Below are positions 1 through 64,000 of a stretch of 64,000 nt of DNA, one piece after another. The stretch covers positions 12,400,001-12,464,000 of the forward strand of contig NC_087436.1 of NCBI RefSeq assembly GCF_036321535.1, given 5' to 3'. The stretch comes from Camelus dromedarius. Its lineage: Eukaryota. Numbering within the stretch: the stretch's first letter is position 1; every line of letters starts with the position of its first letter. The translations under genes and the position numbers were made by a program. The notes under the pieces were generated by a model, which did not search any database, was not told where the DNA came from, and was given only the letters and a program-made list of their open reading frames with translations.

Positions 1-559
1 GGGATTCTAGAATTGGCTAAACTAATCTATGTTTGGCAGAAACCAGATCAATGGTCACTATAGTTAAGGATGGGACTAGTGAAAGCAAAGGAGCAGGGGG
101 GTTTCTTTGGGATGACAGGAAGGCATAACTTGATGAGAGTGACAGTTACATATGGTATATGTATTTTTCTACACTACAGTGTATTTTTAATATAAATCTG
201 CCTCAATTATGTTCATTTATAATAAAAAATACAGAAAAGCAAGTTTCAGAGATGAAGGTAATAAACTCAGATTTCTTGAACAACCAATGAGGCAGTTGAA
301 AAACAAGTTGACTTCAGGTTCTCAGAAGAATATTTAGCAAAAGTTTGAGTTTTAGGGTCTTGAGCATTTCAAATAGTGATTCCCTACCATAGTTGCCCAT
401 TAGAGCTGTTAAGGGAGACGTTGGGTACACCAACATCTGGGTTTTTCCTCCAGAAATTCTGATTTAATTGGTTTGGAGAGAAGTGCAGAATATAGTATTT
501 TTTAAAAAGCAGATACGTATTTCTCATGTGCCATCAGGCGTAGATACTGTTACTATAAA

Positions 560-1139
560 GGGTTATTGAAATTATGGAAACAGATCAGATTTCTTTCAGG
601 TAGCTCATAAAATGAGAAAAGAAGAGGAGTAAAGATCAATATTTACAAGGCTAAAATTTTTTAAAGTAATGAATCTTTATTAGGAGTATTGGTATGCTTC
701 TCAACAAAGACATTAAAAGGATAATAAAACAATACTATTAAAAAGTCTATGTAAACAAATGTGCCAGTGTAGAAGTGGACGGAGTTTTGGAAAATACAAC
801 TTACCAAATAAGAAGAAACATATATAACTATTAGAGAAATTAATTTTTTATCCAAAGCCTCTAAAAAACCAACTCCAGACCCAGATGGTTTCACTGATGA
901 ATTATATTAAAAATCTTCAAGGAGGAAACAGCACTAATCTTGCACAGATGATTTAGAGGAGGTAGAATGAATTCCTAGCTCATTTTTTGAGGCCAATATA
1001 ACATTAATACTAAAATCTGACGGACATTATTGAAAAAACAGAAGGATGTTACAGGCCAATGTGCCTTATGCAAGAAGATGAAAAAAGCACTTCTAAATAA
1101 TTAGAAAATCAAATCCAACAATCCACAACTCATGATAAA
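560..1139 (+). mobile_element. Ancient L1 ORF2 fragment
   Basis: Contains ccagacccagatggtttcactgatgaatt, ttttgaggccaatataac and acaggccaat, typical degenerate L1 ORF2 sequence. Confidence 0.7.
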
Positions 1140-2040
1140 TTATCCCTTGAGCACGGAGTTTGCCCACCACAGAAGAACCACTTGGGATGTGGGAGAAGCA
1201 GCTTCAGAGTAAATATTGACATTTGGAAAGAACAACAAACAAACCAACAAAAATAACTAGTGCCTACCGCAAAAGATGCAATTTCTGATTATTTCTAACA
1301 TAACTATGCATATTCTTGCTAGGGGTAATTAACCTGGGATTTAGGGGTGTTATTTTACCTTGAGTAAATGAATGTATCTCCCTGAGTATCAACAGAGATG
1401 TGTCTAAGACAGAGAGAATAATGTATTTCATTAAAGACCCCTAAATAATTAGAGAGTGGGAGGAATAGAATCTTTAACTCCTTATCATCATGCCAGGACA
1501 CTCTCTATTTAGCATAATTAAACTTTAAAAGATGAGTTCTAAGTTCCAACAGTCTTGCTCATTCTCTACTATTAATGTGCACTTAATATACTTGTTATAA
1601 ATCTGATCATTGTGACCTAATTACTACATAATATCTTACTTCTAAAGCAAGACACATTTAGGTAATTTCTATCATCTCTGTGGGATGTAATCATCACAAA
1701 AACTTTCTTACCAATTGAAGGTATTACTTGTCTCTACTTTAAAAATATACCATAATCATGACATCTAAACATAGCAATATATAGCCAATTAAGCCTACTC
1801 TAACTAGAATGTGTGAAGTTTCAAGAAATATGCTCTTTTATGTCATTTCAGTTACATTTTAAACCTTACATCTTGTGATCTGGAATCAACTTTCCTATTT
1901 ACCCTTTGCATTCTTGGCTGGTACCATAGAAATTTAAATCAAAACCTTCACTTACTTGCTAAGCTATGATCAGGTTTAATCAAGCATTCAACCTGAAGAG
2001 GCTTCTTTTTGTACCAATCTTCAACCTTACCCACAATTTG
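1140..2040 (-). pseudogene. Possible second EBLL fragment (L N-terminal region), heavily decayed
   Basis: Minus-strand peptides LIKPDHSLAS (PDHSL at 1974-1960), HDD (1492-1484), EIASFA (1285-1268), FFPNV (1232-1218) and LKG* (1151-1140) occur in the order of recalled bornavirus L INRTDQSLKN, HDD, VSSVQ..YFPEI and IKGY. Many stops and frameshifts; matches are short. Confidence 0.38.
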
Positions 2041-4447
2041 GAAGGAAAGGTGGAAAAATAAGACAATTTGAGATGCTAGACAGGGCACTTGGCTGGTTAA
2101 GGCTTATTGCTTTAAGATGTTCTAAGGCGAGGATGACGGAGCCACTGTAAGTTATGCTATCTTATTTCATAGCTCAGAGAAAGTAGCTCTATGAGCTCAG
2201 TGACAGTAATGGAGAAAGACGGTATTCAGAGGTGCTGTTCACTTTGAAAGAGATGGTAGGGCTGTGGTGAGGATCAGTGAAAGGAAAGAAGAGAAAGGCA
2301 AAAAAAAAAAAAAAAAGGCATACAAAGAGAAAATGATGTAAAAACTGATAAAGAAATAGAAATGACCAGATACTCTCTAAGATCTCGGGCTAGAAAGTAA
2401 CTGTGATGGTAGGCTAGATCACGTGACAGTAAAAAGTAACCCTTGAATCGCTGTGACTCGACACCATACGCAAGTGGCATCCTCGACGCCTATCATGATC
2501 AGCCAAAGAACTCTGCTCATTGTAATCACATGGACCCAGGCTGGCAAAGCAACTGCCATCTAGAACATTACCAGTTCTGCACCAGACAGCAAATGCATAC
2601 CAGTTCTCAGTCTTCCCCAAGGAAATGACACATATCACTTCTCTCAATTCTATTGGCTAAGCCAAGAAAAATGGCCCCACCTCTTGAATGTGCCCTCACC
2701 TCCTGACAATGTGCCTTTGTAGGAGAATCATAAATATGTGGTCAAGTAATAAGCATATATGATACTCTACAGCCCCTGCCAGATAGTAAGGTGAAGTACA
2801 TACCCCACAGAGCACTGGTAAGTGGACCACCCAGTATCCAATCTCCTTTTATTCTCCATCCACAATTGTTATTTCTTGAGATGGTAATCTGAACACCTAA
2901 AAACTACATTGTCCATCTTCCTTTGTAGACAGAGGCAGCTGCGGACACAGTTCTGGCTAACAATACATGGATGCCATTAGTTGGGGCTTCTAGGAACACT
3001 GTAATTCAGGCACTTAAAACAGACTAAGCCGGCTCCTGCCTTTCTTCCTGACTTCTGGGAACAGATGTGATGCCAGCGGAGTGGGGGTGAGATGTGATGA
3101 TGCCCACGCTTTCACCCTGGATGGCCAAATTTCAAACTCCTAGATGTTTAAAAGAGGAAAAAAAAAACCCTTCTATTTCTGTTCAGCCACTTTCAGCATG
3201 GTTTTGTCTTACACATGTGGCTGGATCTATTCCTATGCGATCCAGAATTTGAAACCAGGAGTGCGGTGATACAAGTCATGGATTTTAAAGTACAGACTTG
3301 GCTTCGTAGGGACCTTGTAGTGGCAGGAGTTAAGATCTCACTCATTTTTATTTCCCTTGAATCCCATTCAGCGCTAAGGCAACAGAACAGCATTTTTTCC
3401 CCCTCTGATAAATATCTAGAACCACTTTCCATATTGTTCAGTCTTTCTGTTACTCTGTGTTTCTGTGTCATGAAAACAAAGTGCAAAAACTGATCACAGT
3501 ATCAGCTTCTGACTAGATCACGGTTCTGAGATGCTCTCACATGGACTGACTTTATTGAACATGAGGGTGGTTCTCAATAAATCTCAGCTACTTATCCCTT
3601 AAATCATCTTCCCTCTTAGGACCTCACAAGCGTCTGCTGCTCTACATTTAAGCTGTCCCCTTAACTGCCTGTCTTCTCTGAAAGCCTGTGGCTTGTTTTC
3701 CATTCATTTATTTATAAGCCTGTCAGTATGATGACATTAGGTGAATTTCTAAAGATGGAGGGAAATTCTGAAAGCGAGGAGGGATAAAGTGAGGAAGACA
3801 GGCAGGAAGTTCTATTTCTCGAGTTACCAGTGGGAGAATTACACAGTTACAGGTAGAAATGATCAGCTTTTGTATATTAAAACTTTTTTAAAATGTCTCT
3901 AAGATTTTCTTCCAATCACAGGAATATTGCCATATCTTGGTCTTTTGATAGGTTTGCTTAATAAAGATGGTCTTTAGATATTGTGTCTGTGGTGACTATG
4001 TTTCCCATTTCTTTGTTGTTCTTCTCATATTGCTAACAGAGCACTCCAACACAGTCAACGTTACAGAATGACTCTAAGTTGAGCCATATTTTCAGGGAAC
4101 TGAAGAAAAAAATGACCAAAGAATAGCTGAGTTCAGTGCTTTCCTGGGAATAAAGAGAGACCCATATGCATTTCTCTCTCCAATTCCCCAATAAATTTGC
4201 TGTCTTTGGCATATGCATGTTATGGATGACAGTGTCAATTAAGACAGGTTCTATTTTTAAAAAAGAAAAATGTTAGCAAAAAAAAAATGTTGTTTTAAAA
4301 TTGTCTTAGAGGAAGAGATAAAGAATACTCATAAGACCTACTGCCACATACCCTTCTGCAAAAGATACTCCACGACCTCACTACTTCTAGGAAGATAAAA
4401 TTTTCTTTTTACACTAAAGATAAACTTTCATTTAAAGGACAATTCCA

Positions 4448-5296
4448 TATCAGAGAAATGCAAATAAAAATTACAATGAGGTATCACTTCACTCCAGTCA
4501 GAATGGCCATTATCCAAAAGTCCAAGAGTGATAAATGCTGGAGAGGGTGTGGAGAAAAGGGAGCCCTCCTACACTGTTGGTGGGAATGTAGGTTGGTGAA
4601 GCCAATATGGAAAACAGAATGGAGATTCCTCAAAAAACTAAAAATAGACTTACCATGTGATCCAGCAATCCCACTTCTGGGTATATATCAGGAGGGAACT
4701 CTAAGTTGAAAAGACACCTGCACCCCAATGTTCATAGCAGCACTATTTACAATAGCCAAGACATGAAAATAACCTAAATGTCCATCAACAGATGACTGGA
4801 TTATGAAGCTGAGTATATATACAATGGAATACTACTCTGCCATAAAAAATAATGAAATAATGCCATTTGCAGCAACATGGATGGACCTAGAGATCGTTAT
4901 TTTAAGTGAAGTAAGCCAGACAGAAAAAGAAAAATACCATATGATAGCACTCATATGTGGCATCTTAAAAAAAAAAAAAGGACACTATGAACTCATCTAC
5001 AAAACAGAAACAGACTTGCAGACTTAGTAAACAATCTTATGGTTACTGGGGAAAGGGAGAGGGAAGGAGTAAATTTGGGAGTTTGAGATTTACAAATATT
5101 AGCCACTATATATAAAAATAGATTTTTAAAAGTTTTTTTGTATAGCACAGGGAACTATGTTCAATATCTTGTAATAACCTTTAATGGAAAAAATATGAAA
5201 ATGAATATATGTATGGATATGCATGACTGGGACATTGTGCTGTATACCAGAGACAGACACATTGTAACTGACTATATTTCAATAAAAAAAATTAAT
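4448..5296 (+). mobile_element. 5'-truncated L1 (ORF2 C-terminus, 3'UTR, polyA)
   Basis: ORF2 C-terminal peptide [17 protein letters not shown]...HCWWEC. AATAAA and A tail at ~5281. TSD aaaggacaattcca (4434-4447) / aatggacagttcca (5297-5310). Confidence 0.93.
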
Positions 5297-6569
5297 AATG
5301 GACAGTTCCAGAATGGGCATTATTCTATTTAGCTCCCTTCCACTGCAAAACAATGTGAAGTACTGGAAACAAATATTGTCAGAATCATGTTTTCAAAAGT
5401 ACTGCTATTTAGAAAGAAAATATGTATATAGGCAAACAAACACTCAAACACAGCACCAAAACCAGACAAAACAACCAAATGAAAGCAGACTTCTACGAGG
5501 AAGCAAGTACACAGGCCAGCTGCTATCCTGAGAGTATTTTCTGAAGCTCAAGTTGACAGACTTTCATTGTGACAGCAATAGGAAATAAAGGTTAGGTTCT
5601 GCATGAGGTAGGGAGGTTAATGGGTACTTATCCTTAAAGATGGGAGTTAAATGTTCACAAGCTAATGAGAAATAAACCCACTGTGCAGAAAGAGACAGTA
5701 AGAAACTAGCTAGCATCAATCATCCCGCTAGGCAAAGGGAAAAATTTTATATGAGAATTTGAAGGCATTATACAATCCTCATGTGCGTTTTCAGACTGAA
5801 TTCAGGCCTTGTGTGTGGTAGCAAAAACCTCAATCAAGTAACTCTACTGAAATGAGTCTAGCATAGTAGCACTCCCAGGCAACTGGGAGAGAAAAAAATA
5901 TATATAAATTGGCTCTGTAGGAAGGAATCTTCATCTTAGACCCTAAAAGAAAGCAAAGAGAGAATTCCAAGGACCACCAACTTTGCAATATAAATTACAA
6001 AGCACACAAGGGAGCAAGAGTATTACTAAGGCAGTGAAGACCCCAGGAGCCAAGAGTCCAGGAAGAAGTGAAGCTCACAGTGGAGATCTCCGCATGTGGT
6101 GCTGCTTTCCCCCAAAGGCAGAAGATGTTAAAAGCTGAATAATGCTTTTGACAGTCTCCTCGGACTGGGGCCAAGGAAGGAGAGGACTGGTAATCATTCC
6201 AGGCTTTAGATCATAAAGACTAATCTGTAAGAGTAAGAGCGAAATGGAATTAGACAAACACTTAAAAACACCGAGGCTCTGATTCAAAACAGATCAACCC
6301 GTTTTCTGTGAATTCCCGTCTATGTCTCCACTGTCTGCCAAAAGAAAAAGCCAGTCTCCTCTGGAGGACAACGGTATCACTCAAAGTCTCGAATCAACTT
6401 TACAATTTTTCAAAGGAAATAAGGAGGCATAAAAAAAGGCAAAAATTGGGCAATAACTAAGAGAAAAAACAAGTATTATAAACAAATTCACAAAATACCA
6501 GAGGGAAATAATTGCAAGAAACAATAAAGAGCAACAAAAGGGGTAAATCTGTAGGTAAATTTAAACAAA

Positions 6570-7790
6570 GATCAGTTGACCCCTCGAAATCCTACAGAAG
6601 ATCTTCCAACAAAGTAACTAACTCATCATCCTGGGGCAGGAGGAGTATTTTGCAGACCTCTACAGGTTTGGAGAGAGGAAAACAGCCCCCAACCAAGGAC
6701 TGAAAGCAACATGATGTTTCTTAGATGAATGTTTCTTAAGTGAAGTGTATGAAGCACTCATGTCAGAATCTCCGGAAACGGAGTGTGTCCCACCCACACA
6801 TATTGAACCAAGATTTGTGGCGGCTGAGTCCCTGAAAACTGCATATTTCATGCAGCAGATAAATCTGCCCCACGCTAATGCTTAATACGAGCTGTTACAG
6901 GATAAACGATGGGTACTTCTCTTTCTAGGATGAGTTATTCCCTCTTTGAAATAATATATTTGGAGTAATGGTTACTACCCAAGTTAAAAAAATACCTTTT
7001 TCCTGCCCCCGTACATCCAGGTGGGTCAACGTTTACTTCATGGACTATAATTGAGAGGGTAAAGTAGAATGTAACAATAAAGGAAGTACTTTCGATCACT
7101 AAGGAGTAACTCCAGTAAATTTTTCTTCTGTTTAAATAAAATCTCTCTGACTATAAACTAGAACCTTTTTATTTTTGCTTATAACAATTGGAAATGGAAA
7201 AATTCTTATCATCCTTCTTATAAAGATTCCTTGAGCCTTTGGCATTCAGCGTTACTTTGATCACAGTTCTTGCTTGTTGACCCCTTGCAAGGTGCTAGAC
7301 TGAGATCTGGGCACTTTAGAATCCAGGTGGAGATGGATAAGCCACATAAACAACTAGGTTCGGGCCATTGTTGTAAAACTTTTTGAGCTTTGTGCCAAAA
7401 TCACAATTTTCAATTCTTCGAGAACTGCCCTCTAGTCCAATAAGGGTCAATTACACCAGATGTGTTTATATTCATGATCCCCTCTCACCACAATTCACTG
7501 TACCAGGAATGATCACACAGCCTGCGAAGGGCCTATCAACTTCCATGAACTCCAAATTTGAAATCGTAATGATAGAAAGTTAGTGGATGTGGGTGGCTAG
7601 AAATACAATTTGTATATTCAGTGCCTGTGGGATGGTCAGAGTCAATCAGGTTATGAATATTAGCATCCGATCTAAAGAGAAAAGTACAGTGCCTCGTGTT
7701 CTCTGTTTTCTTCTTTAAAAAGGCAAAAACTTTGGCATGTCAGTACCATCCTCTAGACTCTCAGTTATCCCTCCACCAAACTGCAGCATC
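6570..7790 (-). pseudogene. Candidate endogenous bornavirus-like L element (EBLL), capping/PRNTase (CR V) region, decayed
   Basis: Manual minus-strand translation across two frameshifts (~7421, ~7140) gives, in order: ALRRLCDHSW (7532-7503), SGVIDPYWTRGQF (7460-7422), HLARGQQARTVIKV (from 7294), TLTHLDVRG (from 7032) and *HECFIHFT*ETFI* (6765-6721). These are colinear with recalled Borna disease virus L motifs [43 protein letters not shown] and [15 protein letters not shown]. Confidence 0.72.
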
Positions 7791-7839
7791 AAAGTAGCAT
7801 AACACATTAGTAAATAATAGCACTACATGGAACTAATTG

Positions 7840-7990
7840 CCTGGGTATAAACCCAAGCTCCAAGTTCCATGTCACAGATTTGTGATATTGGACATATCAA
7901 TTACTTTTTAAGTCTCACTTTTCCCGTCTGTAAAATGGAAATAATAGTGTTATCTACCTCAAAGCATTGCCATGAAAATTAAAAAAATAA
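7840..7990 (+). mobile_element. MIR SINE fragment
   Basis: MIR core ttcccgtctgtaaaatggaaataatagtgttatctacctc. Confidence 0.7.
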
Positions 7991-9399
7991 TATTTTAAAG
8001 TCAGCTAATGTATGGTAAATAAGAAATACCATGCAAGTAGTATTTTATGAAACAAGCAAATACAATGTATTACTAAATGAAAATTGTCTTGACTTTTAAA
8101 TGAAAATTTCCATTGCTGGATACTTTATTGCTTTTTTCGAATGACTTTTAGTCACTGCTCACTCTGGTAGTGATAATTATTACTAAGTCTTTTATTTGTT
8201 CTCACTTTTCATATCACAAAACTTTCTCCTCAATTCACTTTCTTTCTTAGTGTAGTGCATCCTTTTAGATTTCTTACCAAAAACATTTATGTATGATATA
8301 CATACTTAATAGTTTGTTTAGGATATTGTAAAAGATTTAGATCCCAAACTACATTTTAAAATAATACATCATGACTAAATAGGACTTAGTCTAGAGAAGT
8401 TCTACATCAAAAAGTTATATCAATGTGATTCACCAAATTGAATAAAAGGGAAAAAATCTACACAATCATTTCAATATATGCTGTCTATCTATTTCTATAT
8501 CTATTTGCCATTTTGCTAGATTGTCAGCCATTAACATTGCCTTACTATATCCTCTCCTAAGATCAATTTTGCATAGCAGGTACGAGGAACATCATTTTCT
8601 AGAATCTCCTTCCCCATTGCTTCAGGCTAGAATTTGCCAATAAGAAGACCTTGCGTATGTGGAAAGTGACTGGAGGAAAAGTTTTCATTCCAGGAAGCTT
8701 GTGGCAGCCAGACACCATGGTTTCACAGATTTCTCTACAAGTTCCTACTTGGCTGCTACAGAACAAGACAGAAAAGACCTTGGCTTTTACCAGAGACTTG
8801 AAAATTCCTGAACTTTTCTGACAAATGTGGGAGACTGAGAGACTCACTTGTTCAGGGCTTCAGACTGAAGTCATCAGAGACCCCCTGACCTTCTAGTGAA
8901 GCTCTTTCCAATCTTCACCCACTCAGCTCTTTATACATTCATAGGTGTTCTATTGTCTTAAAAACATCTTTATTACAATAATATTTAGAATAATTCCATT
9001 TTACTGACCAAACCAAGAATGATAAAAATGATGTAACAATTATAAAAATATGGGTAGATGTAAATGTTCTTTCACTCATAAAAGCTACCTACAAAATTTA
9101 TAAATACATTTCAACAAATGGATAAATTTAAATACATTCATTTTAATATCAGAAATAAGATAATGATGCCCATTATCACTGCTACTGTTGAGCAGAACTG
9201 GCCAGGAAATTAAATGACTAACAAAGATTAGAGGAGAAGAAGTAAAGTATTCATTACTTGTAATGCTATAAACATTCACATTAAAAAGGATGATCAACAA
9301 GTAATACCAAATGATAAAAGTACTATGCTATATTTAAGGATAAAAAATAATAGTCTTCCTTTATACTATCAATAACAAATTATAAAATATAATTAAATA

Positions 9400-10930
9400 C
9401 AAAAGACCCCAAGTTATCAAAGCAATCATGAGAAAAAAGAACAAAATTGGAGGTATCATGCTCCCTGACTTGAGAATATACTGCAAAGCTACAGAAATCA
9501 GAACAGCACAATACCAGCACAAAAACAGACACATAGATCAATGGAACAGAAAAGAGCCCAGAAATAAACCCACACCTTGTGGTCAATTAATCTATTACAA
9601 AGGAGGTAAGAATATACAATGGAGAAAAGACAGTCTCTTCAATTGGAGGTGCTGGGAAAACCGGACAGCTACAAGTGAAAGAATGAGATGAGAACATTTC
9701 CTCACACCATATACAAAAATAAACTCAAAATGGATAAAAGACCTAAGTGTAAGACCTGAAACCATAAAACTCCTAGAAGAGAACATAGGCAGAACACTTT
9801 TTGACATAAATCGCAGCAATAGTTCTTTAGATCTGTCTCTTAAAGCAAAAGGAATAAAAGCAAAAAGAAACAAATGGAACCTAATTAAACTAAAAAGCCT
9901 TTGCACAACAAAAGAAATCATCAACAAAAAGAAAAGACAACCTACTGAATGGGAAAATATTTGCAAATGATATAACAGACAGGGAATTAATATTCAAAAT
10001 ACATAAGCAGCTGATACAACTCATTATCAGAAAAATAAACAACCCAATCAAAAAATGGGCAGAAGACCTGAATAGACATTTTTCCAAAAAAGACATATGG
10101 TAACTAATAGGCACATGAAAAGACGCTCAGAATTGTTAATAATTAGAGAAATGCAAATCAAAACAACAGTACCACCTCACACCTGTCAGAAGGACTATCA
10201 TCAAAAGTCTATAAATAACAAATGTTGGAGAGGATGTTGAGAAAAGGGAACCCTTGTTCACTGTTAGTGGGAAGGTAAATTGATGCAGCCACTGTGGAAA
10301 ACAGTATGGAAGTACCTCAAAACACTGAAACTAGAACTAGCATATTTCTCAATAATTCCACTCCTGTGTATACATGCAAAGAAAACAAAAACAGCAATTT
10401 GAAAAGACGCATGCACCCCAATGTTCATAGAGGCATTATTTACTATTGCTAAAATACGAAAGCAATCTAAGTGCCCATCAACAGATGAATGGATTAAGAA
10501 GATGTGATATACATATATATAATGAAATATTACTCAGCCTCAAAATCAATAAAAATTTTGCCATTTGCAAAAGTGAAATAAGTCAGGGAAAGAAAAATGT
10601 TATGTTATCACTGATACGTGGAATATAAGAAATAAGATGAATGTATATAACAAAACAGAAACAGACTCACAGATACAGAGAAGAAAATAGTTAACCAGTT
10701 GTGTGGGGTGACAGAGGAGTATGGGATTAAGAGACACAAACTACTTTGTGTAAAATAAAAAAGCAACAAGGATATACTATACAGCACAGGAAAATACAGA
10801 CATTTTTTGTAATAATTTTAAATAGAGTATAATCTATAAAAACATAGAACCACTTATGTTGAACACTTTAATAACTAGTATAATACTGTAAATCAACCAT
10901 ACTTCAATAAATTTTTTAAAGAAATAAAAA
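9400..10930 (+). mobile_element. L1 3' portion (ORF2 end and 3'UTR) nested in older L1 ORF2 remnants (8340-8480, 9100-9390)
   Basis: ORF2 peptides GGIMLPDLRIYCKA..RHIDQWN and KDSLFNWRCWEN. L1 3'UTR and A-rich tail at ~10905-10930. Confidence 0.9.
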
Positions 10931-10985
10931 TCTCAAATAAACAACCTAACAAATATTATATAATTTAAAATAATATACCACTTTA

Positions 10986-13900
10986 GGTGTGGCGGGGGCC
11001 AGAGTTCGCTGCACGTCGATGGAAAGTTTGGCGGCGCGGCTGCCCCGAAGTTCAGAGTGACGACACGTCCACGTGCACCTGCCCTGAGCAGCAAGGCCTC
11101 CCCGGCGTCCCTGTCGTGGGCAGAAGGGCCCGCTGCTCGTCTGTGGACCCCTCGCAGTTGGCAGGCTCCCGCAGACGCGGGGTCTAGGCCTCCGCCCCAC
11201 CGCGTCCAGCCTGGGCAGCGGCCTCCAGGACACAGGCGGCAGAAGCAGCAGCAACGCCAGAGGCTGCAGTGGCGGCTGCGGCGGGAAGGCGGGAGTGGCA
11301 GGCAAGAGTGCAGCCGCCTCCGTAGCAGACGATGCCCCCACCTACCCAGCGTCGGAACAAGAGCGGCATCATCAGCGAACCCCTCAACAAGCGCCTGCGC
11401 CGCCCCCGCCCTCTCGCCCACAGCTCTTCCCTTGGGGGCAGTGGCGCTGGCAGCATGATGGGCGGGGAGTCTGCTGCAAAGGCTGCTGCGGCTGCAGCCG
11501 CTGCCTCCCTGTTGGCCAGTGGGCACGACCTGGCGGCGGACAAAAGCACGAACGTGGTGCTGTGGCCAGCCTGCTGGGCAAGGCAGAGCGGGCCGCGGAG
11601 CTGGCAGCCGAGGGACAGCTGACGCTGCGGCAGTTCGCGCAGTGCACGGAGATGCTGAAGCGCGTGGTGCAGGCGCGCCGACCGCGGGTGAGCGAGGCGG
11701 GCGCCCGGCCTGCCCGACATGGAGGCTTGGCGGGTGCCGAAGCCCTCAACTGGCCAGTCCGACTTCCCCTACCTGGGCGCCTTCCCCATCAGCCCAGGCG
11801 TCTTCATCATGACCTCGGCGGGCGTGTTCCTGGCTGAGAGCGCGCTGCACATGGCTGGCCTGGCCGGGTACCCCATGCAGGGAGAGCTGGCCTCCGCCGC
11901 CATCAGCTCCGCCGGGAAGAAGCGGAAACGCTGCGGCCTGTGTGCGCCCTGCCCGCGGCGCATCGGCTGCGAGCAGTGCAGCAGTTGTAAGAACCGAAAA
12001 GCTAGCCATCAGATTTGCAAATTGAGGAAATGTGAGGAACTCAAGCCTTCTGCTGCGCTGGAGGTAACTTACACGCCTTAGAGGGAGGTGTGTGGGCTCT
12101 TGCGCCTGTCCGGCAGTCCAAACCCACTCCTGCCCAGATCCACACCTTTCCTGCCTGGGCGAGTGTCTGTGGGATGCCCAGCCCATCCCTGGGCTCTAGG
12201 GTTTTAGGGCAGGCTCCAAGACACCGCTTCACTGCCCCACAAGTCAGAGCCACATCCTCAGATAGATGCCCGTTGGTTGTTTTGAGCTTAGGCAAGCATG
12301 AAATTCCAGGCAGGGGCCTAGCATTCTCTCCAAGCCCCCGGATTCTGAACCCCTCCTGGAGTTTTGGGTCAGGGATTGAGATTCCCACAGAGGTACTAAG
12401 TCTCTGACTTTCAGACATGTCCTAACGCTTCCAGTCCGTGACCCAAGATTCCGGGACTCTCCTCTGCCCCATTTGAGGGGTTCTGTCTGGTGGACCCTGT
12501 GGCTTTGAGGGGTAAGCCCTTCATTTGCCCTTTCAGAGACCAACTTTTCCCCCTGAGGCCACCCAAGGATAGAGCAGCTCCAGTGCTGACTGCTCTGCTC
12601 TGAGGCCTGGAAGAACCCTAGCTCTAGGCACCTAGTTAACAAATTTGGGGTGCCTTGGGACCCTAAGACCAGTCTGGCTGCATACTTAATGGCCAGGGGT
12701 CCTGTGGACGGGGCTGGGACCAGGGGATGGCTTGAGCCTGGAGTACAGGCAAGCCTTGGCCACTGTGGGATTGGCTTTGAGAAGGCAGAAGGGTTCCCAT
12801 GCTGTTTTCTCGCCACCCTTGTAGCAGGGCCTGTCCCATGCCCTCAGCCATAACACCTTGCTTTGGTGTCAGGCCTGGGTACAAAAGCAACTTTTCAGCC
12901 TGCTGACCCTGCCCTGTCCCCGCCCCTCTGAGAAAAGGGCTTGATGCAAATGTACAGAATGGCTGTAAAACAATGGCACCCCAGCCGTGGCTGTCCCCTA
13001 CCCCAAGCCCCAGCATGCATCTGCCCTCCTGTCCAGAGAACACACTTGTGTGCACACAAAGGCGCCTGCTCTCATCTAGTGTAGAGACAGTTACACACAC
13101 GCACACACACACACATACATCATGCCCAGTACCCAGTCTTATTACAGGCGCAGCTCTTAATAGACACCGCAAGCATCCTTCCTTCCTAGCACAGCTCCAA
13201 ACACGCTAATCACTGTAGCACAGCTCAAGGCACACACCTTGTATGTGTCCAGTGCACACGTGTACACGTACTCATTTGACAGAAACGTGACCGTAACTCT
13301 CAGATGCACCACAGGCACCTGGCGCTTGTGGCCTTTGGACCGGGGAAAGGAGTCTTCCTGTCTGGAAGGAGTGTTCCTGGGCACAGTGGCTCAGGAGGCC
13401 TCTGGGTGCTCCGGGCCCTCCAGTGGCCCAGCGGGTCAGGCTTCTCCTCTGGCCTGGCCAGGATGGCAGGAACTCCACGGGGTGGCCTCTGTTACTCCAT
13501 GCCCATCCCTCCATCGTGAGGCCATCCATGGGGTGAACATCTTTAACCAGGCCCAGCCAGACCCTGGGTGAACTCTCTCCTTGTTTTTGTCTCCTGTTCC
13601 TGCCAGAAGGTGATGCTTCCGATGGGAGCCTCCTTCCGGTGGTTTTAGTGATTGTGGCGGGAACCCAAAGCTGCCCTCTCTGTGCAATGTCACTGCTAGT
13701 GTGGCCTCTGGCAAGGGATTCAAGCAAAAACAAATGGATGCACTGTCTTTAGAACCAAAAATATTCTCTCGCAGATTTCATTCCTGTTTTTACATATATA
13801 TAGTTGTTGTTGTCATTTTAACATCTCCACGTCTCTAGTATAAAAAGAAAAAGAAAAAAATAATTAACTGATTTTTTGGAAGAACAACAAAAAAAGAGGT

Positions 13901-14627
13901 ACAGACGAATCTATAAAGTACTAAGACTTCCTGGGCAAAAAATGTACAATCAGTTTTCTTCCTGCGTCAGTGTCAACGTTGTCTGTGCAGAAGATGCAGT
14001 TTTTGTGTAGAAAATGTAAATTTTCTGTAACCTTTTGAAATCTAGTTGCTAATAAGCACTACTGTAATTTAGCACAGTTTAACCCCACCCTCATTTAAAC
14101 TGCCTTTGATTCTTTTCGACCATGAAATGGTGCATAGTTTGCCTGGAGGATCCACTCATGTTTATAGAGAAAGTTGATGGCGCCCTGTCAGCCCCTGGGT
14201 ACCCATCCACTCGTGCGGCGCTGCCCCGAGGAGCTCGCAGAGCGGGAGGGAGCAGCCCACCCACCCCCCGGGGCCCAGGCCTACCGTGCTGCACCCTCGG
14301 TCCCCAGAATGGGATCCCCCACCCCAACAGTGATGATTTTGTGTAAACGAAGGAAAGTTCTGTTCATTTATACATTGAGATCTGGGGAGCCCATGTCTCG
14401 ATATTTCTGAGCCTGGTTAATTCCCTTAGAGAAAATAAGGCCCTTTTTTCTGGCCTTTGCTGATGGCAACAGAAGAAGGGGCTTCTGTGCCTGGCCCGCT
14501 GCAGGTGGGGGTAGGTGCCGGGTTGGGGGCCTTGCCCATGGCCAGCTTCTCACTGCTGAACATGCTGTTTGTATTGTTTTAGGAAAGCAGGCTGTTTTGT
14601 GAATACAACAAATGCACGTTTGTGTCA
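10986..14627 (+). pseudogene. CXXC5: CXXC5 retrocopy (semi-processed pseudogene) with retained last intron
   Basis: CXXC5 peptides spread over two frames ([52 protein letters not shown] finger..PSAALE). Start codon position reads GCG at 11202. Frameshifts near 11336, 11546, 11706, 11728 and 11751. Last exon KVMLPMGASFRWF* at 13607-13648, then 3'UTR with a degenerate polyA signal AATACA at 14602. TSD aatataccacttta (10972-10985) / aatatatcacttta (14633-14646). Confidence 0.93.
12064..13606 (+). other. Retained CXXC5 intron inside the retrocopy (1543 bp)
   Basis: GAG|GTAACT directly after the AALE codons, and polypyrimidine tract ...ctcctgttcctgccAG|AAG directly before the KVMLP codons. Confidence 0.9.
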
Positions 14628-16025
14628 AGAAAAATATATCACTTTAAATAGCAAAACCCCACCCTCCAAAAATTAAGAAATAATTGAAGAAGAGTGTCAT
14701 TTAAATAGCATTGCATCCCATGGGATAACAATAAATACACTGGTATCTGGATCAGTCTCCTGGCTGTCCACCACCTGGCCTTGAAGTCAGTGACACATAT
14801 TCCGAAATTATGAATAATTGGCTTCTAGGTACGACTACAGCAGCAAAAAACTCCGAAATTCTCATTGTCTTATAGCAGCAAATATTTATTATTTGATCAT
14901 ATTATATGAGGGCTTGAGTCGACTGTAGCTCTTCTGGGCAATGCTCAACTCCACATGCCTCCTTGTTTCAAGTCTCTGGCTGAAGGACAGCCCCTGAGAT
15001 CCCCTTTCTCATGGCAGAGGGCAGAAACTGAGGAAGGCAGAACTAAAGTGCAAAAGTTCATTTAAAGTTTCTGCTTGGACGTTATTTGGATCCCATCCAC
15101 TCACATCCCATTAGCCAAGCCAAGTTGATAGGAAGTGTATATAATCTACCTGCAGGAAGGCAGAGCAAATGCAGGGAAGGAAAAATTGAATGGGCACCAA
15201 AGGCACAACTGATGTAAATAAAACAATAAGCACCTTGTCTAGAATATAAGACACATTCCATAGCTTTAGCTCTTACTTTCATTTTATTTTGTTGAATTAT
15301 CACACAGTCCTGAGAAATATCTTATTACAAGAAAATGATGATTCAGGGTAACCAAGTATCTTGTTTAAGGTTTTGTAATGGCAGCACTAGAACTTACAGC
15401 CAGGGATCCAGTCACCACAGAAAATGAATTTTCCACAATCACACAAGGTGATTATATGGAAACTGATCACAGAATTGACAGTGTCCTGTGAGAAAAATTC
15501 CAGTTCCCAACTGGAAAAGCTCTGGTAGCTTAATCAAGCTCCATTTGGTGAATTTTCTGTAGACTACTGTTCATTCCAAGCCTATAAGTCTATCCTTCAA
15601 GAATACTTTTCTCATTCTTTTCTATGACTCTAGCAGAAAATTTAACAAATAATTAATGAAGCCTTTCTGCTACGTGGAAAGCGTGGGGGAATAAATTCAT
15701 CAGCTGGCACTTTTGACCAGAATGTAGTTTCCTATTTCATTTTTCATAGCAGGACAATTTTTTACTGATTTGTTAAGTCAACCATTATCTGCTTGATAGT
15801 AGTGTTCTCATGTTAAAATAACAAACTAACATTTTGTTTTAAAATGTTTATCAAGCTTGAGAGTATGCTTAGAGTGAATTTGTTTTCTGGGGCTTGTTCC
15901 TATCAGATCCTGATAAAATCTAGATTATGGGTAAGCAAACAAATGACACAAACATATAACGTCCCAACTTCATGCCCTTCTACTCCAGTAGCGTTCTAAC
16001 TTTGCAGGGTCTCACGAAGCCTAAG

Positions 16026-16397
16026 TGTCATGGACTGAAATTTGTGTCTCTCCAAAATTTGTGTTGAAGCCCTAAACTTTGGTGTTTGAAAATGAGGACT
16101 TTGGGAAATAATTAGGGTTAGATGAGTTTCTGAGGTGGGGGTGCTCTCAGATGGAATTAGTGCCCTTACAAGAAGAACCAGAGCTTTCTCTCTCTCCCAG
16201 GGTGTGCACACGGAAGAAGTTATGTGAGCACCCAGGGAGATGTGGCAATCCCAAGCCAAAAGAAGGCTCTCCCCAAAACCTGACCATGCTGACACCCTGA
16301 TGTCTGACTTCTAGCCTCCAGAACATGAGAAAACAAGCTCCTGTCGCCCAAGGCACTCAGTGTATAGTATTTTGTCATGGAAGCCCTAGCTAAGACT
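16026..16397 (+). mobile_element. MaLR (MLT1-type) solo LTR
   Basis: Starts tgtcatggactgaa..tgtgtctctccaaaatt, contains attagtgcccttacaagaag, and ends gtattttgtcatggaagccctagctaagact. Confidence 0.8.
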
Positions 16398-17367
16398 TTG
16401 TGAGATAAATGAAAAACACCTGACACAGAGTAGGAGTTTTGTTGTTATTGTTGTTGTTTTTATGGGTTTTGTTTGTTTGTTTTTTAATGACAGCTGCTAG
16501 TTTTTTGGAGGGCAAGAGTGGGAGGAAAGATAAATGATGAGTAAGTCATAGTCACTAATCTTAAGAGTTTACAACCCGATTCTGAGCTTTCTGCGTATAA
16601 AAAAATGAAACAGCCAGGAACACACTTCCGTAGAATGTCTTTAGATATTTTTCACAGTGATCCCCAAGTTTAAGAAGCCAGCAGGATCCCCAGAACCATA
16701 TATCTTTTTTCATTCCTTTCTTAATTCATTGATTTCTATACTCATTCATTAAGTAAGTATTTATTGAGTAACTAATAGATGACAAACAGCATTAGGCACT
16801 GAAGCTGCAAAACTAGATAGGACGTGGGAGACCATTTTCTCTCTCTAGATTTTCACATCACCATGTCCATACCAGCTTTTATTAAGTGGATTAGCAAACA
16901 GTATGAGTCTCTATTATTCTTATGGAAATTGATATTCTTTGTTTAAATATCAGTAATTTTAAAAAGTTAATGTAGAGCTTTGCCTTCCTAATGTTTTATT
17001 GGAAAATAATATTATGAACAGATTTTGGTTTTATAAAATACACACCAATTAACCTCTCTGACTAGACTTAACAAGGATTCTCTAGACCCAGTTTAGCACT
17101 TTGATCGGACCTTATGTCATAAATATTTGAATGGAAACTTACTCTACACTTTCATTTCTTTCAGTAGATGTTCCCCTCACCCCTAACTCCCCCAGTTATT
17201 TGATCTTTCCTTGTAAAACTCACACATTTCTATGAGCCACTTCAAATCCTTTGTAGATGAAGCGTTTGCATAAAGAACAAAATTGTCTAGCATGTCGCTT
17301 GGAGAATAAAAGTGAAAGTAGCTCTTTTCATGGATCATAATATTCAAGTTGTTTTTAATAGCTGGCT

Positions 17368-17428
17368 TAATCTCAAATGCAATTCCATAATTAATATAAT
17401 CTCAAATGCAATTCCATAATTAATATAA
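17368..17428. repeat. Perfect 29-bp tandem duplication
   Basis: taatctcaaatgcaattccataattaata at 17368-17396 and 17397-17425, followed by taa. Confidence 0.95.
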
Positions 17429-18614
17429 ACTCTGAGCGCTTCAGAACTAAGAGTATATCATGGTCTACAGAAGTTATTTTGAAAAAAAATAGAAGGGTAG
17501 ATGTTAACTTTTCTGAACAGTTTATCAGTTAATAAATATTTAACGAATGTCTGACATTTTTAGGTATGAATTATGCAAGTTGAGACCAATTAAATAACAA
17601 TAAAAATACAATTTTTTTTCCTAGATAGCAAAGTGGTCAAGGCAGTTTTCTGCAGTCACACTTCAAACTGTATTTCTTGACCTCAGAGAATGTTGGGAAC
17701 AAAGACTAACATTTTTCCCCATTGAATTTCAGAGGAACCCAGAAGTTTTCTACTGTATTTTTCTCCAAGTCAAGCAAGATTCCTACTATACAACAAACTT
17801 GTTTAGCATTAAAACATGGTAGATTTATTAGTCACAATTAAAACTCCAGTGTTCTAATTTGAATGAAATAGACTTTTAATGCACTTTGGAGACATCAGCT
17901 TTTCAGCTATGTGGTCTTCTTGTGGGCCAACTCATTTGGGTCTTCAAAATACTTATAAAAACAGTGATCCTGTAGTGTAGAGAGAAGAAGCTTCAGTAAT
18001 GTCTTTTAACATTTATCTGTTTATCTGGCTGGCATCTTGAAGACTATCTAAATGAAGGCAAGAACTAGGCAAAGAAGATAATGAAAGTCTTCTCCATGGA
18101 TAGACTTCAGTTTTACGTTGTGATCATCTGTAAAAGAACTGGTATAAATTAGGCCAAAAAAATGCTAATGAGACCTCCACTCTCCTATAATAGATCACTT
18201 TAAGTTCTGAGAGAACATGCAAAGGAACGGGGCTTGAGTCGGTGGTATGAATTACTGAGCAGAGCAAAGCTGTAAGAAATGTCACCTTTAAGTGACCAAA
18301 CAAAGCATAAGTTCACTGTGGCTAAGCTGAAACAACTATTCATGAATTCAACTACAGGTTTCTAACTTTTCTGAAAAAGGAGTTTAAATTATGCCTTCTG
18401 GGAAAATCCCTGGTGCGTGGGAGTGAGTTACAGTTAACGTTTATATAACCTAGCATTTGTTGCAAAGAAATATGGCCATTTAAAATGTCAACCCTTGGTA
18501 AAAGCCAAAGGCAAAGCACCAGAAATTAACTCAGAAGAAAAAAACATTAATGAGAAGGTTAAGTTAATGTGGACTGTGTATGTGGCTTTATACACTTACT
18601 TGAAACTTGGTTAG

Positions 18615-18956
18615 TGCTACAGAATGAATGTTCGTGTCCCGCCACAACTCATGTTTCTATCCTATTGCCCAATGCGACGGTATCAGGAGGGGGAGCCTTT
18701 GGAAGGTGCTTAGATTATGAGGGTGGAGACCTCATGAATGGGATTAGTGCCCTTATAAAAGGGGCCTACAGAGCTCCCCAGACCCTCTATCAGGTAAAGA
18801 CACAAGAAGTCTGACACCCAGAAGAGGGCCCTCACCCAACCACATTGGCACCTTGATCTTAAACTTCAAGGCCCCAGAGCTGTTAAAAATAATTGTCTCC
18901 TGTTTATAAGCCACCCTGTGGTTTTTTTGTTCTGGCAGCCAGAATAGGCTAAGACA
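18615..18956 (+). mobile_element. MaLR (MLT1A-like) solo LTR
   Basis: TG...CA ends, cctcatgaatgggattagtgcccttataaaa, and perfect 5-bp TSD GTTAG at 18610-18614 / 18957-18961. Confidence 0.88.
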
Positions 18957-21900
18957 GTTAGTACCTAGGGGTCATAGCAGAATGACTGGTCTTACTGCAG
19001 CTTCTTTAGACACAAAATTGTGAACGTCAGGTTTTTTGATTGATTGCTTTATAGTCGTCAGCTCAAGACTGATACCTCCCGTAAATACCCACCCTAATCA
19101 TTGCTCGTGATACACTGATAGAATAACAGCAAAAACTAACACTTGCACAAACTATGTGCCAAGTACTATTTCAAGGCTGTCCCATATATTAACTCAAGTA
19201 ATTCTAATAGCAAACTAAGGGATTGCTGGTGTCAGTCTCTCTCTATAAAGAGGTTTGTATACTTTTCCAGTGTCACACAGCTCCGACGTGGTGACGTTGA
19301 TTCAAAGCCGAGATATCTCCCTCCACATTCTATGCCACTAACAACTGTGGTATATTTTTTTCCTGAGAGAGTGAGCCACATGATTTAGACTAGATAGTTA
19401 AGCTGGACAATCTGTTAAGTAGGTTTAAACTCATTTTGTGTTTGGGGTTTGTACAGTTTTAAAACCAAAACTAATGTACGAATTTAATACAAACAAAGCA
19501 ACGAAGTCAAAGAAATTCAAATTAGCAATATTAATTTAATATAAAGGATATTATTTTGCTAAACCTAAAATTAAAGTCAGCTTTAATAGTAGAATGATGC
19601 AACCCAAGTCCACTTTTACATTCAATCAGTTTCTGAATTGGCCTTTAATAACACAATGTAGAGATCAACTATGTGCCTGAGGGTGTTATAAAAATTTGGT
19701 AAATTAACTTTGTGTTTATTTTCTATATCAATTACTGTTCTTTTCAAATATAGGACAAAGCACAGGATTAACTTTAAGATGCGCCGTTTCAGTATTTGTA
19801 GTCTGTGAATGTATATATGCTGGGTATTACATAGATAAGAAAGGGACAAGGGATAGGAATTGGGGTGCAGCCATGCAGAGGGATGGATGGCTAACATAAT
19901 CAAGTTCTGTAAGAGGAAGTAGTGGTAGATATCTGGCAAGAAACCAAGATTATCAACTGCAGTGCATAAAACAGTGCTTCATTCTTCTTAAGTCTTTGTT
20001 CTCTAATATGTATTGTTAATAATGTGCTTTAGCTTTCCTCTGTCTACAAATATGGGCTCTGCCAACTCATCCTCTCACAACATGAATAGGTTCTGACTGC
20101 CACAATGCAAGTGTAATTTTGTTTTATTTTAAATTTGACATGTCTTTACTACCAAGAATGGGTGAGGACGAATTCTCTCACTACTTATTTCTATTTGAAC
20201 TCCTTTTAAAATCTCATTTATACAGAACATGGTGATGTCAGTTAGTCTTAACATGGACAGCCACATTTGTATAAGTTAATGCAAATAAATTTTGTGGCAG
20301 GGTTAGGTTATAAACTGATTCTAATATGCTTATTATATATATTTATTTATTTAATTTTAGAGTAAAAAATAAAATGTACAAATTCTCATAGAATACTCTT
20401 AGACCCACTAAAATATTTTCAGTTTGAAAAGTAATTTATGGTGAGAAACATATGGAACAACAAGCTAGGACTGTTGTGGGAGAGGCAAAAAATCAAAAAC
20501 AAAACTGACTAACCGGAGAATGCTCATTTATTGGAGGAGAGATGAGTGAAGACAGACTGACAGTTTAGGGGAGAAAAAAAAAAAACAAACCAAACAAGAC
20601 TTGTCTCTGACCACACATTTCTAAATGATTGCTTTATATTTTCTAAACAAAATCTTGAACAGGTTGTTATTTACACAAGCATTGGAAGATGGAAATTTTC
20701 CTGAAGAACAAATAGTTTTTCTTTGCCCTTTAGGAAATAACTCACCTAGCCCTTGACTTAAGCAGGTCATAGGTGGTTCCAGGCCAGATAACTGAAGAGG
20801 TATGGGAAGCATGAGGCCATGGGGAGGTCACGTCCCACCTTAGTTCTCTGCCGTCAGCCTCCCTACTTTGGGAGTGGCGGTTGGGCGACCACTGCTGATG
20901 CTGTTAGCAGATCGAGACAGACATCAACCAGAGACGTGTGCTGCTTTGCTCTGAAAGCAGATTAGGAGGGTAGAAGGGCTTTGGCTTCAACGTGAGAAGA
21001 TTAAAAAAAAAATATTCTGAATATTAAGGACCGATTTTGTCGCCTTAAGTCTCGTTAGTTGGGATCACGTGTTTTACAGAGTCTACAAATGAACAGCGGA
21101 CCGTCTACGTGAGCTGAAAGAGCTGACCCCCATCCCAGGTGCCTCCTTTGCAATCACAGGTGGCTTTGTGGGGAGATCTGGACACTTGAATTACAACTGG
21201 AAGAACAGATCTTTTTAAAGAACAGAGTATTAAAGGTCACTGAACTTTACACATTTCTGAAGATAGCGTTTTTACCTTGGCTTTTATACTGACACCAAGA
21301 ACTCAGGGTAGTGACTGTGGTTGGCCTGGAACAGGGTCTCAGAAGTCCTTAAGGAACATTTTTCGTATCCTCGACAAAATACTGTATTTTCTATAAACCA
21401 TGGTACCTCCCATTCAAATCTGAAGCAATGGCTGGTCAACAAATTCTCAGAAATCTATGAGTATGCATGCAAAAGCAAAGAAGGAGAGGACTCAGTGTTC
21501 CCCTTTGTGAGTGAGAAATAATAAGCATTTATGAAATGACTGTGTAAGAGCAATTCACCATTCGGGAAATGTGGATTGAAGTTACTTAGCCAAGCCCTAG
21601 CATTAGAGGTAAATGTGATACCCCTGTGGCTTCATCCACCCCTAAATATATCTAATACAGCCCAACGTGGCCAAGTATTTACTTATTGCTGCTTCTTCCA
21701 TTAATGAATTTAAAATGACTTGCAGCCCCAGTACCTTTTGGTTCTGACACATGGCTCTAATGGGAATTCACGCAGCTTAATCACTATTCACCTTGCTGAA
21801 AAATACGGCGCCATAAAGCCCAGTGGTGAAACCAGCCTCATGTGTTCTGACTGCTGTTCCTCGGGGTAATTAGTGGTGGTTCCAGTTGTTGCACTAGACG

Positions 21901-22859
21901 GCCCTATTATATTTCTATGTGCAAGAGGAAGAGGTCTGTTCACAGTAATAGTACGCTTGTGGGGAACAAGTTCTCTGAATGACTTAGGATTTACTTCTCA
22001 GTCTTTCAAAATGGGTTAAGATGAGTATTTTCCAAGTAAAGTGGCCTGGGAAGATTTTATTGCTTTGGTCAGTTCAAATTAAGAATATAAATTATTGAGC
22101 CTATACTTTAAGGTTCTCTTGCTTGAAATAGTTGACAGACAGATTGAGAGCTGAAAATGTCACTTCTTGGCAATGAACCAGCGCTGCAAAGTTACATTAG
22201 ATGAAACATAGATTTTCTATAGGGTTACATAACTTTAAAATTTAGCATTATTGTTGATTTATCTACAATATAAAAGGTAAAACATTAAAAAATCCCTTTC
22301 TGCTTTTTTTGCTTTATATTGGGATAATGAATAAAATTATTAATACTAATGGCTTTCTGATTTTTATATATTCCATTACAGAAACAGATGTACAGATACA
22401 AAGATATAATTAGACAGAACCCAGAACACCATTTAACGTTGCCAAGAAGATGTACACTTCTCTGAAAAAAGTGTGTTCCTGAAACATATACCTATAAAAC
22501 AAATTATTTTGAGTTATTCAGGTGTGTTTTGAAAGCTGGAGTTTTTGAAAAAATAAAGAGGTAAGTCTGTCTAGGCTAAAAGGGGGAAACAAAATCAGGT
22601 AGTAAATGAGCAAACTGGTATAATCACAATTCAGACTGGTTAATGTGCTTTGGAGTCAGACCTGTCTGGTTTGCATATCAGCCGTGCAGCTTTGGAGAAC
22701 TTAACATCTCAATGTCTTCATCTTTAAAATTAAATAATACTTTATAAGTCTTTATAAAGATTAAATAAATCTTACAAAGAAAGTCGCTCAGAATTTTAGA
22801 TATAGTGTATTTTTAATAATTGGTACTCATTAGATTTACTCAGTTGAAATTAATTTTAA

Positions 22860-24200
22860 AAATACTTATTTAGGTCTATTGCGTGCCAGACACTCTGTGC
22901 TAAGTATTTAGGGATACACTGGTGAGCGAAAGCAAGTGCAGTCTGTATTAAAAACAAAAAGCAAGCACAGTGCTAAATAACCCTCTTGGAAATTCTCAGT
23001 CTGTTGGAGATCATAGTAAATCAAATGATCCCACAAATGAATTTAAAATCACTATGACATGACACTGTCAAAGCATATAACAGGGAAGATGAATTAGTTA
23101 AAGAACAGGGATGATTCCTTTGAGAAAATGATGATTCAACTGAAATATGAAGGGAAAAGTGGAAGAAAATAGGCAAAGAGAGAAGAGAAGGATTTTCCGT
23201 GCAGCATTTATGAAGCCCTGTAGGATGACACACTGCTCTTTAGAGAAACTGTAAAAAAGCCATGATTCTAGAGCCACTATGTGTGAGGGAGGTAGAAGTC
23301 AAGGGAAGCTGCTCTAGGAAGGGCTGTTTCCATCCCCAGGGGTCTTGGAGAGTTTTAAACAGACAGTAACATGAACAAAGCTGCACTTAAAAAGATGCCA
23401 CTGGCTGCAGTGAAAAAATGGATTCAGGAGGAGCAAGGGTGAATGTGTATAAGGCCTACAGGGAGCCTTCTTAACAGTTTAGGTGGCAGTGGAAATGGAG
23501 AGAAGTAGATGAATTTGAGAAAGATTTATGAGGTAAAACTTACGTGGTTTGAAGTTGAATTAGATATGGGCTTTATTGCTAAGGACCTGTAATACTACAA
23601 ACCATCCCTTGTCCGTTCACTCTCCTTCTTTTCTAGATGTCTATTTCATGACTTCTCCTTCATTGTCAACCACCTACATCTGTCTCCCCCATCCTCACTC
23701 TCAGCTGATGACCTTTTTTCTGAGTCACTGAGAAATGGAAGTAATCAGAGGACAAGTCCTAACTCCCCAAACTGCACATACCTACTCACCTACCAGCATC
23801 TGCACTCGTATCTTCCGTCCTCCCACTTTTAGCCTGGTTGTGTTCTCCAAGCTCTGTCTCAAGCTAGTCTGTCCACATGTTCACCTCATCCCGTCTACTC
23901 TCAACTTCTTCAGTAATTCTCCTCTTCCTGTGCTCTCTCTCTCCTGGATCATTCTCATTAGTGTGCTAAGATGCCCTTTTATCTCTTATTTTTTGAAAAA
24001 ACTCTTTGACTCCATTTTTTCCCCATAGCTAATGCTCCATTGTTTTTCAGAAACAGGAAGGGTGAGCTTGGTTTTAAACAAACTTTCTCAAGAGTTATTG
24101 GTATTTTTTCCTCCATTTCCCCTATTAGTCTCTCTTTAAACCAACTCCAACAGACCTGCACCATTCTACCAAAACTATAAGAAATCATAACCAACAAAGT
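22860..24200. mobile_element. Degenerate L2 fragments in both orientations, with a MIR fragment at ~22640-22810
   Basis: L2 3'-like tatttaggtctattgcgtgccagacactctgtgctaag, followed by purine-rich and then pyrimidine-rich L2-like stretches. Confidence 0.55.
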
Positions 24201-25501
24201 TTAGTCATGCACATTTATGTATGGTGGTCTTAGGAAACACAGGAAAAGACAGAAGAAATGGTAACCCTTAGTCACACTACATCATCATGTTAACTAATCA
24301 GCACAAACTAGCAACCTAAACATTTCATGTAAATTCACATTGATTGACCTTCCAGCTGAGCTACTAGGGGGGAATGTTACAGACAAACGTTAATGTGAAC
24401 ATTTACAGCCAGTTGTGTTGACTTATTTCAGCCTTTCTACAATTCACAGCTATCTCAAAATTTAACTATTAATTTTTCAACTATATTGCATTCATAGTTA
24501 TTTTGTGAAAAAAATCATATATGCTTTTGTCTTTATAGGATCCTTGCAAATATCCACGTAAAAAAAAAATGCCATTATTGACCACAAGAATAGCAGAATT
24601 TAGAATATATCCAGGCAGAGGGAGAGAAAGGGAATGAGAGAAACATTAGAACTGATTTCCTGAAATAATTTGTCTTAATCAGAATGTATCTCATAGTGAA
24701 ACAGATGAAGTCAGGAAACAGTACGATATAAGAAGTGGAAGGAACAAAGATTTATTACAACTGGATAGGTTTTGAGATCAGAGTTACAAATGTCACAAAA
24801 GTAAACGGTCTGAAAGAATGTACTTTTTCTGGGAAAATAATGAATTTAATAAAATAAACTGTTAAGACATGTTATGTCTCTGCCATTATAGACTTCCTCG
24901 GCATTTCTATTTAAATTCTACATTAGACATTCTAGTTCTCATTTATACATCTGGCATAAATCAAAACTCATGAATTTGTTAAAGGATTTTTGGTTGGTGT
25001 TGCTATTCAAGAAAATGAGTTGATTCATAATATTTTACAACTTGCTTCTAGTGGATTTAAATATTGTTATTTTGGTGTTGAATAGTAATAAGGATCTCAG
25101 AATGATGAAGCTGAGGATGTTTATATATCATTCCAAAAATACTGCAATATAGCAACTCAGCTAGGCTTAAAGAGGGGTACCAAAATATGTGCCAGAGGAT
25201 GTTCTGTTGACCAAATTTAGCAAATTTTCATCTCAACTATTACCATTAATGCTCTCAATAGCTTCCAGTTTACAAAAAAAGTAGTGACAGTAAGGTATAT
25301 ATTTAAGATAATACAACACTTGGCTTTCTTCTATGCTCAGATTGAATAATCACTTAGAAAATACTAAGAATAATAATAAAAAATCATGAAAAAAAACAAA
25401 ATATAAACTTTTCACTGCTCACAAGACAAAGTCCAGTAACTTAGTTTTAAAAGATACACATCATGGCTATTATGTGTACAATATCCCATAGCTGTAAGTT
25501 T

Positions 25502-25660
25502 AGGGCTGTGTTGTCCAATATGGAAGCCCTAATGGCACATGGCTGTTGTGCACTTGAAATATGAATAACCCAAACTGAGATGTGCTGTAAGTAAAAAGTA
25601 CTCACCAATTTGGAAAGTTTGTCATTTGAAAAAAGAAAGTAAAGTATCTCATTAAAGACT
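25502..25660. mobile_element. hAT-Charlie (MER3-like) DNA transposon remnant
   Basis: gtgttgtccaatatggaagcc..cacatggct..cacttgaaat..aactgagatgtgctgtaagt. Confidence 0.65.
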
Positions 25661-27960
25661 TCTAGAACCTTCCCCAGAATGTAGAGTGCAGGAAAAAATA
25701 TCACTTCCATCTTTATTAAAAAAGAAACTGAAATAACTTCAAGTTCATGACTTTTATCATCTATTAGAGAACTGAGGTTGTGAAACAGCTAACTGCCCAA
25801 ACTCTAAGGAAAGACAGGCATCCTCAGGGAGAGAGGATATGCAAGCACTCACTTACTAGAAGCTGCTGGACACTAATAGGGAGAACTCAACCATAACAGT
25901 TGACACATTGGTGAAGGCCCACAGCATACCGGCAGGGCAGTGATGAACCCTTGGGAGCTAGAGAAATGGGAGCAGTCCACACCCTCTTTCTGAATCTTCT
26001 CCACGAATCCCACCATGTAATCACAGAAAAAGCCTGGAGAGCCTGAAGAATGTGTTGGTTTAGTGCAGCCCTGAGGGTGGGGACTAGCACCTGTGGAGGA
26101 GCGCCAAGACGCGGCCCTTGACCCTGTCCCCATCTCCTCATAAGGAACCCACGCCTGCAGGAGGGAGACAAACCGTTTCACCCTAGAGCACTGAGGGGAG
26201 GGAACAGGAAGTCCACACTCCCAGGGAGGGGCAGGAATACACGCTGGGCCCACATAGCCAGGAAAGGGGCAGAAGAATGGAGAGGATCACACTTCTGACA
26301 CCCAGGGACACGGTTCCTGCTGCGTCTGAGGCTTCGGACAGAGAACAGTTGCCACCACCGGTCCAACAGCTCCAGGGAACAACAGTGTGCAAAGACACCG
26401 TCTCTGAGGTGCAGCTAAAGCCATGGGCGGCACAAATATGAATGTGCTGAATCTGTCCTCATTCTACACAAAAGGTATCACTATAGAAATTCAAAGGGTG
26501 CTTTCGGTTGAACCATAGTAACTACAAGCCTCAAAGCTAGCCCAGCTTCCATTCAAACCCCTATACTAAAGACCTAACAGATGGAAAAGTGTGCCCATTT
26601 CCAAGTGTGCCCATTTCCATACATATACACACATATAAAATGAAAAACACACTTCCAAGAAATAAAACAATCATCAGAACCAAGCTCAAATATGACACAG
26701 GTGTCAAAAGTATGTAATAGGAAAATTAAAATCACTATGACCAATATGTTTATGGCTCTAAAAGAAATGGTAGGTCACATGCAAAATCAAATGGATAACT
26801 TCAGCAGAGAGATGGGAACACTGAGAAATGATCAAATGGAAATGAGAGATCAAATGAGAAAAACAGTAACAAAGAATGTTTCTACTCTGTTCACAAGTAT
26901 ACACAACACAGCCAGGGAAGGTGTAAGTGAACTTGGAAATAGGCCAATAGAATTTACCCAAACTAAGAGAAAGAGTGAGCAAAAACAGAACAGAGCATCC
27001 ACAGCACTGGGATAGGATTAAGCAGTATAACATACATGCAGAATTCCGGAAGGAAAAGAGAGATAGAACTTGGCAGAAGAAATCTTCTTAATACTAATGA
27101 AAAATTGATGACTGAGAATTTTCTAAAGTTAATAGCATATGCCAAAGAGCAGATTCAAAAACTCAAAGAACAACAGCAGGAAAAGACCAAAACACAAAAA
27201 CCAAACAAAACAGAACAAAACATAGCCACATACATAGACATGTCATATTCAAACTATTGAAAACAAAAGTCAAAAAGAAAATCTTGATGACATGCAGGGG
27301 AATAAAACTAAAAAATATAGCTGAATTCTCACGAGAAATCATGAAAGCATTAAGACAATGAAATGGTATCTGTGATGTACTAAAGAATAAAACAGAGCTG
27401 TCAACTCATAACTGTATAGTCAGCATTTTGTATAATTCTACAGCGGTGTTAAATAAGAAAAGTTTTTTTTAATTGAAGTATGGTTGGTTTACAATGTTGT
27501 GTTAATTTAAACAAGAAAAGTTTAATACAGACTTTCAAAGAAAAGAAATACATTATGAAATAGAAACTTGGACCTATATAAAGAAATGCAGAGGGCTGGA
27601 CAAGAATAAAGATGAAATAAAGTTGTATGTCTTAGGTTAAACAAATATGAAAAATAATAGACAGTCCAAAGCAGAAATAATAGCAAAGTAGTTTGTGTTT
27701 ACAACAAAAAGTAAAGTAAATTGTTATCCGTAGCACAAAGGATGGGAGAGAAGAATTGAGAATATGCTGCTTCAAGATCTTCATGCTACACATGAAGTGG
27801 TATAATGTTTAAAGGGAGATTGATTAATTTAGAAAGCATATTTTAAATTTTAGAACATTATAATAAATCACTTATGGAGATAAAATGGAATCATAAAAAA
27901 CTCAATTAATCAAAATAAGATCAAGAAAGTGTCGTAAAGACGAAAGGAACAAATAGAACA
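25660..27960 (+). mobile_element. Old L1 5'UTR and ORF1 remnant
   Basis: GC-richer 5' part followed by A-rich sequence with ORF1-like peptides (MQNQMDNFSREMGTLR, SELGNRPIEFTQ, LMTENFLKL). Confidence 0.7.
27466..27506 (-). mobile_element. Extremely truncated (41 bp) L1 3' end with 17-bp TSD
   Basis: T tail plus aattgaagtatggttggtttacaatgttgtg, flanked by ttaaataagaaaagttt (27449-27465) and ttaaacaagaaaagttt (27507-27523). Confidence 0.8.
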
Positions 27961-30900
27961 ATTAGTGAGACGGCTCTGAGCTGTCCAGCAACCACCAGCC
28001 TTTGTGTCAGCCCCACTGAGGGCCTAGATATTATGGAGCAGAGATGGGCCATACTTTGTGTGATCTGTTCAAATTTCTGACCTAAAAAATTGTGAGATAG
28101 AATAATAACAAATTGTTATTTAAGCCAGTATGTCTTAGGGTGGCTTATTATATAGTGATAAATAAGGCAAATTGTTGGGAATTATTAAATTAAAAGAAAC
28201 AAACAAAAAAATCAACCCAAATCAACCCAGATAAAAATATATTTCTGCTAAGAATACAGAAGTGTCTCAAACACTTAATTTATTTTTTCATTTAACAAAT
28301 GTTTGTTGAGCGCTTTCTACACACACCTACTGAAGGTATTATTGTGCTTGGTAATTGACATGTGTTGTTTCATTTGATCTATTTCACAGATAAAGAATTT
28401 GAGGTCAGGGGTAAGCTATTTGTCAAGGACTCCATAAGCAATTGAGTTGGGATCCAGGTTTAGGTCAGACTGTAGCTCTAATAATTATAAAAATCTGCTC
28501 TTCTCAGGCAGACACTTGATTTTAAGAAACATACTTCTGCCTCACATACCATCAAAAGCATTTAGGCAGCAGCTCACCCTGTCCCTCTATCTGGTTCACA
28601 TACACTGTCTTCTGTACATAGTTCAGGTCAACAGGCTAGCGTATCAGCCCTGGCGTTGTCACTGACTCCTTTGTGGGGAGTCAATACAAAAAGATACTAA
28701 AGAGACAGGGTTGATTTCTGTGAGGATGAAGGAAACAGTGATTCAGGGATTCTAATTCAGCGTAGCCATCATGAACAGAGGCTTGAGGGTAAAACGGATT
28801 CAAATCCCAGCCATTCTGTTTTCTAGCTGTGAGGGAAATTTTTTAACCTGGCTAAGTCTCAATCCTCATATATACATGGATAATAAAACTTCACAGATAT
28901 ATCTTACGATTCAAATGAAATAACGTTAATAATGTCCCTGGTTCTCAGTTAAGCTGCTATTATTTTAGGGCCTTTGGATAACAGGATGGTCAGAGAGTTT
29001 AATTAACTGAGACATGGTAATAGAACGGAGAATGAATTCTGGGGGCTGCCAGTCAAATTTTGAGCATGTTGAGTCTGAAATGCTTGTGGGACATTCCACT
29101 GAAGATTAACAGTGGATAGTTGGATATATGGTTCTGTAGGGAGCTAAGAAAAATTAACTCAAATGAAGTTATGGCTAATTTCTAGAGGCACTTGAATCCC
29201 AGATTGAGATATTTGAACCAACAGAAAACACTGGAAGTTTCTGAGCAGAAGAATGAATTCTGCTGCTAACATAAAAAGTTCTGTACAGAAATCATCCTTC
29301 CATATGTGACTCTCCAATAGTAAAATATGAAAAAGTTGAATATTATAATATTTTTTAAATCACAGAGATTAAAACTTTTAATCACTTTTTGTGTGAATAC
29401 TTTTTAATATCATAAAGCAGTGGAGAATGATGTATTTCTCTAATGTCAATACCATCTGGAAAATTATGCTATTTTTTGAAAGAAGTCAATGTGTATTATT
29501 AAAGCTTTGTAAAAATTTTTATTCAGGGAATGTGTGGAGGCGGATCTCATTTGTAACCTGTACTAGAGGTCAGCAAATTGGGGCAATGACGTGTCAAATG
29601 CATCCAGATGATTGTGCACTTCACAAGTACATTTCCTCTAATGGCTGCCTCTGTGCCCCGTCCCCTCCCCCAGGGTGGCCACCGCCAATTCTAACCCACT
29701 GAGCTCGAGCACCTTGCAGCGCCGGCAAGGGAGTGCTGCTTATCTTTAGAACATCGTTCATGGTAATGCTAAGCACAACCGAGAGTAATTTGTAGCAAGA
29801 CAAAACATACCTTGGTCATCTTGCTAAGGACTTCATGTAAGTCTTGGAATGATCTGCTCAGATGAGAAGCACAGAAAGGCAAGTAACAGGCAGATGGTTG
29901 TCCTATTGCATAATATCTGAATAAGGACGACAATCCAGACTTAGAAACTTCTCAATACCATCATTTTAGGAAAGGAAAGTGAGAAAAATAGAGCAGACTC
30001 TTATCATGACAAAGACGGTATTGGTAAAGCTAAGAACTTTGGAGCTGTCAGTACATTGGCATAATATCAGCTTCTTGGATCTTATAAAAATGGCCAGAAA
30101 TCTAGGCAGACGCTGTTAACTAGAAATCTTATAAAAACAGCGAAGGAACAGAACACATCATTTTTCATTTCCAACATCAGAAGTGATTCATAGATCATCA
30201 TTCAAATGTCCATCTTACCATCTCTACTGCTTTATCTTGAAGGTAGGTACTACCTATGATTCGTTCCTTTATTTACTTATTATTTCATGAGCTTATTAAT
30301 CAAGGATATATTTTGTGCTGGATTCTATGCTAAGTGTGAGGAATTAAATAAAAAGCAAGTTCCTGGACTAGAGCTATTCTTAGTCTAAGAAGAAGAAAAT
30401 TAGATGTCAGGCAGAGACGTATACAAAAAAATCACAATACAGAAATATAAGAACAAAAGAGTTATCGTGCCAAGTGCTATGGAGCACCAACAATACAGTG
30501 ATCAACTACATCTAAGGTTGGGGAAATCAGCAACGGTCAGTGAAGACTAATGAAAAAGATCAATGTGTTATTCAAACATTTATGAAGAAAGAATAGGGTT
30601 TTATTCAAATGACAGGGGAAAGTTCATTTTTGATACCAGGAATAGAGGTATTGGATCAGTTAGAGAGATTTGAGCTGTGAGTAACAGAAAATATGATTGT
30701 ACAGAACTAAAAAATAATGACTTTTTTTTCACATTACAGGAAGATTTAGAAGCAGGATGGCCCCAGGGTTGGCTAATTCAACTGCACAATAATTGCATCA
30801 TATTCCATATCCTTTCCATCTTTTTATTTTGTCCTTTTCAGTAGATTATCAAGTTCAAAAGATAGCAGTAATAGCTCAGGATGTCACATGCAGACACCTC

Positions 30901-31714
30901 CTGTCCACCAAAGAAAGGGGATATTCTCTCCTGTGGACCTCTTTTTTTCTTTTTCTTTATTCTTTTTTTTTAAATTGAGGATCCATTTTCCCAAAAGCAC
31001 CAGGTAGACTTTTCTCACTCTCATTGGCTTGGGATAGGTAATATGCCCATGTCTAAACCAATTTCTGGTTAAAAGAATTAGTTTTGTTTAGACCAGTTCT
31101 CAGGCTAAATCTGGTCCATGAAGTAAGAGATTCTTCAAAATAATATTTGCAACTGAGTTGATAATAGGGAAAACTAACTTTAACCCCCAATTAAGCAAAA
31201 TGCTGTCCTCCCAGAAACAAATTCCATTCCTTTTATTAATAGATCTGTATTAAACTGTAGTCAATTATTACGATTATACTTAGAGTTTCATTAATAAACA
31301 TTTTAAAAATGTGTTTTTTCTCTTTTTATGTAAGTACTTGCATAATATCCTTGAATTACCCTCTTTGCTCACAAAGCCTAAAACACTATCTGGCCCTTTA
31401 CAGAAACAGTTTGCTGATCAATCATATTTCTTTTTAGTGGGGGAGAGTCTCCTCCCCTGACCACATATCTCCAGAAGGTGAATCCAGAACAGAGTTGACT
31501 CTGCTAGTAAGAGAGGTGGAGTAGGGAGTATAATTGTTGGAATAGACCCAACCACATCTGCCTCAAGTATGAATCAAGATGGTGGATGTTAAAAAATGAC
31601 TCCTAATTTGGAATGGTTACAGAATTGTGAAGAAATGGACAGAAGATGCTGTTTAAAAGTTTATTTAGTGATCAGATTATCAACAGCCAGGGATAGCATA
31701 TTAAATAAATTGTT

Positions 31715-34700
31715 TTGTTGCCTGTGCTTTTGGTGTCATATCCAAGAAACTGTTGTCTAGAGCAATGTTATGAGATTTCCCCCTGTGTTTTCTTCTGTGT
31801 TTTCACGCTTGCGAAATATCAGTTGATCTTGTATGCAGGGGTTTATTTCTGGCCTCTATATTCTGTTCCATTGGTTTATATGTCTGTCTTCATGCCAATA
31901 CCATGCTGTTATAATTACTGTAACTTTGTAATATATTTTGAAATCAGGAAGTGTGATATGTCTCCAGCTTTGTTCTTCTTTCTCAAGATTGTTTTGGCTG
32001 TTTGGCGTCCTTTGTGTTTCTATATGAATTTTAGAATTGTTCTTTCTATTACTGTAAAAAGCGCTATTGTGATTTGGATAGGAACTGCATTGAATGTATA
32101 GATCAAACACTTTCAGTAGTATGGGCATTTTAAGAAACCATGAGCATAAGATATGCTTGCATTTATTTGTGTCTTCTTTAATTTGTTTTATTATTTATTT
32201 GTAGTTTTTAGTGTACAGTTGTTTTACCTCCTCAATTAAGTTTACTTCTAAGTATTTCATTCTTTGTAATTTTTTTCAGTTAATTCCAAATCCGTATTTA
32301 TTAATAAGCAAGTAATAAATGTACACATCTGGAATGTGTAACTACTGAAACAAGTTTAAATCTGATTCTTTTTTTTAACATTTTTTATTGATTTATAATC
32401 ATTTTACAATGTTGTGTCAAATTCCAGTGTAGAGCACAGTTTTTCAGTTATATGTGAACATATACACACTCACTGTCACATTTTTTTCTCTGTGAGCTAC
32501 CATAAGATCTTGTGTATATCTCCCTGTGATATACAGTATAATATTGTTTATCTAGTCTACAATTTTAAAATCCCGTCTATCCCTTCCCACCCTCCATCCC
32601 CTTGGCAACCACAAGTTTGTATTCTATGTCTATGGGTCTATTTCTGTTTTGTATTTATGCTTTGTTTTTTTGTTTTTGTTTTTGTTTTTTAGATTCCACA
32701 TATGAGCGATCTCATATGGTATTTTTCTTTCTCTTTCTGGCTTACTTCACTTAGAATGACATTCTCCAGGAGCATCCATGTTGCTGCAAATGGTGTTATG
32801 TTGTCAGTTTTTATGGCTGAATAGTATTCCATTGCATAAATATACTACCACTTCTTTATCCAGCCATCTGTTGATGGACATTTAGGCTGTTTCCATGTCT
32901 TGGCTACTGTAAATAATGCTGCTATGAACATTGGGGTGCAGGTGTCATCCTGAAGTAGGGTTCCTTCTGGATACAAGCCCAGGAGCAGGATTCCTGGGTC
33001 ATACAGTAGGTCTATTCCTAGTCTTTTGAGGAATCTCCATACTGTTTTCCACAGTGGCTGCACCAAACTGCATTCCCACCAGCAGTGTAGGAGGGTTCCC
33101 CTTTCTCCACAGCCTCTCCAGCATTTGTCACTTGTGGATTTTTGAATGATGGCCATTCTGACTGGTGTGAGGTGATACCTCATTGTAGTTTTGATTTGCA
33201 TTTCTCTAATAATTAGTGATATTAAGCATTTTTTCATGTGCCTATTGATCATTCGTATATCTTCCTTGGAGAATTGCTTTTTCAGGTCTTTTGCCCATTT
33301 TTGGATTGGGTTGTTTGGTTGTTTCTTATTAAGTCATATGAGCTGCTTATATATTCTGGAGATCAAGCCTTCGTCGGTTTCATTTGCAAAGATTTTCTCT
33401 CATTCCGTAGGTTGTCTTTTTGTTTTACTTATGGTTTCCCTTGCTGTGCAGAAGCTTATAAGTTTCATTAGGTCCCATTTGTTTATTCTTGCTTTTATTT
33501 CTTCTAGGAGAGAATTTTTGAGATGTATGTCAGATAATGTTTTGCCTATATTCCTATATTTTCCTCTAGGAGGTTTATTGTATCTTGTCTTATGTTTAAG
33601 TCTTTGATCCATTTTGAGTTTATTTTTGTATATGGTGATAAGGGAGTGTTCTAGCTTCATTGTTTTACATGCTGCTGTCCAGTTTTCCCAACACCATTTG
33701 CTGAAGAGGCTGTCTTTATTCCATTGTATATTCTTGACTCCTTTGTTGAAGATGAGTTGACCAAAAGTTTGTGGCTTCATTTCTGGGCTCTCTACTCTGT
33801 TCCATTGGTCCATATGTCTGTTTTTGTACCAATACCATGCTGTCTTGATGACTGTAGCTCTATAGTATTGTCTGAAGTCTGGGAGAGTTATTCCTCCAGC
33901 CTCTTTCTTTCTCTTCAGTGATGCTTTGACAATTCTAGGTCTTTGATGGTTCCATATAAATTTTATTATGATTTGTTCTAGTTCTGTGAAATATGTCCTG
34001 GGTAATTTGATAGGGATTGCATTAAATCTGTAGGTTGCCTTGGGCAGTGTGACCATTTTAACAATTTTGATTCTTCCAATCCAAGAGCATGGGATAGCTT
34101 TCCATTTTTTAAAGTCTTCTTTAATTTCCCTCATCAATGGTTTATACTTTTCTGTGTATAATTCTTTCACCTCCTTGGTTAGATTTATTCCTAGGTATTT
34201 TGTTACTTTGGGTGCTATTTTGTATTCTTTGTAATGTTATTTTAAAAGAGAGAGTTTTCTTAGTTTCCTTTTCACATAATCCATTGTTAGCATACAGAAA
34301 CACAGCTGATTTTTGTATGTCAATTTTGTATTCTGCAGCTTTACTGAATATGTCTATTAGTTCCAACAATTGTTTGTGTGTGTGTGTATGTATGGAGTCT
34401 GTTGGATCCAGCAATTCCACTTCTGGGTATTTATCCAAAATATTTGAAATCAGGATCTCAAAGAGATATTTGCACTGTCATGTTCATTGCAGCACTATTC
34501 ACAATAGCCAAAATGCAGAAACAACCTAAATGATTATTCAGCTTTAAAAAAGAAGGAAATCCTGCAATATGCAACAACATGGTGAACCTAGAAGACATTA
34601 TGCTAAATGAAATGTCAGTCATTGAAGAACAAGTGCTATATAATTCCACTTAAATGAGGCATCTAATATACAGTTGAACTCATAGAAGCAGAGGGTAGAA

Positions 34701-34878
34701 TGGCGGGGAAGGGGAAGTGGGGAGTCGTTCTTCTATTCCTGTAAAGTTTCAGTTTTACAGGATAAGTAAGTTTAAAGATCTGCTGTACAACATCATGCCT
34801 ACAGTTACCAATACTATATTGTCCACTTAAAATTTTGTTAAAAGAACATACTAAATGTTCTTGTTATAATAAAAAAGC
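31715..34878. mobile_element. Older L1: minus-strand ORF2 (31715-32270 and 34236-34400) joined to a plus-strand 3' end (34403-34878); host of a younger L1
   Basis: ORF2 peptide [21 protein letters not shown] on the minus strand. Orientation switches near 34400 to gatccagcaattccacttctgggtat...aataaaaaa. Confidence 0.75.
32271..34223 (-). mobile_element. Young 5'-truncated L1 with 3' transduction
   Basis: Long ORF2 ORFs (33400-34170, 32845-33252), L1 tail near 32369, second tail at 32271-32276, and perfect TSD attctttgtaat at 32259-32270 / 34224-34235. Confidence 0.93.
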
Positions 34879-34982
34879 AGGACAGAAAAAAGCAAATTCA
34901 AATTTTATCCTCCAAATAATAGGGAGCAGTTGAAAGATTTCAACAGTAGATGATGTGATCAAAATGGACTTTTACATGCTAT

Positions 34983-35381
34983 TGCTAAGGAACAAAATCC
35001 AACTGAGTATATTTTAAAGATTTTATTGGCTTTATTCCGTGATTCATGAATCAGGCAGCATCCAACCCAGCAGACAGAAAGGAGCTCCCAAAAGCTGTAC
35101 AAAGCAAGAGCTTTCGTAGGAAGAAGACAGCAGTGACGAGGACGTTACACTGGGCATTTGCTTTTTGGCTAAAGCAGGGTTATCTCCTTTACATGGAGCA
35201 AAGGGGAGACTTGGAGCTGCGTCAGGTAACTTGCTCTGAGCAGGCAAACACTGATTGGTTGACCTAGGACCTTTTTTTTTTCTGGGAAAGTCATATATAA
35301 AAACTTAGTTAAGTTTTGGTTTCCTGATGTAGGGCTTAGCATGAGTGACCCTATCTTGGGCCTAATCTGGTTACTTTAACA
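34983..35381 (-). mobile_element. Probable ERV solo LTR
   Basis: TG...CA bounded ~400 bp segment with minus-strand AATAAA near 35030, CCAAT near 35255, and flanks ctat/atat. Confidence 0.5.
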
Positions 35382-36145
35382 ATATCTTAGCAGAGTATGG
35401 TGTATGCATTGGACTGGGGCAAACAAGGTTGGAAGCAAAGGTCCATTTAGGAGGGAGTTTCAGTGCTCCTCATTAAAGCAAAAACTGAAGCACATATGGC
35501 AGGGATGAAGACAGATGGACTCTTGGAAGAATTTATATTGTGGAGGATGGGAGAATTCAAGATCACTCTCTGACCTATAGGTTGAACGCCAGTATTACTA
35601 AATATTACGGTAAATATAAGCAAGAGGAAACACTTTAAGGAAAGAGTTTTAAATTTGTTGAGTGCAAGAAGATGAGCTCAGTCAAAAGCTGGAAATCCTC
35701 TGGACTAGGTCTCAATTTCTTACCAGTCTGTATCTTTCTTGCCTATTATAGGCTGTTAAATGTGGCTGAAGCTGATTCGTTATTTATTTAATGATAAAGT
35801 CTGCCAAATCAGGTTATTTAAAATTGAACTGTTGTTAGTTGGAGCCTGATATAAAATATTAACTTTGACAGTATGAATTCTAGCTATTTCTTGCATAAAC
35901 ATTGCTTGACATGGTCTAAAAATTATGGATCCCACTAGAATAAAATTACGTTTCTGGTATGTATTCATTGATAAAATGCCTAATGATTAAATGCCATGCT
36001 GAATTTTTATTAATCAAAACAGGATCTCATGTATTTGAAATAGGATAGTGCATTTGTGTACTCAATGCATTATTTATTCAATCAACAGACAACACTTAGT
36101 GTGCATATGGAGTTACAGACCCTTGAAGTTAAACCAAACACCCAA

Positions 36146-37155
36146 CCTGAAGTAGGGTTCCTTCTGGATATGTGCCCAGAAGTGGGATTCCTGGGTCATA
36201 CAGTAAGTCTATTCCTAGTCTTTTGAGGAATCTCCACACTGTATTCCACAGTGGCTGCACCAAACTGCATTCCCACCAGCAGTGAAGGAGGGTTCCCTTT
36301 TCTCCACAGCCTCTCCAGCATTTGTCACTTGTGGATTTTTGAATGATGGCCATTCTGACTGGTGTGAGGTGATATCTCATTGTAGTTTTGATTTGCATTT
36401 CTCTGATAATTAGTGATATTGAGCATTTTTTCATGTGCCTATTGATCATTTGTATGTCTTCCTTGCACCCCAATGTTCATAGCAGCATTATTTACAGTAG
36501 CCAAGACATGTAAACAGCCTAAATGTCCATCAACAGATGACTGGATAAAGAAGTGGTGGTATATTTATACAATGGAATACTACTCAGTCATAAAAATGAC
36601 AGCATAAGGCCATATGCAGCAACGTGGATGCTCCTGGAGAATGTCATTCTAAGTGAAGTAAGCCAGAAAGAGAAAGAAAAACACCATATGAGCTTGCTTA
36701 TATGTGGAATCTAAAAAGAAAAAAAAAAGCAAAGCATAAATACCAAACAGAAATAGACTCACAGACATAGAATATAAACTTGTGGTTGCCAAGGGGGCAG
36801 GGGGTGGGTAGAGATAGACAGGGATTTCAGAATTGTAGAATAGATAAACAAGATTGTACTGTATAGCACAGGGAAATATACACAAGATCTTATGGTAGCT
36901 CACAGAGAAAAAAAAGTGACAATAAATATATACATGTTCATGTATAACTGAAAAAATTGTGCTGAACACTGGAATTTGACACAACATTGCAAACTGATTA
37001 TAAATCAATAAAAATGTTTAAAAAAAGAAACACATAAGAAGAATAAGAGAGGTAAGCTCTGGTGGTAACATGAACTATTAGATCTGGGGGATTATGAGAA
37101 TAAAGGGCATTAAATTACCCTTTGCAGCAAAAAAACAAAAAAAACAAAACAAAAA
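36146..37155 (+). mobile_element. Young L1 with 5' inversion (twin priming) and 3' transduction
   Basis: Minus segment 36146-36464, plus segment 36464-37026, unique sequence 37027-37128, A-rich tail 37129-37155. TSD aaacacccaa at 36136-36145 / 37156-37165. Confidence 0.92.
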
Positions 37156-39874
37156 AAACACCCAAAAGACCTGCAGCCCACCATGTGGTGCTTGAATTAT
37201 TTTGGTTTAATTATCATATCATAGAAATAAAAGCAGGAAAATCTCACAAAGTCAGATAGAATCATCTAACTACTAATAATTGATGCTTTATAAACTTCAA
37301 GATCCAGTCCAGTTTAAAATTTTTAATCTATAAGACTTTGATATTTCATTGGGAAAAATATTGCTTCTTCTAAAAACCCTTGTGACAAGAGATCCTTCTG
37401 ATGAGTCAGAGTTCTCTTGGCTCGAGGCTAAATCTCTGTTACACTGATTTTCCCTTTAGTCCATTTTAGCATTTTATTAATCTCTAGGTTTACTGATTTG
37501 CAATGTCTTACATTGCAAAAAAGATATGATCTCAACATCATTCTCAATCTGGGCTAGATAGGTTCCTATATATTTAAATTTTTTCTTTCATTACAGTAAG
37601 CAGAAATTTGTTAACTCTTTAAACAATTAATGCAGGTCTTGCTTTCTCATTAGCAAACCCGTATCAATCCTATAAGCTGGCGCTAATATTTCTGTTTAAT
37701 ATATAAAATACTCATTCTCTAACTTAATAATTAATTGATGCTGCCTAAAAATGTGTTTTTAGATAGTGTTACAGAGATACTTGGGTCAAGAGATAGCAGA
37801 ATTGAGACTAGGAGAGGTTCAAATTCAGCTACAAAATACAAATTTTAACCTCCCCTCTCGATGCTATGTGATGTTGTCATTAACTGTTCTATAACCAAAT
37901 TTTGAATAAAATCTTCTTTTGAAAACTTACTTTATTACTACATTTCAGATAACTTTTTCAAATGTAGAAGTAGGGCATACATAATAGGTTATAAAGCCAG
38001 TGACATTATACCAGCAAACTTTTTCTAAATGTCACAACTGTGTTAGTTTCACCCAAATGGCGGTATTTGTGTTATTTCTTGTTCTCTCCAAAAGGAGTGA
38101 GTTACTTCTAATTTATTTTCTTAATAATGTTCCTGGGCTGTCTGTTGGCCAGAGTCGAATAAATTTCATTTATTTAATAGTTTGTCTAATTCATGATTTT
38201 TATGCCTTTCATAAATTCCCAGATAGAAAACTAAGTGACTATAAACCTGATCTGCAGTTCACCTCTGCAAGGCAGCCCGGGGAAAAGCATCTCTTTACAA
38301 AGGTCTTGATTTTTAACAAAACCTAGGCATGTGGGTGAGGGTACCAGTCAAGCCAGAAGTGTCCTAATGTGAGGGAGTAAATGGTGAAGCCAGGACTCTA
38401 GAACTGGGGTCAGGATGGGTAAAGCTTCCTTACTCTTTATGATGATCTCCTTCCCGGCTTAGCTGTGCCAAATTGAAAACACTAATAAACGTTACCCAAA
38501 TATCTTCCTATCTCAGCATTTAAGTTACTCAGTCTCTAAAGCCATGTCAGGAATCTAAAGAAAAGAGTCAGTGTGCTTAAAAGGAAATGGGCCAGTTCAT
38601 AAATACGGATAGACCCTTATACGTAATCTCATCACACTCCTGGAAAACATATGCTAAAGAGTTACAGCCTGAAACCTCATTAAAGGCCACACTGTTATCC
38701 TTTACAGAGCTGCCTTCACAGGGTTCAAGTAGTAACAAAAGAAATAACTGACCTTGTTTCTTTGCCTGGCAAGCAGTATGCTTGTGCAGAACCTGCAAGT
38801 TTCTACGTGCAATAAATTCAGAAGACTGAGAAACATATGTCCTAACCTTTATTCTCCACTGATATCCAAAATTTTAGGAGTGGTAATTCATCTCATTGAG
38901 TTAAATATTTTTTTTCCTATTGAAGTGAAAACACACTATCTCAAACTTACCATTGAGACTCCATTAACTTGATCTTTTCCAATGGACCAGCCAGCTAAAA
39001 ATAAATCCCTGATGAAGGAGACATATAATTAGATGTGATGAATACAAGGTATTCATGAAATTAGCAGGAGAATGTATCCAACTGCCAGTTGGACTTCTAG
39101 GATTGGAGCGAAAATGTGACAGCTAATTCAGAGATAAAAATTTAGATTAGTCGGGATGTCATTGACAGTGGTTGGCAGAGGGAATTGAGGATACTTGAGG
39201 AATACCAGCATTTTGAACATGACATTGTGTTTTTCTCTGAATATATAAATCAAATATAATTATGTCATAAAAATTTGAATACAGAAAAAATGAAGAACAA
39301 AAGTTCTGCAACACAGAGATAATCATTTTAATACTTTGAATTATAATTCTCTAGTAGTTACTATGTGTATCTGTATATTCTTCTTCTAAATAGAATTAGT
39401 AGCTTTTTTTTACCTCTTAACAAATGGAAAGCACATACCAAAAATGGGCAGGAACGTAGATTAGAAAACAAACTGCTGGAACCTCTTTTGCACTGAGATC
39501 AGTCACAAACATATCTGTAGCATACAATGTGTAGAATTTAGATTAGTTGATTAAAGGATGTATGCATTTAAAAATGGAAGCATAAAAATTTGCCAAATTT
39601 CATTCCAAAGAATTTACACCTAAATTTATGGAATGTCATCAACTGCATATAAATATGTTTACTAAAGTGTGCATGATCAAACTTTTGGAAATTTGATTCT
39701 CTAATAGGTAAAAATTATAATCTTATGTTTGAATATGCGTACTTAACAAGGAGTAGTTTTGAATATCAATACCTGTATCAGTACGGTTTTACCCATTGTT
39801 ACTGATTTATCCTTTGCCTGTAACATGTATTTTTTTCAGCTTTATTGAGACGTAACTGGTTATATAACATTGTG

Positions 39875-40399
39875 ATCAGGCTGTTCTGTTCCACACACAC
39901 CCCCAGCCAGAGCTCACGCTGCCCTCCAGTCCCCTGAGGCTGCCTCTGTGCGGTGGGCCCCAGCCCTCTGCCCCGGCTCCTCACTGATTTCCAGTAGCCC
40001 GTCCCAGCTCGTCCCTGCAGGCTCGTGTCTATGGCCTGGGATCGCAGGGACCCTCCGTGTCAGTTTCCCTGGGTTCTGTCTGCTGTCAATTTCTCCTCTG
40101 AGCCTCGGAAGCTCTGCTTTTGTCCCCACTGACCTCTCAGTTGGAGAGGGGACATCCCAGCATGAGGGTGCCTATGCCACTCTCTCCCTGCAGGATTGGT
40201 CCTGCACCAATTTTTAATTTTTCCTTTTTTTTTCTTACTGGATTTTGTGAGAATCCTTCTGTATTTCAAAACGAGAATATTCTGCCAGATTTCAGTAGGT
40301 TTCTGTGTGATTCAGTAGGTATGTAGATGTAATTATTGGTGTATTTGTGGGAGAGGGTGAGCTGTGAGTCTCTCTACTCTGCCATGTTGGCTCTGTCTC
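39875..40399 (-). mobile_element. L1 5'UTR including the 5' terminus
   Basis: Minus strand from 40399 reads gagacagagccaacatggcagagtagagagactcacagctcaccctctcccacaaatacacc, resembling an artiodactyl L1 5' end with a YY1-like site. GC-rich. Confidence 0.7.
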
Positions 40400-41528
40400 A
40401 TAAACTTATAAGCTTTTGCACAGCAAAGGGAACCATAAGCCAAACAAAAAGATAACCTTGGGAGTGGGAGAAAATATTTGCAAATGATGCGACTGACAGA
40501 GTTTTCATTTCCAACACATATAAACAGCTCATACAGCTTAATAACAAAAACCAAATAATCCAATCCAAAAATGGACAGAAGACCTAAACAAGCAATTCTC
40601 AAATGAAGACATACAAATGGCCAATAGGCACATGAAAAAATGCTTAATATCACTAATTATCAGAGAAATGCAAATCAAAACTACAATGAAGTATCACCTC
40701 ACACTAGTCAGAATGACCATCATTAAATAATCTACCAACGATGAATGTCGAAGAGGGTGTGGAGAAAAGGGAACCCTCCTACACTGTTGGTGGGAATGTA
40801 GTTTGGTGCAGCCATTATGGAAAACAGTATGGAGTTTCCTCAAAAAACTAAAAATGTACTTACCATACGATCCAGCAATCCCGCTTCTAGGCATATATCT
40901 GGAGGGAACTCTAATTCAAAAAGATACATGCACCTCAATGTTCATAGCAGCACTGTTATATACAGTAACCAAGACATGGAAGCAACCTTAATGTCCATTG
41001 ACAGATAACTGGATAAAGAAATTGTGGTATATTTATGCAATGGAGTACTGCTCAGCTATATAAAGAATAAAATAATGCCATTTGTACCAACATGGTTGGA
41101 CTTGCAGATCGCCATTCTAGATGAAGTAAGCCAGAAAGAGAAAGAAAAATGTTATTTGATGTCACTCATGTGTGGAATCTAAAGAAAAGAATAAAAGAAG
41201 ACACTAATGAACTTATCTACAAAACAGAAACAGACTCAAAGACATAGTAAACAATCTGATGGTTACTGGAGGGAAAGAGGGTGGAAAGGGATAAATGGGA
41301 GTTTGAGATTTGCAAATATTAACTACTATATATAAAAAAAGATAAAAAAACAAAATTTTTCTGTATAACACAGGTAACTACATTCAATATCTTGTAATAA
41401 GTTTTAATGAAAAAGAATATGAAAACGAATATATGTATGTATGTGTATGACAAGGACATTATAGTGTACACCAGAAATCAACATATTGTAACTGACTATA
41501 CTTCAATTTAAAACATAGTTTAAAAAAA
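40400..41528 (+). mobile_element. L1 3' end (ORF2 C-terminus, 3'UTR, polyA)
   Basis: Peptide [27 protein letters not shown]. 3'UTR similar to the 4448-5296 copy. A tail at ~41522. Confidence 0.92.
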
Positions 41529-41529
41529 G

Positions 41530-43036
41530 GCTTAGTGTTGTTAGAATTCAGTTCTTCCTAATTCGATCTATAGAGCCAATGTAACCTCAACCATAATTCT
41601 AGAGTGTTTTTCTATAGAAACTGACAAGCTGGTTCTAAAATTTACATGGAAATGCAAAGGCCTGAGTATGGCCAAAATTATATCGCAAAAAAAGCACAAA
41701 TTTGGTAAATATAATTACAAGATTTTAAGCTACACAGTAATCTAGACAGTGGTATTAGTTTAAGGATAGACAAATAGATCAAGTAGATATAATAGTCAGG
41801 AATATTTCTATGCATTTATAGTTAATTAATTTTTAACAAGGATGCCAGGGTAATTCAATGTGGGAAATTAATTTAATCATTGGTGCCAGAAGAATTGGAT
41901 AAAGATATGAAAAATTAATAAATTCCAAACACAAATATTAATTGAGATGAATCCTGGATGTAAAAGCTAAAAGTATAAGGCTTCTGGGAAAACATAGTAT
42001 CTTTCTGGCTTTGGGGTAAATAATTAGAGTTCTCAGAGAGGACACAAAAAAAAACATTAAAAGAGAAACTGATAAATTGAACTTGATCAAAATTAAAAAC
42101 TTTTATCATTTCCTGTGAAAAATCATTTGTGACACATGTATTTGGGAGAATATATCCAGATTATAAATATATATCCAGAATTTAGAAAGACCCACAACTC
42201 AATTAAAAAAAAGACAATTAAATCCAATTTTTTTAAATGCACAATAGACATGAATAGTCATGTCTCCAAAGAAGATATATGAACGGTGAATAAGCATAAG
42301 AAGAGGTGATCAAATTGTCAATCCTCAGAGAAGTGCAGCTCAAAGACACGGTGGGATTTCCAGTACAATAGAAAAGAATTTAAAAATCTGACAACACTAA
42401 ATGTTGCAAAGTATGGAGCAACTGGATCTCTCATATTTTTTCAAGTGAGAGTGTAACACCATTTGAAAAATGCTTTGGTTGTTTCTTATATAAAGTTAAC
42501 TATATATCTACTCCATGACCTAGTAATTCAGCTGCTTGGATTTTCCTGAGGAACATAAAAATATATGTCCACAAAGAGACTTAGGAAAAAATATTTATAG
42601 CAGATTTAGTCATAACAACCCAAACCTTGAAATAATCCAAATGTCTATCAAGAGGAGAGTAGATAAATAAATTGTAGTGTAGTCATACAATTGAATATGA
42701 CCCCATAATAAAATAAAAATGAATGAATGACATGACAACATGGATGAATCTCCAAATCACTATATTATGTAAAAGATGCCAGAGACCAAACAGTCCATAA
42801 TCTGTGTTTCCATGTGTATGAAGTTGAAGAATAGAGATAATTAATTTATGGTTTGCTATTAAGATAGGGTGGAAATTGACTGGAAATGGACATGAAAGAA
42901 ACTATGAAGTGATTAAAATAGTCTATATTTTGACAGAGGTAAATGGTTCCATATGTGTATATAGTTGTCAACACACATGGAATCATGTGCCCAAATCTGT
43001 GAATTTAGCTGTAAATTTTATTTTAATTAAAGTATA
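41530..43036 (+). mobile_element. Old L1 (L1MB/L1MC-like) 3' portion
   Basis: Degenerate ORF2 and 3'UTR (gaaactgacaagctggttctaaaatttacatggaaatgcaaagg, catggatgaatctc). Confidence 0.8.
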
Positions 43037-45025
43037 AAATGGTAGGGGATTGACGCTGTGTGCTGGGGCTGGCTGGAGTTTCAGCAATGCTGCAGAAATT
43101 CAGGAATCGTCCAGGCAGTTGGTACCCATTAGATCCACCCAAAGTGGGCAAACAGGAAAATACTGGGGTCTTCTACTCCCTTTTCTTAGAATGTTGTCTG
43201 CTCTTTCCCCTTCACGTCTCCCTCTCTCCACAGAGAACACTCCCTCACATATTCCTCGTTCTCAACAGGATGAAAAACAGGAAGTAATTATCACAAGAAT
43301 TTACTATTTTCAGGCTCAGAAAACTTACGTAATTATGTATTGAATGAATATACTCCCAGCTACTAAAAAATAATTAAATGAACATGTTCTAGAGAGTTAT
43401 GAGAGCTTGCAGGTGATTTTAACTAAGGAGTGCTCATTGCTGCCGTAAGCGTACACAGTTTACGTCAGGAGATGCTTATCTGGGATTTTCCACCTTGGTC
43501 TAGGACTCCACACTCCGCGCTGCTATCCACATTGCTGCGGTCATTTCTTTGCCCCTCCCTCCCTCTCTTCCCACTGTTTCTGCTTCCTGGTTCGGTCTAG
43601 GCCCTGCCCAGATGTTGACACTTAGTTCCATGATCCCTTTAAGACTCGGCTCCCTTGAACTTGGCCGTTGCTCTGGACTCTCCAGCTTTAAACCTTGCCT
43701 GACGCAGATTTCATCTACTGGCCTTCCTTGCTTCACCTGCTCCTTGGAGCCCCGCTCACCTCACCTGTCCTTCCAGCCAGTCTGTGTCAGTGGAAGACAG
43801 ACCTGGGGAGGAGGACAGCAGGAGAGAGGAACTGATGAGAGAGACTTAGGCTTGGGAATAACAGAAGCTATTGGCAGGAATGCTGTTAGTTTGTTGATCA
43901 CTGTGAGTTCCCTGCAAGGATGACATAACTCCCTTGCACAGTCATACCTTTAAGAATGTGCTGGTGGGCAAAGCGTAATCAGTAAGAGACGGTGAATAAT
44001 ATATCAGTGCAGGTGATTAGCACTAGCAGCAAAACTGCTCAAGGCATATGCTCAGCTCTGCTTTTCATAAAAATAACACCATAGCACAACATGAACAGTT
44101 CCAAAATTCCATTAGTATTCTTTAAACTGTATCCACCAAAAAAAAAAAAAAAAAAAAGGCTACTAGGACCTGTATTTTAATGAATACTCATGACTATAAT
44201 CATCTGTTTCATGTCTTGGAATGTCATGACAATTACAAATAATTTTCATGAGAGTTTCATCTAACTTTAGACTTTCAAGCTAAACAGCAGAAAATAAGTA
44301 TAAAATCTTTATCATGGAAACAAATCTCCTGTGGAGCTTTAGAGGTTGTAAGCTATGAAGTATACTGTAGCTGTCCATTTGTGAGGTTTTTTGTGCCTTT
44401 CACAAAAACGATGATAGCAATTGCTTACATGCGGTTGTCCTTGTAGTAAGTAGGAAGCTTTTATTTCCAGTAAATCACTTTTCCCGGAACAAAAAGGCAG
44501 AAGAAATTCTTCAGCGTCAAACTGTTTTTATTAGTGCAGCGAATCTAAAATTACATTATCTCTGTTCTCCTTGCCCCTGTTGCTGTATCCCTCAATATGG
44601 TTAAGTCCGATGGAATCCAGATCTCACTGTAGATCTCTTTTGACTGATGGTATTTGGCTCCAACTTAATCTACACAGTGCACTCAGCAGTCCTGACTCTA
44701 AGTATGTCCCTTGAATCTACTTTTCTCTCCCCTTCAATTGCATTCTCAAAACAAGACTCCGATTTTCTTCTATCAGAGAACAGGAATAATTGCACAAGAG
44801 ACCTACGTGTCCTTAGAGGCTGATTGCGGCTTATTCTATCCTGATAGATGACATCATTTCTAAATGTGTTGGTGTTCAAAATGATAAGCACCAGGTTGAT
44901 ATGTGTTATCTTCTCTTATCAACTGGTTGGAGAAAATTGGTTACACTCACCAAGGAGCTTTTATGCAAATGTATGCAAAGCAGTTTATATTCAAATTATT
45001 TTTGTGCAAATTTCAGAACACATTC

Positions 45026-45071
45026 CCCCACCCTCCTCACCCTGCCCCACCCTCCTCACCCTGCCCCACCC
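45026..45071. repeat. 19-bp C-rich tandem repeat (2.4 copies); G-quadruplex-capable on the minus strand
   Basis: ccccaccctcctcaccctg x2 plus ccccaccc. Confidence 0.85.
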
Positions 45072-47304
45072 ACAGCCCAGTGATAGTTAACTTCTGTAGG
45101 ACCATGAGAGGAACAGTATGTCATATGGAAAAAGGTTAATAATCACTGTTAGATGGTTGAATGTTTTGTACAGACAATGTATGATATTGAATGATAATGT
45201 ACATCAGGGTTTTTTTTTTATAATTAAATATGTGTGTATTTCTGCATATATACACACACATGTATTTTTTTTTTACAATGTGTGTTACTTTCCTATGAGG
45301 ACAAAAAATAAAGATATTCACTTGCTTTTTCTTTTTTTCTTTTGAAGATAATGAAAGCACTTTTAAATTTTAATGTGACAACTCATACTTGTATCATGAT
45401 CAGATATGTGGTGTTTTCAAGTAATTTGTTAAAGTGTTGAAACTGGGTAATGATTTGTTTATAAAGGAGAGTTGATTCAAGATTAGTCATTTCTGTTTAC
45501 TTCCATTCAATTACACATTCACAAATTAACAAAAAAGAGTTGGAATTATAGAGAACATGTGTATTGCCATAACCCAGTTATCTTTCCTATAAACTCTTTC
45601 ATACCCAGGAGAACTTGTAAAGTCTATGGACATCTGACCAGTGTACCAAGACAGAAAAAGGTCAATGGTCTAACAGACAGGTGCCTTTTATAAATCTTCA
45701 CAAATCAACATTTAGTAACCCTTTTGTTAAATTAAATTCCTACCTTTGTTTAATGTTGTAAGACAGACGGATATTTGAATTCTCCACCATTTTTGTATTT
45801 TTTCTTCATGGTCTTGGTTTTCTTAAGGAAAAGTAAACTCTTTATTTTTTTGCTGCCACATAATTTAATATTTAATCTCTCATGAACTTGAAAATGTTGA
45901 AGATTTTTTTCTCCCTGAAGCACCATTTCCTTTGCTCATCCCAGGAAGCTAACCCAGAAGGCATATCCCTCTGTAGTTTTTAGATTGTTGTTTTCAAAGC
46001 TTTAGTATAATCCCCTCTTCCTGTATTCCAATCAATCTACCATAGGAAAAAATGATCTTTACTTATATTTTACTCCTTGGTCCACCTGGACTGATAGGCT
46101 AGTTTTAAAGAGTATCTTTAACACATTGGCCTGGATAAGAGATTAAAAAAAAAAAAAAAGATCTAGTTAACTTGCATCACTGCAACTCTGAAGAACCCAG
46201 AGGTACAGAGAAGAAGAGGATGCAGTTGAAACTAGAAATCACATCATTTGGGCAGTTCTCAAGATTTCCAGATTCTCAGAGAGCAATTAAGTGCCATATT
46301 CTGAACTCTCCCCTTGTATCTCAGGGGCTGGAAACCTAAGAACTACATTTCTTCAAATCCCTGCCAGCAAGAATTGAGTTCTATTTCACAAGTGCGGGAT
46401 ACTCACATGAATTTTGGAAAGCGTAAAAGAAGCAAAAGACATGACCGAGTCTATGGGAATGTGGCTTAAGCAGGAGGTAATAATATTTTCACAGATCAAT
46501 CTGTGCTGTTTCCTGTGTTTTGTCCACACTCCTGCTGTAGATATTAGTTGTGGTTTCCTGCAATTTTGCACTTCCTGGTTTCCTCAATGCCAGTGGAGGC
46601 TCCTCCTAACCTTCACCTTTCCAGCTCCTCCATTGGTTTTGTAAGATTTTGATTTCTTGTATTAAATGACCTTTTGCTAGAAATACTTATAATGGCTTCT
46701 CCTTAGCTGTCTGAATCATGACTAATATACACTTCACTGGCTGCTCCGTGCTTCCCTTGTACAAGGTTCTAGATAATTCTGAGTGAGCCATAAATGGAGT
46801 CTATGAATAGCATTCATTTCGACTATGCAAATGTCTATCTTTAATGACCTTCAAAAAATAAAACCAATCTAATCCTGAACAAATATGCATCATTATTGGA
46901 TTCCTACATGGCTAAGACCTTACTTTTCTACAAGTTGTATGATAAAAGTGGGAAAAGCATACCGTTTACATCTTTATGGATGTATATCTTCACATCCACT
47001 TTTATATTTACTTGACTCATCAACTCAGCTTCCTTGATGGATATTGACTGAGCAGTAACTTAGTGCCAGGAACTGAACGTACCTGTGATACCACAATGAT
47101 TTAAACAGTCCCCATTCCCTGCTTTCATGTGCTTCATATGCAGCAAAGATTGGGAAAAGAGAGAATCTTCAAGGGGCAAAACATACAGATACAGCCAGGT
47201 ACTAAACAGCCTTCCAAATCATGAAAAGATTTTGACATAAGAATGATGAGGGGACACTGAAGAGTTTTCATCAGAGAAGTGATTTGATAAAATCTGAGTT
47301 TTTG

Positions 47305-47429
47305 TATTCTGAGGGGGAGGTAATTAGATTTCTTCATTGATTTCCACTTGAAGGAGGTACTGGGGATTGATCCCAGGACCTCTTGGGTGCTGAGCATGCC
47401 TCTACCATTTGAGCTATACCCTTCCCCCA
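47305..47429 (-). mobile_element. tRNA-derived SINE (camelid type) inserted in an L2 remnant
   Basis: Minus strand GGGGGAAGGGTATAGCTCAAATGGTAGAG (A box) ... GGGATCAATCCCCAG (B box). Perfect 18-bp TSD ataaaatctgagtttttg at 47287-47304 / 47430-47447. Confidence 0.92.
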
Positions 47430-48109
47430 ATAAAATCTGAGTTTTTGAAAAATCACTCGGACTAGTGGGTAAATGTTGGATTGGATAGGAAAACGATGAG
47501 ACACAGAAAGAACTATTAGGAAGTTGCTACATTAAACCAGATGAGAGATACAGGGGTCCCGGGAAATAATCACAGCCTGAACTATGGTGGGGAACACAGG
47601 GATGGGGAAAAGTGAGTTGATTCAAGAAACATCTAGGAATTAGAACAAAATGTGAGAATTGATTGGACTTGTTGATAAAGAGACAGAAGAGTCAAGAGTG
47701 ACTTCAAAGCGTGGCTTTTGCGAACTGGGTAGATAGCAGTGTCATGATTGGGACAGGAAAACAAAGTGGAGGTGGGGCGGGGTGTGGATCACAATGGCAA
47801 GTTGTGACCTAGGCATGCTGGGTTTGCTCTGCTGGTGAGACACCACGTGGGCATGTCAAGAGGGCTGACAGAGATTCAGGTCTGATGTTCAAAAGAAAAG
47901 TCTGAGCTGAACATAGAGATTCAGGCACTGTCAGAATATGGATTATAATTGTAGCCACAGAAGTGAGTCCATGACTCAGGTTCCTTACAGACCCCATGGA
48001 GCGTGCGCTAGACTAACTGTCCGGGAGCCACCGTTATTTCCCCTTCTTTAGTTGTGTCAAAGGCTGACGATCGCATCTTGGACAGGCATTCTGACATAAA
48101 ATAGTGCAC

Positions 48110-50076
48110 ATTTCTCTAACTTCCCCAATTCTTTTTATTTCAACACATCAAATCACTACATAAATGACATTTTATTGATGAGTTAACAGAATTAATTAGA
48201 TCACATATATTAATTAGATTCTAATAATTTACTATGACCACAGGTGGTACAGTAGCATGCACATTTCCTACAGTTTAAGAATTCTCCAAGAGGGAAAAAA
48301 ACCTTTAACCACAATTATCTATTAGCATCTCAAGCAAAGTAACTGCTATTTAAAAGACAAAAAGCTTCTTCTTAGACAGTTACATCAGGTCCAAGAGAAA
48401 AATGAATTCTTCAGTTATATATTACAGATATACATTATTAACTTCTTATTCAGTCTTATACCCAATCTAACTTCCACTGTTTCCATTCTTTTTCAGTTTC
48501 CTAAAAGTGCAGTGCAGTTCAAGATCAGTCTTTTATTTCTAGCATGGAAATAATTCCATAAAAGCTGTAATATAAATTTTATATGTAGCCATAAAATAAA
48601 TCTCTCCTGTTCATAAAGTTAATGTTTGTAACTAAATGCGATAGTCATGCTGAATTGACTTAAAATTTAAAGAATCTATTCACAAGTTCAGGTATACTTA
48701 TAAAAATATGATTATAATGAAACTTCTTTAACAGCCTCCAACTATTTTAACAGCTATTTTAACATCTCAATTATTTTTCATGAACATAATAGAGTTTTAA
48801 GCATCTTTGGTTGGATACTATTGAAATAAAAATGTATTTATGAAATCATTGAAAAAAAAAAAGGTACTATAGCATCTATGTTCCACCCTTTATAGGTAAA
48901 ATTATATTATGTATGTATTCATAAGTTATCCAAAAATACAGCTAATTATTTTGAGAAGCAGATAATTTTTGTTGAAATTGGTCCAAGCAGAACATTTTCA
49001 AAGTGGAACAAATGTAATGTTTTTAACAGTTCTTACCAGATGGGTGCCATTCTGATGTTCTATTGTTTTATGAATCATGAATGTGTCCATGGAAGATGAA
49101 TTTCAGAAAAAATAACACTGCAGTAAACACATTAGAGCTATGTACCTGCGCAAAACTGCTTACAAATCACACCAAAATGTTACAAAATGCCATGAAACTA
49201 TTTTCTAATCTGATTTAATTTTTAGTGAGGACAAACTCAGCTCCAGCAGAGGAAAAATATGTGTTCAAAAAGTTGTAACACTTAAGCAATGAGTTAAAGT
49301 ATTGAGTTGCATGCTTCTTTATTCTGTAAATAGTAACTGTATGAAGCAGGGACAACTTGAAATGAGAAGTTAAATAATGGTTTGCATTTCTCTGAGAACT
49401 TCAGCCTTCAATTCTAAGTTGAAGAAACTTTTCATTAAATGTGCATTTGTTTTTACAAAAACAATTGGTTAATTGGGTGGTAAAAACTTCCCCCATCATT
49501 TGCCAAAATACTAATTACATAGCAAATTTCAGTTTATTTCCTTGAAGTCATTCAAATAGTTGGTAACATTTACCTGCAGCATACATAGGAAGAATAACAA
49601 AAAGCCAAAATATAATAGAGAAACGTCTGTGGCATTCTAGGGAAGTTGGTATTGGTAGCCTTTTCATCAGATGAGGGGGGAGCAGCGAATTACACGTCAT
49701 CCCCAATCTCTGCCCTCATGTGATCTGGAAGTCAACTTATTTACCCACCATCTTTTAGCAATACTGACACCACCAACTCCATGTTCCTGTTTCCTTCACC
49801 CTGGGAAACAGTTAAAAGCATTTCTCTCTGCTTTTACTCATAATTCAACCTACCATCCAAGCAACTGTAAGCAAACTTTTGCTGCCTCATTGAATCTGAG
49901 TGTTTTTACCTACACTCTGCCAACCAGTTTTCCACGAGTTACATTGCAGATGCTTCCATTCAGATGCTCTTTTTCTTCCTTAAAATGGAAAATCAGGAGG
50001 CACCTGAATGCCCTCCTCAACCAGATTGACAGCTCTGGTCAGAATTCATCCATCTATTTTCACACGGCAGTTGCCC
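48110..50076 (-). other. NPY2R: Probable NPY2R 3'UTR with candidate polyadenylation signals
   Basis: AT-rich, repeat-free stretch after the stop codon. Minus-strand AATAAA at 48171-48176 and 48134-48139, with others near 48533, 49318 and 49533. The true 3' end is inferred. Confidence 0.5.
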
Positions 50077-51225
50077 TTAAACGTTGGTAGCCTCTGTGAA
50101 AGAGTCACTGGGGCCATTGTTCTTTGTGACTTCCAGGTTCTTTTTAGCCTTGAATGTCACGGACACCTCAGAGTGAATGGCGTCCATCCTTTGCTCACAG
50201 CGGAAGGCTGAGAGGAAAGCCTTTCTGTAGTTGCTGTTCATCCAGCCATAGAGAAGAGGGTTGGCAAAGGTGGAGCACATGGCGATGATGTGGAACACGG
50301 TGAAGATAAGTTTGTACTCCTTCAGGTCCAGGACTTGGTTGTCAATGTCCACAGCAAGTTGGAAAGCATGGAGAGGCAACCAGCTGACCGCAAACACCAC
50401 CACCACACACACCAGCATTTTGGTGGTTTTTTGCCTCCGCTGATGATAGTGGTCGTTGGCAGCTCCAGGGCTGACATGGTTCCTAAGTTTACTCCAGATA
50501 CGAGTGTAGGAGAAAGAGATGATGCCCAGAGGTAGGACATACAGAATCAATAAGGAGGAGAGACTGTAGACAGTGCCATAGACGCTCTTGTCCTCACCAG
50601 GCCACTTCTCCGTGCAGGCCACAATCTCAAAGTCAGGAATGATCTCAATCAGTGAGTACTCCCGGAAGATGGCCAGGGGGCTTGCTAGCAAGGCACTGAC
50701 ACCCCAAGCCAGGCCAATAATCAAGAAGCTGATTCGCTTGGAGATCTTGCTCTCCAGGTGGTAGACGATGCAACGATGCCTGTCCAGGGCAATTACCGTC
50801 AAGGTGACGGTGGACACTTGTACCGCCAGGCCCTGGGCATAGGGCACCAAGTGGCATAGGACAGGACCCATTTTCCACTCCCCCATTAAGGTGTAGGTAA
50901 GCGTAAATGGCAGGCAGAGGGTATTCACCAGAAGATCGGCCACAGCCAGGTTGGCGATAAAAAAGTTGGTTACTGTGCGCATGCTCTTAAATTTGATCAC
51001 CACGTGGATCACCAAGGAATTGCCAATCACCCCAAGCAAGATGATGGAGCAATAGGCCAATATAAGTACGATCTGTACCTCGATCAGCTTGGTGCTGTCT
51101 ATGAGCTCGGGCTCAGAGTCGGGGGCCAGCTCACCTCTAGGAGTGGTGTGCCCTGGACCAGACTGCTCCACCTTCGTTTCTTCCACCGTCTGGTTCTCAT
51201 CAGCCTCTGCACCTAATGGGCCCAT
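50077..51225 (-). CDS. NPY2R: Neuropeptide Y receptor type 2 (class A GPCR), 382 aa, single coding exon
   Basis: Intact ORF MGPLGAEADENQTVEE...SFTEATNV with seven hydrophobic segments, GNSLV (TM1), LAVAD (TM2), the Y2-type DRH motif, WLPLH (TM6) and NPLLY (TM7). The ATG at 51225 has context GAAAATGG. The ORF-track start at 51234 is a non-ATG extension. Confidence 0.98.
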   Translation of the reverse strand: MGPLGAEADENQTVEETKVEQSGPGHTTPRGELAPDSEPELIDSTKLIEVQIVLILAYCSIILLGVIGNSLVIHVVIKFKSMRTVTNFFIANLAVADLLVNTLCLPFTLTYTLMGEWKMGPVLCHLVPYAQGLAVQVSTVTLTVIALDRHRCIVYHLESKISKRISFLIIGLAWGVSALLASPLAIFREYSLIEIIPDFEIVACTEKWPGEDKSVYGTVYSLSSLLILYVLPLGIISFSYTRIWSKLRNHVSPGAANDHYHQRRQKTTKMLVCVVVVFAVSWLPLHAFQLAVDIDNQVLDLKEYKLIFTVFHIIAMCSTFANPLLYGWMNSNYRKAFLSAFRCEQRMDAIHSEVSVTFKAKKNLEVTKNNGPSDSFTEATNV

Positions 51226-52223
51226 TTTCAGCAACTAGCACAAGAATCTACAATTTAAAAAATGAACAAATGTGGAACAAGGGAAACACAAGGGTGAAAG
51301 GATTATTACAAATGGGTTGGTTTCATTTTGGTTGGGGCTCAAAGTACCTGTCCTCTGATCCCTACAACTGCACATAGTGGAACATTTCAATAAAGCGGAC
51401 ACCTTAATAAGTCTGCTCACGAATGTGCATAGATTAAATCAGGTCTTTGAAATATATATTATGAAGACAAAATCTTAGACCTATAGTATAGACATAATTT
51501 CGATGTGAGTGCTACCAAATGATTCAATGCATTTTAAGCGAGATGGATATTAGAAACTTAATTAAATTAATTTTATAACTGCTATAAATTCATCAAATTA
51601 ATTTTAAGGTTGATAAAGAAAATTATCTTCAATATTTTGACTGTTTTAAATTCATAAATATAGCAACAAATTGCATGAAAAAGAGACATATTAAAACCCT
51701 TTGCTTGGTGCCTGGACTTTAGTAGAAAAATTTAAGATAAACTGAGCAGATTCGGTTTCGTAGCCATTTTTCCTAGTGGATGGGTTAGTGTTAGAAATAG
51801 ATAGCCTGTGTAAAAATAGCTTCTTTTTTTGGGGATCTGAAATAAACTTCCTACCTGACACAGCAGAATTCTACACAGGAACCACAGGAAAATATGTCCA
51901 ATCTGAATTCCGTCTCTCTCTAACCCCTAAGTACAAAAGTTTTAACACATTTCTTCCCCAATCGCTCCCCTCACCCTCAGAATGTCCCTTCTGTGTGCCC
52001 CATTCAGTCAACACTATCCCCCCTTAATTAAGCCACATAAAGCTAAGAAGCAGGTAACCATGCTAGGCATTTTCATCTCCTTTAGTTCTCACATTTAAGA
52101 GAACCCTCAGGCTGGTCTCTTGCATATTTTTCCCAATGGTCCTTTTATTTCTATCACATTTATTCTGGCTGCCTTGATTTTTTACCATAATTACTCTAAT
52201 AGTCATCTAACCTTCTTCTCCCA

Positions 52224-52254
<31 letters not shown>

Positions 52255-52355
52255 TCTTTCTTTCTTTCTTTTTCTTTCTTTCCTTCCTTCCTTCCTTCCT
52301 TCCTTCCTTCCTTCCTTCCTTCCTTCCTTCCTTCCTTCTTTTCCTTCTTTCTTTC
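52224..52355. repeat. Compound tetranucleotide microsatellite (CTTG)n(CTTT)n(CCTT)n in the NPY2R intron
   Basis: Directly visible repeat tracts. Confidence 0.95.
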
Positions 52356-54027
52356 CACCTTTCATTTGTTCATTCATTCTCTTAACGATCATTCATTCAA
52401 TACAATTGAGCATCTACTAAATGCCCAGGGTGGCTTCACCTTCATGATATACTTATACTTATTCAAACATGCATTCGGCAAGTATTAGAAACTTACGTCA
52501 GCAGCTGGGACTCATGCTGGAGGAACAGGCAACAGGATAGTGCCCTCACTCCAAGGCTCTTACATTCACTGGACAGCGCCTACTCTGACATTAAAATAGT
52601 CTTTCTGAAATTCAAATGTGATCACATCATTTCCCTCAATGTCTGAAAGTTGCTTAAAACAATATAACATATCAGTTTCTGATATAAAGTTCCCTTTTCA
52701 AGTCTATAAAAATATCTGGAGCCTAACATCATCATGGCAGTACTTTTTGAATATACTCATAATGACAAAAGCTTCCATCATTAATTCAGAACCTCTTTCA
52801 AATGAACTGGTTTTTCATGAATCAGAATCACATCTACCTACATTGGTAGGTGAGTTATTTGTATTCAGCCCACAGACAATGTCTGGCTGGGCTTGTGTGC
52901 CCAACTCCATTCCTCCCCCTGCTCTTAGTGGGCAGATTCTTACAGACCACATGTTTAGGCTCCCAAATCATTGGGATGCTGGCTGGGTTTGGCCAGTGGG
53001 AGGCATTGGCAGGTAATTAGAATGCAGGAGGGAGGGAGAAGCCAGAAGCCACTGTACTCTTCTCCCTCCATCTCTCTCCAGGCATGCCTTAGCTGCCCAT
53101 CTATGGCAGGTTCCCACAGATCTGTCACGATTTTGTTTCCAGAGGAGGTCCCTGGTCCCTGTCACATCACTTTCTCTGTGTCCCTGTAGCTGGAGGTAGT
53201 AAAGACTTGTTGCTTTTGTTAATCCCCGGGTGGCCTCAACATCCCCTGCTTGGTTACCATCACTTGTATAACCAGGTTTCTGCATTCAATTCATTCTCTT
53301 TTCCCTTCTTGAATGGTTTCTGTTTTGCATGATGTGCTGATCCCATACATATATGCTTTCATTAATTTGCTCTCCCACTGAAGGTACTACACCCACAAGT
53401 TGGTAACACTGACATTCAGAAGAAAAGCCCACCTCCACTGTATGATATTCAAACCCTTTGCTGAGCTCATCCCCTCTGGCTTCATCTCTCCTGACATCTC
53501 AGCATATATCCTGTGATTCTGTCATACGGAACTACTCCCGATTGCAGCAACACGTTGGCCTTTCTCACGCTTCTCTGCCTTCCCTGTTCTCAACTGAGAA
53601 GCCTGTCGGTTATCCCAACAACCTGTGCTCACTTCTAATGCAGCAAGTAGCACCTACCACATCACGACTGTTTTCCTTCAACCCCCTCCCCACAGCAATC
53701 TCTTTCAGGACAGAGACTGGATCGTTTCCATCCATTGTTTAAATCTTAGCAAATATGAAGCTAAAGGAAAGCACAATTTTTCTGAATAATTGAGCTCAGC
53801 AAAGTACAAAGTGACAATTTTGATCCTTTCCTTTCCTGAAGATAATTGCCTATATAGGATCCTTGCTCTGATAGGACATCCCTGAGCTTGCTTTCTTGTT
53901 CTTAATCACGTAACCATTTCTGCAAGAAGAGTTGTTTCAAGATCCCTCTCAAGTCAGTCCCTGATTAGAACACTAAAAATTATTGGTCAGTATACACCAT
54001 AAGGAAACTTTCTATCTCAAAGGCTTA

Positions 54028-54054
54028 TCACACACACACACACACACCCCCCCC
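54028..54054. repeat. (CA)n microsatellite followed by a C run
   Basis: cacacacacacacacacacacccccccc. Confidence 0.9.
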
Positions 54055-55748
54055 AATAGTTGCTTCTTACAGAGACGGAGATTCCCATGTACTCCGTGAC
54101 CTCATGCATTTGCCTTACTAATCAATTCTAGTTCTTTCTGCGTAAATTTCAAACAGAATGTTCCAAGGAGTCCAGGCCCTCTTTTGCCTTTGCCTCCATT
54201 CTTTAGTGATTACAGAAAATGGACACTAACCATTCAAATCTTGGAGGACCCTTCCATTTCCCTTAGACTGAGAAAGAGACTTTACAGAGCACCGTTAGTC
54301 AATCCGACAAGTCATTAACAGAACCAACAAGACTCCAGGAGGTCTGAGTTTGAGGTTTGCACCAAACTAAATTGAGAGTAAGCCTGAGGGAGAAGGTTAT
54401 GAGGAGTGTATTTGACTTATTAACTTATTTTACTTTTTCTTTTCAATTCTATTTTCTTTATTCCTTTCTTTGAAACTTCTCTACAGGAACGATTATGGAT
54501 CTACAGGCTATTAGCATGTGAGTTCTAATAGCTACTCTCAAGCAAGGACTGGCTTTCAGCCAGTTTCAGAGCATTACCCAGAGAATGTATCATTTTATGA
54601 CTGTACTTCTGGAAAAATGGAAGAAGAAAAGAGAGTACATAGAGGGAGTCCCCAGATTAGGAACTCAAAAGCACAAAAATTAAAAGAGAAGTAGAAAGAG
54701 GGAAAACTCCTTTCTTTGAAATGTGGTGAAAATGAGGCATTCACATTGTTCAAGACATTTAAGGAGAACTGTAAATGGTACAGTTTTCTTGAACAAGTAA
54801 ATCTTTAGAGATTCTGCTATAGAACTATTTCTTTGTAGAGTATGAAAATGGCTTCAGGGTTTTGCTTTTGTTTTGTTTTGTTTTGTTTTCCCAGAGATTC
54901 AAAGAACTTCAGATTGAGTGGGAAACCAGTTTATGCTTTGACTCCATATTTAAATTTGTGGGGCTTTTTGCAACAGTATTCTTATTGTCACAGGTTGGCC
55001 TTAGTAAAATTGAACATCTTATCAATCACAGAACCTTCCAGGAATTTTTCTCAGGGGAAAAAAAATCCCAGAAAGTATGCCATATGCCCTAAACGTGTTT
55101 ATCCTCAAGGAAGGGGGTGTGGCCATCCAAGAATGCTCCATGCAAGACATGACTGCCTGACAAGCATAAAGTTGAAAATATTCACCAAGGGGACTGAGAA
55201 TGTTTCTTCTGGATATTTGAGCCTCTGACCTTTGAAAACAGTACTGCGCATTTCACATCATTCAGTTTAAATGATGTATCCCTAATATCAAAAGCCTTAC
55301 AGCTTTTCCTTTCGCCTCTCTTTTTTTTTTTTTTTTGTCCACCACATGCTCTACCAGAGGGTGAGCCCTTCTGGTGAACCAGAGAACGCTTAAACAAATG
55401 GGTCCGCTGTTGAACAGCTTTGGAGAATCCAGTATGACCTACTGCCTGAGCCTGAACAGGTGTTTGACTTGTAAGGAAGAGTCAGCAACAGTAATAACCT
55501 GTTGTTCTGTTAAGATACTAACCTCTCTGTAAGAAGTTTCAAGGAAATATCAAGAATCTTCAGTCGGTAAGGAAAATTCTAGCGAAGTAGAAAGTAAGGA
55601 TGGTATCACCCCCCAGTGCCCATCTTCGACATAAATGAGAAAAAAAAAAAAAAAAAACCCTCACGAGGACCTCCCCCATCCCCTCTTCAAGGGACCCGAA
55701 AGCTTCTTTGGGGCTTTGCCTGGTCCCCAGAAGGTGAATTACACTTAC

Positions 55749-56850
55749 TGACCCGGCCCTCGCGTTTCTGCTGAGACGTGGAAGCCAGATGTGTGCCGCG
55801 CGCGGGTCACTCTGATGATTACCTAGCCGCCGGCTCGGAGAGGGCACTGGAAGGTCCCCACAGGCCGACCTAGTGCCTTCGGCTCGGCAGCGGGTGCAGG
55901 GCAGCCAGCGCGCGCGGGAGAGCAGGAGAGCGCGGCGTCCTCCCGGCGGTCGGAACGGCGGGGAGGCTGGTGCCGCTGGGATCCGCCGCCCACCTCCGCC
56001 GCCAAGCGCGCGGACACCGCACCGCCCCGCGCGGCGCGCCCGGGGGTGGGAGCGGGGAGAGATGGGAGGCTCCGGAGGAGTGGAGGCGAACCTCCCTCGA
56101 AAAGGAAAACAAATAAACAAACAAAGAACAGGTGCAGGGAGTGGGGGGCAAGGGCCCCGCAGCAGAGAGCGGGCGGGGAAGTTTCCGTGCGAGGGCGCGG
56201 GGGACAGCGTCCAGGTCTCCGCCCGGAGAGCCTGGAACGCGGGCAGCGGGACCCCGCCCAGCGCCGCCTCGCGGGTCCGCACGGTCACCTGCTATTGCTT
56301 CTCCCCCTGATGTCCACTGGCCACCTCCAAGTTTGATACTCTGGGCGTTCCCAGCACTCTTACCTCCTCTCCCCTCCACCAACCCCTCCCTTTGCTCTCG
56401 GCTCCTCAGTTCCGCGAGAGATGGTCCAACGAGCCTGCGAGGACAGCCTGCCCCCCCACCCCACCCCAGGCTCGGGCCGAGCTAGCACATCAGCCCAAGA
56501 GAGGCCAGGGCGAGGGTGAAGGCCGCCAGGCAGACAGTCCCAGCTGCGAGCGACGGGGCTGCTGTTCCCAGTGCGAGTGCTGCGGACCTGAGGACACCTT
56601 GAGCTGGCACGAGGCGGGCCTGGGAAGCAGAAGCCCCGCGATTTGGCGGGGCTGGGAAACCCCAGAACTCCAGCCAGGAGCTGCTGCTTTTTTGTTTGCA
56701 AAAGCAAAGATGGGGAGCTGGACCCGCGCACAACCACGGAGAAGCGCCCCACACGATTGCCCGCGGAGGACCAACCCTCGGCCAGGGAGTGCGGGGCGCT
56801 GGTAAAACTCTAACTAGGCGGTTGTCGCGCTCCAATGAGAAGGTAAAGCG
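55749..56850 (-). promoter_or_regulatory. NPY2R: CpG island covering the NPY2R promoter and non-coding exon 1
   Basis: Sharp rise in GC and CpG density (e.g. cgcgcgcggg, gcggcgcgcc) with GC boxes. The sequence before the donor resembles the end of human exon 1 as recalled. The TSS cannot be placed from sequence alone. Confidence 0.85.
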
Positions 56851-58087
56851 ACTTCGGATCCTTGTTGCCCACCATCAGCAATTTCCTGAACAGGTGTCTG
56901 TTGACAGTTTACAAGTTACGTATTGCGCAGGTTCAAAAGCCAGCAGCCCCATATGGTGTGCTCCCACTGGGGCAAAAGCTAGAATAGGAAAAGGAAAACA
57001 ACGGGTCACCAAAAGAAAACAAAACACACACTCACAAAACAAAAACCAAAACAAATTATCTTTTTCTCCACTTAGCTGACTTCCCAATCCTTCGCTCTTT
57101 GGTCCTGACCCAAACCACTCTTGCCACGATGCGCGCGTGCCTCCGGAATCCTTTCGCCTGTCTCCTCCTAGCGATGCCCTCTCCTAATGCCTGGAGCCCG
57201 CCAGGCTGAGTTAGTGCATCAGAGGAAAACAGGACTGTGGAGTCAGTCAAAAAAGCTGCGAGGTCTGTTTCCTCGGTATTCCTCCCAGAAACTCTTATTT
57301 CAGAGCCATTCAGTCTCTCTTTCCCTTCTTCATTTTCAGAGGGGGCAGCAGAGCCTACCAAGCTGGGAAAACAAAAGCCTGAAACTGGAAACCAAAGCTT
57401 TTCCTCAAATGTCATGTGCTAGAGCTTAGCACACATTACTTTCTTCTATGCATCAGTCTCTTCATTTCTGTAATGAGGATGTTCACGCTGCTTCACTTGA
57501 AATTTCTCTGAAACACAAAAAAAGACTAAGCTACTCAAAAAATACTCTCCAAAACATTAAGTCGTCTTCTCAAAAGCATTGAGTTTTCAACCAATGGGGA
57601 CTTGTCCACACCTAACAGTATTGCATATGTAAGGCAACTTTACTTGGTCTAATTTGAAGTTGATCTGGTTAATGTAGAATTAAACCCACAAGAGCACATA
57701 GACATCACTGATAAACAAAGCAGCTTGGGTTCTTCAACTGCCAAGAAATAAAAAGTGCACAGAACTAGAAATATTCAAGATGTTCTTCACAGTTTCACTT
57801 AAAATATCTCTGTACATTTTTTACCTTGGAGAAATATTCATTGTTTACACATGTATTTTCTGCAGCAGGTTCCATGATTCTTAATATATTTCCCCCAGCG
57901 AAGAATGAATTATGTGCCAAAGAGTTGTAGCTTTAGGAGAGTAGGAGTGGTTTAAAACAATCACAAAAACAAATATACAGGAAAACAAATGAGTGTTGTC
58001 TTTTAGAGTAATTGCTTTGGAGGATTCAACTGATTTCACTGATATTGACTGCATAGAACAAATTTGCTTCTTGTTAGAACTGTCTTT

Positions 58088-58217
58088 TTTGAAAATTTAT
58101 GTTTTGATTTTTATTTTTAATATTTTTCCATTAACACCCCCCCCCTTAAGGGAGGCACTGAGGATTGAACCCAAGACCTCGTGCACATGCTCTACCACTG
58201 AGCTATGACCCCCACCC
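58088..58217 (-). mobile_element. tRNA-derived SINE (camelid type)
   Basis: Minus strand TAGCTCAGTGGTAGAGC (A box) ... GGTTCAATCC (B box), A-rich tail. TSD agaactgtcttt (58076-58087) / agaacggtcttt (58220-58231). Confidence 0.88.
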
Positions 58218-59377
58218 TCAGAACGGTCTTTCAAAAGCATCTTAACAGGCATATACAAATATTTGTCTCACTCCCTTCTATACATGTATACATAGATCCA
58301 CAGACATCTAGTCAGCAATCCTGATAAGATTGCATGACGTCTTTGATTAATGTCTTCCAGTAAAGGATGGAATTGCATGAGAAACTGATCAAAGAACTTA
58401 AAGTTGCTTTATTGTGTGCCATATTATCAAGGATAGTTTTGACAATTAACTCATGCCTTTTTTTGTGCATTAAAGTCTAACTGATATCTTTTAATGTGTA
58501 TATCCTGCATAGTATAGCAACAGTGAACCATTCTGATAAATGCCAATAACCCCATCAAGACACTGATAGAATGTTGCAAAAGTGTTGGTGAAATATTCAT
58601 TAATACAAATTGAGACAGAGTGGGATTGTTAACTGCCTGGTTTCTCTTGTATCAAATCATTTAGTTCCTCAGGCAATTTCTCATCTAACCACATGTGCTG
58701 ATTGCCCCTCAAATAGGGAGCAGACTCAAACTCAGTTGCCTCCATGGCTGGGCCCAATGGCATAAATATGCCAGCAGGCTAGGGTGTAGGAGTAGTAGAG
58801 AGTGGTGGGGGCTATGACAGCTCAAAAGACACAAAAACACATGCTTCTTTGGAAGGAAGAGGCTGCTTCCTGGATTCCACTAAGCTGCCTTGCAAAAATC
58901 TAGATCCAGTATTGTCAGACCAGATATTTTAAAAGAAGCAAAATTTGTATTATTAGAAATCTTCCAAATTTTAAATGAAAGAAATTAATCTTTAAAAAGT
59001 CAAACCTACAGGATGCCCAGATCTATGCAGACCAAAATTGATAAGGAGATATAGATACAAGATAGACAGATAGATAGATATCTGAAGCCTGGCCCATGGG
59101 CTTCCAATATTGTAGCCTCTGATATTAGTATGTGATGTTTGACAAACTTTCTCAAATATCCAAAACATGACTCTACTACCATTTTCCCTACCCCAGAGGC
59201 CATTCCTCAGTGCACATAAATATAAAAGGAATACAGCCAATGCTTAATTGCTAAATAAGTAATTTTCTTTTCCTGGTTGAATAGATGTTTTCAATGAGTC
59301 TCTGAAGCAGACATGGTGAATAACTGAACAATTTAGTATTTTAGATAGTGAGAATGAGGAATTTCAGAGAACAGCTT

Positions 59378-60102
59378 GAGAGGCTATGGAGAAAAGGGAA
59401 CCCTCCTACACTGCTGGTAGGAATGCAGTTTGGTGCAGCCACTGTGGAAAACAGTATGGAGATTCCTCAAAAGACTAGGAATAGACTTACCATATGACCC
59501 AGGAATCCCGCTCCTGGGCATATATCCAAAAGGAACCATACTTCAGAAAGACACTGGCACCCCGATGTTCATAACAGCACTATTTACAATAGCAAGGACA
59601 TGGAAACAGCCTAAATGTCCATTGACAGATGAATGGATAAAGAACGTGTGGTATATTTACAATGGAATACTATTAAGCCATTAAAAATGACAACATAGCG
59701 CCATTTGCAGCAACATGGATGCTCCTGGAGAATGTCATTCTAAGTGAAGTAAGCCAGAAAGAGAAAGAAAAATACCATACGAGATCACTCATATGTGGAA
59801 TCTAAAAAAAAAAATTCATAGACATAGAATACAAACTTGTGGTTGCCAAGAGGGAGGGGGGTGGGAAAGGACAGATTGGGAGTTTGAAATTTGCAGATAC
59901 TGACAGGCATATGTAGAATAGATAAACAAGATTATACTGTATAGCACAGGGAGATATATGCAAGATCTTATGGTAGCTCACAGAGAAAACAATGTGACGA
60001 TGAACATATATATGTTCATGTACAACTAAAAAATTGTGCTCTATGCTGGAAATTGACACAACCTTGTAAAATTACTATAACTCAATAAAAAATGTTAAAA
60101 AA
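59378..60102 (+). mobile_element. Young 5'-truncated L1 3' end
   Basis: Peptide [31 protein letters not shown] and the same 3'UTR and tail (aataaaaaatgttaaaaa) as the copies at 32.4 kb and 37.0 kb. Confidence 0.92.
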
Positions 60103-60299
60103 TTAGATAATATCAGGAGAGAAGAGCATTTATGATGCATATTTTTAGATAAAGTAAATCATAATCTGGATTTCATTCAGTCTAAATTTATTATGACAGC
60201 AAGAAAGCATCCCTCAAGGTGCAAATAATTTCATGGTTATTTTGATTATAAAAGTAATTTATAACCATTGTAAAAAGAGCAAAGAAAGAACTACACATC

Positions 60300-60440
60300 A
60301 TCTGAAACAACTCTGTGGAATGATGGAAATGTTCTATATCTGCACTGCCCAATAAAGTAGCCACTGGCCACACATGGCTACTGACCCCTAGAAATGTGGC
60401 TTTTGCAACTGCAATTGAATTTTTTAATTTAATTTTTTAA
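60300..60440. mobile_element. hAT-Charlie (MER3/MER33-like) remnant
   Basis: atgatggaaatgttctatatctgcactgcccaataaagtagccactggccacacatggct. Confidence 0.7.
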
Positions 60441-63400
60441 CAAGCACCAGAAAGAACAAATATGCTTTGATTCCTGAGGGAAAGTCCTCTTGGTTTCACT
60501 CTGCCAGAAAGTAGGTTTTTGTTTGTTTGTTTATTTGTTTACCTTAGTGTCAGGATTTCCTGAGAAATTATTTAATAACCTTCAGATCATACCAGCCTGA
60601 CTTAGATCACAGACAGAACAAAGCAGTGTAGTGCAGCTGGAACGTGGAAGCTGATTCCAGAAGGAGAAAGAAGTAAGCTCATAAATCAGGGCACCAGCCT
60701 GAAGAAGGGAGGAAGAACACAAGACCAAAAGAGAAGGGGCAGCAATCCCATGCTGGGGGAGCCTCTAAACCCTAAGAAAAGTTCAGTGAAATTTATTAAC
60801 TTTTATTAAATATTGTACCTAACTTCTCAGATTTAAAAAAATAACACACACAAAGCCTAGTAACAAGTCCCTAGGTAGGAGAAATATTAATAATCAAATT
60901 AGCCTAACAGAGTGTTTGGTATATTTGAAACTGACTCTGTCTTGCTTTATTTAAATGTTCAATAAGTTTAGTTATTACTTATTCTTAGGCTTATTAAGTC
61001 CTCTTTATAGAAATTCTTTTTTAAAGTTTCAATAACATTCTCCTATAGGAAAAATTATGGAGACTGACTATCCTAATGGACATTTGCTTATACGATTAGT
61101 TCTCCATTGGTTGTGGATATATTTCTGATTGGATCTGTGTCCAACTTTCCTTTCAGGCAGGAAAGGCACAATGGGAGTTAAGTTAATATCCGAATAGATA
61201 AGATGGAGGTTGTACCAAGTAGACACAGAAGAAGAGACCAGCTTATGTAAAGGGAACTGCAAGTGTTATAACTTTCAAATTAAGTCTACCTTTGAAAGAA
61301 TGAACCAGTCTGATCACACTTGTTTTGATGGAAAGGTAATCTTGTTCCACTGCCTTCTACCTCATTAACAAACTTAGTTCATTGGGAACAAGCGAACCAG
61401 TACATGTGTGAATGGGCAAGAATGGTCACCACACAGTGGGTTTCACAAAGCTGACAGCCTGGATTCTCTTACAGTCCTTGTGTGCAGCGTGTTATGTAGA
61501 CAGGTGCCTCATTGAAGAAAAGCAGCTAGTCATTCAGAGTGAAATGTATGCTAAATCCTAAACAGGGCACAAATATCATTTGCTATGATTTGTCTTTCTG
61601 TGGGTTGGGGGTTTTTATTTTTGTTTTGAATTTTTAATTACATATTCAAAATAATTAAGCCGCATTGTAAGTAACACATGCAACATTTCATTGAAGGTTG
61701 TATCTTTCAGTGATCATCCAAATGGATATTGAGACTGGTGAAAGACCAAATCTAGAAGGATACTTAAATGCAAATGATTCACAGTTCAAATTTTAACGTA
61801 GAACAAAGGAAGGGACTTTTTTTTATGTGGAATTCAGAATTTAATCAATGCAAATTTTCATTGGATTATCTGAAACATGCACAGGAGGCCCTTGGCTAAA
61901 GAGGAAACATGCACCCTTTTGGAAATACCAATTTTATTTAATATGTGTTTATCCTTGTAGCATATAGAGACATAATTTGATATGTATTTTTTGAATCATA
62001 CACTCAAGACAAATTTAATTTTAAATTTTTCAGAAAAAAGTGCAAGTAAAATCCAAGCTCTCTCTCGTACCCAATTACTATTGGTATATCTTGAGAGATG
62101 AAAAGTTAAAGATTTATATATAATTTTCACTTGTCACTTTGGAGATGGTGAAATGGCTTATTCAAAGTAAACATTTGAAAACATGAAATGAATAATGCAA
62201 TTAAGATTAAATTCAAGACTCACAATTCTTTGTTGTAAAAAAGAATGATATAAAATCCATGTAAACATTTTATTAATCACAACTCCAACCAACAAATCTT
62301 TAACGAATGTCCAATTTGTTAGAGAAACTGCCAGACAGTGTCCATACAGGATGAATGACAAGAGGACCTGCCACTGGCTGTCTCTAGTCCACTAAGAGTA
62401 TGCAGACTTCTAAATAAAGAAGTACCAGAAACAGATTGAGATTCACTGGTAGACTCTGAAAGAATAGACCTGGGGACACAAGGAAGAAATGCTCAGATTT
62501 TTTACGAGCATTGTGTGTTGGGGAGAATCGGGGAAGTGTTTGTGGAGGAAGTTACTCAACTCAGTGTAAACCTACATGGGTGCCTTCTTGGCTTCACCCA
62601 GTACTGAGATGGATGCCACGCTCTGTGGGAAATAGCCTTCTCCATCGCATTAACTTGGGGTGTGTGATACTCAGGCAATGTAGAACCTATTGGGGAAGAA
62701 CAATCATTTACACATGTCAAAGTAAAAAATATTATTCTCAAGCAAAATATACAGTGAGTCTGTCACAGATTTATTTAACTGACTGATAGGGGCACGGGCA
62801 CAATGGCAAAACTGGTTCCCTTTCTTCCCATCATAACCTATAATGAAAACTTCAGAGGTAATTTGTATTGAGGCGTCAGTAGCCTACAACGGGAAGAACT
62901 TCAGCAAAAAGCGAGGCCGAGAGATGGATGCTCTGACTACGGGATGCTATGCATCAGCCAGTATATAAAAGGGTTGTACTTCTGCTTTTACTTCTATTTG
63001 GGAATTTTAGCAGCAGAATCACCTAAACTTCTGAAAACCATATTCTCATGCATGGGTGATATATTCAGGATCTTTTGTTGAATTCTTGGAAATAATTAAC
63101 CAAGATGCTCAATTTAATCATTTATCGTCTAGACTACACTTGAATAAAAATCTCATTTGCTCAGATTGATTCTACATTTTTTTATCATCAGTGAATTATT
63201 CTCTCAACATTAATAACCAAGAGCAAATATTATAGAACTTAATCTTCTAGCAATCCTGTTCTCTGGCATCTTTTTGATCTCTTCTATTTGGTGGCAATAT
63301 GAAAAATAGCTATAAAAAGGCTTTTATAAGGGTTCGTTCATCTTGCTCTTGGTTTGTTAGCACATTGAAATCTGATACAGAAATTGTTTTGTTTGGAGAT

Positions 63401-63589
63401 GCCAATTACTTCATGAAGTTTACCTGTCATGCAGAAAGCACACAGAAAACGTAAATACTGCTTTCTGCTAAGTGAATTACATGTTGTAATCTAGGTATGA
63501 TATATATAAGATTATATTTAGATAAGCATAATGGAGAAAATATCAGTGTGGAATACAATTACATAAACTAGGGCTATTTTTGTCAAACT

Positions 63590-63775
63590 GCGGTGCTAAG
63601 GTTCTAAGGTCCCCTTCATCAGAATCACCTGAGGTCCCTCATAAGCACGCAAATTCCAGCACTTACCCCAGACACTGCAGCCAAAGAATCTCTTGGGGTA
63701 AGAGATGCATTCTGCAATTAGCAAGCTCTCCAGGTGATGTGATTTTTTATCTCCTTTTGACAAGCACTAATCTAG
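63590..63775. mobile_element. MER5-like DNA transposon remnant (a similar remnant lies at ~385-550)
   Basis: catcagaatcacctgagg...tgcattctgcaattagcaagctctccaggtgat. Confidence 0.55.
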
Positions 63776-64000
63776 GGGGTCATGCATTCCTATGTCAATA
63801 AATAAAGAGGCTAATAAATAAATAAACCAGAGTGACAGAGACAGAATTTTATCTGAATGATTCAGACATTTTCTGTTCTTCAGAAATTGCTGGGCACTTT
63901 TTCATTTCCCATTGTTCATACAAATGTAATGTTATAATACATTGTGTTTCCATAGATACAACTATGTGTAGATATAAAATTATCCAGTGTAAATTCCTGG

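What the first reader, a model, noticed from the sequence alone, without database searches (positions are those of the whole stretch)
10967..14646. Semi-processed CXXC5 retrocopy that kept its terminal intron
Seen: a 3.6 kb GC-rich insert at an L1-endonuclease-type site (TTT/AAAA at 10964-10970) with a 14-bp TSD (one mismatch), ending ~20 nt after a degenerate polyA signal. It contains a 1543-bp GT..AG intron with both splice sites intact, exactly between PSAALE and KVMLP. The 5' end (10986-~11055) is GC/CpG-rich with no polypyrimidine tract, as expected if an upstream non-coding exon was already spliced on. Inference: L1 reverse-transcribed a polyadenylated CXXC5 RNA that retained the last intron. 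This would be fossil evidence of an intron-retaining isoform in the germline or early embryo; such an isoform keeps the CXXC finger but loses the C-terminal KVMLP..RWFQ tail. Almost no polyA tail remains.
Basis: partly seen in the sequence, partly recalled or inferred. Interest (0 to 1): 0.7.

Follow-up and report, generated by a model that had tools for sequence, protein, structure and literature searches.

The report
Intron-keeping CXXC5 retrocopy in camels
Camels carry a dead, reverse-transcribed copy of the CXXC5 gene made from an RNA whose upstream intron was already removed but whose last intron was not, a rare but known kind of pseudogene, and its main exon has since drifted unusually towards G and C instead of decaying.

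Summary
10986-14632 is a decayed CXXC5 copy (start codon lost, four frameshifts) flanked by a 14-nt duplication, with a 1543-nt GT..AG interval exactly at the parent's last coding junction. The open point, the 5' end, is settled indirectly. A published primer for the first exon of human variants 3/6/7 hits 11010-11029 (3 mismatches, chance 0.00). That exon lies upstream of other cassette exons, yet here it abuts the predicted start of the coding exon. So the template was RNA, upstream introns spliced, last intron kept: a semi-processed L1 retrocopy, present in all three Camelus species. It is not new evidence for the isoform: RefSeq already lists intron read-through 'isoform X2' proteins (ending VTAP) in cattle, buffalo, cats, orangutan and others. 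This fits an unmethylated island turned recombination hotspot (GC-biased gene conversion); edited template RNA is a weaker rival. No parental camel DNA, empty site or RNA reads were examined. New member of a known kind; interest 0.45.

The parts
10964..10970 (+). L1-endonuclease-type site TTT/AAAA; probable true start of the target duplication at 10967
   Evidence: sequence; 19-nt extension matches 16 of 19
10972..10985 (+). left target-site duplication (14 nt)
10986..11042 (+). copy of the alternative first exon shared by human CXXC5 variants 3, 6 and 7; junction to the coding exon at about 11043-11060 (inferred)
   Evidence: primer hit 11010-11029, 3 mismatches, 0 of 100 shuffles; nested primer matches 16 of 19 at 11024-11042 by eye
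11043..12063 (+). copy of CXXC5 exon 10: about 159 nt of 5' UTR, then the broken coding region from 11202; CpG-island-like, with AT>GC-skewed substitutions
11719..12081 (+). residual 120-codon ORF with a zf-CXXC domain (8 Cys kept), ending in the intron read-through VTYTP-stop; on record as a predicted protein
12064..13606 (+). retained last intron of CXXC5, GT..AG, 1543 nt
   Evidence: junction equals the human 924/45 nt split; start matches the VTAP-stop read-through of orthologues
13607..14632 (+). copy of the last exon: 45 coding nt, then 3' UTR; candidate poly(A) hexamer at 14602-14607; at most 3-5 A of tail
   Evidence: human 3' RACE primer hits 14455-14476 with 2 mismatches
14633..14646 (+). 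right target-site duplication (14 nt, one mismatch)
9402..10545 (+). neighbouring 5'-truncated L1 (continues towards the insert); a separate insertion, not inside the duplication
   Evidence: 73.5% identity over 1168 nt to another L1 copy at 32809-33944

Best explanation
A semi-processed L1 retrocopy. In an ancestor of the three Camelus species, L1 machinery nicked an A/T-rich site beside an older L1 tail. It primed on the poly(A) of a CXXC5 RNA that began in the short variant-3-type first exon, had its upstream introns removed and still held its last intron, and copied it almost full length. The tail has since shrunk and the coding frame has broken. Shown: duplication, exon order, intron position, broken frame, presence in three camel species. 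Inferred: L1 as the enzyme, and that the template was the VTAP-ending isoform rather than a transient intermediate. A stop in a retained last intron has no exon junction behind it and so should escape junction-dependent decay (established knowledge, recalled). Second step (inferred, about 0.55): the CpG-rich coding exon is methylated gene body in the human parent. Moved to an intergenic site, it escaped germline methylation, became an orphan CpG island and recombination hotspot, and was rewritten by GC-biased gene conversion.
For: The variant-3/6/7 primer hits 11010-11029; the main exon-3 primer and the cassette-exon primer do not hit. In human the same forward primer is paired with two other upstream exons in variants 6 and 7 (PMC8329181 supplement), so it is not contiguous with exon 10. 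Exon 10 starts about 160 nt before the ATG (primer at +330, residue 57), and 159 nt lie between the nested primer's end and the ATG equivalent. The intron sits at the 924/45 junction. 49 of 254 fetched proteins end ALEVTAP against ALEVTYTP here. The 3' end lies about 155 nt past the 3' RACE primer site, followed by the duplication. The copy's protein and the dromedary parent are recorded on contigs of different length. Skew: AT>GC 32.5 of 486.5 opportunities against GC>AT 5 of 734.5; still p 4e-4 without A>G and G>A; 0 of about 71 CpG transitions; CpG observed/expected 0.68-0.93 over 10960-11960.
Against: No camel parental DNA was aligned, so homology of the intron beyond its first 18 nt and its ends, and the exact 5' junction, are inferred. 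No empty site was seen. Almost no poly(A) tail remains, and the 14-nt duplication does not start at the nick. The skew rests on amino-acid-changing sites only, with parental codons inferred from a protein, and 4 codons next to indels were dropped (with them 33.5 against 7). Gene conversion predicts equal A>G and T>C rates, but A>G is 21 of 146 against T>C 3 of 86 (p 0.011, post hoc; p 0.11 allowing a 1.5-fold transcription asymmetry). Methylation and recombination were not measured.
Confidence: 0.88

Rival explanations
1. DNA-level duplication or DNA capture of the 3' 3.6 kb of the CXXC5 locus.
For: An intact intron and almost no poly(A) tail.
Against: The 5' end matches a separate upstream exon. 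The ends coincide with transcript ends. A target duplication flanks it at an endonuclease-type site.
Confidence: 0.03
2. A fully processed retrocopy that regained the intron later, by ectopic conversion from the parental gene or by a template switch to pre-mRNA during reverse transcription.
For: Two wild-camel gene models read parent-like over about 24 residues where the window and the Bactrian model are frameshifted; this could be parent-to-copy conversion.
Against: Those models may be assembly or annotation corrections. The intron start has itself diverged (VTYTP against VTAP) and both camel read-through models share it. A single retained-intron template is simpler and has precedents.
Confidence: 0.04
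3. On the nature of the template: a polyadenylated splicing intermediate caught before the last intron was removed, not a regulated isoform.
For: One molecule suffices. Human Northern blots show mainly one band of about 2500 nt in two cell lines (PMC8329181). Many VTAP proteins are gene calls on DNA contigs and prove no expression.
Against: At least 10 named RefSeq isoform X2 proteins end VTAP, and the four residues plus stop are identical across primates, rodents, bats, carnivores, pangolin and artiodactyls. The RNA support of those models was not checked.
Confidence: 0.35
4. On the skew: the template RNA was A-to-I edited by ADAR and the edits were fixed as A>G on reverse transcription.
For: A>G is 21 of 146 against T>C 3 of 86 on the sense strand (p 0.011). 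5' neighbours lean the ADAR way (G in 4 of 21 against 39 of 113) but not significantly (p 0.21).
Against: AT>GC excess persists without A>G (p 4e-4). Editing does not explain the missing CpG decay. 3' G is not enriched (6 of 21 against 50 of 113). The longest inverted repeat listed is 29 nt at 72%. The ADAR neighbour preferences are recalled.
Confidence: 0.12
5. The copy is a selected retrogene or regulatory element: the 120-codon CXXC ORF or the CpG island is kept for a function.
For: All 8 cysteines are kept and the last 104 codons have no frameshift. NCBI holds protein models in three camel species.
Against: The three camel models differ from each other at 2-4 of 103 residues, while 7 of 8 placental parents tested are identical to the dromedary parent over the same 105. 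The start codon is lost, and the Dishevelled-binding motif KTxxxI is changed.
Confidence: 0.08

Closest known systems
Semi-processed pseudogenes: rodent preproinsulin I and the TMF1 insertion in human CYBB (Kazazian 2014, PMC4151081, passages)
   Same: L1-type cDNA copy that lost some introns and kept others, inserted away from the parent.
   Different: TMF1 ends at an intronic poly(A) site and has a 100-nt tail. Preproinsulin I is a working gene. This copy keeps the whole last intron and last exon, ends at the apparent normal 3' end, has almost no tail and is broken.
PPP1R26 (KIAA0649) retrocopy in RB1 intron 2, CpG island CpG 85 (Kanber 2009, PMC2791201; Rademacher 2014, PMC4122923; passages)
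   Same: A methylated coding exon of the parent became or stayed a CpG island in a broken retrocopy; CpG 85 is unmethylated in sperm.
   Different: That copy is intronless, intronic and imprinted, and its methylation was measured. Here the site looks intergenic, methylation is untested, and a directional AT>GC excess is counted.
PRDM9-independent hotspots in hypomethylated regions with GC-biased gene conversion (Joseph 2024, PMC11161765, passages)
   Same: High equilibrium GC (0.91 here) over a CpG-island-like stretch.
   Different: The paper treats conserved native loci and does not name camels (0 occurrences). Here the locus is a lineage-specific insertion, and A>G exceeds T>C.
RefSeq CXXC5 isoform X2 (for example Bos taurus XP_024850203.1)
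   Same: Reads from exon 10 into the last intron and stops after VTAP, keeping the CXXC finger and losing the 14-residue tail.
   Different: These are predicted proteins of the living gene. Whether their transcripts keep the whole intron or end inside it was not seen.

Membership tests
L1-made processed pseudogene (definition in PMC4151081) | Sequence limited to the transcribed part of the parent | tested here: met
   5' end matches a first exon, 3' end lies about 155 nt past the 3' RACE primer site; tested with human primers, not camel DNA
L1-made processed pseudogene (definition in PMC4151081) | Lacks all or most introns | tested here: met
   First exon abuts exon 10; cassette-exon primer has no hit. 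The last intron is kept, hence the semi-processed subclass
L1-made processed pseudogene (definition in PMC4151081) | Poly(A) tail at the 3' end | tested here: inconclusive
   Only a 5-A run at 14630-14634, partly inside the duplication
L1-made processed pseudogene (definition in PMC4151081) | Target-site duplication of 5-20 nt | tested here: met
   14 nt with 1 mismatch, or 19 nt with 3
L1-made processed pseudogene (definition in PMC4151081) | Dispersed from the parent, with an empty site in outgroups | tested here: inconclusive
   Copy and parent proteins are on contigs of different length; the neighbour is a 7tm gene (NPY2R by recall). No empty site was examined
Semi-processed pseudogene | Retained interval is the parent's own intron at the parental junction | tested here: met
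   924/45 junction, GT..AG, read-through start matches orthologues; the body of the intron was not aligned
Functional CXXC5 retrogene | Intact parental reading frame | tested here: not met
   Start codon lost, four frameshifting indels, premature stop
GC-biased gene conversion hotspot | Excess of AT>GC over GC>AT substitutions | tested here: met
   32.5 of 486.5 against 5 of 734.5, p 3e-8; amino-acid-changing sites only
GC-biased gene conversion hotspot | Strand symmetry (A>G rate equals T>C rate) | tested here: inconclusive
   21 of 146 against 3 of 86, p 0.011; A>C 5 of 153 against T>G 3.5 of 101.5 is symmetric
GC-biased gene conversion hotspot | Germline hypomethylation and raised recombination | not testable with these tools
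   Only indirect: 0 of about 71 CpG transitions

The most novel reading that the evidence does not exclude
The retrocopy made its own recombination hotspot. A coding exon that is methylated gene body in the parent became an unmethylated orphan CpG island once L1 moved it into AT-rich intergenic DNA. It then drew PRDM9-independent recombination and was rewritten about tenfold towards G and C before the camel species split. The sense-strand A>G surplus may be a further layer, ADAR edits of the intron-holding template frozen into DNA (about 0.12 on its own). Retrocopies of CpG-rich exons would then be dated natural experiments on how new CpG islands and hotspots arise.
Probability: 0.45. Interest if true: 0.65.

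Novelty: new member of a known kind. Interest (0 to 1): 0.45.

Why it matters
Semi-processed retrocopies are uncommon records of which RNAs germline L1 can reach. This one records a minor-promoter CXXC5 RNA with the last intron kept, matching a predicted short isoform whose VTAP-stop end is conserved across placental mammals but was not discussed in the papers read. It also explains camel 'CXXC5-like' protein models as a pseudogene. The larger value is the substitution skew. If confirmed with parental DNA, it is a clean case of an inserted sequence creating a CpG island and gene-conversion hotspot, testable with sperm methylomes and camelid alignments.

Tried and rejected
No whole genome is held for this window, and no reads or contigs were laid on the insert (one search gave no result). 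The parental alignment, the empty site and the source of the RNA matches therefore stay open. A metagenome scan with bovine CXXC5 confirmed 1 of 123 candidate stretches, a distant CXXC locus with no useful DNA likeness. An attempt to show that the two flanks are one older L1 failed: local scores 56 and 33 lay within shuffled ranges (maxima 74 and 51). Sequencing artefact as the cause of the skew was rejected. 14 DNA rows in 7 studies (6 without the possible source study) hold 0.96-0.97 of the words, and a 95-codon 5' frame is identical in a wild-camel model. Co-mobilisation with the upstream L1 (3' transduction) was considered unlikely because the duplication flanks the CXXC5 copy alone. No alpaca or llama protein with the copy's residues appeared among the 120 and 14 proteins listed; this is weak and does not date the insertion. 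Look-ups of earlier findings by sequence and by the first word set returned nothing. A notebook count of 18 VTAP proteins among the first 120 was wrong; one search lists 17.
Full report
Observation. The insert runs from 10986 to 14632 (3647 nt) and is GC-rich against flanks of 31% and 39% GC. A 14-nt duplication with one mismatch flanks it (10972-10985, 14633-14646); nothing else in the window lies within one mismatch of it. The endonuclease-type site TTT/AAAA is at 10964-10970. Read from that nick, the duplication is 19 nt with 16 matches, so the poly(A) remnant is 0-5 nt. The candidate signal AATACA is at 14602. The interval 12064-13606 is 1543 nt, GT..AG, between PSAALE and KVMLP.

Identity. 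The reading frame at 11752-12063 carries Pfam zf-CXXC and is 85% identical to mammalian CXXC5. Against the dromedary parent protein (KAB1281445.1) the copy has lost its start codon and has four frameshifting and several in-frame indels. Models of the copy's residual ORF exist for Bactrian (XP_010966847.1) and wild camel (EPY76558.1) and differ from the window at 2 and 4 of 103 residues. The window is therefore a Camelus genome, probably dromedary (inference). The insertion predates the split of these species (about 4-5 million years, recalled). The copy's own protein and the parent are recorded on contigs of 123.8 and 120.7 Mb. The nearest gene seen is a 7tm receptor at 50080-51234 (NPY2R by recall), not a CXXC5 neighbour (recalled). 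14 DNA rows from 7 studies hold 0.96-0.97 of the stretch's words; one study may be the source.

Is the interval the parent's intron? Human CXXC5 has 924 coding nt in exon 10 and 45 in exon 11 (PMC8329181). Human residue 308 is the E of PSAALE, and 13607-13651 is 45 nt. Orthologous proteins that read into this intron end ALEVTAP: 17 of the first 120 listed and 49 of 254 fetched. The window reads ALEVTYTP. Position, both ends and the first 18 nt match; the body of the intron was not aligned to a parent.

Was an upstream intron removed? The supplement of PMC8329181 lists one forward primer for variants 3, 6 and 7. It is paired with an exon-10 primer for variant 3 and with two other upstream exons for variants 6 and 7. 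That primer's exon is therefore separated from exon 10 in a gene of about 35 kb. It hits the window once, at 11010-11029, with 3 mismatches; 0 of 100 shuffles gave a hit. The primer for the main first exon and the cassette-exon primer give no hit. By eye the nested primer matches 16 of 19 at 11024-11042 and the exon-10 qPCR primer 16 of 22 at 11094-11115. A bisulfite primer ending at +330 of exon 10 falls, by eye, on residue 57, placing the exon start about 160 nt before the ATG; the window has 159 nt from 11043 to the ATG equivalent. The first exon thus abuts exon 10. The 3' RACE primer hits 14455-14476. Without the intron the insert is 2104 nt, near the shortest annotated variant (2163 nt), so the copy may be nearly full length; which variant has that length is not in the text seen. 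The exon map is in figures that are not held.

Mechanism. L1 reverse transcription primed at the nick on a polyadenylated RNA with upstream introns removed and the last intron kept (L1 involvement inferred from the hallmarks). Semi-processed pseudogenes are a described class (PMC4151081; PMC5470649). The intron read-through form is already annotated. At least 10 named isoform X2 proteins, among them cattle, buffalo, cats, orangutan, tarsier, deer mouse, bighorn sheep and star-nosed mole, end VTAP. It keeps the CXXC finger and the Dishevelled-binding residues 284-296 (PMC11730785) and loses 14 residues. Whether the template was that isoform or a splicing intermediate cannot be read from one copy.

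Not dead in the usual way. Of 279 aligned codons (4 next to indels dropped), 42 changed. AT>GC changes number 32.5 of 486.5 opportunities and GC>AT 5 of 734.5, giving an equilibrium GC of 0.91 (p 3e-8); with the dropped codons it is 33.5 against 7. The skew is strongest in 11202-11720 (24 against 2) and weaker behind it (8.5 against 3, p 0.14). It survives removal of A>G and G>A (p 4e-4), and none of about 71 CpG transition opportunities was taken. 18 of 41 uniquely inferred changes now lie in a CpG. CpG observed/expected is 0.68-0.93 over 10960-11960 and mostly below 0.3 in the intron. The three changes in the last exon's coding part are ordinary GC>AT. A 95-codon frame over 10988-11272 is identical in a wild-camel model, so the process there ended before the camel split and is no assembly error. 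In human cells exon 10 is heavily methylated. Hypomethylated regions host PRDM9-independent hotspots with gene conversion in many placentals (PMC11161765). A retrocopy's coding exon became a sperm-unmethylated island in RB1 (PMC2791201; PMC4122923), and expressed retrocopies are enriched in orphan islands (PMC4772013). I infer an orphan island turned hotspot. Against a pure conversion reading, A>G (21 of 146) exceeds T>C (3 of 86; p 0.011, post hoc). ADAR editing of the template would give that, but neighbour tests were not significant (p 0.17-0.23), no long inverted repeat was listed, and editing does not explain the rest. All counts use parental codons inferred from a protein and amino-acid-changing sites only.

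Function. Not a working CXXC5. Seven of 8 placental parents tested are identical to the dromedary parent over 105 residues where the camel copies differ among themselves.

Novelty. Searches for CXXC5 with pseudogene (32 papers, 20 listed) and for camel, retrocopy, CXXC5, NPY2R and camelid (4 papers) showed no title or abstract on this copy. Among 25 papers on retrocopies and CpG islands, none of the 15 listed holds the term GC-biased gene conversion. The library lacks most subscription papers. Papers seen: PMC8329181 abstract, passages, section 10, part 1 of section 4, and supplement text; the other seven as passages only. Verdict: a real semi-processed retrocopy (0.88), a new member of a known kind, with an unexplained AT>GC skew as its most interesting feature. 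Interest 0.45.

Noticed in passing
window 11202-12063: Amino-acid-changing substitutions in the copy run about ten to one towards G/C per opportunity, with no CpG decay and an A>G surplus on the sense strand.
   Followed up: partly
window 12064-12081: The first five codons of the last intron read VTAP-stop identically across many placental orders, more conserved than a donor site alone would need; possibly a real short CXXC5 isoform.
   Followed up: partly
window 13604-13609: The acceptor is a tandem NAGNAG (CAG AAG); three fetched orthologous proteins end ALEVMLP, as expected from use of the second AG.
   Followed up: no
window 11685-11760 against proteins P0169 and P0170: Wild-camel models read parent-like over about 24 residues where the window and the Bactrian model are frameshifted: assembly or annotation correction, or parent-to-copy conversion.
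   Followed up: no
window 11016-11060: A short upstream ORF spans the inferred first-exon/exon-10 junction and stops near 11060.
   Followed up: no
window 50080-51234 (minus): Intact 385-codon 7tm receptor ORF (NPY2R by recall), with a CpG island at about 55800-56900 that is probably its promoter.
   Followed up: no
window 9381-9397 and 10955-10970: Similar A/T-rich words on both sides of the neighbouring L1 may be that element's own target duplication, placing two insertions within about 20 nt of each other.
   Followed up: partly
protein P0040: A rat 'CXXC5-like' model (XP_006257601.3) also ends VTAP and lies on a contig of different length from rat CXXC5; it may be an independent intron-keeping copy.
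   Followed up: no
window 58130-58215 (minus): A tRNA-derived SINE of the camelid type (label recalled).
   Followed up: no

Follow-up and report, generated by a model that had tools for sequence, protein, structure and literature searches.

A semi-processed CXXC5 retrocopy downstream of NPY2R

The window is a stretch of 64,000 nucleotides of the Camelus dromedarius genome. Searching its positions 10980-14740 against the same genome identified 10986-14629 as a semi-processed retrocopy of CXXC5, located ~39 kb downstream of NPY2R, beside an old L1 and in DNA of 31-35% GC. The parent, which is also the sole full-length relative (L002 on G000:C3), matches the copy at 87% over 3.6 kb and encodes an intact protein with 96% identity to CXXC5 of cattle, deer and pig. 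The parental 5' exon (L003) is a 66-base match 29 kb upstream of this locus, and CpG o/e around it is 0.79-0.95. In the retrocopy the 5' exon is spliced directly to exon 2, bridging the 29 kb, so an intron has been removed; the last CXXC5 intron is still present, hence the term semi-processed. The 3' end falls within ~20 bases past the parental AATAAA, and the insert is bounded by a target-site duplication of 17-19 bases with an A-rich end. Differences were counted from the parent to the window copy, W>S denoting A/T>G/C and S>W denoting G/C>A/T. The features are listed below.

9390..10880, + strand: old 3' fragment of what we take to be a LINE-1, flanking the insert; 29 paralogues at 73-82%; a negative control in which the W>S excess is absent
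10967..10985, + strand: 5' target-site duplication, with a near-copy at 14630-14646
10991..11055, + strand: fragment of the non-coding 5' exon of CXXC5, derived from the parental promoter CpG island and joined to exon 2
11056..12063, + strand: copy of the large CXXC5 coding exon, a CpG island with a W>S plateau; start lost, five frameshifts
11719..12081, + strand: residual open frame from internal Met190, holding the zf-CXXC domain; compensating -1/+1 indels
12064..13606, + strand: retained last intron, GT and AG intact; differences near-balanced
13607..14629, + strand: last exon and 3' UTR in normal decay; 12 parental CpGs kept, 16 lost by transition, 8 other
14630..14646, + strand: short A-run and 3' target-site duplication

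GC content is 0.69 and CpG o/e 0.77 across 10987-12064. The start codon of the exon copy has changed from ATG to GCG at 11202. Indel density is higher in the exon (13 per 1012 bp) than in the intron (11 per 1543) and not higher than in the UTR (15 per 1021), and was not used as evidence. Elsewhere in the window, NPY2R is an intronless gene at 50077-51231 on the - strand (E-value 4e-244 to a solved receptor), and a natural CpG island (GC 0.68, o/e 0.80) lies at 55750-56850, ~5 kb upstream of it.

Substitution bias and CpG retention

Relative to the same-genome parent, W>S differences occupy 42 of 272 W sites at positions 11200-12005, and S>W differences 12 of 525 S sites (Fisher test, P-value 1e-11). 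Amino-acid-changing differences across the exon comprise 31 W>S, 6 S>W, 9 S>S and 5 W>W. The sequence-only reading had arrived at about 28 versus about 7 by hand, and every codon change that it gave as an example was located in the parent/window comparison, as were five frameshifting indels in the CDS part. Its GC alleles are not shared by the parent. The excess is present in the interval 11200..12005 that it had delimited, but the biased stretch begins near 11056 and not at 11200; S>W changes, said to lie mostly at the edges, do so just partly (11224, 11344, 11727, 11815, 11990, 12004). Polarity was derived from protein conservation among 25 named placental orthologues, not from a DNA outgroup. 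Codons 13 and 99, two of the 31 W>S, are parent-lineage changes (window residue in 19/25 and 22/25 orthologues) and were dropped from the polarised counts. Sites with the parent residue in at least 20 of the 25 orthologues give 27 W>S versus 5 S>W. The W>S bias is confirmed as real, well beyond chance.

Other parts of the insert behave differently. The retained intron holds 62 W>S and 55 S>W differences, and the 3' UTR 34 and 45, these intron and UTR counts mixing two lineages, the copy and the parent. All three coding changes in the last exon are S>W, as had been noticed from the sequence. The exon differs from the intron (P-value 0.003) and from the last exon (P-value 3e-5), and its excess survives orthologue polarisation. 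Outside the insert, the L1 flank has GC* of 0.26-0.36 in 5/5 bins when compared with its 29 paralogues, which it thus resembles; the bin nearest the insert, ending ~100 bases off, has W>S at 12/169 sites, where ~29 would be expected under an exon-like excess (P-value 1.5e-4). Within the exon, W>S is flat (7/54, 9/53, 6/60 and 7/65 in four bins), and the W>S peak over the flanks is of kilobase scale. Since the L1 flank lacks the excess and W>S is flat within the exon, the bias tracks the CpG island and not the region.

We scored 15 unselected control retrocopies (4 GAPDH, 6 alpha-tubulin, 5 actin) in the same way as the exon copy. Controls were picked by gene family, not by pattern. The pool leaves out L037 (an actin gene at 81% identity, considered old and functional), duplicates nearly identical to L040 and L052, and divergent actin-related genes. 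We masked 12, 40 and 75 sites at which at least two copies share a non-CpG difference, as well as the first 12 codons of actin; unmasked, the actin copies have GC* of 0.31-0.51. At polarised 0-fold sites the exon copy shows W>S at 29/233 and S>W at 6/316 (GC* 0.87), versus 91/5664 and 270/5471 in the pooled controls (GC* 0.25, range 0.07-0.40 across 15/15 copies; P-value 2e-11). The excess holds at non-CpG sites (P-value 1.4e-5 versus controls). W>S transversions (A>C, T>G) are raised (8/233 versus 14/5664 in controls, P-value 1e-6), and non-CpG S>W changes are near background (6/254 versus 122/4603 in controls). W>S changes have accumulated at 3-8 times the neutral rate over the copy's entire lifetime, and the average non-CpG B is 2.2 (95% 1.4-3.5) above background.

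CpGs had been called abundant despite the frameshifts, and their number has in fact risen from 63 to 90 in the exon; in the last exon it has fallen from 38 to 24. Among 58 aligned parental exon CpGs, 46 are kept, 3 are lost by transition and 9 are lost otherwise, and 41 exon CpGs are present in the copy only. CpG transitions at exon 0-fold sites number 0/62, versus 148/868 in controls. This absence of CpG decay is a sequence proxy for germ-line hypomethylation; it would have a P-value of 0.005 if the exon were methylated half the time. Composition alone is inadequate, because the actin controls began equally CpG-rich (79 CpG, o/e 0.74) yet decayed. The piece of parental promoter exon carried along is one candidate reason why the exon escaped methylation.

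Two further retrocopies show the same pattern at 0-fold sites: ARHGDIA (W>S 21/209 versus S>W 5/168) and POP7 (13/125 versus 2/134). For both, the parent was taken as ancestral without orthologue polarity. A distance of 280 kb separates them, and a TUBB3 copy is located in between (L082, L084 and L086; G000:C26:16.03-16.31 Mb). Compared with the solved human protein over 235 codons, the TUBB3 copy differs at 21 amino acids, 15 of the changes being S>W and 1 W>S. Because this intervening copy decays normally, the GC drive at ARHGDIA and POP7 is insert-specific. A class of GC-driven retrocopies exists, with three positives and 0/16 among unselected copies; the positives were preselected for the pattern and do not give the frequency of the class.

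Some features of the control families were observed in passing. Human ACTG1 and ACTB have an intron at codon 41; in the parental ACTG1-like gene (L066/L058, G000:C16:27.98 Mb) that intron is absent and the first 363 coding bases form one exon. Two actin retrocopies lie within near-identical duplicated blocks on contigs C35, C22, C11, C86 and C98 (97-100% identity; L041-L044, L052-L057, L061-L065). At least 6 tubulin copies, most with stops, fall within ~320 kb at G000:C29:2.88-3.20 Mb.

Residual frame, age and strand pattern

Selection could have kept the insert, either because its CpG island worked as a promoter or because it was a short retrogene for a zf-CXXC protein of 120-127 aa starting at Met190. 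The residual frame is predicted as a protein of this length in Camelus annotations of two species. It has an ATG in good context, compensating indels, 8/8 cysteines and intact splice sites, and the last-exon stop trims just its final residue. Retrocopy islands can also turn into promoters, according to the available part of PMC3839921. Against this, codons 201-305 contain 15 nonsynonymous versus 7 synonymous differences, the synonymous ones coming from two lineages; 0-fold changes other than W>S are equally frequent in the residual frame and in the frameshifted part; and R>P and N>G lie inside the zinc finger. With its start lost and five frameshifts, the exon frame is disabled and free of purifying selection, its 3' remnant being open but without sign of constraint. 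Moreover, 24 of the 42 W>S differences make no CpG. Selection could account for the absent methylation but not for the substitution bias, and we consider it markedly unlikely as an explanation.

Intron divergence amounts to 4.6% per lineage, which at the substitution rates of large mammals dates the retrocopy very roughly to 18-30 million years ago. Protein models of the orthologous copy are found in Camelus bactrianus and C. ferus; protein searches returned no lamine orthologue. In a 5' frame, 94 codons of the C. ferus model are identical to the window, so that 16 of 19 W>S differences there are shared, and derived residues of the 3' half are common to C. bactrianus and C. ferus. Hence, the bias predates the split between camels with one hump and those with two, placed at ~5 million years in the accessible text of PMC5577142. 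Five amino-acid substitutions are private to the two-humped models, and 0/5 are W>S, all being S>W or S>S (P-value 0.007). The bias may have ended or faded recently; alternatively, the private changes may be polymorphisms or assembly errors.

An assembly artefact, or ectopic conversion with the parent, might be suspected from the C. ferus model (P0137, P0138), which is parent-like over a short stretch, codons 179-200, that is frameshifted in the window and in C. bactrianus; either the assembly is chimeric there or a short tract was converted by the parent. However, the derived residues recur in independent assemblies. Among the runs listed, 14 of 24 contain 96-97% of the words of the copy, two of them possibly being the source, and words common to copy and parent number 130/3871. 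Conversion by the parent would also erase differences, not add G/C alleles. The artefact reading is thus largely refuted and its chance is next to negligible. Two RNA runs labelled as reproductive-system metagenome contain 0.27 of the words; they may be DNA or come from another camelid and do not count as evidence.

Strands were compared at 0-fold sites, where A>G exceeds T>C (18/145 versus 3/87-88, P-value 0.03; P-value 0.04 against controls). Across all exon sites the figures are 26/200 versus 15/155 (P-value 0.40), and pooling the CXXC5, ARHGDIA and POP7 copies gives a P-value of 0.08, POP7 alone leaning the opposite way. The 0-fold asymmetry is unpredicted by gBGC (GC-biased gene conversion), a process that should be strand-symmetric. 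One could instead attribute the A>G changes to ADAR having edited the template RNA before it was reverse-transcribed: sense-strand A>G is the largest class (18/29), and there are two AA>GG doublets. ADAR disfavours a 5' G, but the copy lacks any such 5'-neighbour preference, since As preceded by G changed about as often (6/58) as those in other contexts. The retained intron shows no asymmetry (24 A>G versus 24 T>C), the A>C and T>G changes are raised too, and neither CpG retention nor the T>C lean of POP7 would be explained. Editing is very improbable, in line with the sequence-only reading, which had set it aside as the main cause.

S>S and W>W changes should stay unchanged under a pure conversion bias, but S>S is raised (8/316 versus ~2 expected, P-value 0.001-0.005). 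Since S>S is about four times expectation, the local mutation rate is raised too, and an added mutagenic effect is needed besides gBGC. Raised mutation is expected at break sites. It is also described for active start sites in the portion of PMC13712754 available. Mutation might even act alone, if the island is unmethylated and transcribed in the germ line and is subject to TSS hypermutation as well as strand asymmetry, but to no fixation bias. The raised S>S and the 0-fold strand asymmetry would fit, and both processes are described for human testis-expressed loci in the same portion of PMC13712754. According to that text, however, mutation alone around TSSs causes net G and C loss, and in the copy non-CpG S>W stays near background while W>S is several times neutral. 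A fixation bias is needed because methylation loss reduces S>W and cannot account for a 3-8 fold rise in W>S, transversions included. We therefore find mutation alone distinctly unlikely.

A putative CpG-island hotspot and known systems

Overall, we suggest, with a probability of roughly 0.7, that the exon was unmethylated in the germ line and served as a CpG-island, PRDM9-independent hotspot with gBGC for most of its life, at an average B of ~2; recombination, methylation and PRDM9 independence are what we infer here. gBGC is invoked because it is the known fixation bias on a dead copy. Conversion at an orphan CpG island, as proposed from the sequence, is supported as the best fit, with a ~1 kb excess that coincides with an island lacking CpG decay. 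By its structure, the insert derives from a partly spliced CXXC5 transcript retrotransposed beside an old L1 in AT-rich DNA. Its CpG-dense first kilobase would have escaped germ-line methylation for most of its history, as the absent CpG decay suggests. The open island would have drawn meiotic breaks by the default PRDM9-independent route known from other mammals, and heteroduplex repair favouring G/C alleles would have fixed W>S changes several times faster than neutral, matching the observed pattern. Added CpGs may reinforce the island. The 3' part, presumably methylated, and the flank have decayed in the normal way.

The same fixation bias could come from one or several PRDM9-directed hotspots that fell on the insert by chance. 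The ~1 kb width of the excess and the lack of W>S among the five recent changes, as for an extinct hotspot, agree with this. So do a table in PMC5519329 that lists camelids with a KRAB-SSXRD-SET PRDM9 orthologue and intact catalytic tyrosines, and episodic gBGC on single exons, documented in the accessible part of PMC12290510. However, an excess of ~0.10 per W site gained in a twentieth of the age of the copy would imply B of tens to >100, and a brief episode leaves the 0/62 CpG transitions unexplained. Moreover, the plateau coincides with the CpG island, and the CpG-retaining ARHGDIA and POP7 copies are alike. The sequence-only reading had not specified a type of hotspot. Given how large the excess is and how lasting the CpG protection, we favour a long-lived island hotspot over a transient PRDM9 site, which we regard as unlikely. 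These two features imply a long hotspot life, yet none of the recent changes is W>S.

Of 52 mammals, 39 use default hotspots at hypomethylated loci (PMC11161765). No camelid name appears in the main text or 4 supplementary files of that paper, nor in one supplement of PMC8892340. RefSeq lists PRDM9 in camelids, with the table in PMC5519329 silent on zinc-finger status, and a literature search with little coverage of subscription journals returned no report on camelid PRDM9. Family searches identified no PRDM9 exon in this genome; searches with two zinc-finger patterns gave no homogeneous 84-bp array, and one with a SET-exon pattern was likewise empty. The PRDM9 locus is probably missing from this assembly, so these negatives say nothing on array loss.

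Default hotspots are already known, as are gBGC at CpG islands and the origin of CpG islands from retrocopies (PMC3839921 and PMC4122923, in their available parts). A literature search that covered few subscription journals returned no report of dead retrocopies becoming gBGC hotspots. Tentatively, at somewhat less than an even chance, CpG-dense retrotransposed exons alone may found self-reinforcing default hotspots in AT-rich deserts, with camelids being a strong default-hotspot lineage despite PRDM9. Default hotspots are usually studied at old promoters, where selection, transcription and recombination are inseparable. Where the parent is conserved, a dead copy shows the ancestral state of hundreds of neutral sites, and its own 3' UTR and the L1 flank serve as internal negative controls. 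If the proposal is true, hypomethylated CpG-rich DNA suffices to attract recombination to a new location in a mammal that has PRDM9, and a CpG island can be enlarged by gBGC, here from 63 to 90 CpGs. Two fates would then await retrocopies, methylation with decay (16/16 unselected) or lack of methylation with GC drive (CXXC5, ARHGDIA, POP7), and the copies would form a neutral transplant series for asking which sequence creates a default hotspot and whether CpG islands are built by gBGC. As a warning, such copies mimic fast protein evolution and get annotated as CXXC5-like genes.

The CXXC5 copy resembles PRDM9-independent hotspots of placental mammals (Joseph et al. 2024, PMC11161765) in its local non-CpG GC* peak at a CpG-rich, putatively hypomethylated site in a PRDM9-bearing lineage. 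Those loci, however, are old, mostly conserved, promoter-like and measured in bulk, whereas the CXXC5 copy arose de novo from the coding exon of a dead retrocopy. Dog CpG-island hotspots (Berglund et al., PMC4350167, in the text available) likewise show suppressed CpG decay and raised W>S and total substitution rates; dogs are without PRDM9, whereas the table in PMC5519329 lists camelids with a KRAB-SSXRD-SET orthologue. PPP1R26P1 in RB1 (PMC3839921, PMC4122923) is also a retrotransposed CpG-rich exon that keeps its CpGs, but in the available parts it is described for methylation and imprinting, and 'gene conversion' has 0 occurrences in that of PMC3839921. Coding exons hit by episodic gBGC (Riffis et al. 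2025, PMC12290510, as far as its text is accessible) carry similar exon-sized W>S clusters with radical amino-acid changes. Those cases are short PRDM9-type episodes in functional genes, whereas the CXXC5 copy appears neutral and has lasting CpG protection.
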